Assembly (NCBI GenBank): GCA_964016885.1
Contig: OZ024761.1
Span: 17,670,001 to 17,734,000, forward strand
Reading direction: 5' to 3'
Length of the DNA: 64,000 nucleotides
Source: Eledone cirrhosa
Taxonomy: Eukaryota
Shown here: positions 1 through 64,000 of the stretch, piece after piece
Layout of the letters: each line of letters opens with the position of its first letter
Numbering within the stretch: the first letter of the stretch is position 1
Translations under genes and position numbers: made by a program
Notes under the pieces: generated by a model
Database searches by the model: none
What the model was told of the DNA's origin: nothing
Seen by the model: only the letters and a program-made list of their open reading frames with translations

Positions 1-123
1 CTGTGTTTGTTCCAGCTCTCTGTGCTCTGAGTTAAAGTCCGCCCTCTCAGGAATTCTCTCTGTGCTAGAGCAGTGGATTGGTGGAACTGTTAAGATTGTC
101 TGACTAAAATATCTTGTAATTAA

Positions 124-588
124 CCCTTTAGCATTTGCATTACTCTATATATACTATTGTATTTTCATGGTAAAGGCTTTACCTCACATAATATCTCACA
201 TAACATTTACATTACTCTATATATACTATTGTATTTTCACAGTAAAGGCTTTACCTCACATAATATCTCACATAACATTTGCATTACTCTATATATACTA
301 TTGTATTTTCATGGTAAAGGTTTTACCTTATGTAATTATCTCACAATATCGAATCTACAAGATTTTGATGTCATTTATTTTGAGAACTATACTTTGACAT
401 AAGTATCAGCAACTGGTTATGGCCGGTTTGAACAGAAAAAGGTGAGAGGATTCTGGCCGGTTTGAACAGAAAATGGTGAGAGAATTCTGGCCGGTTTGAA
501 CAAAAAAAGGTGAGAGGATTCTGGCCGGTTTGAACAGAAAATGGTGAGAGAATTCTGGCCAGATATGGTTGGTTTAAATGCTAAAGGG
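124..588. mobile_element. piggyBac-type MITE with internal tandem duplications
   Basis: TTAA|CCCTTTAGCATTT ... AAATGCTAAAGGG|TTAA: TIRs and TTAA TSD; internal ~63-bp and 35-bp repeats. Confidence 0.8.
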
Positions 589-959
589 TTAATGTGGAAA
601 GTGATAGGTTAAACAATGCAAAATGGATGGTAAGATGAAGTAATGAAAAAGTAAGTTAGCTGGTAATCTTTGGGTTTCTTTGAGGGGGTTTTGTTGCTGT
701 TGTTTCTTTCATCCTTGTGGTATTTGTTATGGTTCTTTGTGTTCTGAGTTCAAATCCCACCAAGGTCATCTTTGCCATTTGTCCTTTTGATGGTCATTAA
801 AATAAAGACCAGTCCTGGGTGTTGGTGAACTGGTACTTCATTGTCAAAATCTTCACCACCATCATCATCATCATCATCATCATCATCACTGTTTAGCGTC
901 CATTTTCCAGCTAGTAGGTGACTGTGTCTAGCTCACACAGAACTGTTTCTGACTGGGTT

Positions 960-1510
960 TCTAACACCAACCCCATTTACAGTGTGTACTGGGTGCTCTT
1001 TTGCCGTGCCAGCAACTCAGCCACCATACAGGGTGGCCTGGGTGCTTTTTGTCATGTCACAAACACAACCTCCTTTGTTATGTCATCAACATGACCACCT
1101 TATAGGTGCTTTTTGTCATATTACCAGCCTGACCACTTTACAAAGTGGACTAGGTTCTTTTTGTCATGTCACCAACATGACCACATTGGAGGATGAGCTG
1201 GGTGCTTTTGTTGTAGCACCAAAATGACCACTTTACAGAGTGGACTGGGCGCTCTTTTGTCATGTCACCAGCACGACCACTTTACAAGGTGGACTGGGTG
1301 CTCTTTTATAATGTTACCAGCACGACCACTTTACAGGGTGGACTGTGTGCTCTTTTGTCGTATCAGCAACTCAACCACCTTACAGGGTGGATTGGGTGCT
1401 TTTTGTCATATCAGCACCACAATCACTTTACAAGGTGGACTGGGTGCTCTTTTGTCATATCACCAGCATGACCACTTTACAGAGTGGACTGGGTGCTTTT
1501 TGTCATGTCA
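960..1510. repeat. Degenerate ~50-bp minisatellite derived from a SINE segment
   Basis: Recurrent CCACTTTACAGRGTGGACTGGGTGCTCTTTTGTCAT unit; the same motif is present in SINE-A bodies. Confidence 0.7.
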
Positions 1511-2095
1511 CTCGCGTGAGATTGTTGAACAGAAATGGCTTGCTGTATTTATTTCAGCTTTTTATGATTTGCACCCAAATACTTTATTTTATTGACCCTA
1601 AAAGGTTGAAGAAACAAGTTGACCTCTGTAATTTTTGAACTCAGAACCAGAGCATAAAGATCTGGATTAAATACTGAAAGGCTTATTATTTTATGCTCTA
1701 ATGACCCTCGTGGGAAAAAAAAATCTCTAGTGAAATTAAAGAGAAGGTATTTGAAGTTCATAAGACATTTTGCGTAACGCTCCAGTGATTCTTGTAATTC
1801 TCCATTAATCACTGAGCTACCAAATGATGGTCAGGGTTGGCCTATGGTTAAACAACAACAACAACAACTGCAATAATCTTACTCCACACGAAGGTAAGTA
1901 GGTGAACAAGGTCCCACATCTCCACCCTACCCGTCCCATCCATGTCTTTTAGGTGTCAGATGTCATAGAAGTATTAGTACAACAGCAACAATAACAACAA
2001 CAAAAAATAACACCACCATTGATAAATTGATCTCAAACACACTTTTATGACATCATTCGTAATTGATCAAGCAAACAGCAATTTCTTGTGTAAAT

Positions 2096-2607
2096 ATATG
2101 TGTATGTATATGTATATATATATGTGTGTGTGTATATGTATATTTATATGTGTGTGTATATGTATATATATATATATGTGTGTGTATATATATGTATGTA
2201 TATATATGTGTGTGTATATATGTGTGTATATATATGTGTGTATATGTATGTGTATATATATGTATGTATATGTATGTATATATATATATATATTTGTGTA
2301 TATGTATATATTTGTGTATACATATGTATATGTATATATTTGTGTATACATATATATATGTATATATATTTGTGTATACATACATATATATATATATGTA
2401 TGTATATATATTTGCATATACATACATATATATATATGTATATATATTTGTGTATACATATATATATCTATCTCTATATATATGTATATATATTTGTGTA
2501 TACATATATATATCTATCTCCATATATATGTATATATATTTGTGTATACATACATATATATATATATATATGTGTGTGTGTGCACACACATATATATATA
2601 TATATAT
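2096..2607. repeat. Compound (TA)n/(TG)n microsatellite
   Basis: Direct reading; source of the spurious Y/I/C/V ORFs. Confidence 0.95.
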
Positions 2608-2970
2608 TAAACGATGATGATGATATAAACATTTATAGATCTTTTATGAAGAACTTTTAAGAGAATGCACTAAAATAGTTGACTTTATTTGCTTCTGAGA
2701 AACTAGGTTGCTGTTTGAATGTGAAGTAACACTTAATTTCAATTTTAGGTTAACTCTTTTAATACCAAACTGCCTGAACCTCCCCACCCAATCCTTGGTT
2801 CTACTTACAAAACTGCCTATTTTAAAGTGTTTATATTTATCTTTAAAAAAAAATGTCCACCATAATTTTATGTAAGAACATTTTTATGTTCCAAACACCA
2901 ACTTAATAATGAGAAAATTAGTTTTTTGTTTTTGTTTTTTTACTAAATATCCCCCTAATCCTTATCTTCA

Positions 2971-3096
2971 CTGGCGGCTCGACTAACAGAGGTAACTAGT
3001 GATACTCGTGAGGACGCTTGGTTGTTCCAGCGCATCATCCTTGCCATCACCTGAGGTAGCACTGCGAGCACACTGGCTTACCTCAAAAATTATTAG
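2971..3096 (+). mobile_element. 3' remnant of CRE-like (RLE-type) non-LTR retrotransposon ORF
   Basis: Translates LAARLTEVTSDTREDAWLFQRIILAIT*GSTASTLAY, resembling the CRE C-terminal L..VTGD.RE..FLFQRLS.A.QRGNAAS motif; internal stop. Confidence 0.65.
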
Positions 3097-3267
3097 AGAG
3101 GTTTCCCAGTGGTCCTCGCAATACTGTTATCTTTTGCTCAGGTAGCGATTTGTTTGTTCACCCCTTTCGCCTGCCTTTTGTTGTTTGTGGTCCTAGATGT
3201 ATGTCTTCTTGATTATTTTAAAAACTATTTGAGAACTATTGCCAGCTGTGTCTTTCATTAGAAACCA

Positions 3268-3665
3268 TCATCATCATCATCATCATCACCGTTTTACGTC
3301 CATTCTTCCACGCTAGCATGGGTTAGACGGGTTGTCCTGTTGTGGGCAGTGTCCGGTCGGCTGACCTTGTCTTGCTCATACAGGAACTGATTCTGGCTTG
3401 ATTTCTACAGCTGGATGCCCTTCCTAACACCAACCTCATTTTCAGTGAGTGCTGGGTGCTTTTTTGCCGTGGCACCTCCACGACCACTTTGCAGTGGAAC
3501 GATATGGACCCCAGTCCCTATCATCTCATTTCTACAGCTGAGTAAACTGGAGCAATGTGAAATAAAGTGTCTTGCTCAAGGAAACAACGCATCACCTGGT
3601 CCGAGAAATGAACTCACAACCTTTCGATTGCAAGCCCAATGCTCTAACCACTAAGCCATGCGCCT
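3268..3665 (-). mobile_element. tRNA-derived SINE family A (RTE-type tail, (GAT)n end)
   Basis: Reverse complement of the 11511 copy; A box TGGCTTAGTGG, B box GTTCA.TTC. Confidence 0.85.
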
Positions 3666-3755
3666 GGTAACAAAAGGGTTAAAGTGTTTATATTTAAACC
3701 ATAACCTTCCATCGTAATTTTTTATAAGAACCTTTGTTAACTCTTTAGCATTTAA

Positions 3756-3962
3756 CCCTTTAGCATTTAAACCGGCCAGAATTCTCTCACCTCTTTCTGT
3801 TCAAACCAGCTGTAACAAGCTACTCATGCTGATCTTAAGATATTGTTTTCAAAATACTCAAAATAAATAATATCAAAAGTTCATAGATTCAATATTATGT
3901 GAGATAAAGCCTTTACCACCAAAATACAATAGTAAATATAGAGTAACGTAAATGGTAAAGGG
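3756..3962. mobile_element. piggyBac-type MITE (~207 bp)
   Basis: TTAA|CCCTTTAGCATTT...AAATGGTAAAGGG|TTAA; same family as 124-588. Confidence 0.8.
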
Positions 3963-4129
3963 TTAAGTTATGTTCCAAACACCAGCTTAATAATGAGAAA
4001 GTTAGTTATATTACTAACTCCTAAATTCTTCATTATTTAAAAAATTGTGAAAAACCATAGGCAGAGTCTTTCATTAGAAATATGGTAATGAAAGGGTTAG
4101 GTTATGTTCCAAACACTAGATTAATAATG

Positions 4130-4345
4130 ATTTCTAGTATAGGCACAAGGCCAGTAATTTGGGGGGAGGGGAAAGTCGATTAAATTGACCCCAGTGCGTG
4201 ACTGGTACTTTATTTTATCGACCCCGTAAGGATGAAAGGCAAAGTTAACCTCGGCGGGATCTGAACTCGGAACATAAAGGGTCATAACTCTATGCTGCAA
4301 AGCATGGCATCCAACCCTCTATCAATACTGCCAATCCAACGCCCT
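4130..4345 (-). mobile_element. tRNA-derived SINE family B
   Basis: Reverse complement of head AGGGCG..GGATTGGCAGTA, central GCCTTTCATCCTTACGGGGTCGATAAAATAAAGTACC, (ATT)n-type tail. Confidence 0.85.
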
Positions 4346-4689
4346 TGATTTGTTCATTATAATGATGATGATTATAAACATCTAAATTAACCCATTTTTA
4401 GGATATTTTCTGCTTAATCATTATAGACTTGTAATGTGTGGAGTGAGGTTTGTTGAGGTGTGGGATGAAGTTTGTTAAGACATGGGGTGAAGTTAAAGTC
4501 AGGGGGTGGTTATAATGGACTACATAGATGTGTCAGTAGAATGCTATTTTGACACAGGTTTACAACCTAAATCTATTATGGAGGTGTGTACCTGAGGTTA
4601 CATTATCTAATGTGTCCTGTTTTATATTTAGAGCTATACTATCTAATGTGCCATTTCTTTTATTCAAACACAATGTATCTAGGACTACA

Positions 4690-4962
4690 TTATAATAATA
4701 ATGAAATTATTGTGTACAGTGCTCAGGTGCAGTCTCATCAAAGGTGCACGTCTAGTACATAGAATAATGTACAAATGTCAGGAAAGTGAACAGTGTATGA
4801 GTCATGGTATACATGTGTGCATGTGTATGGAGGGGGGATATCAGGTGTAGTGTTGGCGAATTTCAGGAAGCATGGAGGTTTTAAAGGATGCAGTGTCTTT
4901 GCAGGTAACAACTGATGCAGGTAGTTTGTTCCATGCTTCAGCAACTATGAGCGTGAAAAAAA
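4690..4962 (-). mobile_element. CR1 LINE 3' fragment
   Basis: Reverse complement matches the end of the CR1 at 10186 (FFTL.VAEAWNKLPASVV) plus 3'UTR and (ATT)n tail. Confidence 0.85.
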
Positions 4963-5318
4963 TGATCTAATGTACCATGTCTTTTATTCAGACATAGTGT
5001 ATCTAGGACTACATTATCTAATGTACCATGTCTTTTATTCAGACAGTGTGTCTAGGACTACATTATCTAATGTGTTCTGTCTTTTATTCAGACAAAGTAT
5101 ATCTAGGGTTACATTGCCTAATGTGCCCTAACATAAGAAGTGGAAGCACCCTCTTTCTCTCTCACTCTCTCTGGTTTTCTTAGTTTTATCTCTGCGACAG
5201 GCGAGAGATGCTGTGCTGAGAAGGACCCATCCAACAAATGCAAGCATGGAAAAATGGGGATAAAAATGATGATGATGATATATAATATATGTATACATAT
5301 ATGTATATGTATGTACAT

Positions 5319-5349
<31 letters not shown>

Positions 5350-5566
5350 ATGAAAGAGTCACGACCCCAATGGCTGAGCTGGTGAAACGGCAAGAGCTCA
5401 GCCGCTGGGGTCCTGACTCTTTCATATTACCACACTCTACTACCCCAAGTATTGAGTACTCTGGTGAGTAATAGTCTAATAGATTTTTACTGCATCCATT
5501 TTGATTTATATATATATTTCATCATCATCGTTTAATGTCCATCTTCCACGCTAGAATATATATCCA

Positions 5567-6140
5567 TATGATGCGCATGAAAGACGACAGCTGTATACAA
5601 AATTGATGGAAGTTACGGAGTAGGTAGATCCAAAAAAGCCTGGGATGACTTCATAAATTCCAACCTTGCACACTTGCACCTCTCTAAGACAATGTCACTG
5701 GATCGAGATGTTTGGCATCACGCAGTAATACAGAAGACCTGCCTTCCCTAGGTAACCTACAGTCAGTAGACCCCTCCAAACCAAACATACACCCCAGCCC
5801 ACTACCCCTACTCCATCCTCCCATTCCCAGCAACACCACCCTTTCTCTATAAAGTTATGTTGGTACCACAACATCCAATCCAAACTAATGAGGTCGTGTA
5901 GCTGTCATGACAAAAAACACAGTCCACACTAATGTGGTCGTATAGGTAACATAGTAAAAAGTTCCTAGTCCACACTGTAAATGTGGTTGGTGTTAGGAAG
6001 GGCATCCAGCCATAGAAAACCTGCCAGATAGTCCTATATGAGAGAGACACGGTCACCCGACCAATCTTGCCTCAAATGGGACAATTCCCGTCTAACCCAT
6101 GCTAACGTGATGTGAAAGATAGATGTGAAACGATGATGAT
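5567..6140 (+). mobile_element. 5'-truncated RTE 3' end with SINE-like 3'UTR
   Basis: Colinear with 23830-24410 (ATGCGCATGAAAGACGACAGCTG... to (GAT)n). Confidence 0.8.
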
Positions 6141-6599
6141 ATATATATATATATGTATATATATATAAATGAAAACAGAGAAATGAATGTAAGCAGGAAG
6201 CCTACAATAATTAGACATATAAGTGACTATAACATCAAGATGAAACATTTTTAACGAAAGATATGGGATAAGTAATAAAATCTTAATTCAATAAAATCAA
6301 GAAAAAATACTTAACCTTCAATTTGGGAAAACTACAAATGCACTATATAGTCTTAAAAGACTATTTCATGAAACTTTTCAGTGGGGTTAGTCACGGTTGG
6401 GATCGTTCAGTAGTGCTCAACACGTTAACTAAATCTCACTGCTACAATGTCTGGGTGGAATTGAAAGCAGGCAAGTGAACATCGTGTAGAATTGAAATAA
6501 AAGCACACGTGGACTCACGAAAAAACTCAACAAATATATATATATTATATAGTATTAGCTTTCTCCGTTTATGTATTTATATATATATATATATATATA

Positions 6600-6892
6600 T
6601 AAATACATAAACGGAGAAAGCTAATAGCGATACTCCGGCCAAATTCCAACTCACTCAACAAACATTAGGAAATATCTGAGTATATTCCTAATTAAATGTT
6701 CGGGGTGCTAACTATATTATATTGTGTGGAAAATTGGCTGTATCATTTCATATGAGATATATCAAATATATCATTTCCCAGACGGACGTCTCGTTTCACC
6801 TTAAGATTTCTACAAGTTGGGTGAAATTATACCAAATTGTGTAGAAGTGTATAAGATCAACAGATACTTATACAAGTGGGCTCTTATAATTC
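6600..6892. repeat. Dispersed ~290-bp element in a (TA)n tract, second copy at 9820-10110
   Basis: Near-identical direct copies; short inverted copy of its start at 6553-6580. Confidence 0.75.
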
Positions 6893-7623
6893 TTCAATGG
6901 GTTCCCAATAATATTAATATTGATAACCAAATCAACATCAATATTTAGCGATAATCACCATCAGTGCTTGAGGGAGCTGCTAGGTTGTTAGTCCAGCAGT
7001 TCTAAAGAAAATCTCACACTGTCATATATATATATATGCAGTTACTGTTGAAATGTAACTTGTATAAGCATCACGTGAAGAAAAGTCACTAATTTGATGC
7101 CTCTTGTATTCTGGTGGTATGGTCAGATTTGGGCCTTGAAACCTTGAGTTGCACCTCTGTTCTGTGTATGAACATAAATAAATAATATAATATTTCTGCT
7201 CTCTCCCTGATTGAGCCCTGTTTTCATTTTTCCTTTTCACACCTACGGATATTTCTACATATACATAGACACACACACACATATATATATATATATTCCC
7301 TCCGAAGAAGAGATATCTCGAAAATTAAGGACATTTAAATAAATCTAAGGTAAAAGACTAATTGTCAACAATATCTTTTGCATTTGCATTTTTTATTCTA
7401 TGTCCATACCTGCATTGTTTTGGCTTTACAAATTCAAACGTTTATACCTCATTACACAATGCTTCAAGTGAACTATAACTTCCTCCTCATATATATCTCT
7501 CTATATATATATTGTTATGCTTTGGGAGGGTCATGTTGCCAATAAGAAACACATGCACCAATTACTTTCACTCCAATTTATTATAAGTTAAATTTATAAA
7601 TTTTCGGTTTGAAAGAATTCCCA

Positions 7624-7666
7624 GTCACTGAAGAGGTCACAGAATGTGTGACGAAAGAACTTTGAC
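7624..7666 (+). ncRNA. Minimal type I hammerhead ribozyme motif
   Basis: GTCA-CTGAAGA-G-GTCAC(agaatgt)GTGAC-GAAA-G(aa)CTT-TGAC: stem I GTCA/TGAC, 5-bp stem II, CUU triplet; inside inverted repeat 7511-7818. Confidence 0.65.
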
Positions 7667-8016
7667 AATATATGAACAACCGTCTGGTTGTGGAACCAAC
7701 CAACCGGAAATTTATAAATTCTTAAATTTCTAAATTTAATTTATAATAAATTGGAGTGAAAGCAATTGGTGCGTGTGTTTCTTATTAGCAACATGACCCT
7801 CCCAAAGTATAACAATATCGGTTTCAACACACGTTTTCAGATAAAGAATCTTGCTAAACAAGTTCAAAATATATATATAGGAAAATGTATGACCCTGACG
7901 GCAGAGCTCAAGCCGTTTCGACGGCTATTTCTGGACTAAATTAGAATTTTTAGCGTGGTAAATAAATATATATATATATATATAACCTGTTCCTTATATT
8001 AAACAAATATTTTTTA

Positions 8017-8101
<85 letters not shown>

Positions 8102-8374
8102 GTATACATATAGTATAAAAATACTATTCACACTCTGCTCTGTATGAATATTGAGTGCTAATTTTGGCATACCGCCTATGGAAGCACCATAGCTACCATT
8201 ATACACACGTATATATATATATATATATATAAGGATTAAAATACTGGAGCGTGTTGGAGTTAAACACCCTCTTCGTATTATAGAAATGACAGTAAAAGGT
8301 ATAGCTCAATGTAATTAAACAGAGCCGAAGAATTATGAAAATAAAACAAAGAAGCCTTCAATACATCAAAAGTC

Positions 8375-8425
8375 TTTATTAGCCAACAATGTTTCGTCCT
8401 ATTAAGGACTCATCAGGGCAATAAA
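8375..8425 (-). ncRNA. Minimal type I hammerhead ribozyme motif
   Basis: Minus strand TTTATTGCC-CTGATGA-GTCC(ttaata)GGAC-GAAAC-att-GTT-GGCTAATAAA: canonical core, G-C closed stem II, stem I TTTATT.GCC/GGC.AATAAA. Confidence 0.8.
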
Positions 8426-9185
8426 ACCAGAAGAAGTACTATCGGCCAATACAAGCCGAAAACTCCGAAGAATATGGAGTGTACATACACTAAATTATTG
8501 GAAGATTATGGGTAAAAAATATATAATAAAAATCACTAAGGAGGCGGATAACATTTTGAACCATATTACAAATATAGTCCAAAGCAAAAAAAACCTAGAG
8601 CTAAACAAAGGTGGTTATATAGAGCGGGAACTATATATAATACAATATAATATAATATACTTGTAACAATATTAAAATTAAAAGGCACAATATACATATG
8701 TATATATGTACGCACACGTACGCACATATACATATACATCAATACACATATCCATCATTAACAGCACAAATTAAACCTTATTAAGAGTTTAAATATAAAT
8801 AAGCATAATAGGAATAAAAATAATAATAATATGTATATCTAATATACATGAAGTAATGAAATGATTAAAAGTAACACATATAATATATAATAAACTATAT
8901 AATTACATAATATATAATATAATATAATAGATAATCTCCGGTTAATTTACACAAACAATATAGATGTCACAATAATACTATAATAATAATATATTAATAT
9001 ATAATATAATATATTGTTGGCTAATAAAGACTTTTGATGTATTGAAGGCTTCTTTGTTTTATTTTCATAATATATATATATATATATATGGTACCACGAA
9101 AAACAGGAATAACTAGGCAGGAAGAATTGGTCAGATATATATATATATTATATATATATATGATGCCTACGTGTAATATATATTT

Positions 9186-9250
<65 letters not shown>

Positions 9251-9760
9251 CACACATTAAGAACCCAAGGACAAAGAGTTAAATCAATCTAGAATGTTGG
9301 TGTGTGTGTGAAGATGGGAGTGTCTGTGTGAAGATGTTTGTGTGTGTATGAGGATATCTATGTGAAGATGGGAGCGTGTGTATGTATGTGTGTGGTGACA
9401 TTCAACTGAAATTTTATATTCACTAATTTTCTCATATTTTAATTACAATTTCCTGTGGTTGGTGGTGTTGTTATTGTTGTTGCTAGTGTTAGTGTTACTG
9501 TTGTTGTTGTTGTTCCTTACAGTGTCAGAAAACAACTCCATTTTACTGGGAATGAGGTGGTTGATCTAAGTACGTGTAGAGTAAATCTTTAAGTAAGTAA
9601 ATAGCTGAATATATTAAATAAACTACAATTAAATTATGTAATGTTTGCACTGAAGAGAAAAATATATAAAATATATGAAACCTGTGTATGAGAAGAGACA
9701 AAACTAAGTAGCCGAGGAATCCTGCCTGAAGCCTTCTCCACCCCTCCCTTCACTCCATAT

Positions 9761-9814
<54 letters not shown>

Positions 9815-10185
9815 ATATATAAATACATAATTGGAGAAAGCTTATAGCGATACTCCTGCTATATTCCAACTCACTCAACAATCATTAGGAAATAACTGAG
9901 TATATTCCCAATTAAATGTTCGGGGTGCTAACTAATTGTATTGTGTGGAAAATTGGCTTTATCATTTCATATGAGATATATCAAATATATCATTTCCCAG
10001 ACGGAAGTCTAGTTTCACTATAAGATTTCTACAAGTTGGGTGAAATTATACCAATTTTTGTAGAAGCTTGTATAAGATCAACAGATACTTATTCAAGTGG
10101 GCTCTTATAATAACTAATATAACTATGTACAGTTGCCTCCTGTGTTTTGTTCATTTATTTTCAACTTTACACACACACATATATA

Positions 10186-11366
10186 TTGCGAAGGCCTTCA
10201 ATTCTGTGCCACACAAAAGGCTTATGGCAAAACTCTCTGCAATGGGTGTGAAGGATGATCTTTTTAACTGGTTGAAGTCCTTCATTCTCAGTCGAAGAGA
10301 GGTAGTCACGGTTCTGGGACAGCATTCCTCACCATATGAGATGTCATCTGGTGTACCTCAGGGATCTGTTCTTGGCCCCCTTTTGTTTGTGGCATATATT
10401 AATGACATAGATGCCAACTTAAGGAATGCCACAGTACTAAAGTACGCAGACGACATCAAGCTGTACCTTGAGATAAAAAGGACAGATCCTGAACACTATA
10501 GATCTTGCTTGCAGTCTGACCTGGACACAATGCAACAGTGGATCTCAGACTGGCAACTCAAGCTAGCTGTGGACAAGTGCACCACCATGCATTTTGGGAG
10601 TAAAAACCCAGCGTCCACATACTCCCTCCACAGCACTAATATCAAGAAGTCTTCCTGTGAACGTGACCTGGGCATTACGGTCAGCAGCGATTTGCGTTGG
10701 ACGAGGCACGTCTCTAAAATTGTCAAGAGGGCCGAGGGTGTCTTAGCATCACTCAGCAAGACCTTTGTCAGCCGCTCTCCAGATATCTATTTAAGGCTGT
10801 ATACAGCTATGGTGCGACCACACTTAGAATTTGCATCACCAGTCTGGAACCCCTATCTTGCTCAGGACATTGACCGCCTGGAAACTGTTCAGAGACGTGC
10901 AACCAAGCGAATACCCTCCATCAGGCATCTACCATACTCTGAGCGCCTTGCTTCCCTGGGCATGGATTCATTGAAGCTCCGACGCCTGGCAACTGAATTG
11001 GTAAACACCCACAATATTGTTAACCATGTTGCCAACAACAACCCTGAGTACCTTTTTGATTTCCATGTGTCTAACACACGTGGACATGCCCACAAAGTAA
11101 GAAAACAGCACAGTTCCCATGACTTTCGGAAACATTTTTTCACGCTCAGAGTTGCTGAAGCATGGAACAAACTACCTGCATCAGTTGTTAGCTGTCGAGA
11201 CACTGCATCCTTTAAGGCCTCCATGCTTCCCGATATCCGCCAACAGAACAGCTAACACATACACACATGTACTTCCCTGACATTTGTGTATTATTCTATG
11301 TACTATATTGACGAGTTGTAGTGCACCTGAGCACTTTACACAATAATTTCATTATTATTATTATAT
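10186..11366 (+). mobile_element. CR1-clade LINE, 5'-truncated, uninterrupted RT ORF (10186-11255)
   Basis: AKAFNSVPH, SGVPQGSVLGPLLF, YADD, ERDLG, YTAMVRPHLE, W.P....DI..LE.VQRRATK, FFT.RV..AWN.LP; (ATT)n tail. Confidence 0.92.
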
Positions 11367-11461
11367 ATAAACAGTTTAACACCGCACTACCATCAGTTTC
11401 ACAAATTCTACATTATGTGTTGATTGCTCTTTCCTTTCTTTTTTACTCGCAGCTGTGTGTG

Positions 11462-11510
<49 letters not shown>

Positions 11511-11512
<2 letters not shown>

Positions 11513-11907
11513 AGGCACATGGCTTAGTGGTTAGAGCATTGGGCTTGCAATCGAAAGGTTGTGAGTTCAATTCTCGGACCGGTGGATGTGTTGTTTCCTT
11601 GAGCAAGACACTTTGTTTCACATTGCTCCAGTTTACTTAGCTGTAGAAATGAGATGATAGGACTGGGGTCCCTATCATTCCACTGCAAAGTGGTCGTGGA
11701 GGTGCCACGGCAAAAAAGCACTCAGCACTCACTGTAAATGAGGTTGGTGTTTAGGAAGGGCATCCAGCTGTAGAAATCAAGCCAGAATCAGTTCCTGTAT
11801 GAGCACGACAAGGTCAACCGACTGGACACTGCCCACAACAGGACAACCCATCTAACCCATGCTAGCGTGGAAGAACGGACATAAAACGGTGATGATGATG
11901 ATGATGA

Positions 11908-11908
<1 letters not shown>
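11511..11908 (+). mobile_element. SINE family A, full length
   Basis: tRNA-like head GGAGGCACATGGCTTAGTGGTTAGAGC...GTGAGTTCAATTCTC; ends (GAT)n; inserted in (TA)n. Confidence 0.9.
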
Positions 11909-11942
<34 letters not shown>

Positions 11943-12344
11943 TATTAGAAAGTTATGTTTTTTTACAAAATGAAAAAAAAACGAGGTGTCCTACACGAGT
12001 GAAAGTATAAGGAAAAAAGATGAAATTGAAAATGCAACTGGAGTCTTTTTAAAAAAAAAAAATATTTATTTGGTTCCTTTACCGGTTTCACAGTTCTTCT
12101 GCTTTTCAAAAGTAGAATTGAGATGGAGGGTTTGTGGTTTTTCGCACATACATATATATATATATATATACACACAGTCTGGAACTAGCTGTTGAAGCGA
12201 CAAGAGCTCAGCCGTTGGTTCCCAACTCTTTCTAGTCACACTCTACTATCCTAAGTATCGAGTACTTTGTTGAATAATGGTCTTACTAGTTTAATACTGT
12301 TTCAATCCTGATATCATATATATTGAGAATTGAACTCACATCAC

Positions 12345-12990
12345 CTGGTCTGTGAGTTCAATTCTCAGACCGGGTGATGTGTTGTTTCCTTGAGCAAGAC
12401 ACTTTATTTCACATTGCTCCAGTTTACTCAGCTGTAGAAATGAGATGTTAGGGACTGGGGTCCCTATCATTCCACTGCAAAGTGGACGTGGAGGTGCCAC
12501 GGCAAAAAAGCACCCAGCACTCACTGTAAATGAGGTTGGTGTTAGGAAGGGCATCCAGCTGTAGAAATCAAGCCAGAACCAGTTCCCGTCCCACCCTTGC
12601 AAGCAGGGAAAAGCGGACGTGAAATGAAATGAAATGAATGAATATGTGTGAGTGTGAGTCAAGGGTTCATTTGAGGGTAACCACAGTAAGTAAAGTCCTC
12701 AATATGTTAGAGTGTCATCATCATCATCATCATCATCATCATCACCGTTTTACGTCCGTTCTTCCACGCTAGCATGGGTTAGACGGGTTGTCCTGTTGTG
12801 GGCAGTGTCTGGTCGGCTGACCATGCCTTGCTCATACAGGAACTGATCTGGCTTGATTTCTACAGCTGGATGCCCTTCCTAACACCAACCTCATTTACAG
12901 TGAGTGCTGGGTGCTTTTTCGTGGCGCCTACACGTCCACTTTACAGTGTGGGCTGGGTGCTTTTTTGCCGTGGCACCTCCACGACCACCT
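12345..12990. mobile_element. Two partial SINE-A copies in opposite orientation (12345-12640 +, 12716-12990 -)
   Basis: Sequence identity to the 11511 copy. Confidence 0.8.
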
Positions 12991-13766
12991 TGCGGTGGGG
13001 GGGGGGGGCATATTGTTTATATGCTTCAGCATGTACCCATGGGAGGTCGGGTACCCTGTATTACTGCGTGACGCCAGAAGTGTATACAACAAAATTTAAT
13101 ATAGAAGTGGCTTCTACAGGACTAGATGATTTCCTTCGAATTAAACAGTTCTAGTCTTGTAGAAGGCATTTCTATATTAAATTTTGTTATGTGTATATAT
13201 ATATATAACGCCCACCCACCCGTAATATAGTTAATATCAGCTGTCTTGGACTGTTTGTGGTGTGTGTGTATTTTGTATGTGTTTACATTTGAGCAAGAAT
13301 GAAGAGTTAATTGGGGTAAGGGAGTTAACTAGGGGATTGGAATGTGACTGACAAACTTCCACATAGAGTCGGGGTGGGCGGTGGGGTTTTTGGGAGTGTA
13401 TATAGAAGGTCGGTGTGTGTATGTGTGTGTACTGTGGTTACTTCCATACCTCATTCCCCTTTCTTTCTTTCTTTACCACCTCTATCACCACCACCAACAC
13501 CACCACCACTACCACCACCACCACCACTACCACCACCATCATCACAACCATCCCCACCACCATCATCATGACCATCCCCACCACCTTCACCTCCATCAAT
13601 AGGAGTAACATCATTTAAATAACAAATTCACCAGCATCAGAGAATCACCACCACCACCACCACCACCACCACCACCACCACCACAGTTGCCAGTAAGATG
13701 AACCAAAGTTCCATGTAAATAGAATATAACATAGACCAGCTGTATCTGTGTGTGTGTGTGTATATA

Positions 13767-13814
<48 letters not shown>

Positions 13815-13908
13815 TGTACATATATATACAGATGCAAAAGTAAATGGAAACATATACATTATATATATATAAAAATGCCAACATGTAGAAATGGATGTTA
13901 GATGATGA

Positions 13909-13946
<38 letters not shown>

Positions 13947-14025
13947 ATATGTATGGTGTATGTGTGTGTCTGTTCCTCAGTTTCTAGCTATTCTTTTCTG
14001 TCTGTCTATCTATCTATCTATCTTT

Positions 14026-14547
14026 GTCATGATCAAACCGCCACCCTCCTTCAAAAACGAAGGAGAGGCGGTTTTCCTTTGTGTGATAGCTATGGCGAAA
14101 GAGGTTGTATGGTGGACAAGGTTGAAAGGGCTGAGGTCAGACACCTTTCTCTCCGGCCAACAACTGATTCTTTTTTTCAAATACCACTTTGGAAGAAGAA
14201 TCAGGATGGTAAGAGAGGTGCTGTACCCCAGCAAGTTTTATGAAAGGTGGGTGAAAGTGGCGAGAATGGCCCGAGTGAATGGGCCTTCTCTCTATATCAG
14301 CCTGTAGGTTGAGGAAAAGGAGGAGGAGAGGAAAGGAGTACAAACTCTTCGTACTCCTGGAGATGAGGGTTGCACATTTTTTTTCGGGGGTATGTGTTAC
14401 CCATATAAACTGTCTCCCTCTATTGGGGAAAATCGACTAACTTTTAAATTCCATCTGTGATAACATTTTACACGTTTTTATTGTATGTAAACTTCCCCCT
14501 TTGCATTTGTCCCCTTCTTTTGTGCCCCTGTGGCTAATAAAGAAATA
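14026..14547 (+). mobile_element. 5'-truncated L1/Tx1-clade LINE (ORF2 C-terminus + 3'UTR)
   Basis: AMAKEVVWWTR...FYERW motif typical of Tx1/L1 ORF2 ends; AATAAA at 14536; flanking direct repeat TATCTATCTTT (14015-14025, 14548-14558). Confidence 0.7.
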
Positions 14548-14859
14548 TATCTATCTTTCTGTTTATTTGCCTACCTTTCTATGCATTCATCTATCTCTCT
14601 CTCTGTCTCTCTCTCGATATGTCTGCCTGCTGTGACCCACCCCCACCCCTCTCAGCCTTAGCATACCTGGAATTCATTGATAAACTGCCCCACACACATG
14701 CCACTAATCACGCACGCACAACCCCACAGTTGGTACAACAACAACAACATCCACAAAAACTCACTCACACATACACACACTCACTTAAACACAGACACTT
14801 ACACAAAGACACACACAAACACACAGAAACATGCATGCAATCACATGATAAAGTACCTG

Positions 14860-15330
14860 TCCAGTCAGGTCAAATCAAGCCAGTCCAGCAGTCCAGGATT
14901 GTCCAGCTCAGTCTCTCAGTCCAGGGTGGTCCAACTCAGTCCAACTCAGTCCAACCTACTCCAGCATTGTCCAGCTCAGTCCAGGATGGTCCAACTCAGT
15001 CCAACCTACTCCAGCAGGGTCCAACTCAGTCCAACCTACTCCAGCATTGTCCAACTCAGTCCAACCTACTCCAGCATTGTCCAGCTCAGTCCAACCTACT
15101 CCAGCATTGTCCAGCTCAGTCCAGGATGGTCAAACTCAGTCCAGTCCAACCTACTCCAGCATTGTCCAGCTCAGTCCAGCATGGTCCAACTCAGTCCAGC
15201 CTACTCCAGCATGGTCAAACCTAATTGAGCATTGTCCAGCCTAATCCAGCGCATTTCAGCATAGTTTAGTACAACCTAGACCAGCATTGTCCAGCCTGGG
15301 CTGTGCTAGATTAGGCTGGACTGGGCTGGA
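14860..15330. repeat. Pentamer-based satellite, 30-bp unit CCAACTCAGTCCAACCTACTCCAGCATTGT
   Basis: Direct reading. Confidence 0.85.
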
Positions 15331-15426
15331 CAAGATTAGGGTTAGGGTGTGATGATACCTCTCTTAATCCCTTTTTCACACCCATCCAGCCAATAGTCTC
15401 AATCTGAGAGGCCTTGAAATGGGTCA

Positions 15427-15672
<246 letters not shown>

Positions 15673-15757
15673 ATATATATTCTACTTATGTATTGAGTAC
15701 TTTACTTACTGTGGTTACCCCCGATTGGACCCGGGACTCACATATATAAACACACAC

Positions 15758-15807
<50 letters not shown>

Positions 15808-15808
15808 C

Positions 15809-15847
<39 letters not shown>

Positions 15848-15848
<1 letters not shown>

Positions 15849-15983
15849 ATAGGAACGAGTAGGACCCCGACGGCTGAGCTCAAGCCGTTTCGACGGCTAA
15901 TTCTGGACTAAACATTTTTAGTCCAGAATTAACCGTCGAAACGGCTTGAGCTCAGCCGTCGGGGGTCCTACTCGTTCCTATTA
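15848..15983. repeat. Near-perfect ~135-bp palindrome of a dispersed (TA)n-associated element
   Basis: TAATAGGAACGAGTAGGACCCC...GGGGTCCTACTCGTTCCTATTA; related sequence at 5350-5480, 7890-7945 and 12177-12300. Confidence 0.85.
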
Positions 15984-16202
15984 CCCACTCTACTACCCTA
16001 AGTATTGAGTACTTTGGTGCGTTATGGTCCACCTGGTTCCTTACCACATTTCCTTTGTTATATATATATGCAGAAGTTATATTTAATTTGTTGGGATTCC
16101 AACAAGCTTAAAAGTTTATAACTGATATAAAGCACTCAACAGTTTACTGGAGTAAATATTCAATATATTAATAAATGGAAACTATATTTATAAAACCATA
16201 AT

Positions 16203-16267
16203 TATTTTATTATATATATTTCAAGGGCTACCAAAGCAGTCTTGGTGCGCTTTCATCAGATAAAATA
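16203..16267 (-). ncRNA. Type I hammerhead ribozyme motif, family H1 copy a
   Basis: TATTTTAT-CTGATGA-AAGCGCACCAAG(actgc)TTTGGTAGCCCTT-GAAA-TATATATA-ATAAAATA. Confidence 0.75.
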
Positions 16268-16345
16268 CAAGATTTGTTTTATAAATATTGACATAACCGT
16301 GGAAAAACAACCTTGATGGTTGAAAGTTCGCTGGATAGTGGAAAA

Positions 16346-16391
<46 letters not shown>

Positions 16392-16523
16392 GGAGAAGTT
16401 CTATTTAAATTGTTGGGATACAACAAGCAAATATTTTTATAACTGATATAAAGCACTCAACAAATTATTGGAGTAAAAATACGATATATGAACAAATGGA
16501 AACTATATTTATAAAACCATATT

Positions 16524-16588
16524 TATTTCATTATACATATTTCAAGGACACCAAGTTAAATTATGGTGTGCTTTCATCAGATAAAATA
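16524..16588 (-). ncRNA. Type I hammerhead ribozyme motif, family H1 copy b
   Basis: TATTTTAT-CTGATGA-AAGCACACCA(taatttaact)TGGTGTCCTT-GAAA-TATGTATA-ATGAAATA. Confidence 0.75.
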
Positions 16589-16815
16589 TAATATAGATCA
16601 GTTTTATAAATAAATATTGACATACCCTTAAAGAATGCGACCATTTCTGTTGGAAGCTCCCAGATAGTGGGGTTATAAATTTATTTATACTATTAAACTA
16701 ATTTACATAATAGACTAAATAAATTTAATAACCCCACTATCCGGGAGCTTCCAACAGAAATAGTCGCATTCTTTAAGGGTATGTCAATATTTATTTATAA
16801 AACTGATCTATATTA

Positions 16816-16880
16816 TATTTTATCTGATGAAAGCACACCATAATTTAACTTGGTGTCCTTGAAATATGTATAATGAAATA
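16816..16880 (+). ncRNA. Type I hammerhead ribozyme motif, family H1 copy c (mirror of b)
   Basis: Inverted copy of 16524-16588 within the ~430-bp palindrome 16490-16915. Confidence 0.75.
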
Positions 16881-16923
16881 AATATGGTTTTATAAATATA
16901 GTTTCCATTTGTTAATATATCGT

Positions 16924-16954
<31 letters not shown>

Positions 16955-16980
16955 AATATATATATATAAATATATATATA

Positions 16981-18133
16981 TCATCATCATCATCATCATC
17001 ATTTTACGTCCGCTTTTCCCTGCTTGCAAGGGTGGGACGGGTCTTATTCAGCACAGCATCTCTCCACTCGTCACGGTCCCTCGTCATCTCCACCGTGAGC
17101 TTCAATGATCTGAGGTCTGTTCTCACCACCTCCGCCCATGTTTTTCGTGGTCTACCTCTACCACGTCTTCCTTCAACTGGCACTTCCTGGCACTTCTTCA
17201 CCCATCGGTCATCCTCCATGCGCATCACATGTCCATACCACCTCAGTCTCCTCTCCCGTACACTACATTCTATCCCTCTCAGACACAGTTTCTCTCTCAA
17301 CACATTTATGCTGGGTCGTTCACGCACATTTACACTGCACATCCAACGGAGCATGCTTGCCTCATTTCTCTCCAGCCGTCGCATATCTTCTGCGGTAGCT
17401 GCCCATGTCTCACTACCATGCAGCATCGCGCTCCTCACACAGGCATCATACAACCGGCCTTTCGTACGCAGGGAGAAACCCTTCTTCGTCAACAGAGGAA
17501 GCAGCTCCCTAAACTTCTTCCAACCCGTCCTTATTCTAGATACTATGGCCTCGGAACACCCTCCTCCCATGCTAATCTGATCTCCTAGGTACCGGAAGCT
17601 ATCCACCACTTCTATAGCGCCCTCTCGCATTTGAAAAATGTGTCTATCAGTGCGACTTCTACTGTCTAATTTCCCTGTACATCTACTGCATACATATTTC
17701 TCCCTACCTGTTAGTTTGCCTGCTATCCCGCTACATCTCTTGTGTACCCAGGACCTACATTGTGTGCATTTTATAGAATTTATGCCAGTTCCTTTTCTGC
17801 ATATCGAACATGGCCATTTCCCTGACGGAATCAGGGTTTTGTCCTCTTTTCTACTCATCAACACTTTTGTCTTAGCTAGATTTACTCTCAGTCCTCTTGC
17901 TTCCAACTGCTGTTTCCATAGCCGGAATTTATTCTCTAGCTCCTCTACTGATTCTGCCATAAGAGCCAGATCGTCAGCATAGAGAAGTTCCCATGGACAG
18001 CCAGTCTTAAACTCCTCTGTTATGGCTTGGAGGACTATAATGAACAAGAGCGGGCTGAGGACCGAACCCTGATGTACTCCTACTTGTATCTGGAATTCCT
18101 CACTAAACTCCATTCCTACCCTGACTTTACTGA
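16981..18133 (-). mobile_element. RTE-clade LINE, 5'-truncated, open RT ORF with internal PHD finger
   Basis: GVHQGSVLSPLLF, LLYADD, VDSFRYLG, LHGSETW, RRLRWYGHVMR, RGRGRPRKTW; (GAT)n tail. Confidence 0.92.
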
Positions 18134-18279
18134 GATATATATACATATATACATATATATATACATATAACAAAAAACAAAACAAGAAAGAAGCACAGCA
18201 TCTCAAGAATGTGAGAGATATGGAGAGAGGGGTAGTGAGGTGTTATCTGAGGTAGAATCTTTTTGGTATGTTCTAGGTT

Positions 18280-18458
18280 ACACCAACATCACCACCACCA
18301 CCACCATCATCATTAACACCACTGCTACTATTATCACTACAGCTACCACCAGCACCAAGATCACCACCACCACCATCACCACCATCACCATCATCATCAT
18401 CATCATCATCATCATCATTAGCACCAAGACCACCACCACCACCACCATCAGTGATATT

Positions 18459-18508
<50 letters not shown>

Positions 18509-18860
18509 TAACACCACTGCCACCAGCACCAAGACGATCAACAGCACCACCTCCATCATCACCACCATCACTCCCACCACTACCACCATCACCATCCTAC
18601 CACCACCACCACCACCACAGGAAACACTGCACATGTAGCCAGCTGTGGTTTGTAGAGAATCTTGGTCTGCAGGAAAGGGTGTGGTGTTGGTGGTGTTGGT
18701 GTTGGCGGGGGTGGGGTGGGGGGTTAGTGGGGGTGGCGGTGGCGGGGGGGTGGGGGGGGGGGTTAGTGGTGGTGGTGTTGGTGTTGGCCGGGGGGGGGGT
18801 TTAGTGGTGGTGGTGGTGGTGGTGGTGGTGGTGTTGGCGGGGGGGGGGGGGGGAGGGGGG
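18280..18860. repeat. (CAC/CAT)n trinucleotide tract followed by G-rich (GGT)n/poly-G tract
   Basis: Direct reading. Confidence 0.85.
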
Positions 18861-18955
18861 GATAGGAGTACACACCTACAAACACACATGCATTCACAGG
18901 CACACTCTCATGGATACATGCATGTGCACTCCCAATCATATGCATACCTACACTT

Positions 18956-19015
<60 letters not shown>

Positions 19016-19069
19016 TTAGAAGCTAATGAGGAAACCTTTACAAGAATGGTTGGATGGAGGATAAATGGG

Positions 19070-20277
19070 TGGTTGGATGGTGGAATGGTTATGTGGATAG
19101 ATAGGTGGCTGGATGGTTAGGTGACTGGATGGGTGGCTGGATGGTTAGGTGACTGGATGGGTGGCTGGATGGTTAGGTGGCTGGATGGTTAGGTGACTGG
19201 ATGGGTGGCTGGATGGTTAGGTGGCTGGATGGTTAGGTGACTGGATGGTTAGGTGGCTGGATGGTTAGGTGACTGGATGGGTGGCTGGATGGTTAGGTGG
19301 CTGGATGGTTAGGTGACTGGATAGGTGACTGGATGGGTGGCTGGATGGTTAGGTGACTAGATAGGTGGCTGGATGGTTAGGTGACTAGATGGGTGGCTGG
19401 ATGGTTAGGTGGCTGGATGGGTGGCTGGATGGTTAGGTGACTAGATGGGTGGCTGGATGGTTAGGTGGCTGGATGGTTAGGTGGCTGGATGGGTGGCTGG
19501 ATGGTTAGGTGGCTGGATGGGTGGCTGGATGGTTAGGTGACTAGATGGGTGGCTGGATGGTTAGGTGACTAGATGGGTGGCTGGATGGTTAGGTGGCTGG
19601 ATGGGTGGCTGGATGGTTAGGTGACTAGATGGGTGGCTGGATGGTTAGGTGGCTGGATGGGTGGCTGGATGGTTAGGTGGCTGGATGGTTAGGTGACTAG
19701 ATGAGTGGCTGGATGGATGGTTAGGTGGTTGAGTGGATGGTTAGGTGACTAGATGGGTGGGTGGATGGTTAGGTGACTAGATGAGTGGCTGGATGGATGG
19801 TTAGGTGGTTGAGTGGATGGTTAGGTGTCTAGATGGGTGACTGGTTAGATGACTGCATGGATGGTTAGGTGGTTGGGTGGATGATTAGATGACTGGATGG
19901 GTGGATGGTTAGGTGGCTGGATGGTTAGGTGACTAGATGGGTGACTGGTTAGATGACTGCATGGATGGTTAGGTGGTTGGGTGGATGATTAGATGACTGG
20001 ATGGGTGGATGGTTAGGTGACTAGATGGGTGACTGGTTAGATGACTGCATGGATGGTTAGGTGGTTGGGTGGATGATTAGATGACTGGATGGGTGGATGG
20101 TTAGGTGGCTGGATGGTTAGGTGACTAGATGGGTGACTGGTTAGATGACTGCATGGATGGTTAGGTGGTTGGGTGGATGATTAGATGACTGGATGGGTGG
20201 ATGGTTAGGTGATTAGATGGGTGGATGGTTAGGTGACTGGATGGGTGGATGGTTAGGTGACTAGATTGGTAGGTGGT
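19070..20277. repeat. Tetramer-based satellite (GGATGGTTAGGTGRCT / GGATGGGTGGCT units)
   Basis: Direct reading, ~1.2 kb. Confidence 0.9.
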
Positions 20278-21130
20278 TATATATATATATATATATTGGT
20301 AAACGGAATAGAAAATGCTGACAAATTGTTCACAGTTGAAAAATGGTTTAATTAGGAATAAAAGAGTATTAGTGATTGTATGGGTTAGTATTCAGTTGTG
20401 GTTTTAAGTTTTTAAGTTTTTACCGGTTGCGCATTTCTAAATGCTTTTCAAAAATAATTTTGAGATAGAGTGTCCGTGCCGTTTGCTCTGATCTGATTAG
20501 TTTTGGGAATTCTACCTGTTTTTATGTTAAAAAAGTGGCTCCAATTTGCAAAAATTCTTGTGGTCAAAACAATTTTGATTGGTCGGTAGAGGTCATGTGA
20601 ATAAAAAAATTGGTTTTGCGCCAAGATTGAGAAATGACTCTTTCACAACAAATATGTGTGTGTGTGGGGGGGGGGGGTAGTAGTAGTAGTAGTAGTAAGG
20701 TGTTCGATGTTGTGATAGTGGTTAGCAGCGATGTGTGTCAAATGGCTATTAAGATAAGTGTGTGTGTGTGTGTGTGTGTAGCAGAGTAATTCGTGGTGGC
20801 AGGGATGGTCAGTAAGAATGTGTCTGAAAGCAATGGGGGGTATTTTAGCATGTCAAAAGATATTTTTCAGCTTTTGTCTTATACGGAGAAGTGCGTGTGT
20901 GTGTGTGTGTGTATATATAAGTCTCTTTGTATGTTGATGTACACGTGTGTATGTGTGTGTGTATATATGTGTGTGTGTGTGGGTGGACCAGTATTTTTTT
21001 CCCCCTGGTAAAATGGTGTACATTATTCGATTTTTTTCAGTAAAATCGGTTCTCTTAATAGAACATCAAAAATCTTAACAATAAAAGGTGTGAAATGATA
21101 TTCACTATATATATATACACATACATATAT

Positions 21131-21172
<42 letters not shown>

Positions 21173-21312
21173 TACATACATATATGCACATATATTTTTT
21201 TGTGTTGCACCATAGAGCATGTGTGTTTACGTATGTCATTGTGTTTATATGTGGGTAGAGATGTGTGCTGATGTAGGTATGTATGTTGACGTGTGTATGT
21301 TGTGGGTTCGTC

Positions 21313-21462
21313 TTAGGGAGAAGTGTTTAGACGGGGTCCGTATTTGTTAATGAAGTAAGATTCCTTGCTGATGCGCTGGGTGTGGGTGGCATTATCTTTA
21401 AATTTGTAGAGGGGAAAGATTCTGAAGTTGGGATGATTTTGGGCGGCACAGGTATCAATGTA
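21313..21462 (-). mobile_element. Penelope-like element remnant, GIY-YIG endonuclease C-terminus
   Basis: IDTCAAQNHPNFRIFPLYKFKDNATHTQRISKESYFINKYGPRLN matches the PLE C-terminal pattern C...F.I.P.......R..KE.YFI.K..P.LN. Confidence 0.7.
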
Positions 21463-21915
21463 TTCAACTGAGTATACGGGAGCAACATGAAATGAAATGT
21501 TTTGCTCAAGAACACAACACACAATCCAGGCAAGGAATCGAACGCCTGACATTGTGAACATAAGTCCAACAACTTTACCACTAAGCCACACACCTAGTGT
21601 TTTGCTCAAGAACACAACATACAACCCAGTTCATCGCAGGGTTAACCACCCCACCAGCTATTGCTGGTACTCATTTTCAGCTGAATGTACTTGAGCAACA
21701 TGAAATGAAGTGTTTTGCCCAAGAACACAACGCACAACCCAGTCCATCGCAGGGTTAAACTCCCAGCTATTGCTGGTTTTCAACTGAGTATACTGGAGCA
21801 ACATGACATAAAATGTTTTGTTTAAGACCACAATACACAACCCAGTCCAGGTATCAAACCCACAACATTATGATCGTTCGTCAAAACACCCTTACCACTC
21901 GGCCACTCACCTCCA
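21463..21915 (-). mobile_element. Degenerate tandem SINE fragments
   Basis: Repeated TGTGTTGTGTTCTTGAGCAAAACA.TTCATTTCATGTTGCTCC; two decayed tRNA-like heads. Confidence 0.6.
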
Positions 21916-22417
21916 CATTAACTACACACCACTATCACTACACACCAGGACTAACCACCACCACCACCACCACCACCAACGACCACTAACCACCACCACC
22001 ACCGACCCTATTGTTTAAATTTGTTGGTAGTTCATTGGTGTTAGTACCCACTCCCTACTAACTTAATTACTTAGTTGCTTAATTACCACATATACTAATT
22101 GCCTTAGAAATATTGCAGGGACACACACACACATATGTATATATACACAGACATACACACATATATGTATATACACACGAACTCATATATGTATATATAT
22201 ACACGCATACACACATATGTATATATACACACATGTATATATACAAACAAACACAAACATACATATGTATATATATATATATACACACATACATGTATAT
22301 ATACACACATATATGTATATATACACACACATACATACATATATGTATATAATATGTATATATACACACACATGTATACCCACACACACACACACACACA
22401 TATATATGTATATATAC

Positions 22418-24410
22418 GGGTAAGGCGGCTGGGCCTTTGGAAATAGTTGCTGAGATGCTGAAGGCCTCTGGAACGGTGGGACACACCATGGTCACCCGGA
22501 TAGTAAACCAAGTCATACAGAATGGGGTTGTTCCGAAGGACTGGCGTAGCAGCATCATCATTAACTGTTACAAGGGTAAAGGAGATGCTCTTGATAGGAG
22601 TAACTATAGAGGCATTAAATTAATCGACCAGGTCATGAAGGTCACGGAAAAAGTAATAGTGCAACTAATCAGAGAGAGAATCGATCTAGATGAAATGCAG
22701 TTCGGGTTTGTGTCAGGCAAAAGTACCACAGACGCTCTTTTCATTGTACGACAACTACAGGAGAAGTACCTAGCTAAAAGTAAACCCCTATACTTAGCCT
22801 TTGTCGACTTGGAGAAAGCCTTCGACAGAGTCCCCCGTTCCATTATCTGGTGGGCTCTTAGAAAACTAGGTGTTGACGAATGGCTTGTGAGAGCTATACA
22901 AGCCATGTATAAAGAAACAGTGAGCAAGGTTAGAATTAACAACGAATATAGTGAAGAGTTTAGCGTAAAAGTTGGTGTCCATCAGGGCTCTGTTCTTAGC
23001 CCCCTACTATTTATTATTGCTCTTCAGGCTATAACAGAGGAGTTCAAGACCGGCTGCCCATGGGAACTCCTATACGCAGATGACCTAACGCTCATAACTG
23101 AATCAATGGCCGAGCTAGAGAAGAAATTCCAAACATGGAAGCACGGCCTAGAATCAAAAGGCCTTAAAATTAACCTGGCTAAGACTAAAGTTCTAGTTTG
23201 TAGGAAAGAAAATAAGGCGCTGGTCCCTTCCGGGAAATGGCCATGCTCAGTGTGTAGGAAAGGCGTAGGTAGAAACTCCATTTTATGTCCCAAATGCAAA
23301 GTATGGGTGCATAAAAGATGTAGTGGGATCACAGGTAAGCTAACTAAGAACACAGATTTTACATGTGGCCGGTGCTCTGGTGCAATAAGTAGCAGCAAGT
23401 GCCCACAAAATACTAGCTCTTTCAACTGCGCAGAGGGTTCTATAGAAATAGTGGACAGCTTCCGTTACCTGGGTGACAAAATCAGCAGTGGGGGAGGGTG
23501 CTCTGAAAGTACAGTAGCTAGAGTCAGAACTGGATGGAAAAAGTTCAGAGAGCTTATACCACTATTAGCCGCTAAAGGGTTCTCCCTAAAAATGAAAGGC
23601 AGGTTGTATGATGTCTGCATACGAACAGCAATGTTGCATGGCAGTGAGACCTGGGCATTGTGTGCAGAGGATATACGCAGACTAGAGAGGAACGAAGCTT
23701 GCATGCTCCGCTGGATGTGTAATAGTAATATACGCGAATGGCAAAGCATAAACGAACTAAGGAAAAAATTAGAAATAAGAGGGATCAGATGTTGTTTACT
23801 CGAGAGAAGGCTACGTTGGTATGGTCACGTGATGCGCATGAAAGACGACAGCTGTATAGCAAAGTGCAGGGCAATAAAGATAGATGGTAGCCACGGAGTA
23901 GGCAGACCCAGAAAAACCTGCGACAAGCTGATAAATTCCGACCTCACACACACCTCTCCAAGACAATGTCACTGGACCGAGACCTTTGGCGGTACTCAGT
24001 GATAGAGAAGACCCGCCTTACCTAAATACAAAGTAAAACCTACTACAGTCAGTAGGCATCTCTAACAAAATACACCCCCGTCCCACCACCCCCGTCCCAT
24101 CCACACCGCCCCTTTCAATGTTGGTGCCACAAAATCCAGGCCGAAACAAATGAGATCGTGTAGGTGTCACGACAAAAAACACACAGTCCACGCTGTAATG
24201 TGACCGTGTAGGCAACACGGTAAAAACCTCCCAGCCCCACACTGTAAATGTGGTTGGTGTTAGGAAGGGCATCCAACTGTAGAAAACCCGCCAGACAGTC
24301 CTATGCGAGCAAGACAACCACTCTTGCCTCAAGTCGGAAAACTCCCATCCAAACCCATGCAAGCGTGGAACATGGACGTTAAACGATGATGATGATGATG
24401 ATGATGATGA
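22418..24410 (+). mobile_element. RTE-clade LINE, 5'-truncated, near-intact RT with internal PHD finger
   Basis: YKGKGD...SNYRGIKL, QFGF, FVDLEKAFDRVPR, GVHQGSVLSP, YADD, FRYLG, RRLRWYGHVMR; frameshift near the 3' end; (GAT)n tail. Confidence 0.93.
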
Positions 24411-24869
24411 TACATACACACATATATATATATACACACACACATGTATACACACACAGATATGTATATATACACACATACACACATATATGTGTATATA
24501 CACACACATACACACATATATGTGTATATACACACACACATATTCATGCATATATCATCAACATCATCATTTAACATCCACTTTTCCTGCTGGCAATGGT
24601 TGGATGGATGTTCAAAGACTGAATCAGTACTGGGGCGGGGTCACTGACCTCCCAAATAGGCTGGGTGAGGGGGAGGGAGGGTCCATCTCAGTTACATACA
24701 GTTCTGCATTCTATGAAGTGCATTTTATTGTGGCACCAGCACTAGAGAAGTTGTCATGACTTTGACACAACTGGAAGGTCTTCCCAACTATTTGTGTGTC
24801 AACCTTTCTACAGCTGGATGCCTCCTTGTCACCAACCACTTTACAGCATGTATTCAGTGCTTTTATCAC

Positions 24870-25250
24870 ACCAAGAAACTCACTCAGATGGTGGATGGGT
24901 GCTACACGAGAATGCTGAGGATGGCTCTGAACATTAATCAGTATACAGTGAGGATGAAGAACTCAGAGCTGTACGGGAGCCTCCCAAGATTCAGCTCGGG
25001 AGTAGCACAGAGGAGACTGAGGTTAACTGGACATCCTCACCGACATCCAGAGTTGACACTGCACTCAGTACTCCTGTGGGAGTCCCTGCATGGACACACT
25101 GGAAGAGGAAGTCCAAGGTTAACATATGTTGATGCCCTAAGGACAGACACTGGTCTGTTGGAGACGCAGGACATGGCAGCGGTAATGAGGGACAGAGACC
25201 GCTGGAGAAAACTCATCCATGGATCTCGGGGATTTTACCCACCCTAGACA
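24870..25250 (+). mobile_element. RTE-like LINE 3' fragment of another subfamily
   Basis: DGCYTRMLRMALNI...RRLRLTGH..RH...LLW....G...RG.PRLTYVD.L..DTG...DRDRWR. Confidence 0.75.
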
Positions 25251-25266
25251 GAGACACATGCATGTA

Positions 25267-25464
25267 TGAGGGTTGGCTCAAAAGTTCAAAGGCTGACCAA
25301 GATACTCTCATGAAATGACCAAATGACGTTTATTTTTCAACAAAGTCCCTGGAAAGAAACAATGCAGTTATTAATAAGAAGAGTTGAAATTAATGCATGC
25401 AAGATTTCACAGCTCTAGCATCACTCATTCATAGTCAGCTTATGAACTTTTCAGCCCACCCTTG
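25267..25464. mobile_element. Mariner-type MITE
   Basis: TA|TGAGGGTTGGCTCAAAAGTTCA ... TGAACTTTTCAGCCCACCCTTG|TA imperfect TIRs. Confidence 0.65.
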
Positions 25465-25755
25465 TATATACGCACATATTCATACATATATCATCATCAT
25501 CATCATCATTTAACATCCATTTTCCCTGCTAGCAAGGGTTGAAAGAGTTTTCACAGACCAAGTCAGTACTGAAGTGAGGTTACTGACCTGCCAGACATGC
25601 TGGGTATGTGCATCTCATATATGGTTTCACATAAACACCCAAGAAACACTGTGAAATACAACCTTGTAAGAGGCCAGCTAAACCTACACAGGTGTGAACT
25701 GTACATTTTATTAAATTTTTTATTTATTTATTCAGGTGTACTTTTGTGTTTGCAG

Positions 25756-25791
25756 GTGGTGGCATAGCTGTTGGTTCAGTAGTATTAATTG
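25756..25791 (+). CDS. ELP4: ELP4 coding exon (exon 2 by homology, 36 bp): (G)GGIAVGSVVLI(E)
   Basis: tttgcag acceptor, gtaagt donor, phase 1/1; matches the GGGLAVGTVLLI motif. Confidence 0.9.
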
Positions 25792-28700
25792 GTAAGTATA
25801 TATATATTTATATATCTTGTGTGGTGTGTGCGATGTGGGATTGGCAATCATTAAGCCCTGGGTTACCATGGCCTTTATGATCTGAGTTCAAATCCCGCCG
25901 AGGTTAACTTTGCCTTTCATCCTTATGGGGTCGATAAAATAAAGTACCAGTAATGCACTGGGTAATTGTGGCCTTGTGCCTAAAGTAGAAACAATTAATT
26001 GGTAAGTATATATATATTTATATATCTTGTGTGGTGTGTGTGATATGGGCTTGGCAATCATTAAGCCCTGGGTTAACATGGCCATAGGGGGCTTGGGCAG
26101 GGGTAGTACCTTTGATGGTTGACAGCTGCACCCTAACTAGTAGGGTGGTCAGTCATCACCGGCCCCCACCCATCCCCTAAATCTCTCACGTGTGACTCCA
26201 AGCGCCATGCCCCGGCACACCGCTTCAGCTGGTGGACTGAACCACGTGAGGGGGTGGTGTTGACACGGCACCACTAGGCATATGAGCTTCAACACGGAAG
26301 CCACTGGTTAAAGCAGAAGGAAATCCTCCCTCGGCACCGGTCCAGGACTGAAGGCGACCCACACCATATTCCGTGGCCATTGGTTTGCAGTTCTACTAGA
26401 GACTACTGTCTCTTTACTAAATGTCAGTGGTTGGGCTTCAGGTCAGCGACCTGTTCCCGGAAAAACTCTCCTGCTACGAAAACAATTCATAGTGCATCAG
26501 ATTCAAATTCCAAGCAGTCAGGAGAACGGTTGTCTCTAACCGGAGATTGTGTGACGGGTGTCGGCGAAAGTCTCGATGAGGAAGCCGACATCCTGAGGAC
26601 CAGAATTCTGTCTGCAAAAATAACCACACGTATTGGATATTGGAACATAAGAACTCTGTACCAACCATCCAAACTTGCGCAAGTTATTGGAGAAATGGAG
26701 ACCTACAAAATTAACATCCTGGACCTCAGCAAGGTCCGTTGGACTGACTCTGGAAAGTTTGTCCATGAAAACAAGACCCTCCTGTTCTCAGGCCGTCAGA
26801 ATGGGACCTACCGAGATGGACTTGCAATCATCATGGTCAGGGCTGCCAGTAGTGCCCTTGAGGAGTGGACTCCTATCAACGAACGCCTAATGACAGCAAG
26901 ATTCACCACATCACATGCAAAGGTCACCATAGCTCAGTGCTATTTTCCAACCAACGAACATAACAACGATGACAAGGACGCTTTCTACCAGCAACTACAA
27001 GATGTTGTCAACAAAACCCCACGTCATGACATCCTGATCATCATGGGAGACATGAACGCACAGATCGGGGGAAGCAGGGTTGGCTTTGAACATGTCCTTG
27101 GCCCCCATGCTTATGGAAACCGCACGGACAACGGGGACAGGTTTGTCCAGTTCTGTGCCATGAACAATATGAAAATCGGCTCGTCACTATTTGACCACAA
27201 GAACATCCACAAGGTCACATGGGCTTCGAACGACCACAGGACCAAGACGCAAATAGACCACATTGCAATTGGCCCAAGATGGAGAACTCCTTGCCTGCAG
27301 GACGTCCGTGTCTACCAAGGCGCAGATGTCTGCAGTGACCACTATCTGTCTATTACCAAACTTAAAATCAGACTGAGGAAGCAGAAGAAGAAAGCACCCA
27401 CTACAAGGCGTTTTGACACTACCAAGCTGAAGAATGGTGACACAGAAGCACAGTTCCGGGCTGCTTTGAGGAGTCTGCACAAGGCTCGGTCAATTGGTGG
27501 GAGGAAATGAAGAAGACCATGGAAGCTGCAGGGGAAGAAGTCCTGGGCTACAGGAAGTCCCTCAGAGAAGCTTGGGTCAGCGACAACACCTGGCAGCTGA
27601 TTAATGAAAGGAAAGCCCTACACCAGTAGAGGCATGCCACTACCCCAGAGGCCATCAAAGTATATCAGCAGTATGTTGAGAAGAACAAGGAGGTGAAACG
27701 CAGCGCCCAAAAGGACAAACGAATGTGGCTTGAGAGTAAGGCAGAGGAGGCAGAAGCAGCTGCGGCACGCAATGACATGCGCTCTGTGTACCAAATTGCC
27801 AAGAAAATCACCGGCAGCTCTAGAGCTAACTCAGGCCCGGTGAAAGCGAAAGATGGTACGCTGCTTTCCAAGGGGGAATAAAAGTTAGTCAGATGGGCTG
27901 AACATTTCAAAGAAGTCCTCAACCGACCGGAGCCACGTATGCCAGCAGACACTAAGGAACCTACTAGTTTGTTACCTATCAATACTGATGACTTCACCGA
28001 GAAGGAATTCCGCATGGCCATCAAAACCCTTAAGAATAACAAGTCACCAGGTATGGATGGCATTTCTACTGAAATGCTGAAGTCAGGAGGCAAAAGCATG
28101 GTCAAGTAGATGGGGCACTTATGTAATCTTGTGTGGAACACGGGTGAAGTCCCAGAAGACTGGAGAAACGGAGCGGTTGTCTGTATCCCCAAGAAGCGCA
28201 ACCTTGCCGATTGTGACAACTGGAGGGGAGTGACACTTCTCTCCATACCAGGGAAGGTCTGTTGTCTAGTGATCCTGAACCGCATGCATGGCATGGTAGA
28301 CCGGTAACTGCGAGAAGAACAGGCAGGGTCCCGACCAAAACGTTCCTGTGCAGAGCAGATCTTTACGCTATGCCGCATCATTGAGAGGTACAACAAATTC
28401 CAGAGGCCCCTCGCCATCAGCTTCATCGATTTCTCCAAAGTATTCGATAGCATTCATCGACCGTCGCTCTGGAGCATCATGCATGAGTAGGGTCTGCCCC
28501 AGAAAGTCATTTCGGCAATCAAACAGATTTACGCAAACTCCAAGTGCTGCATACGGACAGAGGATGGTTACAGTGACTGGTTTGAGGTGGTTACTGGCGT
28601 GCGTCAGGGTTGCTCATTCTCTCCAATTCTCTTTGCCATAGCCATTGACTGGGTACTAAGAAGAGCATCTAAAGACCAGGGTATATCTTGGGTGGGAGAG

Positions 28701-31700
28701 CGAAAGTTGTCTGACCTGGACTTTGCGGACGATATTGCTGCACTTGCAGAGAGCACAGCTGACCTGCAAATCATTGTGAACAATATCAATGTCGAAGCAG
28801 GAAACTTAGGTCTCAATATCAGTGCCAAGAAGACCAAAAGCATGTTATCTGGGACACACCCACCACCAACCAGTGTCTTCATTGAACAGGGGGAGGTGGA
28901 GATAGTGGACAACTTCACCTACCTAGGAAGCTCCATTAACAATGGGGGCACCATGGACAGTGAACTACAATGTAGAATGGGAAAGGCTTCAGCAGCAATT
29001 AACCAGCTTGACAAGATCTGGAAGAGCAGGAAGTTCACCCTCAAAACAAAGATGAGATTCTACAACACCAACGTGCTGTCCACACTCTTGTACGGAAGTG
29101 AAACATGGCACCTTAAGACCAGCCAAGAGAAGAAGTTGGACGCATTCGATTCCAGATGTCTGTGAAAGATCCTGGGGATTAAATGGAGTGACCATGTAAC
29201 AAACCAGGAAGTCAGGAACCGCACCAACCAGCAGCTAGTCTCTTCTACCATCTGCAAGTGACGCCTGGGCTGGTTTGGACACGCTTTGAGACTTCCCTCG
29301 GAGAGACTGGCGAACCAAGTACTTAAATGGAGCCCGCAGGGAAGCAGATGGAGAGGGCGACCCAAAATTAACTGGCGCCAGACAGTTGAGAGGGACCTGC
29401 GAGCGACAAACAGACAATGGCGGGACGCTGTGCAACTGGCTGCTGACCGAACGCGATGGAACACTATGATTGACGCGGGAGCTTCTGAATCTGAGTCTAA
29501 GTAACATGGCCTTGGATCAAGCCAAGCCTTGTAAGTGTAATTAAGTAGATGGAAACTGTTTATAAACCCATCAAATGTTTTTTTTTTAATGTCAACAAAC
29601 TTCAAATGTGAAACTTGATCTTTCAAACTTGTGAAACTCTGAAAGAATAAAGTTTTAAAAAGATGTAGGATGCTGAGCTGCAGAAAATAACTGTAAGTGC
29701 AGTCAGATGTTATAAAATTGCTTCTAAAATAGGATAAATACCATTAGAGATGGAAAAAGAAGTTGCTAGCAGCTGCTACAAGGGATTGAACCTTGCATCT
29801 CTCAGGTACTGATAGTGCTCTCACCATTGAGCTAAGCGGCCTCTTGCAACATCTTACCATCGAAATTAACCCTTTAGCATTTAATCTGGCCGTATCTAGC
29901 CAGACTCCTCTCACCTCTTTCTGTTCAAACTGGCTGTAACTGGCTGCTCATACTGACATTAAAGTATTGTTCTCAAAATAAATAACCTCAAAATCCCATA
30001 GATTCGATATTATGTAAGATAAATCCTTTACCGTAAAAATACAATAGTAAATATAGAGTAATACAAATCGTAAAGGATTAATGGAGCTGAATCAAACAGC
30101 TTTTTGAAAATGTCAACAAACATTGTATGTGAAGAGCATCTAACTGTACTTGCAGTTATTTTTTGCACCTGAATATACTGTATGTATGGTTCCATAACTC
30201 CTGAGGGATCATAAGGACGCCATATTGAAATACAGTATTTCTAGGACATTTTAAAACCTTGTAGAGCCTCTCTTCTCTCCAAGTCTGAATACAGCAGATT
30301 TCTTCCAGAGAAGGATAAAGAGAATGAGTGAGAATGTAAGTGAAAAAGAAATACAGAGGAAGAATCAACCTCAGTAATAGACTGCTATTTTTTTTTATCT
30401 CACCAGCGGTATTTGAACTTAAAGATCAGAGAGCCGAAACGAATACCACAAAGCATTCTAACAACTCTACCAATTTATTACCTGTCTTGAATATAGTACA
30501 TCTTCTATTCATTGCCTGTATATATATATATTGCTTGAGTATAGTACATCTTCTATTCATTGCCTGTATATATATATATATTGCTTGAGTATAGTACATC
30601 TTCTATTCATTGCCTGTATATATATATATTGCTTGAGTATAGTACATCTTCTATTCATTGCCTGTATATATATATATTGCTTGAGTATAGTACATCTTCT
30701 ATTCATTGCCTGTATATATATATATTGCTTGAGTATAGTACATCTTCTATTCATTGCCTGTATATATATATTGCTTGAGTATAGTACATCTTCTATTCAT
30801 TGCCTGTATATATATATTGCTTGAGTATAGTACATCTTCTATTCATTGCCTGTATATATATATATTGCTTGAGTATAGTACATCTTCTATTCATTGCCTG
30901 TATATATATATTGCTTGAGTATAGTACATCTTCTATTCATTGCCTGTATATATATATTGCTTGAGTATAGTACATCTTCTATTCATTGCCTGTATATATA
31001 TATATATTGCTTGAGTATAGTACATCTTCTATTCAATGCCTGTATATATATATTGCTTGAGTATAGTACATCTTCTATTCATTGCCTGTATATATATATA
31101 TTGCTTGAGTATAGTACATCTTCTATTCATTGCCTGTATATATATATTGCTTGAGTATAGTACATCTTCTATTCAATGCCTGTATATATATATTGCTTGA
31201 GTATAGTACATCTTCTATTCATTGCCTGTATATATATATTGCTTGAGTATAGTACATCTTCTATTCAATGCCTGTATATATATATTGCTTGAGTATAGTA
31301 CATCTTCTATTCAATGCCTGTATATATATATATTGCTTGAGTATAGTACATCTTCTATTCATTGCCTGTATATATATATTGCTTGAGTATAGTACATCTT
31401 CTATTCAATGCCTGTATATATATATTGCTTGAGTATAGTACATCTTCTATTCATTGCCTGTATATATATATTGCTTGAGTATAGTACATCTTCTATTCAT
31501 TGCCTGTATATATATATTGCTTGAATATAGTACATCTTCTATTCATTGCCTGTATATATATATATTGCTTGAGTATAGTACATCTTCTATTCATTGCCTG
31601 TATATATATATATTGCTTGAGTATAGTACATCTTCTATTCATTGCCTGTATATATATATTGCTTGAGTATAGTACATCTTCTATTCATTGCCTGTATATA

Positions 31701-34700
31701 TATATTGCTTGAGTATAGTACATCTTCTATTCATTGCCTGTATATATATATTGCTTGAGTATAGTACATCTTCTATTCATTGCCTGTATATATATATATT
31801 GCTTGAGTATAGTACATCTTCTATTCATTGCCTGTATATATATATTGCTTGAGTATAGTACATCTTCTATTCATTGCCTGTATATATATATATATTGCTT
31901 GAGTATAGTACATCTTCTATTCATTGCCTGTATATATATATTGCTTGAATATAGTACATCTTCTATTCATTGCCTGTATATATATATATTGCTTGAGTAT
32001 AGTACATCTTCTATTCATTGCCTGTATATATATATTGCTTGAGTATAGTACATCTTCTATTCATTGCTTGTATATATATATATTGCTTGAGTATAGTACA
32101 TCTTCTATTCATTGCCTGTATATATATATATTGCTTGAGTATAGTACATCTTCTATTCATTGCTTGTATATATATATATTGCTTGAGTATAGTACATCTT
32201 CTATTCATTGCCTGTATATATATATTGCTTGAGTATAGTACATCTTCTATTCATTGCCTGTATATATATATATTGCTTGAGTATAGTACATCTTCTATTC
32301 ATTGCCTGTATATATATATATTGCTTGAGTATAGTACATCTTCTATTCATTGCCTGTATATATATATATTGCTTGAGTATAGTACATCTTCTATTCATTG
32401 CTTGTATATATATATTGCTTGAGTATAGTACATCTTCTATTCATTGCCTGTATATATATATTGCTTGAGTATAGTACATCTTCTATTCATTGCTTGTATA
32501 TATATATTGCTTGAGTATAGTACATCTTCTATTCATTGCTTGTATATATATATTGCTTGAGTATAGTACATCTTCTATTCATTGCCTGTATATATATATT
32601 GCTTGAGTATAGTACATCTTCTATTCATTGCCTGTATATATATATTGCTTGAGTATAGTACATCTTCTATTCATTGCCTGTATATATATATATTGCTTGA
32701 GTATAGTACATCTTCTATTCATTGCCTGTATATTTCTATATTGCTTGAGTATAGTACATCTTCTATTCATTGCCTGTATATATATATTGCTTGAGTATAG
32801 TACATCTTCTATTCATTGCTTGTATATATATATTGCTTGAGTATAGTACATCTTCTATTCATTGCTTGTATATATATATTGCTTGAGTATAGTACATCTT
32901 CTATTCATTGCTTGTATATATATATTGCTTGAGTATAGTACATCTTCTATTCATTGCCTGTATATATATATTGCTTGAGTATAGTACATCTTCTATTCAT
33001 TGCTTGTATATATATATTGCTTGAGTATAGTACATCTTCTATTCATTGCCTGTATATATATATTGCTTGAGTATAGTACATCTTCTATTCATTGCTTGTA
33101 TATATATATTGCTTGAGTATAGTACATCTTCTATTCATTGCCTGTATATATATATATTGCTTGAGTATAGTACATCTTCTATTCATTGCCTGTATATATA
33201 TATTGCTTGAGTATAGTACATCTTCTATTCATTGCCTGTATATATATATTGCTTGAGTATAGTACATCTTCTATTCATTGCCTGTATATATATATATTGC
33301 TTGAGTATAGTACATCTTCTATTCATTGCTTGTATATATATATTGCTTGAGTATAGTACATCTTCTATTCATTGCTTGTATATATATATATATATTGCTT
33401 GAGTATAGTACATCTTCTATTCATTGCCTGTATATATATATTGCTTGAGTATAGTACATCTTCTATTCATTGCTTGTATATATATATTGCTTGAGTATAG
33501 TACATCTTCTATTCATTGCCTGTATATATATATTGCTTGAGTATAGTACATCTTCTATTCATTGCCTGTATATATATATTGCTTGAGTATAGTACATCTT
33601 CTATTCATTGCTTGTATATATATATTGCTTGAGTATAGTACATCTTCTATTCATTGCTTGTATATATATATTGCTTGAGTATAGTACATCTTCTATTCAT
33701 TGCTTGTATATATATATATATTGCTTGAGTATAGTACATCTTCTATTCATTGCCTGTATATATATATATTGCTTGAGTATAGTACATCTTCTATTCATTG
33801 CCTGTATATATATATTGCTTGAGTATAGTACATCTTCTATTCATTGCTTGTATATATATATTGCTTGAGTATAGTACATCTTCTATTCATTGCTTGTATA
33901 TATATATTGCTTGAGTATAGTACATCTTCTATTCATTGCTTGTATATATATATTGCTTGAGTATAGTACATCTTCTATTCATTGCTTGTATATATATATT
34001 GCTTGAGTATAGTACATCTTCTATTCATTGCTTGTATATATATATTGCTTGAGTATAGTACATCTTCTATTCATTGCCTGTATATATATATATTGCTTGA
34101 GTATAGTACATCTTCTATTCATTGCCTGTATATATATATATATATTGCTTGAGTATAGTACATCTTCTATTCATTGCCTGTATATATATATATTGCTTGA
34201 GTATAGTACATCTTCTATTCAATGCCTGTATATATATATTGCTTGAGTATAGTACATCTTCTATTCATTGCCTGTATATATATATATATTGCTTGAGTAT
34301 AGTACATCTTCTATTCATTGCCTGTATATATATATATTGCTTGAGTATAGTACATCTTCTATTCATTGCCTGTATATATATATTGCTTGAGTATAGTACA
34401 TCTTCTATTCATTGCCTGTATATATATATTGCTTGAGTATAGTACATCTTCTATTCAATGCCTGTATATATATATTGCTTGAGTATAGTACATCTTCTAT
34501 TCATTGCCTGTATATATATATTGCTTGAGTATAGTACATCTTCTATTCATTGCTTGTATATATATATATTGCTTGAGTATAGTACATCTTCTATTCATTG
34601 CCTGTATATATATATATTGCTTGAGTATAGTACATCTTCTATTCATTGCTTGTATATATATATATTGCTTGAGTATAGTACATCTTCTATTCATTGCCTG

Positions 34701-36292
34701 TATATATATATTGCTTGAGTATAGTACATCTTCTATTCATTGCCTGTATATATATATTGCTTGAGTATAGTACATCTTCTATAAACTTTATTATTTCAGC
34801 ACTTCCTAAGTTTTAAAGTTCAAGCTTTGCATATGATGCTTGTTGACAATAACAATAATATTGTTTCTTATATAGGCACAAGGCCAGCAATTTTGGCGGA
34901 GGGGAAAGTCAATTAAATTAACACCAGTACGTGAATGGTACCTTATTTTATCGACCCCCCTTAAGGATGAAAGGCAACGTTAACCTCGGCGGGGTTTGAA
35001 CTCAGATCATAAAGGGCCGTAACTCTATGCTGCAAAGCATGGCGTCCGGCTCTCTACCGATACTGCCAATCCACCACCCTAACCCACTTGTTGACAATAA
35101 CAATAATATTAATAACAAAACAGAAGGGATGTATAACAGTACATATGTTTTTGAAACAGGAAATATGACTCTATCAGGATGACCTGTTAGTTTTTCTATG
35201 TTGTATTTTTTTTTTTCTTTTTCTTTATTCTGTATTATAGAGGAAGATAGTTTTGGTCACTATGGACAGCTGTTATTGAAATATTTCCTGTCTGAAGCGG
35301 TTATGACTGGTCAGTCTGTACTACTGGCTGGTACAGAAGATCAACCTGACAGTATACTTAAGGTATGTTATATAACTACCCGCATCAGTTGTTAGCTGCC
35401 GAGACACTGCATCCTTTAAAACCTCCATGCTTCCTGAAATTCGCCAACACACACTACACTACACCTGATATCCCCCCCCCCTCCATACATACACACACAT
35501 GTATCTGTGTGTATATCATGACTCATACACTGTTCACTTTCCTGACATTTGTACATTGTTCTATGTACTACACATGCACCTTTGATGAGTTGTAGTGCAC
35601 CTGAGTACTGTACACACTAATTTTATCATTATTATTATTATTATTATAGGGCGGTGAATTGGCAGTATCGGTAGAGGGTTGGACGCCATGCTTTCTAGCA
35701 TAGTTACGTCCCTTTACAGTCTGAGTTCAAATCCCGCTGAGGTTAACTTTGCCTTTCATCCTTACGGGGTCGATAAAATAAAGTACCTGTAATGTACTGA
35801 GTAATTGTTGGCCTTGTGCCAAAAGTAGAAACAATTATTATTATTATTATTATTATTATAGGGTGGTGGTTTGGCAGTATCGGTAGAGCGTCAGACACCA
35901 TGCTTTGCAGCTTAGAGTTATGGCCCTTTACGTTCCGAGTTCAAATCCCGCCAAGGTTAACTTTGCCTTTCATCCTTATGGGGTCGATAAAATAAAGTAC
36001 GAGTCATGCACTGGGGTCGATTTAATCGACTTCCCCCTCCCCCCAAATTACTGGCCTTGTGCCTATATAAGAAACCATTATTATTATACACACACACAGA
36101 GTCTCTCTCTCTCTCTCTCTCTCTCTCTGCTTTTCTCACTTTGCCTTTCTCCCTCTATCTTTCACATACACATGTATTTATTTGGAGGGTGAGTACGGTT
36201 GGTTTGGCAGGGTACGTGTTAGTGTTAGGTTTAGGGTGTTTACTGAGTATTTATGGACTGACTAGCAATAACGGTCTTGTTTACACACACAC

Positions 36293-36324
<32 letters not shown>

Positions 36325-37365
36325 TTATAACCTAATATATTCCTTCCATATACTGTACCGATTGTGTTGTTATTTCTGTTTACCTTTTACACACACACAT
36401 ACACACACATATATATATAAACCGCCAGAGATTCGATTTTACTGATTTCCAATTATATATATATATATATAGGTTAACACAAATCAATATATTTGATAAA
36501 CACAAATATCCTCATATTTATGTTTGTATTGTAAATGACCAAGTTAGCTAGATAGAAATATACTAATAATAATATTACAGGTTGGCTTAGTGGTTAGAGC
36601 ATTGGCCTTGCAATCGAAAGGTTGTGAGTTCAATTCTCAGACCGGGTGATGTGTTGTTTCCTTGAGCAAGATACTTTATTTCACATTGCTCCAGTTTACT
36701 CAGCTGTAGAAATGAGATGATAGGGACTGGGGTCACTATCATTCCACTGCAAAGTGGTCGTGGAGGTGCCACGGCAAAAAAGCACCCAGCACTCACTGTA
36801 AATGAGGTTGGTGTTAGGAAGGGCATCCAGCTGTAGAAATCAAGCCAGAATCAGTTCCCGTCCCACCCTTGCAAGCAGGGAAAAGCGGACGTAAAATGAT
36901 GATGATGATGATGATATGAATGTATGTATAGTATATTTGGCAATATACCGTATGTTTAATTAAAAACATTTTGAAGACCTTGCGCTATCATTTTAAAGTA
37001 GTCACTATGTCACTTACTTCTTTTTTCGGCAAAGGAAGAGACAGAAGCTGACAGATTCTGTTTCACACTGTTGGTGTTCCTCAGAGCAACGTACTCCCCG
37101 CCTCTGCTGAAAATTATAGAGGATGGATTCTTATAGAATTCCAGTAATAATCAGGAACTGATTATACAGAGCAATTGCTGGTCCAGCAAAAATTAAAAAT
37201 TAGGATTGGTGTTCTGAAATAGCGATGTATACATGAATGTGTGTATAGTATATTTGGCAATATACCGTATGTTTAATTTTTAAAAAAAATTAAACATACG
37301 GTATATTGCCAAATATACTATACATACATTCATGTATACATCGCTATTTCAGAGCACCATTCCTA

Positions 37366-37434
<69 letters not shown>

Positions 37435-37621
37435 TATACACGGTTTACAAAACTCACTGATGTTATTTCAGCAATCTCTGGCCATGACTCACTCAGTCAA
37501 GAAGGTTGCAGTAGTGAAACTGCATCTCAATGTTCAGAGTGCACACATATTAGTTAATAGCAAGTGCAGTAGCTGTGTTTTGGTACAGATCTGTGATGTA
37601 TCTAACTCCTGGACAGATTCT

Positions 37622-37670
<49 letters not shown>

Positions 37671-37895
37671 ATTAAATAAATGGAAACTATATCTATAAAA
37701 CCATATCTATTTCATTATATATATTTCAGGGATATCATATTAACAATATGCTATGCCTTCCTCAGACAAAATACAATATAAACAGTTTTATAGATAAATA
37801 GATTCGACATACCGTAACAACATCGACTTGTATTTGAAAAGGTTGATTTGGCAGTATTTACTAGTTGTAACCCAACAATTTAAATATAACTTTCC

Positions 37896-37962
<67 letters not shown>

Positions 37963-38798
37963 AGGGCGGTGAATTGACAGTATCGGTTGAGGGTTGGACG
38001 CCATGCTTTGCAACATTACGGCCCTTTGTGATCTGAATTCAAATCCCGGTGAGGTTAACTTTGCATTTCATCCTTACGGGGGTCGATAAAATAAAGTACC
38101 AGTCATGCACTGGGGTCAACTTAATCGACTTCCGCCTCCCCCCAAATTGCTGGCCTTGTGCCTATATAAGAAACCATATATATATATATATATATATAAG
38201 GCTTTTTGCCCATACGAGTCTGTGAGTATTGATTTATTATTTTCTAGATCGTACAGGCAGACCTTATGTTGTTGAATTAAGATTTTTCACTCTAGCAATC
38301 TTATTAGTCAATTGCAACTAAAACATGTAAATGTTCATCAAATATTAATTTATACTGCTCAGAAGCGATTCCTAGAGCTGAAATGATTGTAAATGACCCC
38401 TTTGAGTCTAAACTCTAAGCTATTTATTTATATATATATATATATATATCATCATCATCATCATCATCATTTCATTTTACGTCCGCTTTTCCCTGCTTGC
38501 AAGGGTGGGACGGGAACTGATTCTGGCTTGATATCTACAGCTGGATGCCCTTCCTAACACCAACCTCATTTACAGTGAGTGCTGGGTGCTTTTTTTGCCG
38601 TGGCACGTCCACGACCACTTTGCAATGGAATGATAGGGACCCCAGTCCCTATCATCTCATTTCTACAGCTGAGTAAACTGGAGCAATGTGAAATAAAGTG
38701 TCTTGCTCAAGGAAACAACATATCACCCGGTCTGAGAATTGAACTCACAACCTTTCGATTGCAAGGCCAATGCTCTAACCCCTAGGCCATGTGCCTCC

Positions 38799-38872
<74 letters not shown>

Positions 38873-41800
38873 GTCCCCTGGTATTCGTGGGGGTTACATT
38901 CCTAGAACACCTGCGAAGAGTGAAAAAACTGCTAATATTGGACGTGATCCATAAAAATGCCAATAAACGTCAAAATATAACTTAAAGTGTAATAAAAAAA
39001 AAAGAGGGAACATCTTATGCGAAGGGGCGTCCAATAGACCGGCAAATATGGAACGTTGTTATTAATAATTTAGCCATTAAAAAATATATATTGTTTCTAC
39101 TTTTTGCACAAGGCCAGCAATTACCCAGTGTATTACTGGTACTTTATTTTATCGACCCCGTAAGGATGAAAGGCAAAGTTATCCTCGGCAGGATTTGAAA
39201 AATATATATTGCCATGAAAAAAGCCATTAAAAAAATTTATGATTCCCCGAATATTCGGTAGTTTCCACGAACAATTATTAGTTAGGCTCTAAGGACAAAA
39301 TCCATGAATAATCGGGACCCGAATGCTGGTGGTACACTGTATATGATGCTGTGTGTTTGTTTATGTGTTGTAGGAACTGCCAAAACCTGTAGACGATGTC
39401 ACTCCTACACAGTCCAACATGATGCAGACAGATGAAATGAAGATAGCATGGCGCTACCAACATCTCAATAAATACCAGGTATGTATGTGTGTGGATGCGG
39501 AGGGGTCTGTGTGGATGTGTGTGTGTGTGTGTGCATCTGTGTATATGTGTGCATGTGGGCCTGTGTATGTGTGTGTGTGTGTGGAGGGTGATATATGATA
39601 TTATGTCTATGTGTGGAAGGAACTGTATTGTGTGTGTGTGTGTGTGTGTGTGTGCATCTGTGTATATGTGTGCATGTGGGCCTGTGTATGTGTGTGTGTG
39701 GAGGGTGATATATGATATTATGTTTGGAAGGAACTGTATTGTGTGTGTGTGTGTGCATCTGTGTATATGTGTGCATGTGGGCCTGTGTATGTGTGTGTGT
39801 GTGGAGGGTGATATATGATATTATGTCTATGTGTGGAAGGAACTGTATTGTGTGTGTGTGTGTGTGTGCATCTGTGTATATGTGTGCATGTGGGCCTGTG
39901 TATGTGTGTGTGTGTGGAGGGTGATATATGATATGTGTATGTGTGGAAGGAACTGTATTGTGTGTGTGTGTGTGCATCTGTGTATATGTGTGCATGTGGG
40001 CCTGTGTATGTGTGTGTGTGTGGAGGGTGATATATGATATTATGTCTATGTGTGGAAGGAACTGTATTGTGTGTGTGTGTGTGTGTGCATCTGTGTATAT
40101 GTGTGCATGTGGGCCTGTGTATGTGTGTGTGTGTGTGGAGGGTGATATATGATATGTGTATGTGTGGAAGGAACTGTATTGTGTGTGTGTGTGTGCATCT
40201 GTGTATATGTGTGCATGTGAGCCTGTGTATGTGTGTGTGTGTGGAGGGTGATATATGATATGATGTGTATGTGTGGAAGGAACTGTATTGTGTGTGTGTG
40301 TGTGTGTGCATCTATTTATATGTGTGCATGTGGGCCTGTGTATGTGTGTGTGTGGAGGGTGATATATGATATGATGTGTATGTGTGGAAGGAACTGTATT
40401 GTGTGTGTGTGTGTAAAAAGTAGTTTTATTACTAAATCCCTCCGAATTCTCGATTTTTTTTTTTTTTAAATCATCATCATCATCATTTAATGTCTGTTTT
40501 TCTTGCTAACAAGGTTATTTAAAGATCAAAAACAGTATCTTTCATTAGAAATATGGTAATGAAAAGTTAAGTTAACCCTTTAGCATTTAAACCGGCCGTA
40601 TCCGGCCAGAATACTCTCACCTCTTTCTGTTCAAACCGACCATAACTGGCCACTCATACTGATATTAAGGTATCATTAGCAAAATACATAACATCAAAAT
40701 ATCATAGATTAGATATGTGAGGTAAAGCCTTTACCAGGAAAATATAATAGTAAATATAGGGTAATGTAAATGCTAAAGGTTGAACTATTAAAACCAACTT
40801 AACAATGACTGAGTTCTTTTCAAATTTCAAATTTTGGCTATTTTTTTTTTTATTTGGGAAATTATTTGAAAATCAGAGGCAGCGTCTTTCATTAGAAATA
40901 TGGCTACAAAAGTATTACATTCCAAACATTAACTTAATGAGATAGCTAGTTATATTACTAAACCCTTTCAAATGCTTCATTATGTACAAAATGGTTTGAA
41001 AATTAGAGGCAGTGTCTTTTATTAGAAATATGTTAATGTAAAGGTTATGTTCAGAAAGTTAGATATATTGTTCAATCCCTCTAAATGCTAGGCAGTGTCT
41101 TTTATTAGAAATATGATAATAAAAGGGTTGTGTTTAGGGAGCTAGTTATATTACTAAATCCCTCTAAATGTTAGGCAGTGTCTTTTATTAAAAATATGGT
41201 AATAAAAGGGTTGTGTTTAGGGAGCTAGTTATATTACTAAATCCCTCTAAATGTTAGGCAGTGTCTCTTATTAGAAATATGGTAATAAAAGGGTTGTGTT
41301 TAGGGAGCTAGCTATATTACTTAATCCCTCTAAATGCGAGGCAGTGTCTTTTATTAGAAACTAGCATTAAAGCCCAGCATTGCTCGGGGGTCAGTAAGTT
41401 ACTAAAATTAGGTTGCACTACCCAATTTGTGGCAGCACTTTTTTGTCTGCCAGGCACTGGGTGAATGAATTGCAGACCTGGACTGCCGAAGCAGGAGCTG
41501 CGCCAGCAGTGACAATTGTAGTTTCGCCTATGGATATTATCTCTGTGCAAAGAAGTGTTGAAATTTATTGTTTCACAGTACTTACGCAACAAGCGCGTAG
41601 ACGATGCCAGCCAAACAACAGAGCTGCGATGGAGTTGTTCTGCATGGTTGTCTAATGTGTGTTTTCTAAATTTAAGACAGTAGGGAGGGGTGTGATATGG
41701 GGGAGAGTTAGCTGCTGTTTCTAGCAGGTTTAGTGACCTCATAGAGGATATTATTGTGTATAGTAAATAAACTGATACTTCTTTCTTCTACGTTCGTTGA

Positions 41801-41956
41801 GAGATGTTTTAAAAAAGATTTATCACTATTTTTTTTGTTGTTGAATAAATTTATCTGTTGCTTTTGAATAATTGTTGTTAGGTATGAAATGTAATAAGTT
41901 CTCTTCGTTGTCATTGAAGTAAATAAATGTTTGACCATTCCAAACTCAAAATCAAA

Positions 41957-42004
<48 letters not shown>

Positions 42005-43626
42005 TCTCTCTCTCTCTTCTTTCTTCCGAGTTCCTAAAGGAAGTTTGTAAGGAGTGGGTTTAAGCGTATATAAGAGAAAGTTGCAGCATGTATGTAGATT
42101 GTATTAGAGGGGTAAAGCGTCATGTATTTAGTTTTATTGATTATTTACATAATTGTGGGTGAGTTGGAAAAAAATAAATAGTCATTGACCTAAGTTAGAC
42201 CATTTACAACATTCATACAGACTTTGAGTCGAATCGGTTTGAAATTGTGCAAATGTATAAACATGGAACATGCACACACACACAACAACAACAATCTGCC
42301 TTTTATAGATAATGATATGGTAATAAAAAGATTAATTTAAATGGTTTAAAACAAAGAAAATCATTTATTTTCATGACCTGAAGAAGTAACATGCTGAAAA
42401 GATTAATTAACGCACCCCATAAACGATTGACATGTAATTAATTAGTAATTTTAATGTCACAACAGCTCAGAAGAATGTGTGGGAATGATGAACTGGTGGT
42501 TGGATTTGGTGAGAAATGGTTCAAAGGTGAGCTTCAGTAAAGAAAGATTTTGGGAAGAAAAAAATCTATCTTTTGTGTGAAATGAAACTGCTACATGTTT
42601 TGTTAAAACATGGGATCTCGTTTAATTAATCTGAAGAAATTAACGAACTTCACACAGAAAAAAAAAGAATGGGTTAAACTGGTGGTGGGGTGGGGGTGGT
42701 GGTTATGTGTGGTGGTGGTGGTGATCATGTGTAGTGATGGTGGTGGTGATGGTGGTGATCATGTGTAGTGATGGTGGTGGTGGTGTTGGTGATAATGGTG
42801 GCAGTGGTAGCGGTGGTGTTGATGTTGATGGCTGTGGTGATGTTGATGATGGTGGTGATGGTGGTGTTGTTGGTGATGGTGGTGGTGGTGGTGTTGGTGG
42901 TAATGGTGGTGGTGGTGTTGATGTTGATGGCAGTGGTGATGTTGATGATGATGGTGGTGTTGTTGTTGGTGGTGATGGTGGTGGTCGTGGTGATGTTGAT
43001 GATGGTGGTGGTGTTGTTGGTGGAGATGGTGGTGATGTTGATGGCAGTGGTGATGATGATGATGATGGTGGTGTTGTTGGTGGTGGTGGTGTCGATGGGA
43101 GTGGTGATGTTGGTGGTGGTGTTGTTGTTGGTGGTGATGGTGGTGGTGGTGGTGTCGATGGGAGTGGTGGTGGTGTTGATGATGATGGTGTACTAGAATT
43201 GTTTTTGGTGGTGTTGAAGGCCCTGCTTGCAATCAAGTCTCTCTCTCTCTCTCACGTACACACTCTCTACCTCGCCCTTGTCTCCCTTTCTCACACACAC
43301 ACTCTCACTCACATTCCCTGACTGCCTCCCCCCATCTCATAAATTATTTCCATCATTTGGTAGGAGAAATAACCTGACACAAATACATAAAGAGCAAGAA
43401 ATTAACAGATTCATTCAAACATCTGATCAAATGCCTTGTGGTATTTGTTCTGGCTCTCTCTCTCTGCTACTCGAGTTCAAATCCCACCGAGGTCAAATTT
43501 GCCTTTCAGCTTTTCAAGATCAATATATATATATAGTACCAGTGGGATACTGGGGTTGATTCTTCCTCTACGTCTCTCCCTCTCTCTCTCACACTCTACC
43601 CCCTCTCTCTTTCTCTCTCCCTCTCC

Positions 43627-43663
<37 letters not shown>

Positions 43664-46600
43664 CACGTGGAGGCACATGGCTTAGTGGTTAGAGCATTGG
43701 GCTTGCAATCGAAAGGTTGTGAGTTCAATTCTTAGACCGGGTGATGTGTTGTTTCCTTGAGCAAGACACTTTATTTCACATTGCTCCAGTTTACTCAGCT
43801 GTAGAAATGAGATGATGATGATGATGATGGTGGGGAGGAGGATGTGTGTTTTACATCTATTATGTATTCGTCCTCTTGTGTTTTCTTCCAGTCTAACCCG
43901 ACAGCAGTCAAGTTTGGCCATTACTATGACCTCAGCCAGTACATGGAGGATGATATGGTGTCCAGTGCTGATGTCACATCAGTGACCCTGCAACAACTCT
44001 CATCTCAAGAACATTTACAGTAACTACAACAATATTTACTATGTTTTTTTTCTTTTCTTTTGTTACACTGTTCCATTGCTGTTGTATGTGTGGGTTGGCT
44101 GGATGTATATATTTATAGTTTCAACAATATTTACTAACTAACTTTTACTTTCTCATTATGAAGCTGGGGTTTGGAGCATAACTTAAAGTTTCTTACATAA
44201 AATTATGAAGGAAGATTTTTAGATGACAATTATTTCTACTTTAGGCACAAGGCCAGTAATTTGAAGGGGAGGGGAAGTCGATTAAATCGACCCCAGTGCA
44301 TTACTGGTGATTTATTTATCAACCCCGTAAACATGAAAGGCAAAGCTAACTTAGGCGGGATTTGAACTCAGAATGTAAAGGGTTGTAACTCAATGCCCTA
44401 AAGCATATTGTCTGACGCTCTACTGATTCTGCCAATCCACCGCCCTTGGTTTTTAGATAGATATTAACACTTTAACCCTTTCATTATAACATTTCTAATG
44501 AAGGACACTGACTATGGTGTTTAAGTCATTTTTAAAATAATCAAGAATTTGTAGGGATTTAGTAATATAACCAATTTTCTCGTTAAGAAATTCAGGTTTG
44601 GAACTTAACAAAGGTTTTTACATAAAATTATGATGGAGAGTTTTTAGATAATTAAGACCATATGTTAGAAGGTAAGTCTGTAGGTAAGTGAGATGCAGAC
44701 CCCGCTGGCCTATCTGGGAGGCCATTAGCCCTGCCTCAGTACTGACTTGGCCTATGTAGACTCGGCCAACCCTTGCTAACAGGGAAAGCAGATGTTAAAC
44801 AATTGATGATGCTAGACACTTTAAAATAAACCAAAGAAGACTTGGACAGAGGTGGTGAGGGTTGATCGCACATGCATTGAGTGGAGATATCTGGTGCTGA
44901 AAAGGATCCGCCAAACTCAGCAAGTGTGGAAAAATGGACATTATAATGATGATGATGATGATGATAATGATAATGAGTTCTGTATCGTAGATATAGGGGC
45001 AATTTCAGTGAGTTTAGTGTGAAAAGGGTTAAGGAGTCTCTTTCTTCTGTTTACTCCTAAATTGACTGTTTCTATTACCTGGTATTTTTCAGTGAGGTAC
45101 AACTTGGAATTGAGCCTACGAACCCTGAGGGGTCAGCTTGTCTACGCTGTCTTCTCTTACATATCCAACAATGCATCCAAGACGGTCAGTTTGGTACCCA
45201 GGACCAACCAGAAAAACACAATGTCTTGAGAATAGGTGACTATATCAGAGTATAACTTCTCTCGTTGTGTGACTATATATGATATGTGATATGTATATAC
45301 AATAATTTACGATATATACAATAATATACTATATATATACTATAATATTCTATATTTACAATAATTTACTATATATACATTATTTTACTACATATACAAT
45401 AATTTACTATATATACATTATTTTACTACATATACAATAATTTACTATATATACATTATTTTACTACATATACAATAATTTACTATATATACATTATTTT
45501 ACTACATATACAATAATTTACTATATATACATTATTTTACTACATATACAATAATTTACTATATATACATTATTTTACTACATATACAATAATTTACTAA
45601 TATACATTATTTTACTACATATACAATAATTTACTATATATACATTATTTTACTACATATACAATAATTTACTATATATACATTATTTTACTACATATAC
45701 AATAATTTACTATATATACATTATTTTACTACATATACAATAATTTACTATATATACAATAATTTACTCTCTTTTACTCTTTAGCCTGTTCCAGCCATCT
45801 GGCTGAGGCCATGCTGGGTACTTCAATAATTTACTATATATACAATTATATAGTACATCTTCTTCTTTGCTCACTTATTCCAGGGAGGGTTGTGGGGGCA
45901 AACAGTCCCTCCAACGGGTCCTGTCAGAAGCAACCATCTCCAACTGATCTGGCTGAATCCTTATATAGTATATATGTGCAGTAATATATTTATACAATAA
46001 TTTCAATTCCAATGCTTTTGTATCTGTTCTAACCAAGTATTTTATTTGTTTCAATTGACAACCAGCCATTCCATCTCTGGGTTCTCCATTGTGGGGTAAT
46101 TTAAAGACTAAGGAATCAGATGGTTTACTGTCTATAGTAGATACAGACCTGTTGCGATTCCTACTGGCACTGAGGGCCATTCTCAGGTCATCCTTCGCTG
46201 TCTGTATGTTGACAGTTCCTTCACTCATCATGGAGGTAAGTTGGAGGAGATTTTCTATCTTTACCCATCATAGAACTTAGTTAAGGTTACTTTCACCCAA
46301 TATGGAGTTGAGTAAAGGCTAGCTTCTATGTTCACTCACACACATATATCCTGGCTAGCAGGGAAAGTTGATGTTAGAATGACAATGATGATTTATATAT
46401 ATATATATATGGAGGCACATGGCTTAGTGGTTAGAGCATTGGCCTTGCAATTGAAAGGTTGTGAGTTCAATTCTCAGACCGGGTGATGTGTTGTTTCCTT
46501 GAACAAGACACTTTATTTCACATTGCTCCAGTTTACTCAGCTGTAGAAATGAGATGATAGGGACTGGGGTATAGATATATAAACAAATATACATACATAT

Positions 46601-49600
46601 ATATATATATATACAAATATATGTATACAAATATACATATACAAATACAAATATATATATATATACATATATACATATATTTAAAGGTTAAACAAGGTTC
46701 AATGAATAAATCAAAGAATGAGTTTTACAATAGATTGGAAGCACTCAATGTCATGCATCATCTTATTTTATCTGATGAGGACGTACTGTTGAGGTTAACT
46801 CAGTACCTCTGAAATATGTATAATAAAATATACTTGATCACAAGAATATCTATTTTGTTAATATTTTGAATTAATATTATACAGATATACATATATACAT
46901 ATATATATATGTACACATCATCATCATCATCTTCGTTTAACGTCCATCTTCCACGCTAGCATGGGTTAGACGGGAGTAGTCCCATTTGAGGTAAGGCTGG
47001 TCGGGTGACCGTGTCTCGCTCGTATAGGACTATCTGGCAGGTTTTCTATGGCTGGCTGCCCTTCCTAACACCAACCACATTTACAGTGTGGACTGGGAAC
47101 TTTTTACTGTGTTACCTACACAGCCACATTACAGCGTGGACTGTGTGTGTTTTTTGTCGTAACACCTACACGATCTCGATCTCATTATCTCATTTATTTC
47201 GACTGGATGTTGTGGTACATATATATATATATACACACATATATATATATATATATATACATAGATACATATATACAGGGTGCGGACAATATTTGTTCGC
47301 AAGATTACTGTCTAGGAAAAAATAATACAGTAGTTTTATTTTTTAAGATTTATTTATCAAACTTGGGTCAGTTTGTCTTCATGACTTGTTCTTTTGATCT
47401 CACTCAATAAACCCGCCATTGGCTTTGATGATGGCCTCAAGGCGGCCTTGGAACTGGCTACAGGCCTTTGTCAATGTCCCCCGACTTAGGCCCCTAAAGG
47501 CACTTGTGATCCTGGCCTTCAGATCGTCTTTCGTATTGCAGCTAGATCTGTTGGCGTCTCGTTCCACTGCGCCCCACACAAAGAAGTTGAGGGGGGTTGC
47601 AGTCAGGCGAGCTGGGAGGCCAGATGTCAGGTGAAGTGTGGTCGATGAAGTTCTCTGACAACCAGGCTTGGGTCTTTTGGCTGGTATGGCAGGGTGCTGA
47701 GTCTTGCTGCCACACGTACGACCTACTTGCAGCTACCTGGTCGATCCAGGGCTTTACTACCTCGCTCAGAACGCGGATGTAGCCATTGGTGTTCAGCTTG
47801 AGGCCCTCAGGGAAGAAGTGAGGTGGGATGACGTCACCTTGACTGCTGACGACACCTAAGACCAATGTTGTCGCTGGAAACTTTGTCTGCATGACTCTGG
47901 GCACGTCTTTGGATGAGACAGCGAGCCACCTGTTGTTCTGGGAGTTGATCTTCTGGTTTTATTTGTCCTCCCGGCGCGGATTCCAAGAAGAACTCCATAT
48001 CTCTTCCACAAATTTGGAGGTTCAAAATTATTCATAATGAATTATTCTGAAAATAAATAATGGAAATATAGTCACTGTTTTTATGAAGATAAGAGTGACA
48101 ACGGAAGTAAAAAAAATGTGCATAAAATTAGCAGTTGAAAATTGCGAACAAATATCGTCCACACCCTGTATATACATAGATACACCTCATTTACACAGAC
48201 GAGAAACCTATATATTCTCGCCTGTCTTCTAGTGTAGCAGTCACAATCGGTGGGAGGGACCGTTCTGACGATGGCCAGTTAAGCCTTAAATGCATAGACG
48301 GTTGTCCCCCTTGCTTCTGCTGGACATCACCAGAGGGCGTTTCCATTCAAATCCCGCCAAGGTTAACTTTGCCTTTCATCCTTACGGGGTCAATAAAATA
48401 AAGTACCAGTAATGCACTGGGTAATTGCTGGCCTTGTGCCAAAAATAGAAACAATTATTATAAGGGCAGTGAATTTAGCAGTACTGGCAGGGGGTCGGAC
48501 GCCATGCTTTGCAACATAGAGTTATTCCCCTTTATGGTCTGAGTTCAAATCCCACCGAGGTTAACTTTGCCTTTCATGCTTACGGGGGTCGATAAAATAA
48601 AGTACCAGTAATGCACTGGGGTAATTGCTGGCCTTGTGTCAAAAGTAGAAACAATTATTTCTTGGTCAATAAAATAAAGTACCAGTAATGCACTGGGGTA
48701 ATTGCTGTCCTTGTGCCAAAAGTAGAAACAATTATTTCTTGGTCAATAAAATAAAGTACCAGTAATGCACTGGGGTAATTGCTGTCCTTGTGCCAAAAGT
48801 AGAAACAATTATTTCTTGGTCAATAAAATAAAGTACCAGTAATGCACTGGGGTAATTGCTGTCCTTGTGCCAAAAGTAGAAACAATTATTTCTTGGTCAA
48901 TAAAATAAAGTACCAGTAATGCACTGGGATAATTGCTGGCCTTGTGCCAAAAATAGAAACAATTATTATGATGATTGCTAAAATGTTCACTGAATTGTTG
49001 TTGGTCTATGCACAGGATGGTAATTTTATCCACAAGATTGAACTCCTGTGTGACACAGTTGTTCACCTGGAGAGTTTTGCTGGGTCCAGTCGTGCGGAGA
49101 ACCCCCTCTATAAGGAATATCACGGTGGGTACACACACAGTTTCATCTCTTCTACCTCCCTACCTTTCATGCACATACATCACATACATACACATACATA
49201 CACATACATACACAAATCACATGTACACACACAGCACATATATATATATACGCACATACATGTACACACGCACACATGTATACACACATACATGTACACA
49301 CATACTTGTATACACAATACTTAGCCTCCTCCTCTGCAGTAATATACAATACTTAGCCTCCTCTTCTGCAGTAATACACAATGCTAAAGTCCCTCAATAA
49401 AGTAACATACAATACATAGTCCCCTCTTCTGCAGTAATACACAATGCTAAAGTCCCTCACAATAAAGTAACATACAGTACATAACCCCTCTTCTGCAGTA
49501 ATATACAATGGTAAAGTCCCTCACAATACAGTAATATACAATACCAACTTCTACAGTAATATACAATACTCAGCCCCCTCTTCTGCAGTCATATACAATG

Positions 49601-50196
49601 GTAAAGTCCCTCCTAATAACTCTGTCCATGTATTGCTGCAGGTTTGTTTCATATTAAACAATTACCAAAGCTGAACGCTATCAGATGTCACATGCCTGAT
49701 ACAACAGACTGGGCCTTTAAACTGAGACGGAAGAAGTTTGTTATTGAGGTAAGTCTTACTTGCAGAATCATGTTACACCACTGTGTTACAATACCATGTT
49801 ACACCACTGTGTTACACTGCCATGTTACAACAGTGTTACACTACCATGTTTCACCAGTGTTACACTACCATGTTACACCACTGTTACAATACCATGTTAC
49901 ACCAGTGTTACACTACCATGTTACACCACTGTGTTACACTACCATGTTACACATCATGTTACACTACCATATTACACTACTGTGTTTCACTGCCACGGGT
50001 GGGGGTGGGGGTGATGGTGGCGATGTTGGTGGTGAGAATGCTTGCGATGATGATGACTTGTTTTTTTTTTCAGAAACTCCATTTGCCTCCCGATCTATCC
50101 GAGACTGTCAGCCGTTCAGAAAGTCGTCCTACAGTAATGCCAATGGCTAATATGGGATGTGGTGGCACAGTGAGCCATGGACATCTGGACTTCTGA
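25756..50196 (+). CDS. ELP4: Elongator complex protein 4, spliced gene span (9 coding exons in window, 5'-partial)
   Basis: Exons 25756-25791, 35241-35362, 39374-39478, 43892-44019, 45093-45235, 46066-46235, 49016-49124, 49642-49748 and 50074-50196 are GT-AG and phase-compatible. The joined protein has ELP4 motifs GGG.AVG.V.LIEED, LLKYFL.E, MKIAWRYQ, FGHYYD, LRI.I.SLGSPLWG, LESF.GS..ENPLYKEYHG, AFKLRRKKF.IE.LHLPPDLSETVSRS and terminal HLDF. Confidence 0.95.
25874..25994 (+). mobile_element. 5'-truncated SINE-B between ~89-bp direct repeats
   Basis: GAGTTCAAATCCCGCCGAGGTTAACTTTGCCTTTCATCC...; flanks 25785-25873 and 25995-26083 are duplicated. Confidence 0.8.
26084..29501 (+). mobile_element. 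Full-length RTE (BovB-like) LINE, APE + RT, inactivated by stops and frameshifts
   Basis: TSD TAACATGGCC (26074-26083, 29502-29511); APE GYWNIRTL, GDMNAQIG, SDHYL; RT GVRQGCSFSP, FADD, FTYLG, LLYGSETW; hexamer tail TCTGAA-TCTGAG-TCTAAG. Confidence 0.92.
29771..29841 (-). pseudogene. tRNA pseudogene or isolated SINE head
   Basis: GGCCGCTTAGCTCAATGGTGAGAGC...CAAGGTTCAATCCCTTG.AGCAGCT: acceptor, D and T arms pair; anticodon arm does not. Confidence 0.55.
29870..30077. mobile_element. piggyBac-type MITE
   Basis: TTAA|CCCTTTAGCATTT...TAAAGGA|TTAA. Confidence 0.75.
30484..34781. repeat. 4.3-kb minisatellite, 46-52-bp unit TTGCTTGAGTATAGTACATCTTCTATTCATTGCCTG(TA)n, ~90 copies
   Basis: Direct reading; located in ELP4 intron 2. 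Confidence 0.97.
34863..35086 (-). mobile_element. SINE-B with ~24-bp TSD
   Basis: CTTGTTGACAATAACAATAATATT on both sides. Confidence 0.85.
35241..35362 (+). CDS. ELP4: ELP4 exon 3 (122 bp): EEDSFGHYGQLLLKYFLSEAVMTGQSVLLAGTEDQPDSILK
   Basis: Polypyrimidine tract + tag acceptor, gtatgt donor; LLKYFL.E motif. Confidence 0.95.
35378..35646 (+). mobile_element. CR1 3' fragment
   Basis: Matches the 3' end of the 10186 element; (ATT)n tail. Confidence 0.8.
35648..36086 (+). mobile_element. Two tandem SINE-B copies inserted in (ATT)n tails
   Basis: Heads at 35648 and 35860, each with the central GCCTTTCATCCTTAYGGGGTCGATAAAA domain. Confidence 0.85.
36582..36915 (+). mobile_element. SINE-A with RTE-identical tail
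   Basis: Ends CCCGTCCCACCCTTGCAAGCAGGGAAAAGCGGACGTAAAATGATGATG. Confidence 0.9.
37047..37087 (-). ncRNA. Minimal type I hammerhead ribozyme motif with GUC site
   Basis: GCT-CTGAGGA-ACAC(caaca)GTGT-GAAA-CAG(aat)CTGTC-AGC. Confidence 0.75.
37708..37773 (-). ncRNA. Type I hammerhead ribozyme motif, family H1 copy d
   Basis: TATTTTGT-CTGAGGA-AGGCATAGCATATT(gtt)AATATGATATCCCT-GAAA-TATATATA-ATGAAATA. Confidence 0.7.
37963..38177 (+). mobile_element. SINE-B in (TA)n
   Basis: Family head and central domain. Confidence 0.85.
38448..38798 (-). mobile_element. SINE-A, full length
   Basis: Reverse complement of the 36582/11511 copies. Confidence 0.9.
38868..39339. mobile_element. Tigger/pogo-type MITE with nested SINE-B fragment; related copy begins at 59417
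   Basis: CAGTTGTCCCCTGGTATTCG ... CGAATGCTGGTGGTACACTG|TA imperfect TIRs. Confidence 0.55.
39374..39478 (+). CDS. ELP4: ELP4 exon 4 (105 bp): ELPKPVDDVTPTQSNMMQTDEMKIAWRYQHLNKYQ
   Basis: tgtag acceptor, gtatgt donor; ELP.P and MKIAWRYQ motifs. Confidence 0.95.
39490..40414. repeat. ~115-125-bp compound minisatellite directly after ELP4 exon 4
   Basis: GCATCTGTGTATATGTGTGCATGTGGGCC...GGAGGGTGATATATGAT...GGAAGGAACTGTATTG(TG)n, ~8 copies. Confidence 0.9.
40576..40780. mobile_element. piggyBac-type MITE
   Basis: TTAA|CCCTTTAGCATTTAAACCGGCC...AAATGCTAAAGG. Confidence 0.7.
41361..42315 (-). mobile_element. Non-autonomous Helitron
   Basis: Minus strand starts TC and ends with hairpin CCCGAGCAATGCTGGG then CTAG; inserted at A|T without TSD, splitting the local repeat unit TTATTAGAAA|TATGGTAATAAA. 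Confidence 0.8.
42680..43192. repeat. (GGT/GAT/GTT)n trinucleotide tract
   Basis: Direct reading. Confidence 0.9.
43668..43830 (+). mobile_element. SINE-A 5' half; another at 46411-46570
   Basis: Same tRNA-like head. Confidence 0.85.
43892..44019 (+). CDS. ELP4: ELP4 exon 5 (128 bp): SNPTAVKFGHYYDLSQYMEDDMVSSADVTSVTLQQLSSQEHL
   Basis: ttttcttccag acceptor; FGHYYD motif; weak phase-2 donor gtaact inferred from frame compatibility with the next exon. Confidence 0.85.
44230..44447 (-). mobile_element. SINE-B
   Basis: Family sequence on the reverse strand. Confidence 0.8.
45093..45235 (+). CDS. ELP4: ELP4 exon 6 (143 bp): EVQLGIEPTNPEGSACLRCLLLHIQQCIQDGQFGTQDQPEKHNVLRI
   Basis: tttttcag acceptor, gtgact donor; LL..IQ..I....F and N.LRI motifs. 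Confidence 0.85.
45300..45770. repeat. 38-bp AT-rich minisatellite after ELP4 exon 6
   Basis: TACAATAATTTACTATATATACATTATTTTACTACATA, ~11 copies. Confidence 0.9.
46066..46235 (+). CDS. ELP4: ELP4 exon 7 (170 bp): AIPSLGSPLWGNLKTKESDGLLSIVDTDLLRFLLALRAILRSSFAVCMLTVPSLIME
   Basis: accag acceptor, gtaagt donor; LGSPLWG and FL..LR..LR.S motifs. Confidence 0.93.
46764..46830 (+). ncRNA. Type I hammerhead ribozyme motif, family H1 copy e, sense strand of ELP4 intron 7
   Basis: TATTTTAT-CTGATGA-GGACGTACTGTTGAG(gttaa)CTCAGTACCTCT-GAAA-TATGTATA-ATAAAATA. Confidence 0.7.
47276..48168 (-). mobile_element. Internally deleted Tc1/mariner transposon, DD37D (maT) type
   Basis: TA TSD; TIR CAGGGTGYGGACRATATTTGTTCGCAA; WQQDSAPCH...WPPSSPDCNP with 37 residues to the frameshifted third catalytic position. 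Confidence 0.85.
48259..48302 (+). ncRNA. Degenerate minimal hammerhead motif (GAAA changed to TAAA)
   Basis: ACCGTT-CTGACGA-TGGC(cagttaa)GCCT-TAAA-TGCATA-GACGGT; palindromic stem III ATGCAT. Confidence 0.55.
48345..48966 (+). mobile_element. SINE-B cluster whose 3' 77 bp are tandemly amplified about 5 times
   Basis: GGTCAATAAAATAAAGTACCAGTAATGCACTGGG... at 48664, 48741, 48818 and 48895. Confidence 0.85.
49016..49124 (+). CDS. ELP4: ELP4 exon 8 (109 bp): DGNFIHKIELLCDTVVHLESFAGSSRAENPLYKEYH
   Basis: cacag acceptor, gtgggt donor; LESF.GS...NPLYKEYHG motif. Confidence 0.95.
49642..49748 (+). CDS. ELP4: ELP4 exon 9 (107 bp): GLFHIKQLPKLNAIRCHMPDTTDWAFKLRRKKFVIE
   Basis: ctgcag acceptor, gtaagt donor; AFKLRRKKF.IE motif. 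Confidence 0.95.
49770..49990. repeat. 24-26-bp minisatellite in ELP4 intron 9
   Basis: ATGTTACACCACTGTGTTACACTACC units. Confidence 0.85.
50074..50196 (+). CDS. ELP4: ELP4 last coding exon: KLHLPPDLSETVSRSESRPTVMPMANMGCGGTVSHGHLDF*
   Basis: Poly-T + cag acceptor; LHLPPDLS.TVSRS and GCG...HLDF motifs; TGA stop. Confidence 0.95.
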   Translation, partial: KLHLPPDLSETVSRSESRPTVMPMANMGCGGTVSHGHLDF

Positions 50197-50680
50197 GAGT
50201 ATTATAGGCTGTGGTGACACAGTGAGCCATGGACATCTGGGAGTAATATAGGCTGTGGTGACACAGTGTGCCATGGACATCTGGGAGTAATATAGGCTGT
50301 GGTAACACAGTGTGCCATGGACAACTGGACATCTGGGAGTAATATAGGCTGTGGTGACACAGTGTGCCATGGACATCTGGGAGTAATATAGGCTGTGGTG
50401 ACACAGTGTGCCATGGACATCTGGGTGTAATATAGGCTGTGGTGACACAGTGAGCCATGGACATCTGGGAGAAATATAGGCTGTGGTGACACAGTGTGCC
50501 ATGGACATCTGAGAGTAAAATGGGTTGTGGTGGCACAGTAAGCCATGGACATCTGAGAGTAAAATGGGTTGTGGTGGCACAGTAAGCCATGGACATCTGA
50601 GAGTAATGCAGGCTGTGGTGGCACAGTGTGCCATAGACATCTGGACTACTAAGAGTAATATTGGTTGTAATGGCACAGTC
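50153..50680 (+). repeat. 44-bp minisatellite spanning the ELP4 stop codon and 3'UTR
   Basis: GGCTGTGGTGACACAGTGWGCCATGGACATCTGGGAGTAATATA, ~11 copies; the first unit is the coding GCGGTVSHGHL. Confidence 0.9.
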
Positions 50681-50809
50681 CCTGGTCAATCCAACTATCT
50701 TCCTCAGAAACACTGAAACGATCTGACTTTTGTTTTATTTTCATTGTTCAACACACACTTACACACATACATATAGATATAAAGGACCCTAATCTGAGCA
50801 GATTCTTCT

Positions 50810-51203
50810 TCAAGGAAACCTTACACAGTGAGTACCTACCAAAAAACTATAGGACTCACTGCCTGAAGCCCCCACTCGGTCACGAATGACCATGGTTTTG
50901 CACCTAGAAAGTTTCCCTCTGAGGCACAAGCCTAGGCAAGATTTGTTTTGTGGAAGACCAGCAGTCGTCCATGCATACCAGCCTCCCCTCTTCACGCCAC
51001 CGATGTTGTCCAAGGGAAAAGCAATGATCGATACAGCTTGGAACCAGTGACGTTGCAACTCATTTCTACAACTGAGTAAACTGGAGCAACATGAAATAAA
51101 GTGTCTTGCTCAAGGACACAACACATCACCCAGTCCGAGAATCAAACTCGCAACCTCTCAATTGCAAGCCCAATGCTCTAACCACTAAGCCATGCGCCTC
51201 ACT
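50810..51203 (-). mobile_element. SINE related to family A (same head, different body)
   Basis: Reverse complement GAGGCGCATGGCTTAGTGGTTAGAGCATTGGGCTTGCAA. Confidence 0.75.
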
Positions 51204-51417
51204 GCCTAATCTCGCTGTAACCATATCTTCAAGGCCACATTGAGTGCTAACAGTATTATCGGCCCCAGCACAAACTGGTTGAAACCAATATATATATATA
51301 TGTGTGTGTTTATATATCTATGTATATATATATATATGTGTGTGTGTGTATATATATATCTATGTATATATATATATATATGTGTGTGCATGTGTGTATA
51401 TATATATATATATATAG

Positions 51418-52389
51418 AAAAATACAATATGTTGAAAAGGTAACACACTAGAGAGAGAGAGTATGTATATGCCATCAATAAAACAGGGAAAACCACCAGT
51501 GTATGGAATCTATATCTATGGAAGACAGGGTAGACACTCCAGACAATTCTAAGAGAATCTAAAGCGACCGTCCAGCTACACGCAGCACAGAGATGTCACA
51601 GCGTGTTTAGGGCAGTGAACCAGTTGTGTCTGAGGTACGAGCTGCTAGAAAGGGCAGCCCAAAAACCACTTGAAGTGTGCTCAACCAAAGAGAGAGATAG
51701 GAAAGACTGTTATAAGGAGCCATATATAACGATAAATTCACGGAGCCATATACTCTCGTTATTCCCTGTCAATAATGTGCTCAAAGGAAAAAGAATCCTG
51801 AGCTCTTTAAAATACAATATGTTGAAAAGGTAACACACTAGAGAGAGAGTATGTGTATGCCATCAATAAAACAGGGAAGCCATCAGTGTATGTAATCTAT
51901 AATCTATGGAAGACAGGGTAGACACACAATAATTAAAAATATAAATTAAAATGTATATATGCAGATGAAGGCTTATACATGTAGTTGACTGAAATGGAAT
52001 AGCCTATGGTTCATCAGCGCGTTGCAAGCTGGAATTTATAGTCTTGCAACGCGCTGATGAACCATAGGCTATTCCATTTCAGTCAACTACTTCCTGGCGA
52101 AACAGATCACTTTGGATTTGTACGCGTGTGTTATATAGTTGTATAGGTGCGTATATACATTTTAATTTATATTTTTAATTATTGTGTGTCTACCCTGTCT
52201 TCCATAGGTTATAGATTCCATACACTGATGGCTTCCCTGTTTTAGTGATGGCACACACATACTCTCTCTCTCTCTCTAGTGTGTTACCTTTTCAACATAT
52301 TGTATTTTAAAGAGCTCAGGATTCCTTTTCCTTTGAGCACATTATTGACAGGGAATAACGAGAGTCTATGGCTCCGTGAATTTATCGTG

Positions 52390-52392
<3 letters not shown>
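51418..52392. repeat. Direct-plus-inverted repeat element in (TA)n with a Penelope pLTR-like arrangement
   Basis: 51418-51537 repeated at 51809-51926; 51725-52035 inverted at 52043-52390; hammerhead-like CTGATGA...GCGAAAC at 52054-52103. Confidence 0.7.
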
Positions 52393-52425
<33 letters not shown>

Positions 52426-53784
52426 TCCATATATGATGTTATCCAAGTTAAAGGCAAAGGCAGATACAGCTTAGCTTGAGTGCAGTGTTGTCACAACTCA
52501 TATATACACTATATATTTGTTATATATATGAACTATGTATACCATATATACATATATAAAGCATTAACCTAATATATTCCTTCCATATACTGTACCGATT
52601 GTGTTGTTATTTCTGTTTATCTTTTACATATATATATATATATTTAATATAGAAATGGCTTCTACAGGACTAGAACTGTTTCATTCAGGAGAAATCATCT
52701 GGAAGCCTTGATGGTTAAGAGGGGCACAGTGAAGGGTTAAAATATAAGTTTATCCAGGGTTCAATCGGGGGTAACCACATTAAGTAAGGTACTCAATACA
52801 TAGCAGAGTATAAATATTTAATATAGAAATGGCTTCTACAGGACTAGAACTGTTTCATTTCAACTGATGATTTCTCCCGAATGAAACAAGTCTAATCATG
52901 TAGAAGCCATTTTTATATTAAATATTTATACTCTGCTATGTATTGAGCACCTTACTTACTGTGGTTACCCCCGATTGAATCCGGGATAAACTTGTGTATA
53001 CGATGTTGTCTAAGGGAAAGATGAAGGCTTATACAGCTTGGTACCAGTGTTGTCACAGGTGAACACAGAATACAACTGACTGAAAGAGTTTCAGTCTTAA
53101 CCATCATTATAACATGATATAAAATATCTTGTGGTCCTAAATCCGGTTCCTAGCATTCTCAGTTCCAGACCCTACGATGGACAGGCGTCCTATTCAGAGG
53201 AGAGTCATGGAAACTGAGATACGCACCAGTCTGATGAGCCTCTGGGTTCAAGACAGGCATTAGCCTATGGCAATAGTAACCTCACAGAATTGTCATACCA
53301 TTCAAAGGGATGCTTTCTGGTATTGGTTCTAAGTTCCAATCGTTTTTTTCCATCCTTCCAGATAAAGAACCTGTCCCTATCCCTAACTGTCAGAGATGGG
53401 CATATGATATTTGTTTCACCAATGTCACTTCTGAGTTCAAATCTTGGAGGGTAACCACATGCAGTCGAAGTTTCCATTTTGAGAACACGTCGTTTCCTCC
53501 TACCTATGTCAGAGGCATTGGAAAATATCTTCATCAGCACTAAAGATCCTTCCCTCTTTAAAGAAGTGATAAAAGAAAGAAACAAAGACTGTCATTCATC
53601 GATTTTAATTATTTCTGAAAGGAGGATTGTCTCCATTTAAACAGTAATTGTATAATTACCTCCCCTTTAATAACGCTAAAAAAAAATTCTTCAGGTTATC
53701 TGCCCTTAATATGAAAATATTTATACGTTTAATCTGTCAAGTGGCTTAGTGGTGAGGGTATTATTATTATTATTTTTAATTTTA

Positions 53785-56700
53785 TTCTTTCCTTATTCCC
53801 AGTACTCTGAACGCGACTTGAAATAACTATACTGGTATTTTCGAAACATCTTTTGCATTCGTTTGTAAGAGGTAACCTTTTCCATGCCGTCTCTGTTAGT
53901 GTAGAACTGTAGGTTGACTTGCTTCGTTTATACAACTCGTTAACATGCTTATTATTATTATTATTATTATTATGAGGGCGGTGAATTGGCAGTATCGATA
54001 GAGGGTTGGACGTCATGCTTTCTAGTATAGTTACGTCCCTTTACAGTCTGAGTTCAAATCCCGCCAAGGTTAACTTAGCCTTTCATCCTTACAGGGTCGA
54101 TAAAATAAAGTACCAGTAATGTACTGGGTAATTGCTGGCCTTGTGCCTAAAGTAGAAACAATTATTATTATTATATACTTTCACACATACATACATTATA
54201 TTTATACACATATAGTATTTTATTATTAAGTTTGTATTCTTTCTAATAAGAAGAGATAGGAATAATAAGTAAAGTTAAAACTAAATTATAATGATATAAC
54301 AACAGTATATAATAGTTTTGTCCACTTTATTGAGATTCAAACATTTTAAAGAAAAAAACATGATAGTAAAAGAAATATATTTAATATAATAGCATATAAT
54401 ATTTCAGGCAGGATGGTCGTTTCTCTTGTCTTCCACCTCTAGTTGTAGATTCGTCATGGTCAGTGAAAGTTCGTTCCAGCCATAATTATGTCATCGACGT
54501 ATGCATTAGTTTAATTTCTTCTTAAATGAAGTACAAATCTTGTGGTCTATAAATCATGTTTACACTCCATGTAATAATTCGTACGTTTTTTTACTTTAGG
54601 TGAAACATATATATAAAAACGTCTGTGGCTTTAGTATACCTTTAAGTTTGATTTCAATAGAAAAATACTTACTGAACATGTGTAACACAATTATAACTGG
54701 AGCTAAAAAGTTCCTAGCCACTAGAAAATCTATTTGATAGAAGTTATTTCCAAGTTCTACATACTGTGAATATCCCTTCTACTTTTAATAAGCTTGTGTT
54801 TGTTAAGGAAACATTCTCTGATTTAGAAACCCTGATCTTCTCGCACCATCGTTGTAGTAATTCAGGTTTTATTTCAGAATTGAAGCAACTGTACATTGCA
54901 GCATACATATAAACTTTATTGGCATATTAGAATTGTTTCAATATCGATAACTTTGGGTACAATCATAAGATATATATATATCTTTTATTTTTCACATTGA
55001 ATCAATATGCATCTAGCCATTGTGTCTTGATTTTAAAGCGACGTAATTCTACCTCCCAGTGATTTGAACACAGTTTCATGTTACTGGGTGGTACAATGAA
55101 GCAGAAAGAGTATAAATTCGCTACACCGGTGGCATATTAAGTGTTTCACCGGTTTTCTTATAACAACACACTGGATACGACTTGCATGATAGAGGTAAAG
55201 TTTTATTTGTCTTCTGTGTTAGAGTATAACTGTAGTTTGACTTGTTAAATTTATAGTATATATCTGTTATATATATTCTTAACTATGCTATGATAGTATC
55301 TCAATTACTAATTTCATCTCTTCGGAGGTTACTGCTCTGATATCATCTCTTCCACTAAGACACTCTCCATAGCCTTGCCTCTCCTTGTATCATCACCCAA
55401 AGTTGTATCAATCTCCACAAAGCCAACACTTCTCATTATGTCTAAGAAAGCCACCTCAAGCAAGTGTTTCGACGTGTGTGTGTAGAATAAACGCAAGGTT
55501 TGACGGAACAAGAAAATAAAAATATTCCTTCTGATATATATATATCTTGTACATTGTATTATATTAAGGTGTTTCTGTAAATTAAAAACAATGAAATTGA
55601 CCCCTAAATTTAACGACACTTTTATATTAACAGACATTCTTCATCTTCATAGTAAGTTAAATCAAGGGTTTACTACTTGGTGCATTTATGTGTCTTTGTC
55701 TCATCTCCAAATAAAGTTTTAAATAGTATGGCACGTTTATTTATATGCTGACTGTCTTACCACCAGAGAGAGAAAAATAAAGCTTTAAATGGTATGACTA
55801 CGTGTTCAAAGCAAGCAAATTCCTTACAGTGTGAGGATAAAAAAAAATTAATGTTTAAAGTTGATTCGAAATCCAACCACGGCATTCCCTAGTTCTACGT
55901 CTTACCACTAGACTATAAAGACTTAACTGATTTTCTTCTTAATATATACATATATAAACTTATTTTCAGTCTAACAATAAAATAGCTTTAAATGTGTCTA
56001 TTTCCACTCTGTATTTGTTAGTCTGTAGGTGGCCGTGTGGGTAGTTGAGGAGTATCTACGCATCAATTGAGTGTGTATAGATTGGTGATAGGGTTTCGAT
56101 CTTCTACTTTATCTTAAATTTAAATAAGTTTTATTTTTTTCATCTAAAGAATGGTCTCCACCTTTTTATTAGTTCCCCCTCCGCTCGAACCTACACTACC
56201 ACCAAGTGGCCGTCATTCTACTGCGCAAATTTCATATATTTAAATCTATTTTAGCATTTCTTTGATAAAGAACCACATACGATGTTTGACATAATTGAAA
56301 AAAAAGAAAAAAATATTATTTTACTATTTCATAAGCTCTGGCAGGTATCGAAAACCTCATATATGGATTCATTTTACTTACATCATAAACACACATATGT
56401 ATATATAATAATAATTTTTTGATAACTTTTCAGTGACAAAATACATACATGGATAGGGTTTCCAATCCCAGAAATATCTCCACTAGAGATGTGTGTGTGT
56501 GTGTATATCTTTATTATTTCTTTGAAAAGTAGTTTTAATTTAAAAAAATTATATATTTCACTATTTCCAAAGTCCTGGCAGATATTCCATCTCCATCTAT
56601 AGATTCATTTAAATACATTGTATTTGACTTACGTGAAATTAAATATATAATTTTTTTCTAAATTTTGTTTTCAAGTACCAAAATAAAAACAAATTAGTAA

Positions 56701-59070
56701 GGTTTTCAGTCTCTTAAATGCGTGATTGTTATAGACACTTAGCTATTATTGTCGGGCTGTCATATTTACCGTCATGTGTGCATTTAAATCTGACTGAGTC
56801 AATCCTCCCATTCTCCTGGTCTAAAAACGGCCTATTTATTTTACAGGAGAGAAAGCGAGATACCTTTCTTATGCCTTTAAACGTTCATTTTGCACTTGAC
56901 TTATAATTCCCATTCCTTCTCTTTAGATTGAATAAACAAAAATATTTTACGTCTACAATTATATTCAACATAATTCATGTCAGTCTTCACAGTGAAGTTT
57001 TTGCTACATCTGATTCAAGCTGTTATGGCTTTGGGAGGAAAGTATCCAGCTAAGAATGTATTCCGTAGTAAGTGTCATAAGAAAGATTTGTAGTTCTAAG
57101 AAACCTAACAAATAGATTTCAAATTTGTCGGCAAGTAAACAAAACTTTAAAATAAGCAATACTAAAGCCACAAACGTTTTTCTATCTACGTCTCACCTGA
57201 AGAAAAAAAAAAAAAAAAAAACCGCTCGAATGATTACGAGGAGTGTAAATAGATAAATATAGCTAATGAACCATTAATTTCTGTATTGTGTAAAGATACT
57301 CTAACACAGACGGGGCCTAAGAAAAACATAACATTACCGTTTATGAACACATTTCGGAGTCATACTAACTAAATCTATTTTAGCATTTCTTCAATAAAGA
57401 ACAACATACAGTGTTTGACATAATTGGAAAAAAATAATATTGTGTTACTATTAAGCTTTGGCAGATATTGAAATCCTATCTACAGATTCGTTTAAATATA
57501 TTATATTGGACTTAAAACTGAGGAAATTATTTTTAAACGTTTGTTTTCCAGTACCAAAATAAAAATACATTAGTAAGGTTTTCTGTCTCATAAATGCGTG
57601 GTTGTTATAGACACTTAACTATTGTTGTAGGGGTACCGTAATTACCGTCATGTGGGCATTTAAACCTGACCGAGTCAATCCTCCCCTCCTCCTGGTTTAA
57701 TAACTGCCGATTTATTTTGCCAGAGAGAAAGAGATATTTTTCTTTTCTTTAAACGTTAATTTTGCACTTGGCTTATAATTCCTTTTTCTTCTCTTAGATT
57801 GAATAAACCTCAACAATTATATTCAACATAACTCATATTAGTATTCACAGTCAAGGACCTGTTTTTACTGTATCTGCTTCAAGATATTATAGGTGGGATA
57901 AGGCAGTACAACCCAAAATAAAGTGTCAAAAGAAGGGACACTGATATAAGGTTTGTTGGACTAAGCAACCGAAGAAATAGATTTTAAAGTTTTAGGCAAT
58001 AATGAAGACAATTCTGACCAAGATTAGACTCTTACATCCATATTAGCCTCTGTCAATTCAGTAGACCACTGAACTTTATTCATAATCAGAAAACAAGGCC
58101 ACTTATTGACAATAGACCAGACAAAACATTTAACAACAATTACTACAGCGATGGTGCGAGAAGATCAGGGTTTCTAAATCAGAGAATGTTTCTTTAACAC
58201 AAACGTATAAAAAGTAGAAGGGATATTGGCAGTGCATAGAACTAGGAAATAACTTCTATCAAATAGATTTTCTAGTGGCTAGGAACTTAGTAGCTCCAGT
58301 TATAATTGTGTTACACAATGTTCAGTAAGTATTTTTCTATTGAAATCAAACTGAAAGGTATACTAAAGCCACAGACGTTTATATATATATATGTTTCATC
58401 TAAAGTAAAAAAAACGTACGAATTATTACAAGCAGTGTAAGCACGAATTAAAGCTAATAAATGTACCAAGAAGGCTACCTCAAGATTTGCAATTCATTCA
58501 AGAAGAAATCAAACTTATGCATATGTCGACGACATCATTATGGCTAGAGAGGACATGAAGAATCTACAACTAGAGGTGGAAGACAAGAGAAACGACCATC
58601 CTACCTGAAATATTATATGTTATGATATTAAATATTTCTTATACTGTCATGTTTTTTTCTTTAAAACGTTTGCATCTCAATAAAGTGGAGAAAACTATTA
58701 TATACAGTTGTTATATCATTATACTTTAGTTTTAACTTATTATTTTTATCTCTTCACATTAGAAAGAATAAAAACTTAGTAAAATCCTATATGTGTATAA
58801 ATATAATATATGTAAGTGTGTTTGAAAGTATATAATAATAATAATATGAATGTTGACAAAGAGTTGTAAAATCCAAGCAAGGCAACCTACAGTTTTACAC
58901 TAACAGAGACGGCTTAGAAAACGTTACCTCTTCCAAACGAATGCGAAAGAGATTGTTTCGAAACTGCCGGTGTAACACTAAATATATTACCGGTGCAACT
59001 ATTTTAGTTTACCCTTTTATAAACTCACTCCAGTCATTTCAAATCGTGTTCAGAGTACCGGCAATAAGAA
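53785..59070. repeat. Long diverged inverted repeat (arms ~53785-54862 and ~58138-59070)
   Basis: For example TCGCACCATCGTTGTAGTAATT versus AATTACTACAGCGATGGTGCGA; the left arm carries an extra SINE-B (53974-54172). Confidence 0.85.
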
Positions 59071-60047
59071 AAAATAAAGCGTTTGCAAAGTTTCTAAATC
59101 TGCTAAAAATGAAAGATAAATCTCTCACTCTGTCTCCAATATGTAATAAACCGTGACTTATATATATATATTTGTATGTATGTGTGTATAAATATATATA
59201 TATATATATATACCTAAGAATGTACATGCACACACACACGTATATGTATATATATTTATATGTATACATATATACATACATGCATATATACATCTGTGTC
59301 TATATATATATGTACATATATGTGTAAATATGTATATATATTAGTGTATATATATTGCTATGTATATGCATATTCGTATAATTATACTCTATATTATTAG
59401 TCCATATATTCATATACAGTTATCCCCCCGGCATTCGTGGGGTTTACGGTCCTAGAGAACCCGAGAATAGTGAAAAACCGCGAATATTGTAGATGGTCCA
59501 TAGAAATGCCTATAAACCTCGAAATAAAACGTAAAATATAATAAAAATCGAGTGAGCGTTTTATGCGAAGGGGCGTCCAATAGGCCAGAAAATACAATAT
59601 ATTGTTGTTAATAATTTAGCGTTAAAACAATATATATTATCACGAAAAAGGCATATATATATATATATATTGATTTGACTGCTATCTCTAGCATACACTA
59701 GAAAAAACCGGAGGTGGAGAAAATTGAAAAACTTCTTCTTTTTCCCCCCTCTAACTTTTCAAACAAAAGAATATTTTATGTAAACAAAAACGAAATTTTT
59801 GCCAAGAAAGATAACTCTTCTCTGACTTAAATCCAAAATTGGGATACAAAAAATTGCGGAAATTTTTTTTGCATCCCAATTTTGGATTTAAGTCAGCGAA
59901 GAGTTATCTTTCTTGGCAAAAATTTCGTTTTTGTTTACATAAAATTTCCTTTTGTTTAAAAAGTTAGAGGGGGAAAAAGAAGAAGTTTTTCAATATTCTC
60001 CGCTTCCGGTTTTTCTTTTTATGCTAGAAATAAGGGTGAAAGCAATA

Positions 60048-60098
<51 letters not shown>

Positions 60099-60352
60099 TG
60101 AACCCCGACATTCGCGGGCCTATTTATTTGCGGAATATTCCTTAGAACCTAAGTAATAGTGATATATATATATAGAGAAATAGACATACATATATATATA
60201 CACACATATATATCTATATATGTATGTGTGTATACATATATTTATGTATATATATAAGTATTTATATGTATATATACATTTATACATATATATATATATA
60301 TACATACATACATACACACACATATATTTATATGTACACACACACATATATA

Positions 60353-60411
<59 letters not shown>

Positions 60412-60472
60412 TGTGCCAATCTATTGAGTACATTGTATTTATTGTGGTTTCTCCCCGGCAATCTACATACGC

Positions 60473-60511
<39 letters not shown>

Positions 60512-63500
60512 TATATATTTATATATATTTATTAGAAGAGGTAAGACGAGTCGCACCTCGTACCCAAAGTACGACATTTGGCTGCTAATTCTAGCAGGTT
60601 TAGAATTTACTATTTTCCAAACAGAATTCTGCTTTACACCTTTCACTCTAAACTCGATTTCAAATTACCGGGGAGTTTGTTGAAGCAGGGTTCAACTGAA
60701 ATATCTACACCGGTAACTTAATTAGTGTTACACCGGTATCCCTGAGTCATAAACTATTTGGCATTCTTCGAAGGAGGTACTGGTTTTTTAGCTGTCTTAA
60801 ATGGACTATATACGCACACAATGCATATACATAAATTAATGTTTTTCTCTGTAGAAAGAGATTGACATCATTTCTTAAATCATTATTTAGGGTTTTACAA
60901 CAAAACATATTGTATGTGTAATTATACATACATTGAATTTACGTATTTATTTTTTTTATTTTTACCTACACTTTAGTAGTATATATATATATTCATTTGT
61001 GTGTGCGTTCATTTCGTGGGTAACTGCAGTTAACGTTCGTCTCGTGTTGGGTTTTATTACAGAGTTAAAGCGACTAGAGTGAGAATAAAAAAGTAAGAAA
61101 GATCGAAAACACTGTTGTATATAAATTTTATTGGCACATTAGAATTGTTACAATATTGATAGCTCGGAGTACAATCATAATATGTATATATTTTTCACAT
61201 AAAATTAATATTCAAACTGACTCCAGTGTGTTTATTTTAAAGCGACGTAATTCTACCTCCCAGAGATTTGAACACAGTTTCATGTTACTGGGTGGTACAA
61301 TGAAGCAGAGAGAGTATAAATTCGCTACACTGGTGGCATATTTGGTGTTTCACCGGTTTTCTTATAACAACACACTGGATACGACTTGCATGATAGAGGT
61401 AATGTTTTATTTGTCTTCTGTGTTAGAGTATAACTGTAGTTTGACTTGTTAAATTTATAGTATATATCTGTTATATATATTCTTAACTATGCTATGATAG
61501 CATCTCAATTACTAATTTCATCTCTTCGGAGGTTACTGCCCTGATGTCATCTCTTCCACTAAGACACTCTCCACAAGCTTGCCTCTCCTCGTATCATCAC
61601 CCAAAGTTGTATCAATCTCCACAAAGCCAACACTTCTCATTATGTCTAAGAAAGCCACCTCAAGCAAGTGTTTCGACGTGTGTGTGTAGAATAAACGCAA
61701 GGTTTGACGGAACAAGAAAATAAAAATTATTCCTTCTCATATATATATCTTGTACATTGTATTATATTAAGGTGTTTCTGTAAATTAAAGCAATGAAATT
61801 GACCCCTAAATTTAACGACACTTTTATATTAACAGACATTCTTCATCTTCATAGTAAGTTAAATCAAGGGTTTACTACTTGGTGCATTTATGTGTCTTTG
61901 TCTTATCTCCAAATAAAGTTTTAAATAGTATGGCACGTTTATTTATATGCTGACTGTCTTACCACCAGAGAGAGAAAAATAAAGCTTTAAATGGCATGAC
62001 TACGTGTTCAAAGCAAGCAAATTCCTTACAGTGTGAGGATAAAAAAAAAAATTTATGTTTTAAGTTGATTCGAAATCCAAACACGGCATTCCCCAGTTCT
62101 ATGTCTTACCACTAGACTATAAAGACTTAACTGATTTTCTTCTTAATATATACATATATAAACTTATTTTCAGTCTAACAATAAAATAGCTTTAAATGTG
62201 TCTATTTCCACTCTGTATTTGTTAGTCTGTAGGTGGCCATGTGGGTAGTTGAGGAGTATCTCCGCATCAATTGAGTGTGTATAGATTGGTGATAGGGTTT
62301 CGATCTTCTACTTTATCTTAAATTTAAATAAGTTTTATTTTTTTCATCTAAAGAATGGTCTCCACCTTTTTATTAGTTCCCCCTCCGCTCGAACCTACAC
62401 TACCTACACAACCACCAAGTGGCCGTAATTCTACTGCGCAAATTTCATATATTTAAATCTATTTTAGCATTTCTTTGATAAAGAACCACATACGATGTTT
62501 GACATAATTGAAAAAAAAAAGAAAAAATATTATTTTACTATTTCATAAGCTCTGGCAGGTATCGAAAACCTCATATATGGATTCATTTTACTTACATCAT
62601 AAACACACATATGTATATATAATAATAATTTTTTGATAACTTTTCAGTGACAAAATACATACATGGATAGGGTTTCCAATCTCAGAATATATCTCCACTA
62701 GGAATGTGTGTGTGTGTATATCTTTATTATTCCTTTGAAAAGTAGTTTTAATTTTAAAAAATTATATATTTCACTATTTCTAAAGTCTTGGCAGATATTC
62801 CATCTCCATCTATAGATTCATTTAAATACATTGTATTTGACTTACGTGAAATTCAATATATAATTTTTTTCTAAATTTTGTTTTCAAGTACCAAAATAAA
62901 AACAAATTAGTAAGGTTTTCAGTCACTTAAATGCGTGATTGTTATAGACACTTAACTGTTGTTGTCGGGCTGTCATATTTACCGTCATGTGTGCATTTAA
63001 ATCTGACTGAGTCAATCCTCCCATTCTCCTGGTCTAAAAACGGCCTATTTATTTTACAGGAGAGAAAGCGAGATACCTTACTTATGCCTTTAAACGTTAA
63101 TTTTGCACTTGACTTATAATTCCCTTTCCTTCTCTTTAGATTGAAAAACAAAAATATTTTACGTCTACAATTATATTCAACATAATTCATGTCAGTCTTC
63201 ACAAGTTTTTGCTACATCTGATTCAAGCTGTTATGGCTTTGGGAGGAAAGTATCCAGCTAAGAATGTATTCCGTAGTAAGTGTCATAAGAAAGATTTGTA
63301 GGTCTAAGAAACCTAACAAATAGATTTCAAATTTGTCGGCAATTAAACAAAACTTTAAAATAAGCAATACTAAAGCCACAAACGTTTTTCTATCTACGTC
63401 TCAGCTGAAGAAAAAAAAAAAAAACAAACCGCTCGAATGATTACGAGGAGTGCAAATAGAGAAATATAGCTAATGAACCATTAATTTCTGTATTGTGTAA

Positions 63501-64000
63501 ACATACTCTAACACAGAAAAACATAACATTACCGTTTATGAACACATTTCGGAGTCATACTAACTAAATTTATTTTAGCATTTCTTCAATAAAGAACAAC
63601 ATACAGTGTTTGACATAATTGAAAAAAAATAATATTGTGTTACTATTAAGCTTTGGCAGATATTGAAATCCTATCTACAGATTCGTTTAAATATATTATA
63701 TTGGACTTAAAACTGAGGAAATTATTTTTAAACGTTTGTTTTCCAGTACCAAAATAAAAATACATTAGTAAGGTTTTCTGTCTCATAAATGCGTGGTTGT
63801 TATAGACACTTAACTATTGTTGTAGGGGTACCGTAATTACCGTCATGTGGGCATTTAAACCTGACCGAGTCAATCCTCCCCTCCTCCTGGTTTAATAACT
63901 GCCGATTTATTTTGCCAGAGAGAAAGAGATATTTTTCTTTTCTTTAAACGTTAATTTTGCACTTGGCTTATAATTCCTTTTTCTTCTCTTAGATTGAATA
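54905..64000 (+). repeat. Recent ~2.9-kb direct duplication (54905-57805 and 61120-64000+)
   Basis: Colinear and near-identical; the second copy runs off the window end. Confidence 0.92.
59685..60030. mobile_element. Fold-back MITE (~345-bp hairpin) in (TA)n
   Basis: Arms AAAAAACCGGA...TGGGATACAAAAAA / TTTTTTGCATCCCA...TCCGGTTTTT. Confidence 0.7.

Follow-up and report, generated by a model that had tools for sequence, protein, structure and literature searches.

The hammerhead motifs of the 64-kb window (the whole stretch of DNA analysed here) are, with a probability that we put at about 0.9, type I hammerheads carried in the pseudo-LTRs (pLTRs) of four related, very high-copy families of Hydra-clade Penelope-like elements (PLEs). 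The same reading holds that the window harbours truncated and head-to-head products of these elements in (TA)n, likely generated by target-primed reverse transcription that begins at either of two fixed sites. The four families are new families of a known kind of element.

Hammerhead motifs and element copies in the window

A generic type I descriptor identified exactly five hammerhead motifs in the window (N17 at positions 16211 (−), 16532 (−), 16872 (+), 37716 (−) and 46822 (+)), which are the same five copies reported in an earlier note on this DNA. Each has an AUA site, the CTGANGA and GAAA elements, a stem I of 8 bp and a stem III of 2 bp closed by a 4-nt loop; the CUGANGA and GAAA core, the NUH site and stems I to III of a type I hammerhead are found in each of them. 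The stem II sequences given in that note are those present in the window copies, and each stem II has, beyond the pairs listed there, three further basal pairs and a C.C mismatch. The five motifs were without Rfam match among the best 150 of 167 matches at E ≤ 1, an output composed mostly of microsatellite and miRNA noise, and single-strand folding of the hammerheads gave z from −1.8 to +0.8. The shuffle expectation is a mean of 0.01 motifs (maximum 1) for a stem I of at least 5 bp and 0 for one of at least 7 bp (100 block shuffles). These shuffles, together with genome-wide pattern controls (3 and 0 matches), rule out a chance origin of the motifs.

The window families were named A (16203), B (16524/16816), C (37708) and D (46764). 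The pLTR fragment of family A (16070..16345, −), with 94–98% matches at dispersed loci, is a 5′-truncated insertion with a long 3′ end that is flanked by (TA)n runs. Its hammerhead spans 16203..16267 (−; predicted cut after 16211) and its sequence continues from a Hydra-type ORF in loci L136/L138. An (AT)n microsatellite (about 16345..16391) parts insertions A and B. Family B is present as two pLTR arms joined 5′-to-5′ at about 16696, a junction placed by eye in comparison with the family sequence. The long-ended arm (16392..16696, −; 98–99% matches genome-wide) ends at +140 from the cut and includes the family tail of about 90 nt (about 16392-16481, −) and a hammerhead at 16524..16588 (−; predicted cut after 16532). 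The short-ended inverted arm (16697..16922, +; 97% over 218 nt) ends at +50 and has its hammerhead at 16816..16880 (+; predicted cut after 16872). The inverted repeat of the two arms (16474-16682 and 16722-16930; 97% over 209 nt) accounts for the near-perfect hairpin that had been described before, with an overall length of about 457 bp and not about 430 bp. The third hammerhead copy lies in the inverted B arm, as the description of that hairpin implied; the hairpin itself is a head-to-head insertion product.

Family C is represented by a short-ended arm (37666..37854, −; 98–99% matches, family ORF in L096/L097) with a hammerhead at 37708-37773 (−; predicted cut after 37716), placed head-to-head with a long-end stub that consists of the last part of the tail (37855..37897, +). 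In family D a long-end stub (46682..46748, −), which is the inverted tail also present in L073 and L052, precedes a short-ended arm (46749..46878, +; family ORF in L098) whose hammerhead spans 46764-46830 (+; predicted cut after 46822). Positions 1-59 of the family D query match in the orientation opposite to that of 59-191. The window copies of B, C and D all have a head-to-head, long plus short build, the long arms of C and D being stubs without a ribozyme.

The segment 15400-16980 is a landing cluster of several insertions. A GC-richer inverted repeat (about 130 bp) with an adjoining repeat occupies 15850-16060; it has very high depth in mapped contigs, often adjoins A copies (L041, L053, L128) and is probably another (TA)n-targeting element. 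A second head-to-head repeat family lies in (TA)n at 15518-15680 and 52760-52990. It has hammerhead-like CTGATGA..GAA cores at 15588−, 15610+ and 52864+, with a stem II predicted to be very short, and is likely another PLE pLTR family. Position 8378-8422 (−) has a type I hammerhead core of canonical look with a 5-bp stem II, which scores 29.1 bits with Rfam Hammerhead_1, below the gathering score of 34. LINE-type RT frames and one APE-type endonuclease frame were found at 10044-11255, 17004-18242, 22353-24002 and 26278-27510, a PHD finger following the RT in two of the LINE-type frames. Weak tRNA-like matches (27–32 bits) at 11520, 29771, 36580 and 43678 are probably heads of tRNA-derived SINEs.

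Genome-wide copies and assignment to the Hydra clade

The whole 3.0-Gb genome has 46,004 exact matches to the 21-nt 3′ half of the motif (control: 3) and 72,465 to its 19-nt 5′ half (control: 0); element copies number in the tens of thousands. A hammerhead core was present upstream in all of 30 loci drawn from the top of the list of 3′-half matches. Identity to close relatives genome-wide, with 40 candidates scored in each search, is 97–99% for family B, 94–98% for A, 98–99% for C and 84–99% for D. At their 3′ side the copies pass into (TA)n at fixed, shared positions; their 5′ ends vary. In a further related hammerhead family (L004, L168, L170 and others) stem II is longer and the stem III loop is GCGC, a perfect palindrome. 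An identical 13-nt internal deletion that removes GAAA is shared by L201 and L220, and a third deletion was found in L211.

The pLTR with its hammerhead flanks an ORF of 730–750 amino acids. In three B copies (L031-L033) a second same-strand pLTR is found 3437, 4091 and 3691 nt further on, with the ORF in between. In 12 of 14 loci the ATG follows the cut at a distance of 186–188 nt; in one locus the distance is 210 nt, and in one the ATG was not found. A search with the ORF amino-terminus gave 8555 candidates, and many of the 150 scored have open frames of ~745 amino acids. Three ORFs that are open in natural copies of B-like subfamilies (732, 742 and 735 amino acids) all code for RWR, DKT, YRDD, VVY..YVG (GIY-YIG-like), CxxC (CDLC) and CxH (CRH), and two of them also for the CxCX5C linker. 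DKG is absent from the three ORFs and a GIKF string is found in one; there is no CCHH in any of them, a single C and a single H being present in the GIY-YIG core region. Motifs and homologue annotation place the RT (YRDD) before a C-terminal GIY-YIG-like EN (VVY..YVG/R/H/E/N). Families A, C and D have their own ORFs beside their own hammerheads, and amino acid identity to the B ORF is 72–76% for C, 46–61% for D and mostly 67–80% for A. The designation “PLE-derived” used in the earlier note was right. All four families are linked, at other loci, to an ORF with RT and GIY-YIG-like domains. Pfam gave nothing significant (RT, GIY-YIG) for three broken-copy frames and the intact ORF, and neither did PDB sequence searches with the protein or a 95-sequence profile. 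A homologue (P0109) has a sub-threshold GIY-YIG match (E 3.7e-4), and GIY-YIG and RVT_1 are found in part of the members of the Atlas neighbours. The ORF homologues are 32–48% identical; two come from Argonauta hians, which also provides the nearest named one (39%).

The Hydra clade is characterized by RWK, DKT instead of DKG, an unconserved GxKF/Y, CxCX5C, no CCHH, CxxC and CxH around E and N, and a length generally <3 kb, given as a tendency only (features as described in PMC8557442). The present elements share with the clade, as presented in that source, a single ORF with the RT followed by a C-terminal EN, RW[KR], DKT, the CxCX5C linker, lack of CCHH and CxxC/CxH. They also share (TA)n targets, copies that are inverted or in partial tandem, a tail at one end and, close to the 3′ end, a type I hammerhead; (TA)n insertion, pLTRs, inverted 5′-truncated copies and a tail were all observed here. 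They differ from its description of the clade by a pLTR-to-pLTR period of 3.4–4.1 kb, which departs from the length tendency, a tail of about 90 nt instead of 30–40 bp, RWR for RWK, tens of thousands of copies, and a stem II that is longer and has an unvarying C.C/C.U mismatch (PMC8557442). The Hydra assignment is made by motifs, and by eye the ORFs also match the published Hydra-1_Obim and Hydra-1_Ajap proteins. Hydra-1_Obim from Octopus bimaculoides is one octopus Hydra member in the supplement of PMC8557442; its hammerhead sequence differs from the present one. Neptune/Nematis were ruled out by the absence of CX2-5CxxC, and Naiad by the C-terminal position of the EN in the present elements.

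Stem II covariation and ribozyme fold

The 207 distinct hammerhead contexts represent 114 variants, 21 of which occur at two or more loci. Stem II positions 2, 3, 5, 6 and 7 are paired in all 21 shared variants, by A-U, G-C, C-G, U-A or G-U, and position 4 is invariably C.C or C.U in them. Among alternative pair types of the shared variants 10 pair and 3 do not, compared to private changes of which 7 keep and 25 break pairing (Fisher p 0.0015, a rough value that sets types against events). Thirty rows hand-chosen from the 114 variants for the covariation analysis (21 shared, 8 divergent singletons and window copy A) have two-sided change at 7 of 9 stem II pairs, and slid controls drop to 36–56% paired. 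The chosen rows reach 95.8 percent paired against 87.9 and 56 two-sided cells against 18; by these two measures and by score they beat 500 of 500 shuffles, but they did not do so by pairs with two-sided change (128/500) or further pair types (477/500). Stems I and III, both partly fixed by the finder, are without two-sided change in the 30 rows. Selection on stem II pairing is supported for element lineages, while dispersed copies appear to decay neutrally. The idea that stem II pairing is under selection, put forward on the window copies, is in this way borne out for source elements by the pairing of shared variants and by two-sided change. Covariation in PLE hammerheads has already been described (PMC4209133).

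Three sequences occur in the stem III loop, ATAT, ATGT and GCGC, all of them perfect or near palindromes, and a palindromic stem III fits the expected cleavage as a dimer (PMC4209133; PMC6765202). The active monomer fold lies 3.7–5.1 kcal/mol above the MFE. The PLE pLTR hammerheads described in PMC4209133 are alike in being of type I, with a long variable stem II with compensatory changes and a short palindromic stem III. They are also alike in the many solo copies, the opposite-strand pairs 100–700 bp apart and the pairs about 3 kb apart around an ORF. The present ones differ from those described there by an 8-bp A/U stem I and, in stem II, by a mismatch inside the helix (position 4) in place of a 5′ bulge.

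Insertion ends and head-to-head pairs

Insertion ends are found at +47–60 or +135–148 from the cut (+38–43 and +129–134 in the GCGC-loop family) and are bimodal in six of six stem II classes. The two fixed ends, about 90 nt apart, delimit a tail of about 90 nt. Published tails measure 30–40 bp, are described as often restricted to one end and are delimited by two RT start sites (PMC8557442; PMC11167929). We examined 50 head-to-head pairs and called both ends in 43, namely 40 long+short, two short+short, one short+other and no long+long. One short+short pair is across (TA)n and the other between different families. Among pattern-picked loci 13 of 15 pairs are long+short (p about 0.001 for 13 of 14, the different-family pair being dropped). 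Median identity is 0.99 between arms versus 0.88 between insertions.

Three head-to-head pairs without (TA)n in between (L147:1850-2700, L184:330-900 and L047:560-1160) have arms that are 89–94% identical and differ mostly in stem II. Their arms possibly come from two subfamilies, which would mean two templates per insertion. A conserved ACTCC..GT(T/C)GAGTGCT motif just inside the tail, predicted to form a small hairpin, is found in families A–F (e.g., window 16445-16475 (−)), and the element sequence after the long end is ATATAT, the same as the target repeat. The fold of the tail from three sequences is weak, with two-sided change at 1 of 27 pairs. A DNA search with the 97-nt tail as its sole query gave 7 candidates, too few for a count of copies.

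The elements resemble PAc (Poseidon, Anolis; PMC11167929) in that two internal RT start sites delimit the tail and that targets are AT-rich. They belong to another clade, and their ORF starts about 188 nt after the cut instead of within stem II (PMC11167929). Use of the two ends is asymmetric here, in contrast to PAc, for which the source describes in vitro insertion without a strand difference in start site (PMC11167929).

Insertion model and role of the ribozyme

We propose that the GIY-YIG-like nuclease of the element would nick both (TA)n strands, that RNA of the same source element would be primed from one nick at its long site and from the other nick at its short site, and that the two truncated cDNAs would be joined 5′-to-5′ to give the “hairpin”. 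The ribozyme may be weakly active, either when two copies dimerise by their palindromic stem III or when a protein assists, and its predicted cleavage would trim or circularise the 3.4–4.1-kb element RNA. Selection on source elements would keep stem II paired, and dispersed copies would decay neutrally. Among 30 copies picked by downstream sequence, 28 read through the cut site upstream, three of them with internal deletions; of the other two, L205 has its start no more than about 3 nt from the cut and the second starts farther downstream. The inserted templates would therefore be mostly uncut or religated, as for PAc, whose inserted templates also have a mostly uncut hammerhead (PMC11167929).

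This read-through also fits a rival view that we hold to be unlikely, yet the most credible of the alternatives: the hammerhead fold would persist because the RNP uses it as a signal, structural or for dimerisation, and not for the sake of cleavage. It bears on the role of the ribozyme only and not on the identity of the element. In its favour, besides the 28 of 30 copies extending upstream through the cut, full-length copies reach past the upstream cut site on its 5′ side by hundreds of bases, and the main substrate of PAc is uncut RNA, catalytic mutants still inserting (PMC11167929). However, a circular or religated template would read through likewise, the catalytic core is kept across families at 46–80% ORF identity (the finder required the core), and 1 of the 30 copies (L205) does start next to the cut.

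A more specific form of the proposed insertion route is still more doubtful. PLE insertion would be strictly asymmetric and two-primed: of the two target nicks of each head-to-head insertion, one would use the long start site and the other the short one, which lies 90 nt upstream. The templates would be a pair of copies of one source RNA, held as a dimer, with the palindromic hammerhead stem III as the dimerisation signal. If true, such a route could be tested at genome scale with tens of thousands of young copies.

The 321-nt tandem

The spacing of 321 nt between the same-strand copies of A and B was verified. The earlier note read these copies as a retrozyme that could release a circular RNA of ~320 nt, a proposal that finds no support: the motif resides in pLTRs of autonomous, ORF-containing elements and the unit is an A/B chimera. 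The two copies belong to different families, are 83% identical and have an (AT)n run between them; the unit is made of the B 3′ tail, the (AT)n run and the A 5′ part. It matches as a whole its own locus only, the others matching one half (40 scored of 2292 candidates), and two further hits that span it were found at 70% and 78% among 196 fetched loci. In the fetched loci, same-strand pairs closer than 600 nt have different stem II sequences in 7 of 7 cases and a (TA)7+ run in between in 6 of 7. Neighbours within 5 kb at the first 100 places of contig C1 are 17 head-to-head, 8 same-strand (3 under 600 nt) and 2 tail-to-tail, and no short-period trimer was found at these places. Two different families that adjoin each other within an AT repeat make up the tandem, so that a small circular RNA element is unlikely here. 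Three runs of contigs, all from one sample, were mapped on 15985-16720, and their (TA)n ends are loose at about 16059-16069, 16156-16165 and 16491. By our inference these contigs resemble genomic DNA; they are unable to reveal ends or circles. Cross-matching subfamilies account for their low-depth A–B joints.

What defines a retrozyme is that its units stand in tandem and that it is non-autonomous (PMC7229834; bioRxiv 10.64898/2026.07.22.740005). In the sampled loci there are no consecutive homologous hammerhead units of 150–450 bp, and the four families link to an ORF instead of being non-autonomous and without one. The likeness to the non-LTR retrozymes described in PMC7229834 consists of the type I hammerhead, low GC and, at this locus only, a spacing of about 300 nt; the present sequence differs from them by lacking a homogeneous tandem array and by being part of an autonomous ORF-coding element.

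An accident of this single locus, in which the heterologous A and B hammerheads of a read-through transcript would pair and excise a 321-nt RNA as a possible first step in the birth of a retrozyme, is improbable. Both cores are intact, the stem III palindromes (ATATATAT, ATATGTAT) are compatible and mixed-family neighbours recur. Against it, PLE hammerheads are reported to cleave poorly even as dimers (PMC4209133) or to need the element protein (PMC11167929), the active monomer fold has the energy cost given above, and no promoter or host transcript was identified at the locus. Least credible is a reading of the A/B pair as the dimer of a non-LTR retrozyme, a dedicated non-autonomous repeat from which tandem hammerheads would release a ~320-nt RNA to be circularised and re-inserted: two same-strand type I hammerheads 321 nt apart at a GC of 25%, a spacing inside the 150–450-bp retrozyme range (PMC7229834) and the pLTR descent reported for retrozymes (bioRxiv 10.64898/2026.07.22.740005) would agree with it, but the units are 83% identical and each has its own 94–99% relatives elsewhere, the unit holds the (AT)n run and matches as a whole only itself among the 40 scored, and close same-strand pairs elsewhere are likewise of mixed families, with no short-period trimer in the sample.

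Significance

The finding itself is ordinary, as hammerheads in Hydra-clade pLTRs have already been published, one octopus family included. The literature searched, outside of which lay most subscription papers and Repbase/Dfam, gave no description of these families, the 90-nt tail or the C.C mismatch. Their value is that of a resource: there are many young subfamilies with 98–99% identical copies and open ORFs, and at least 72,000 hammerhead-bearing copies with natural covariation in a long stem II and an invariant C.C mismatch. The two-end signature is clean and the tail unusually long. All of this makes the elements well suited to studying how PLE pLTRs, tails and inversions arise and what purpose the ribozyme has.
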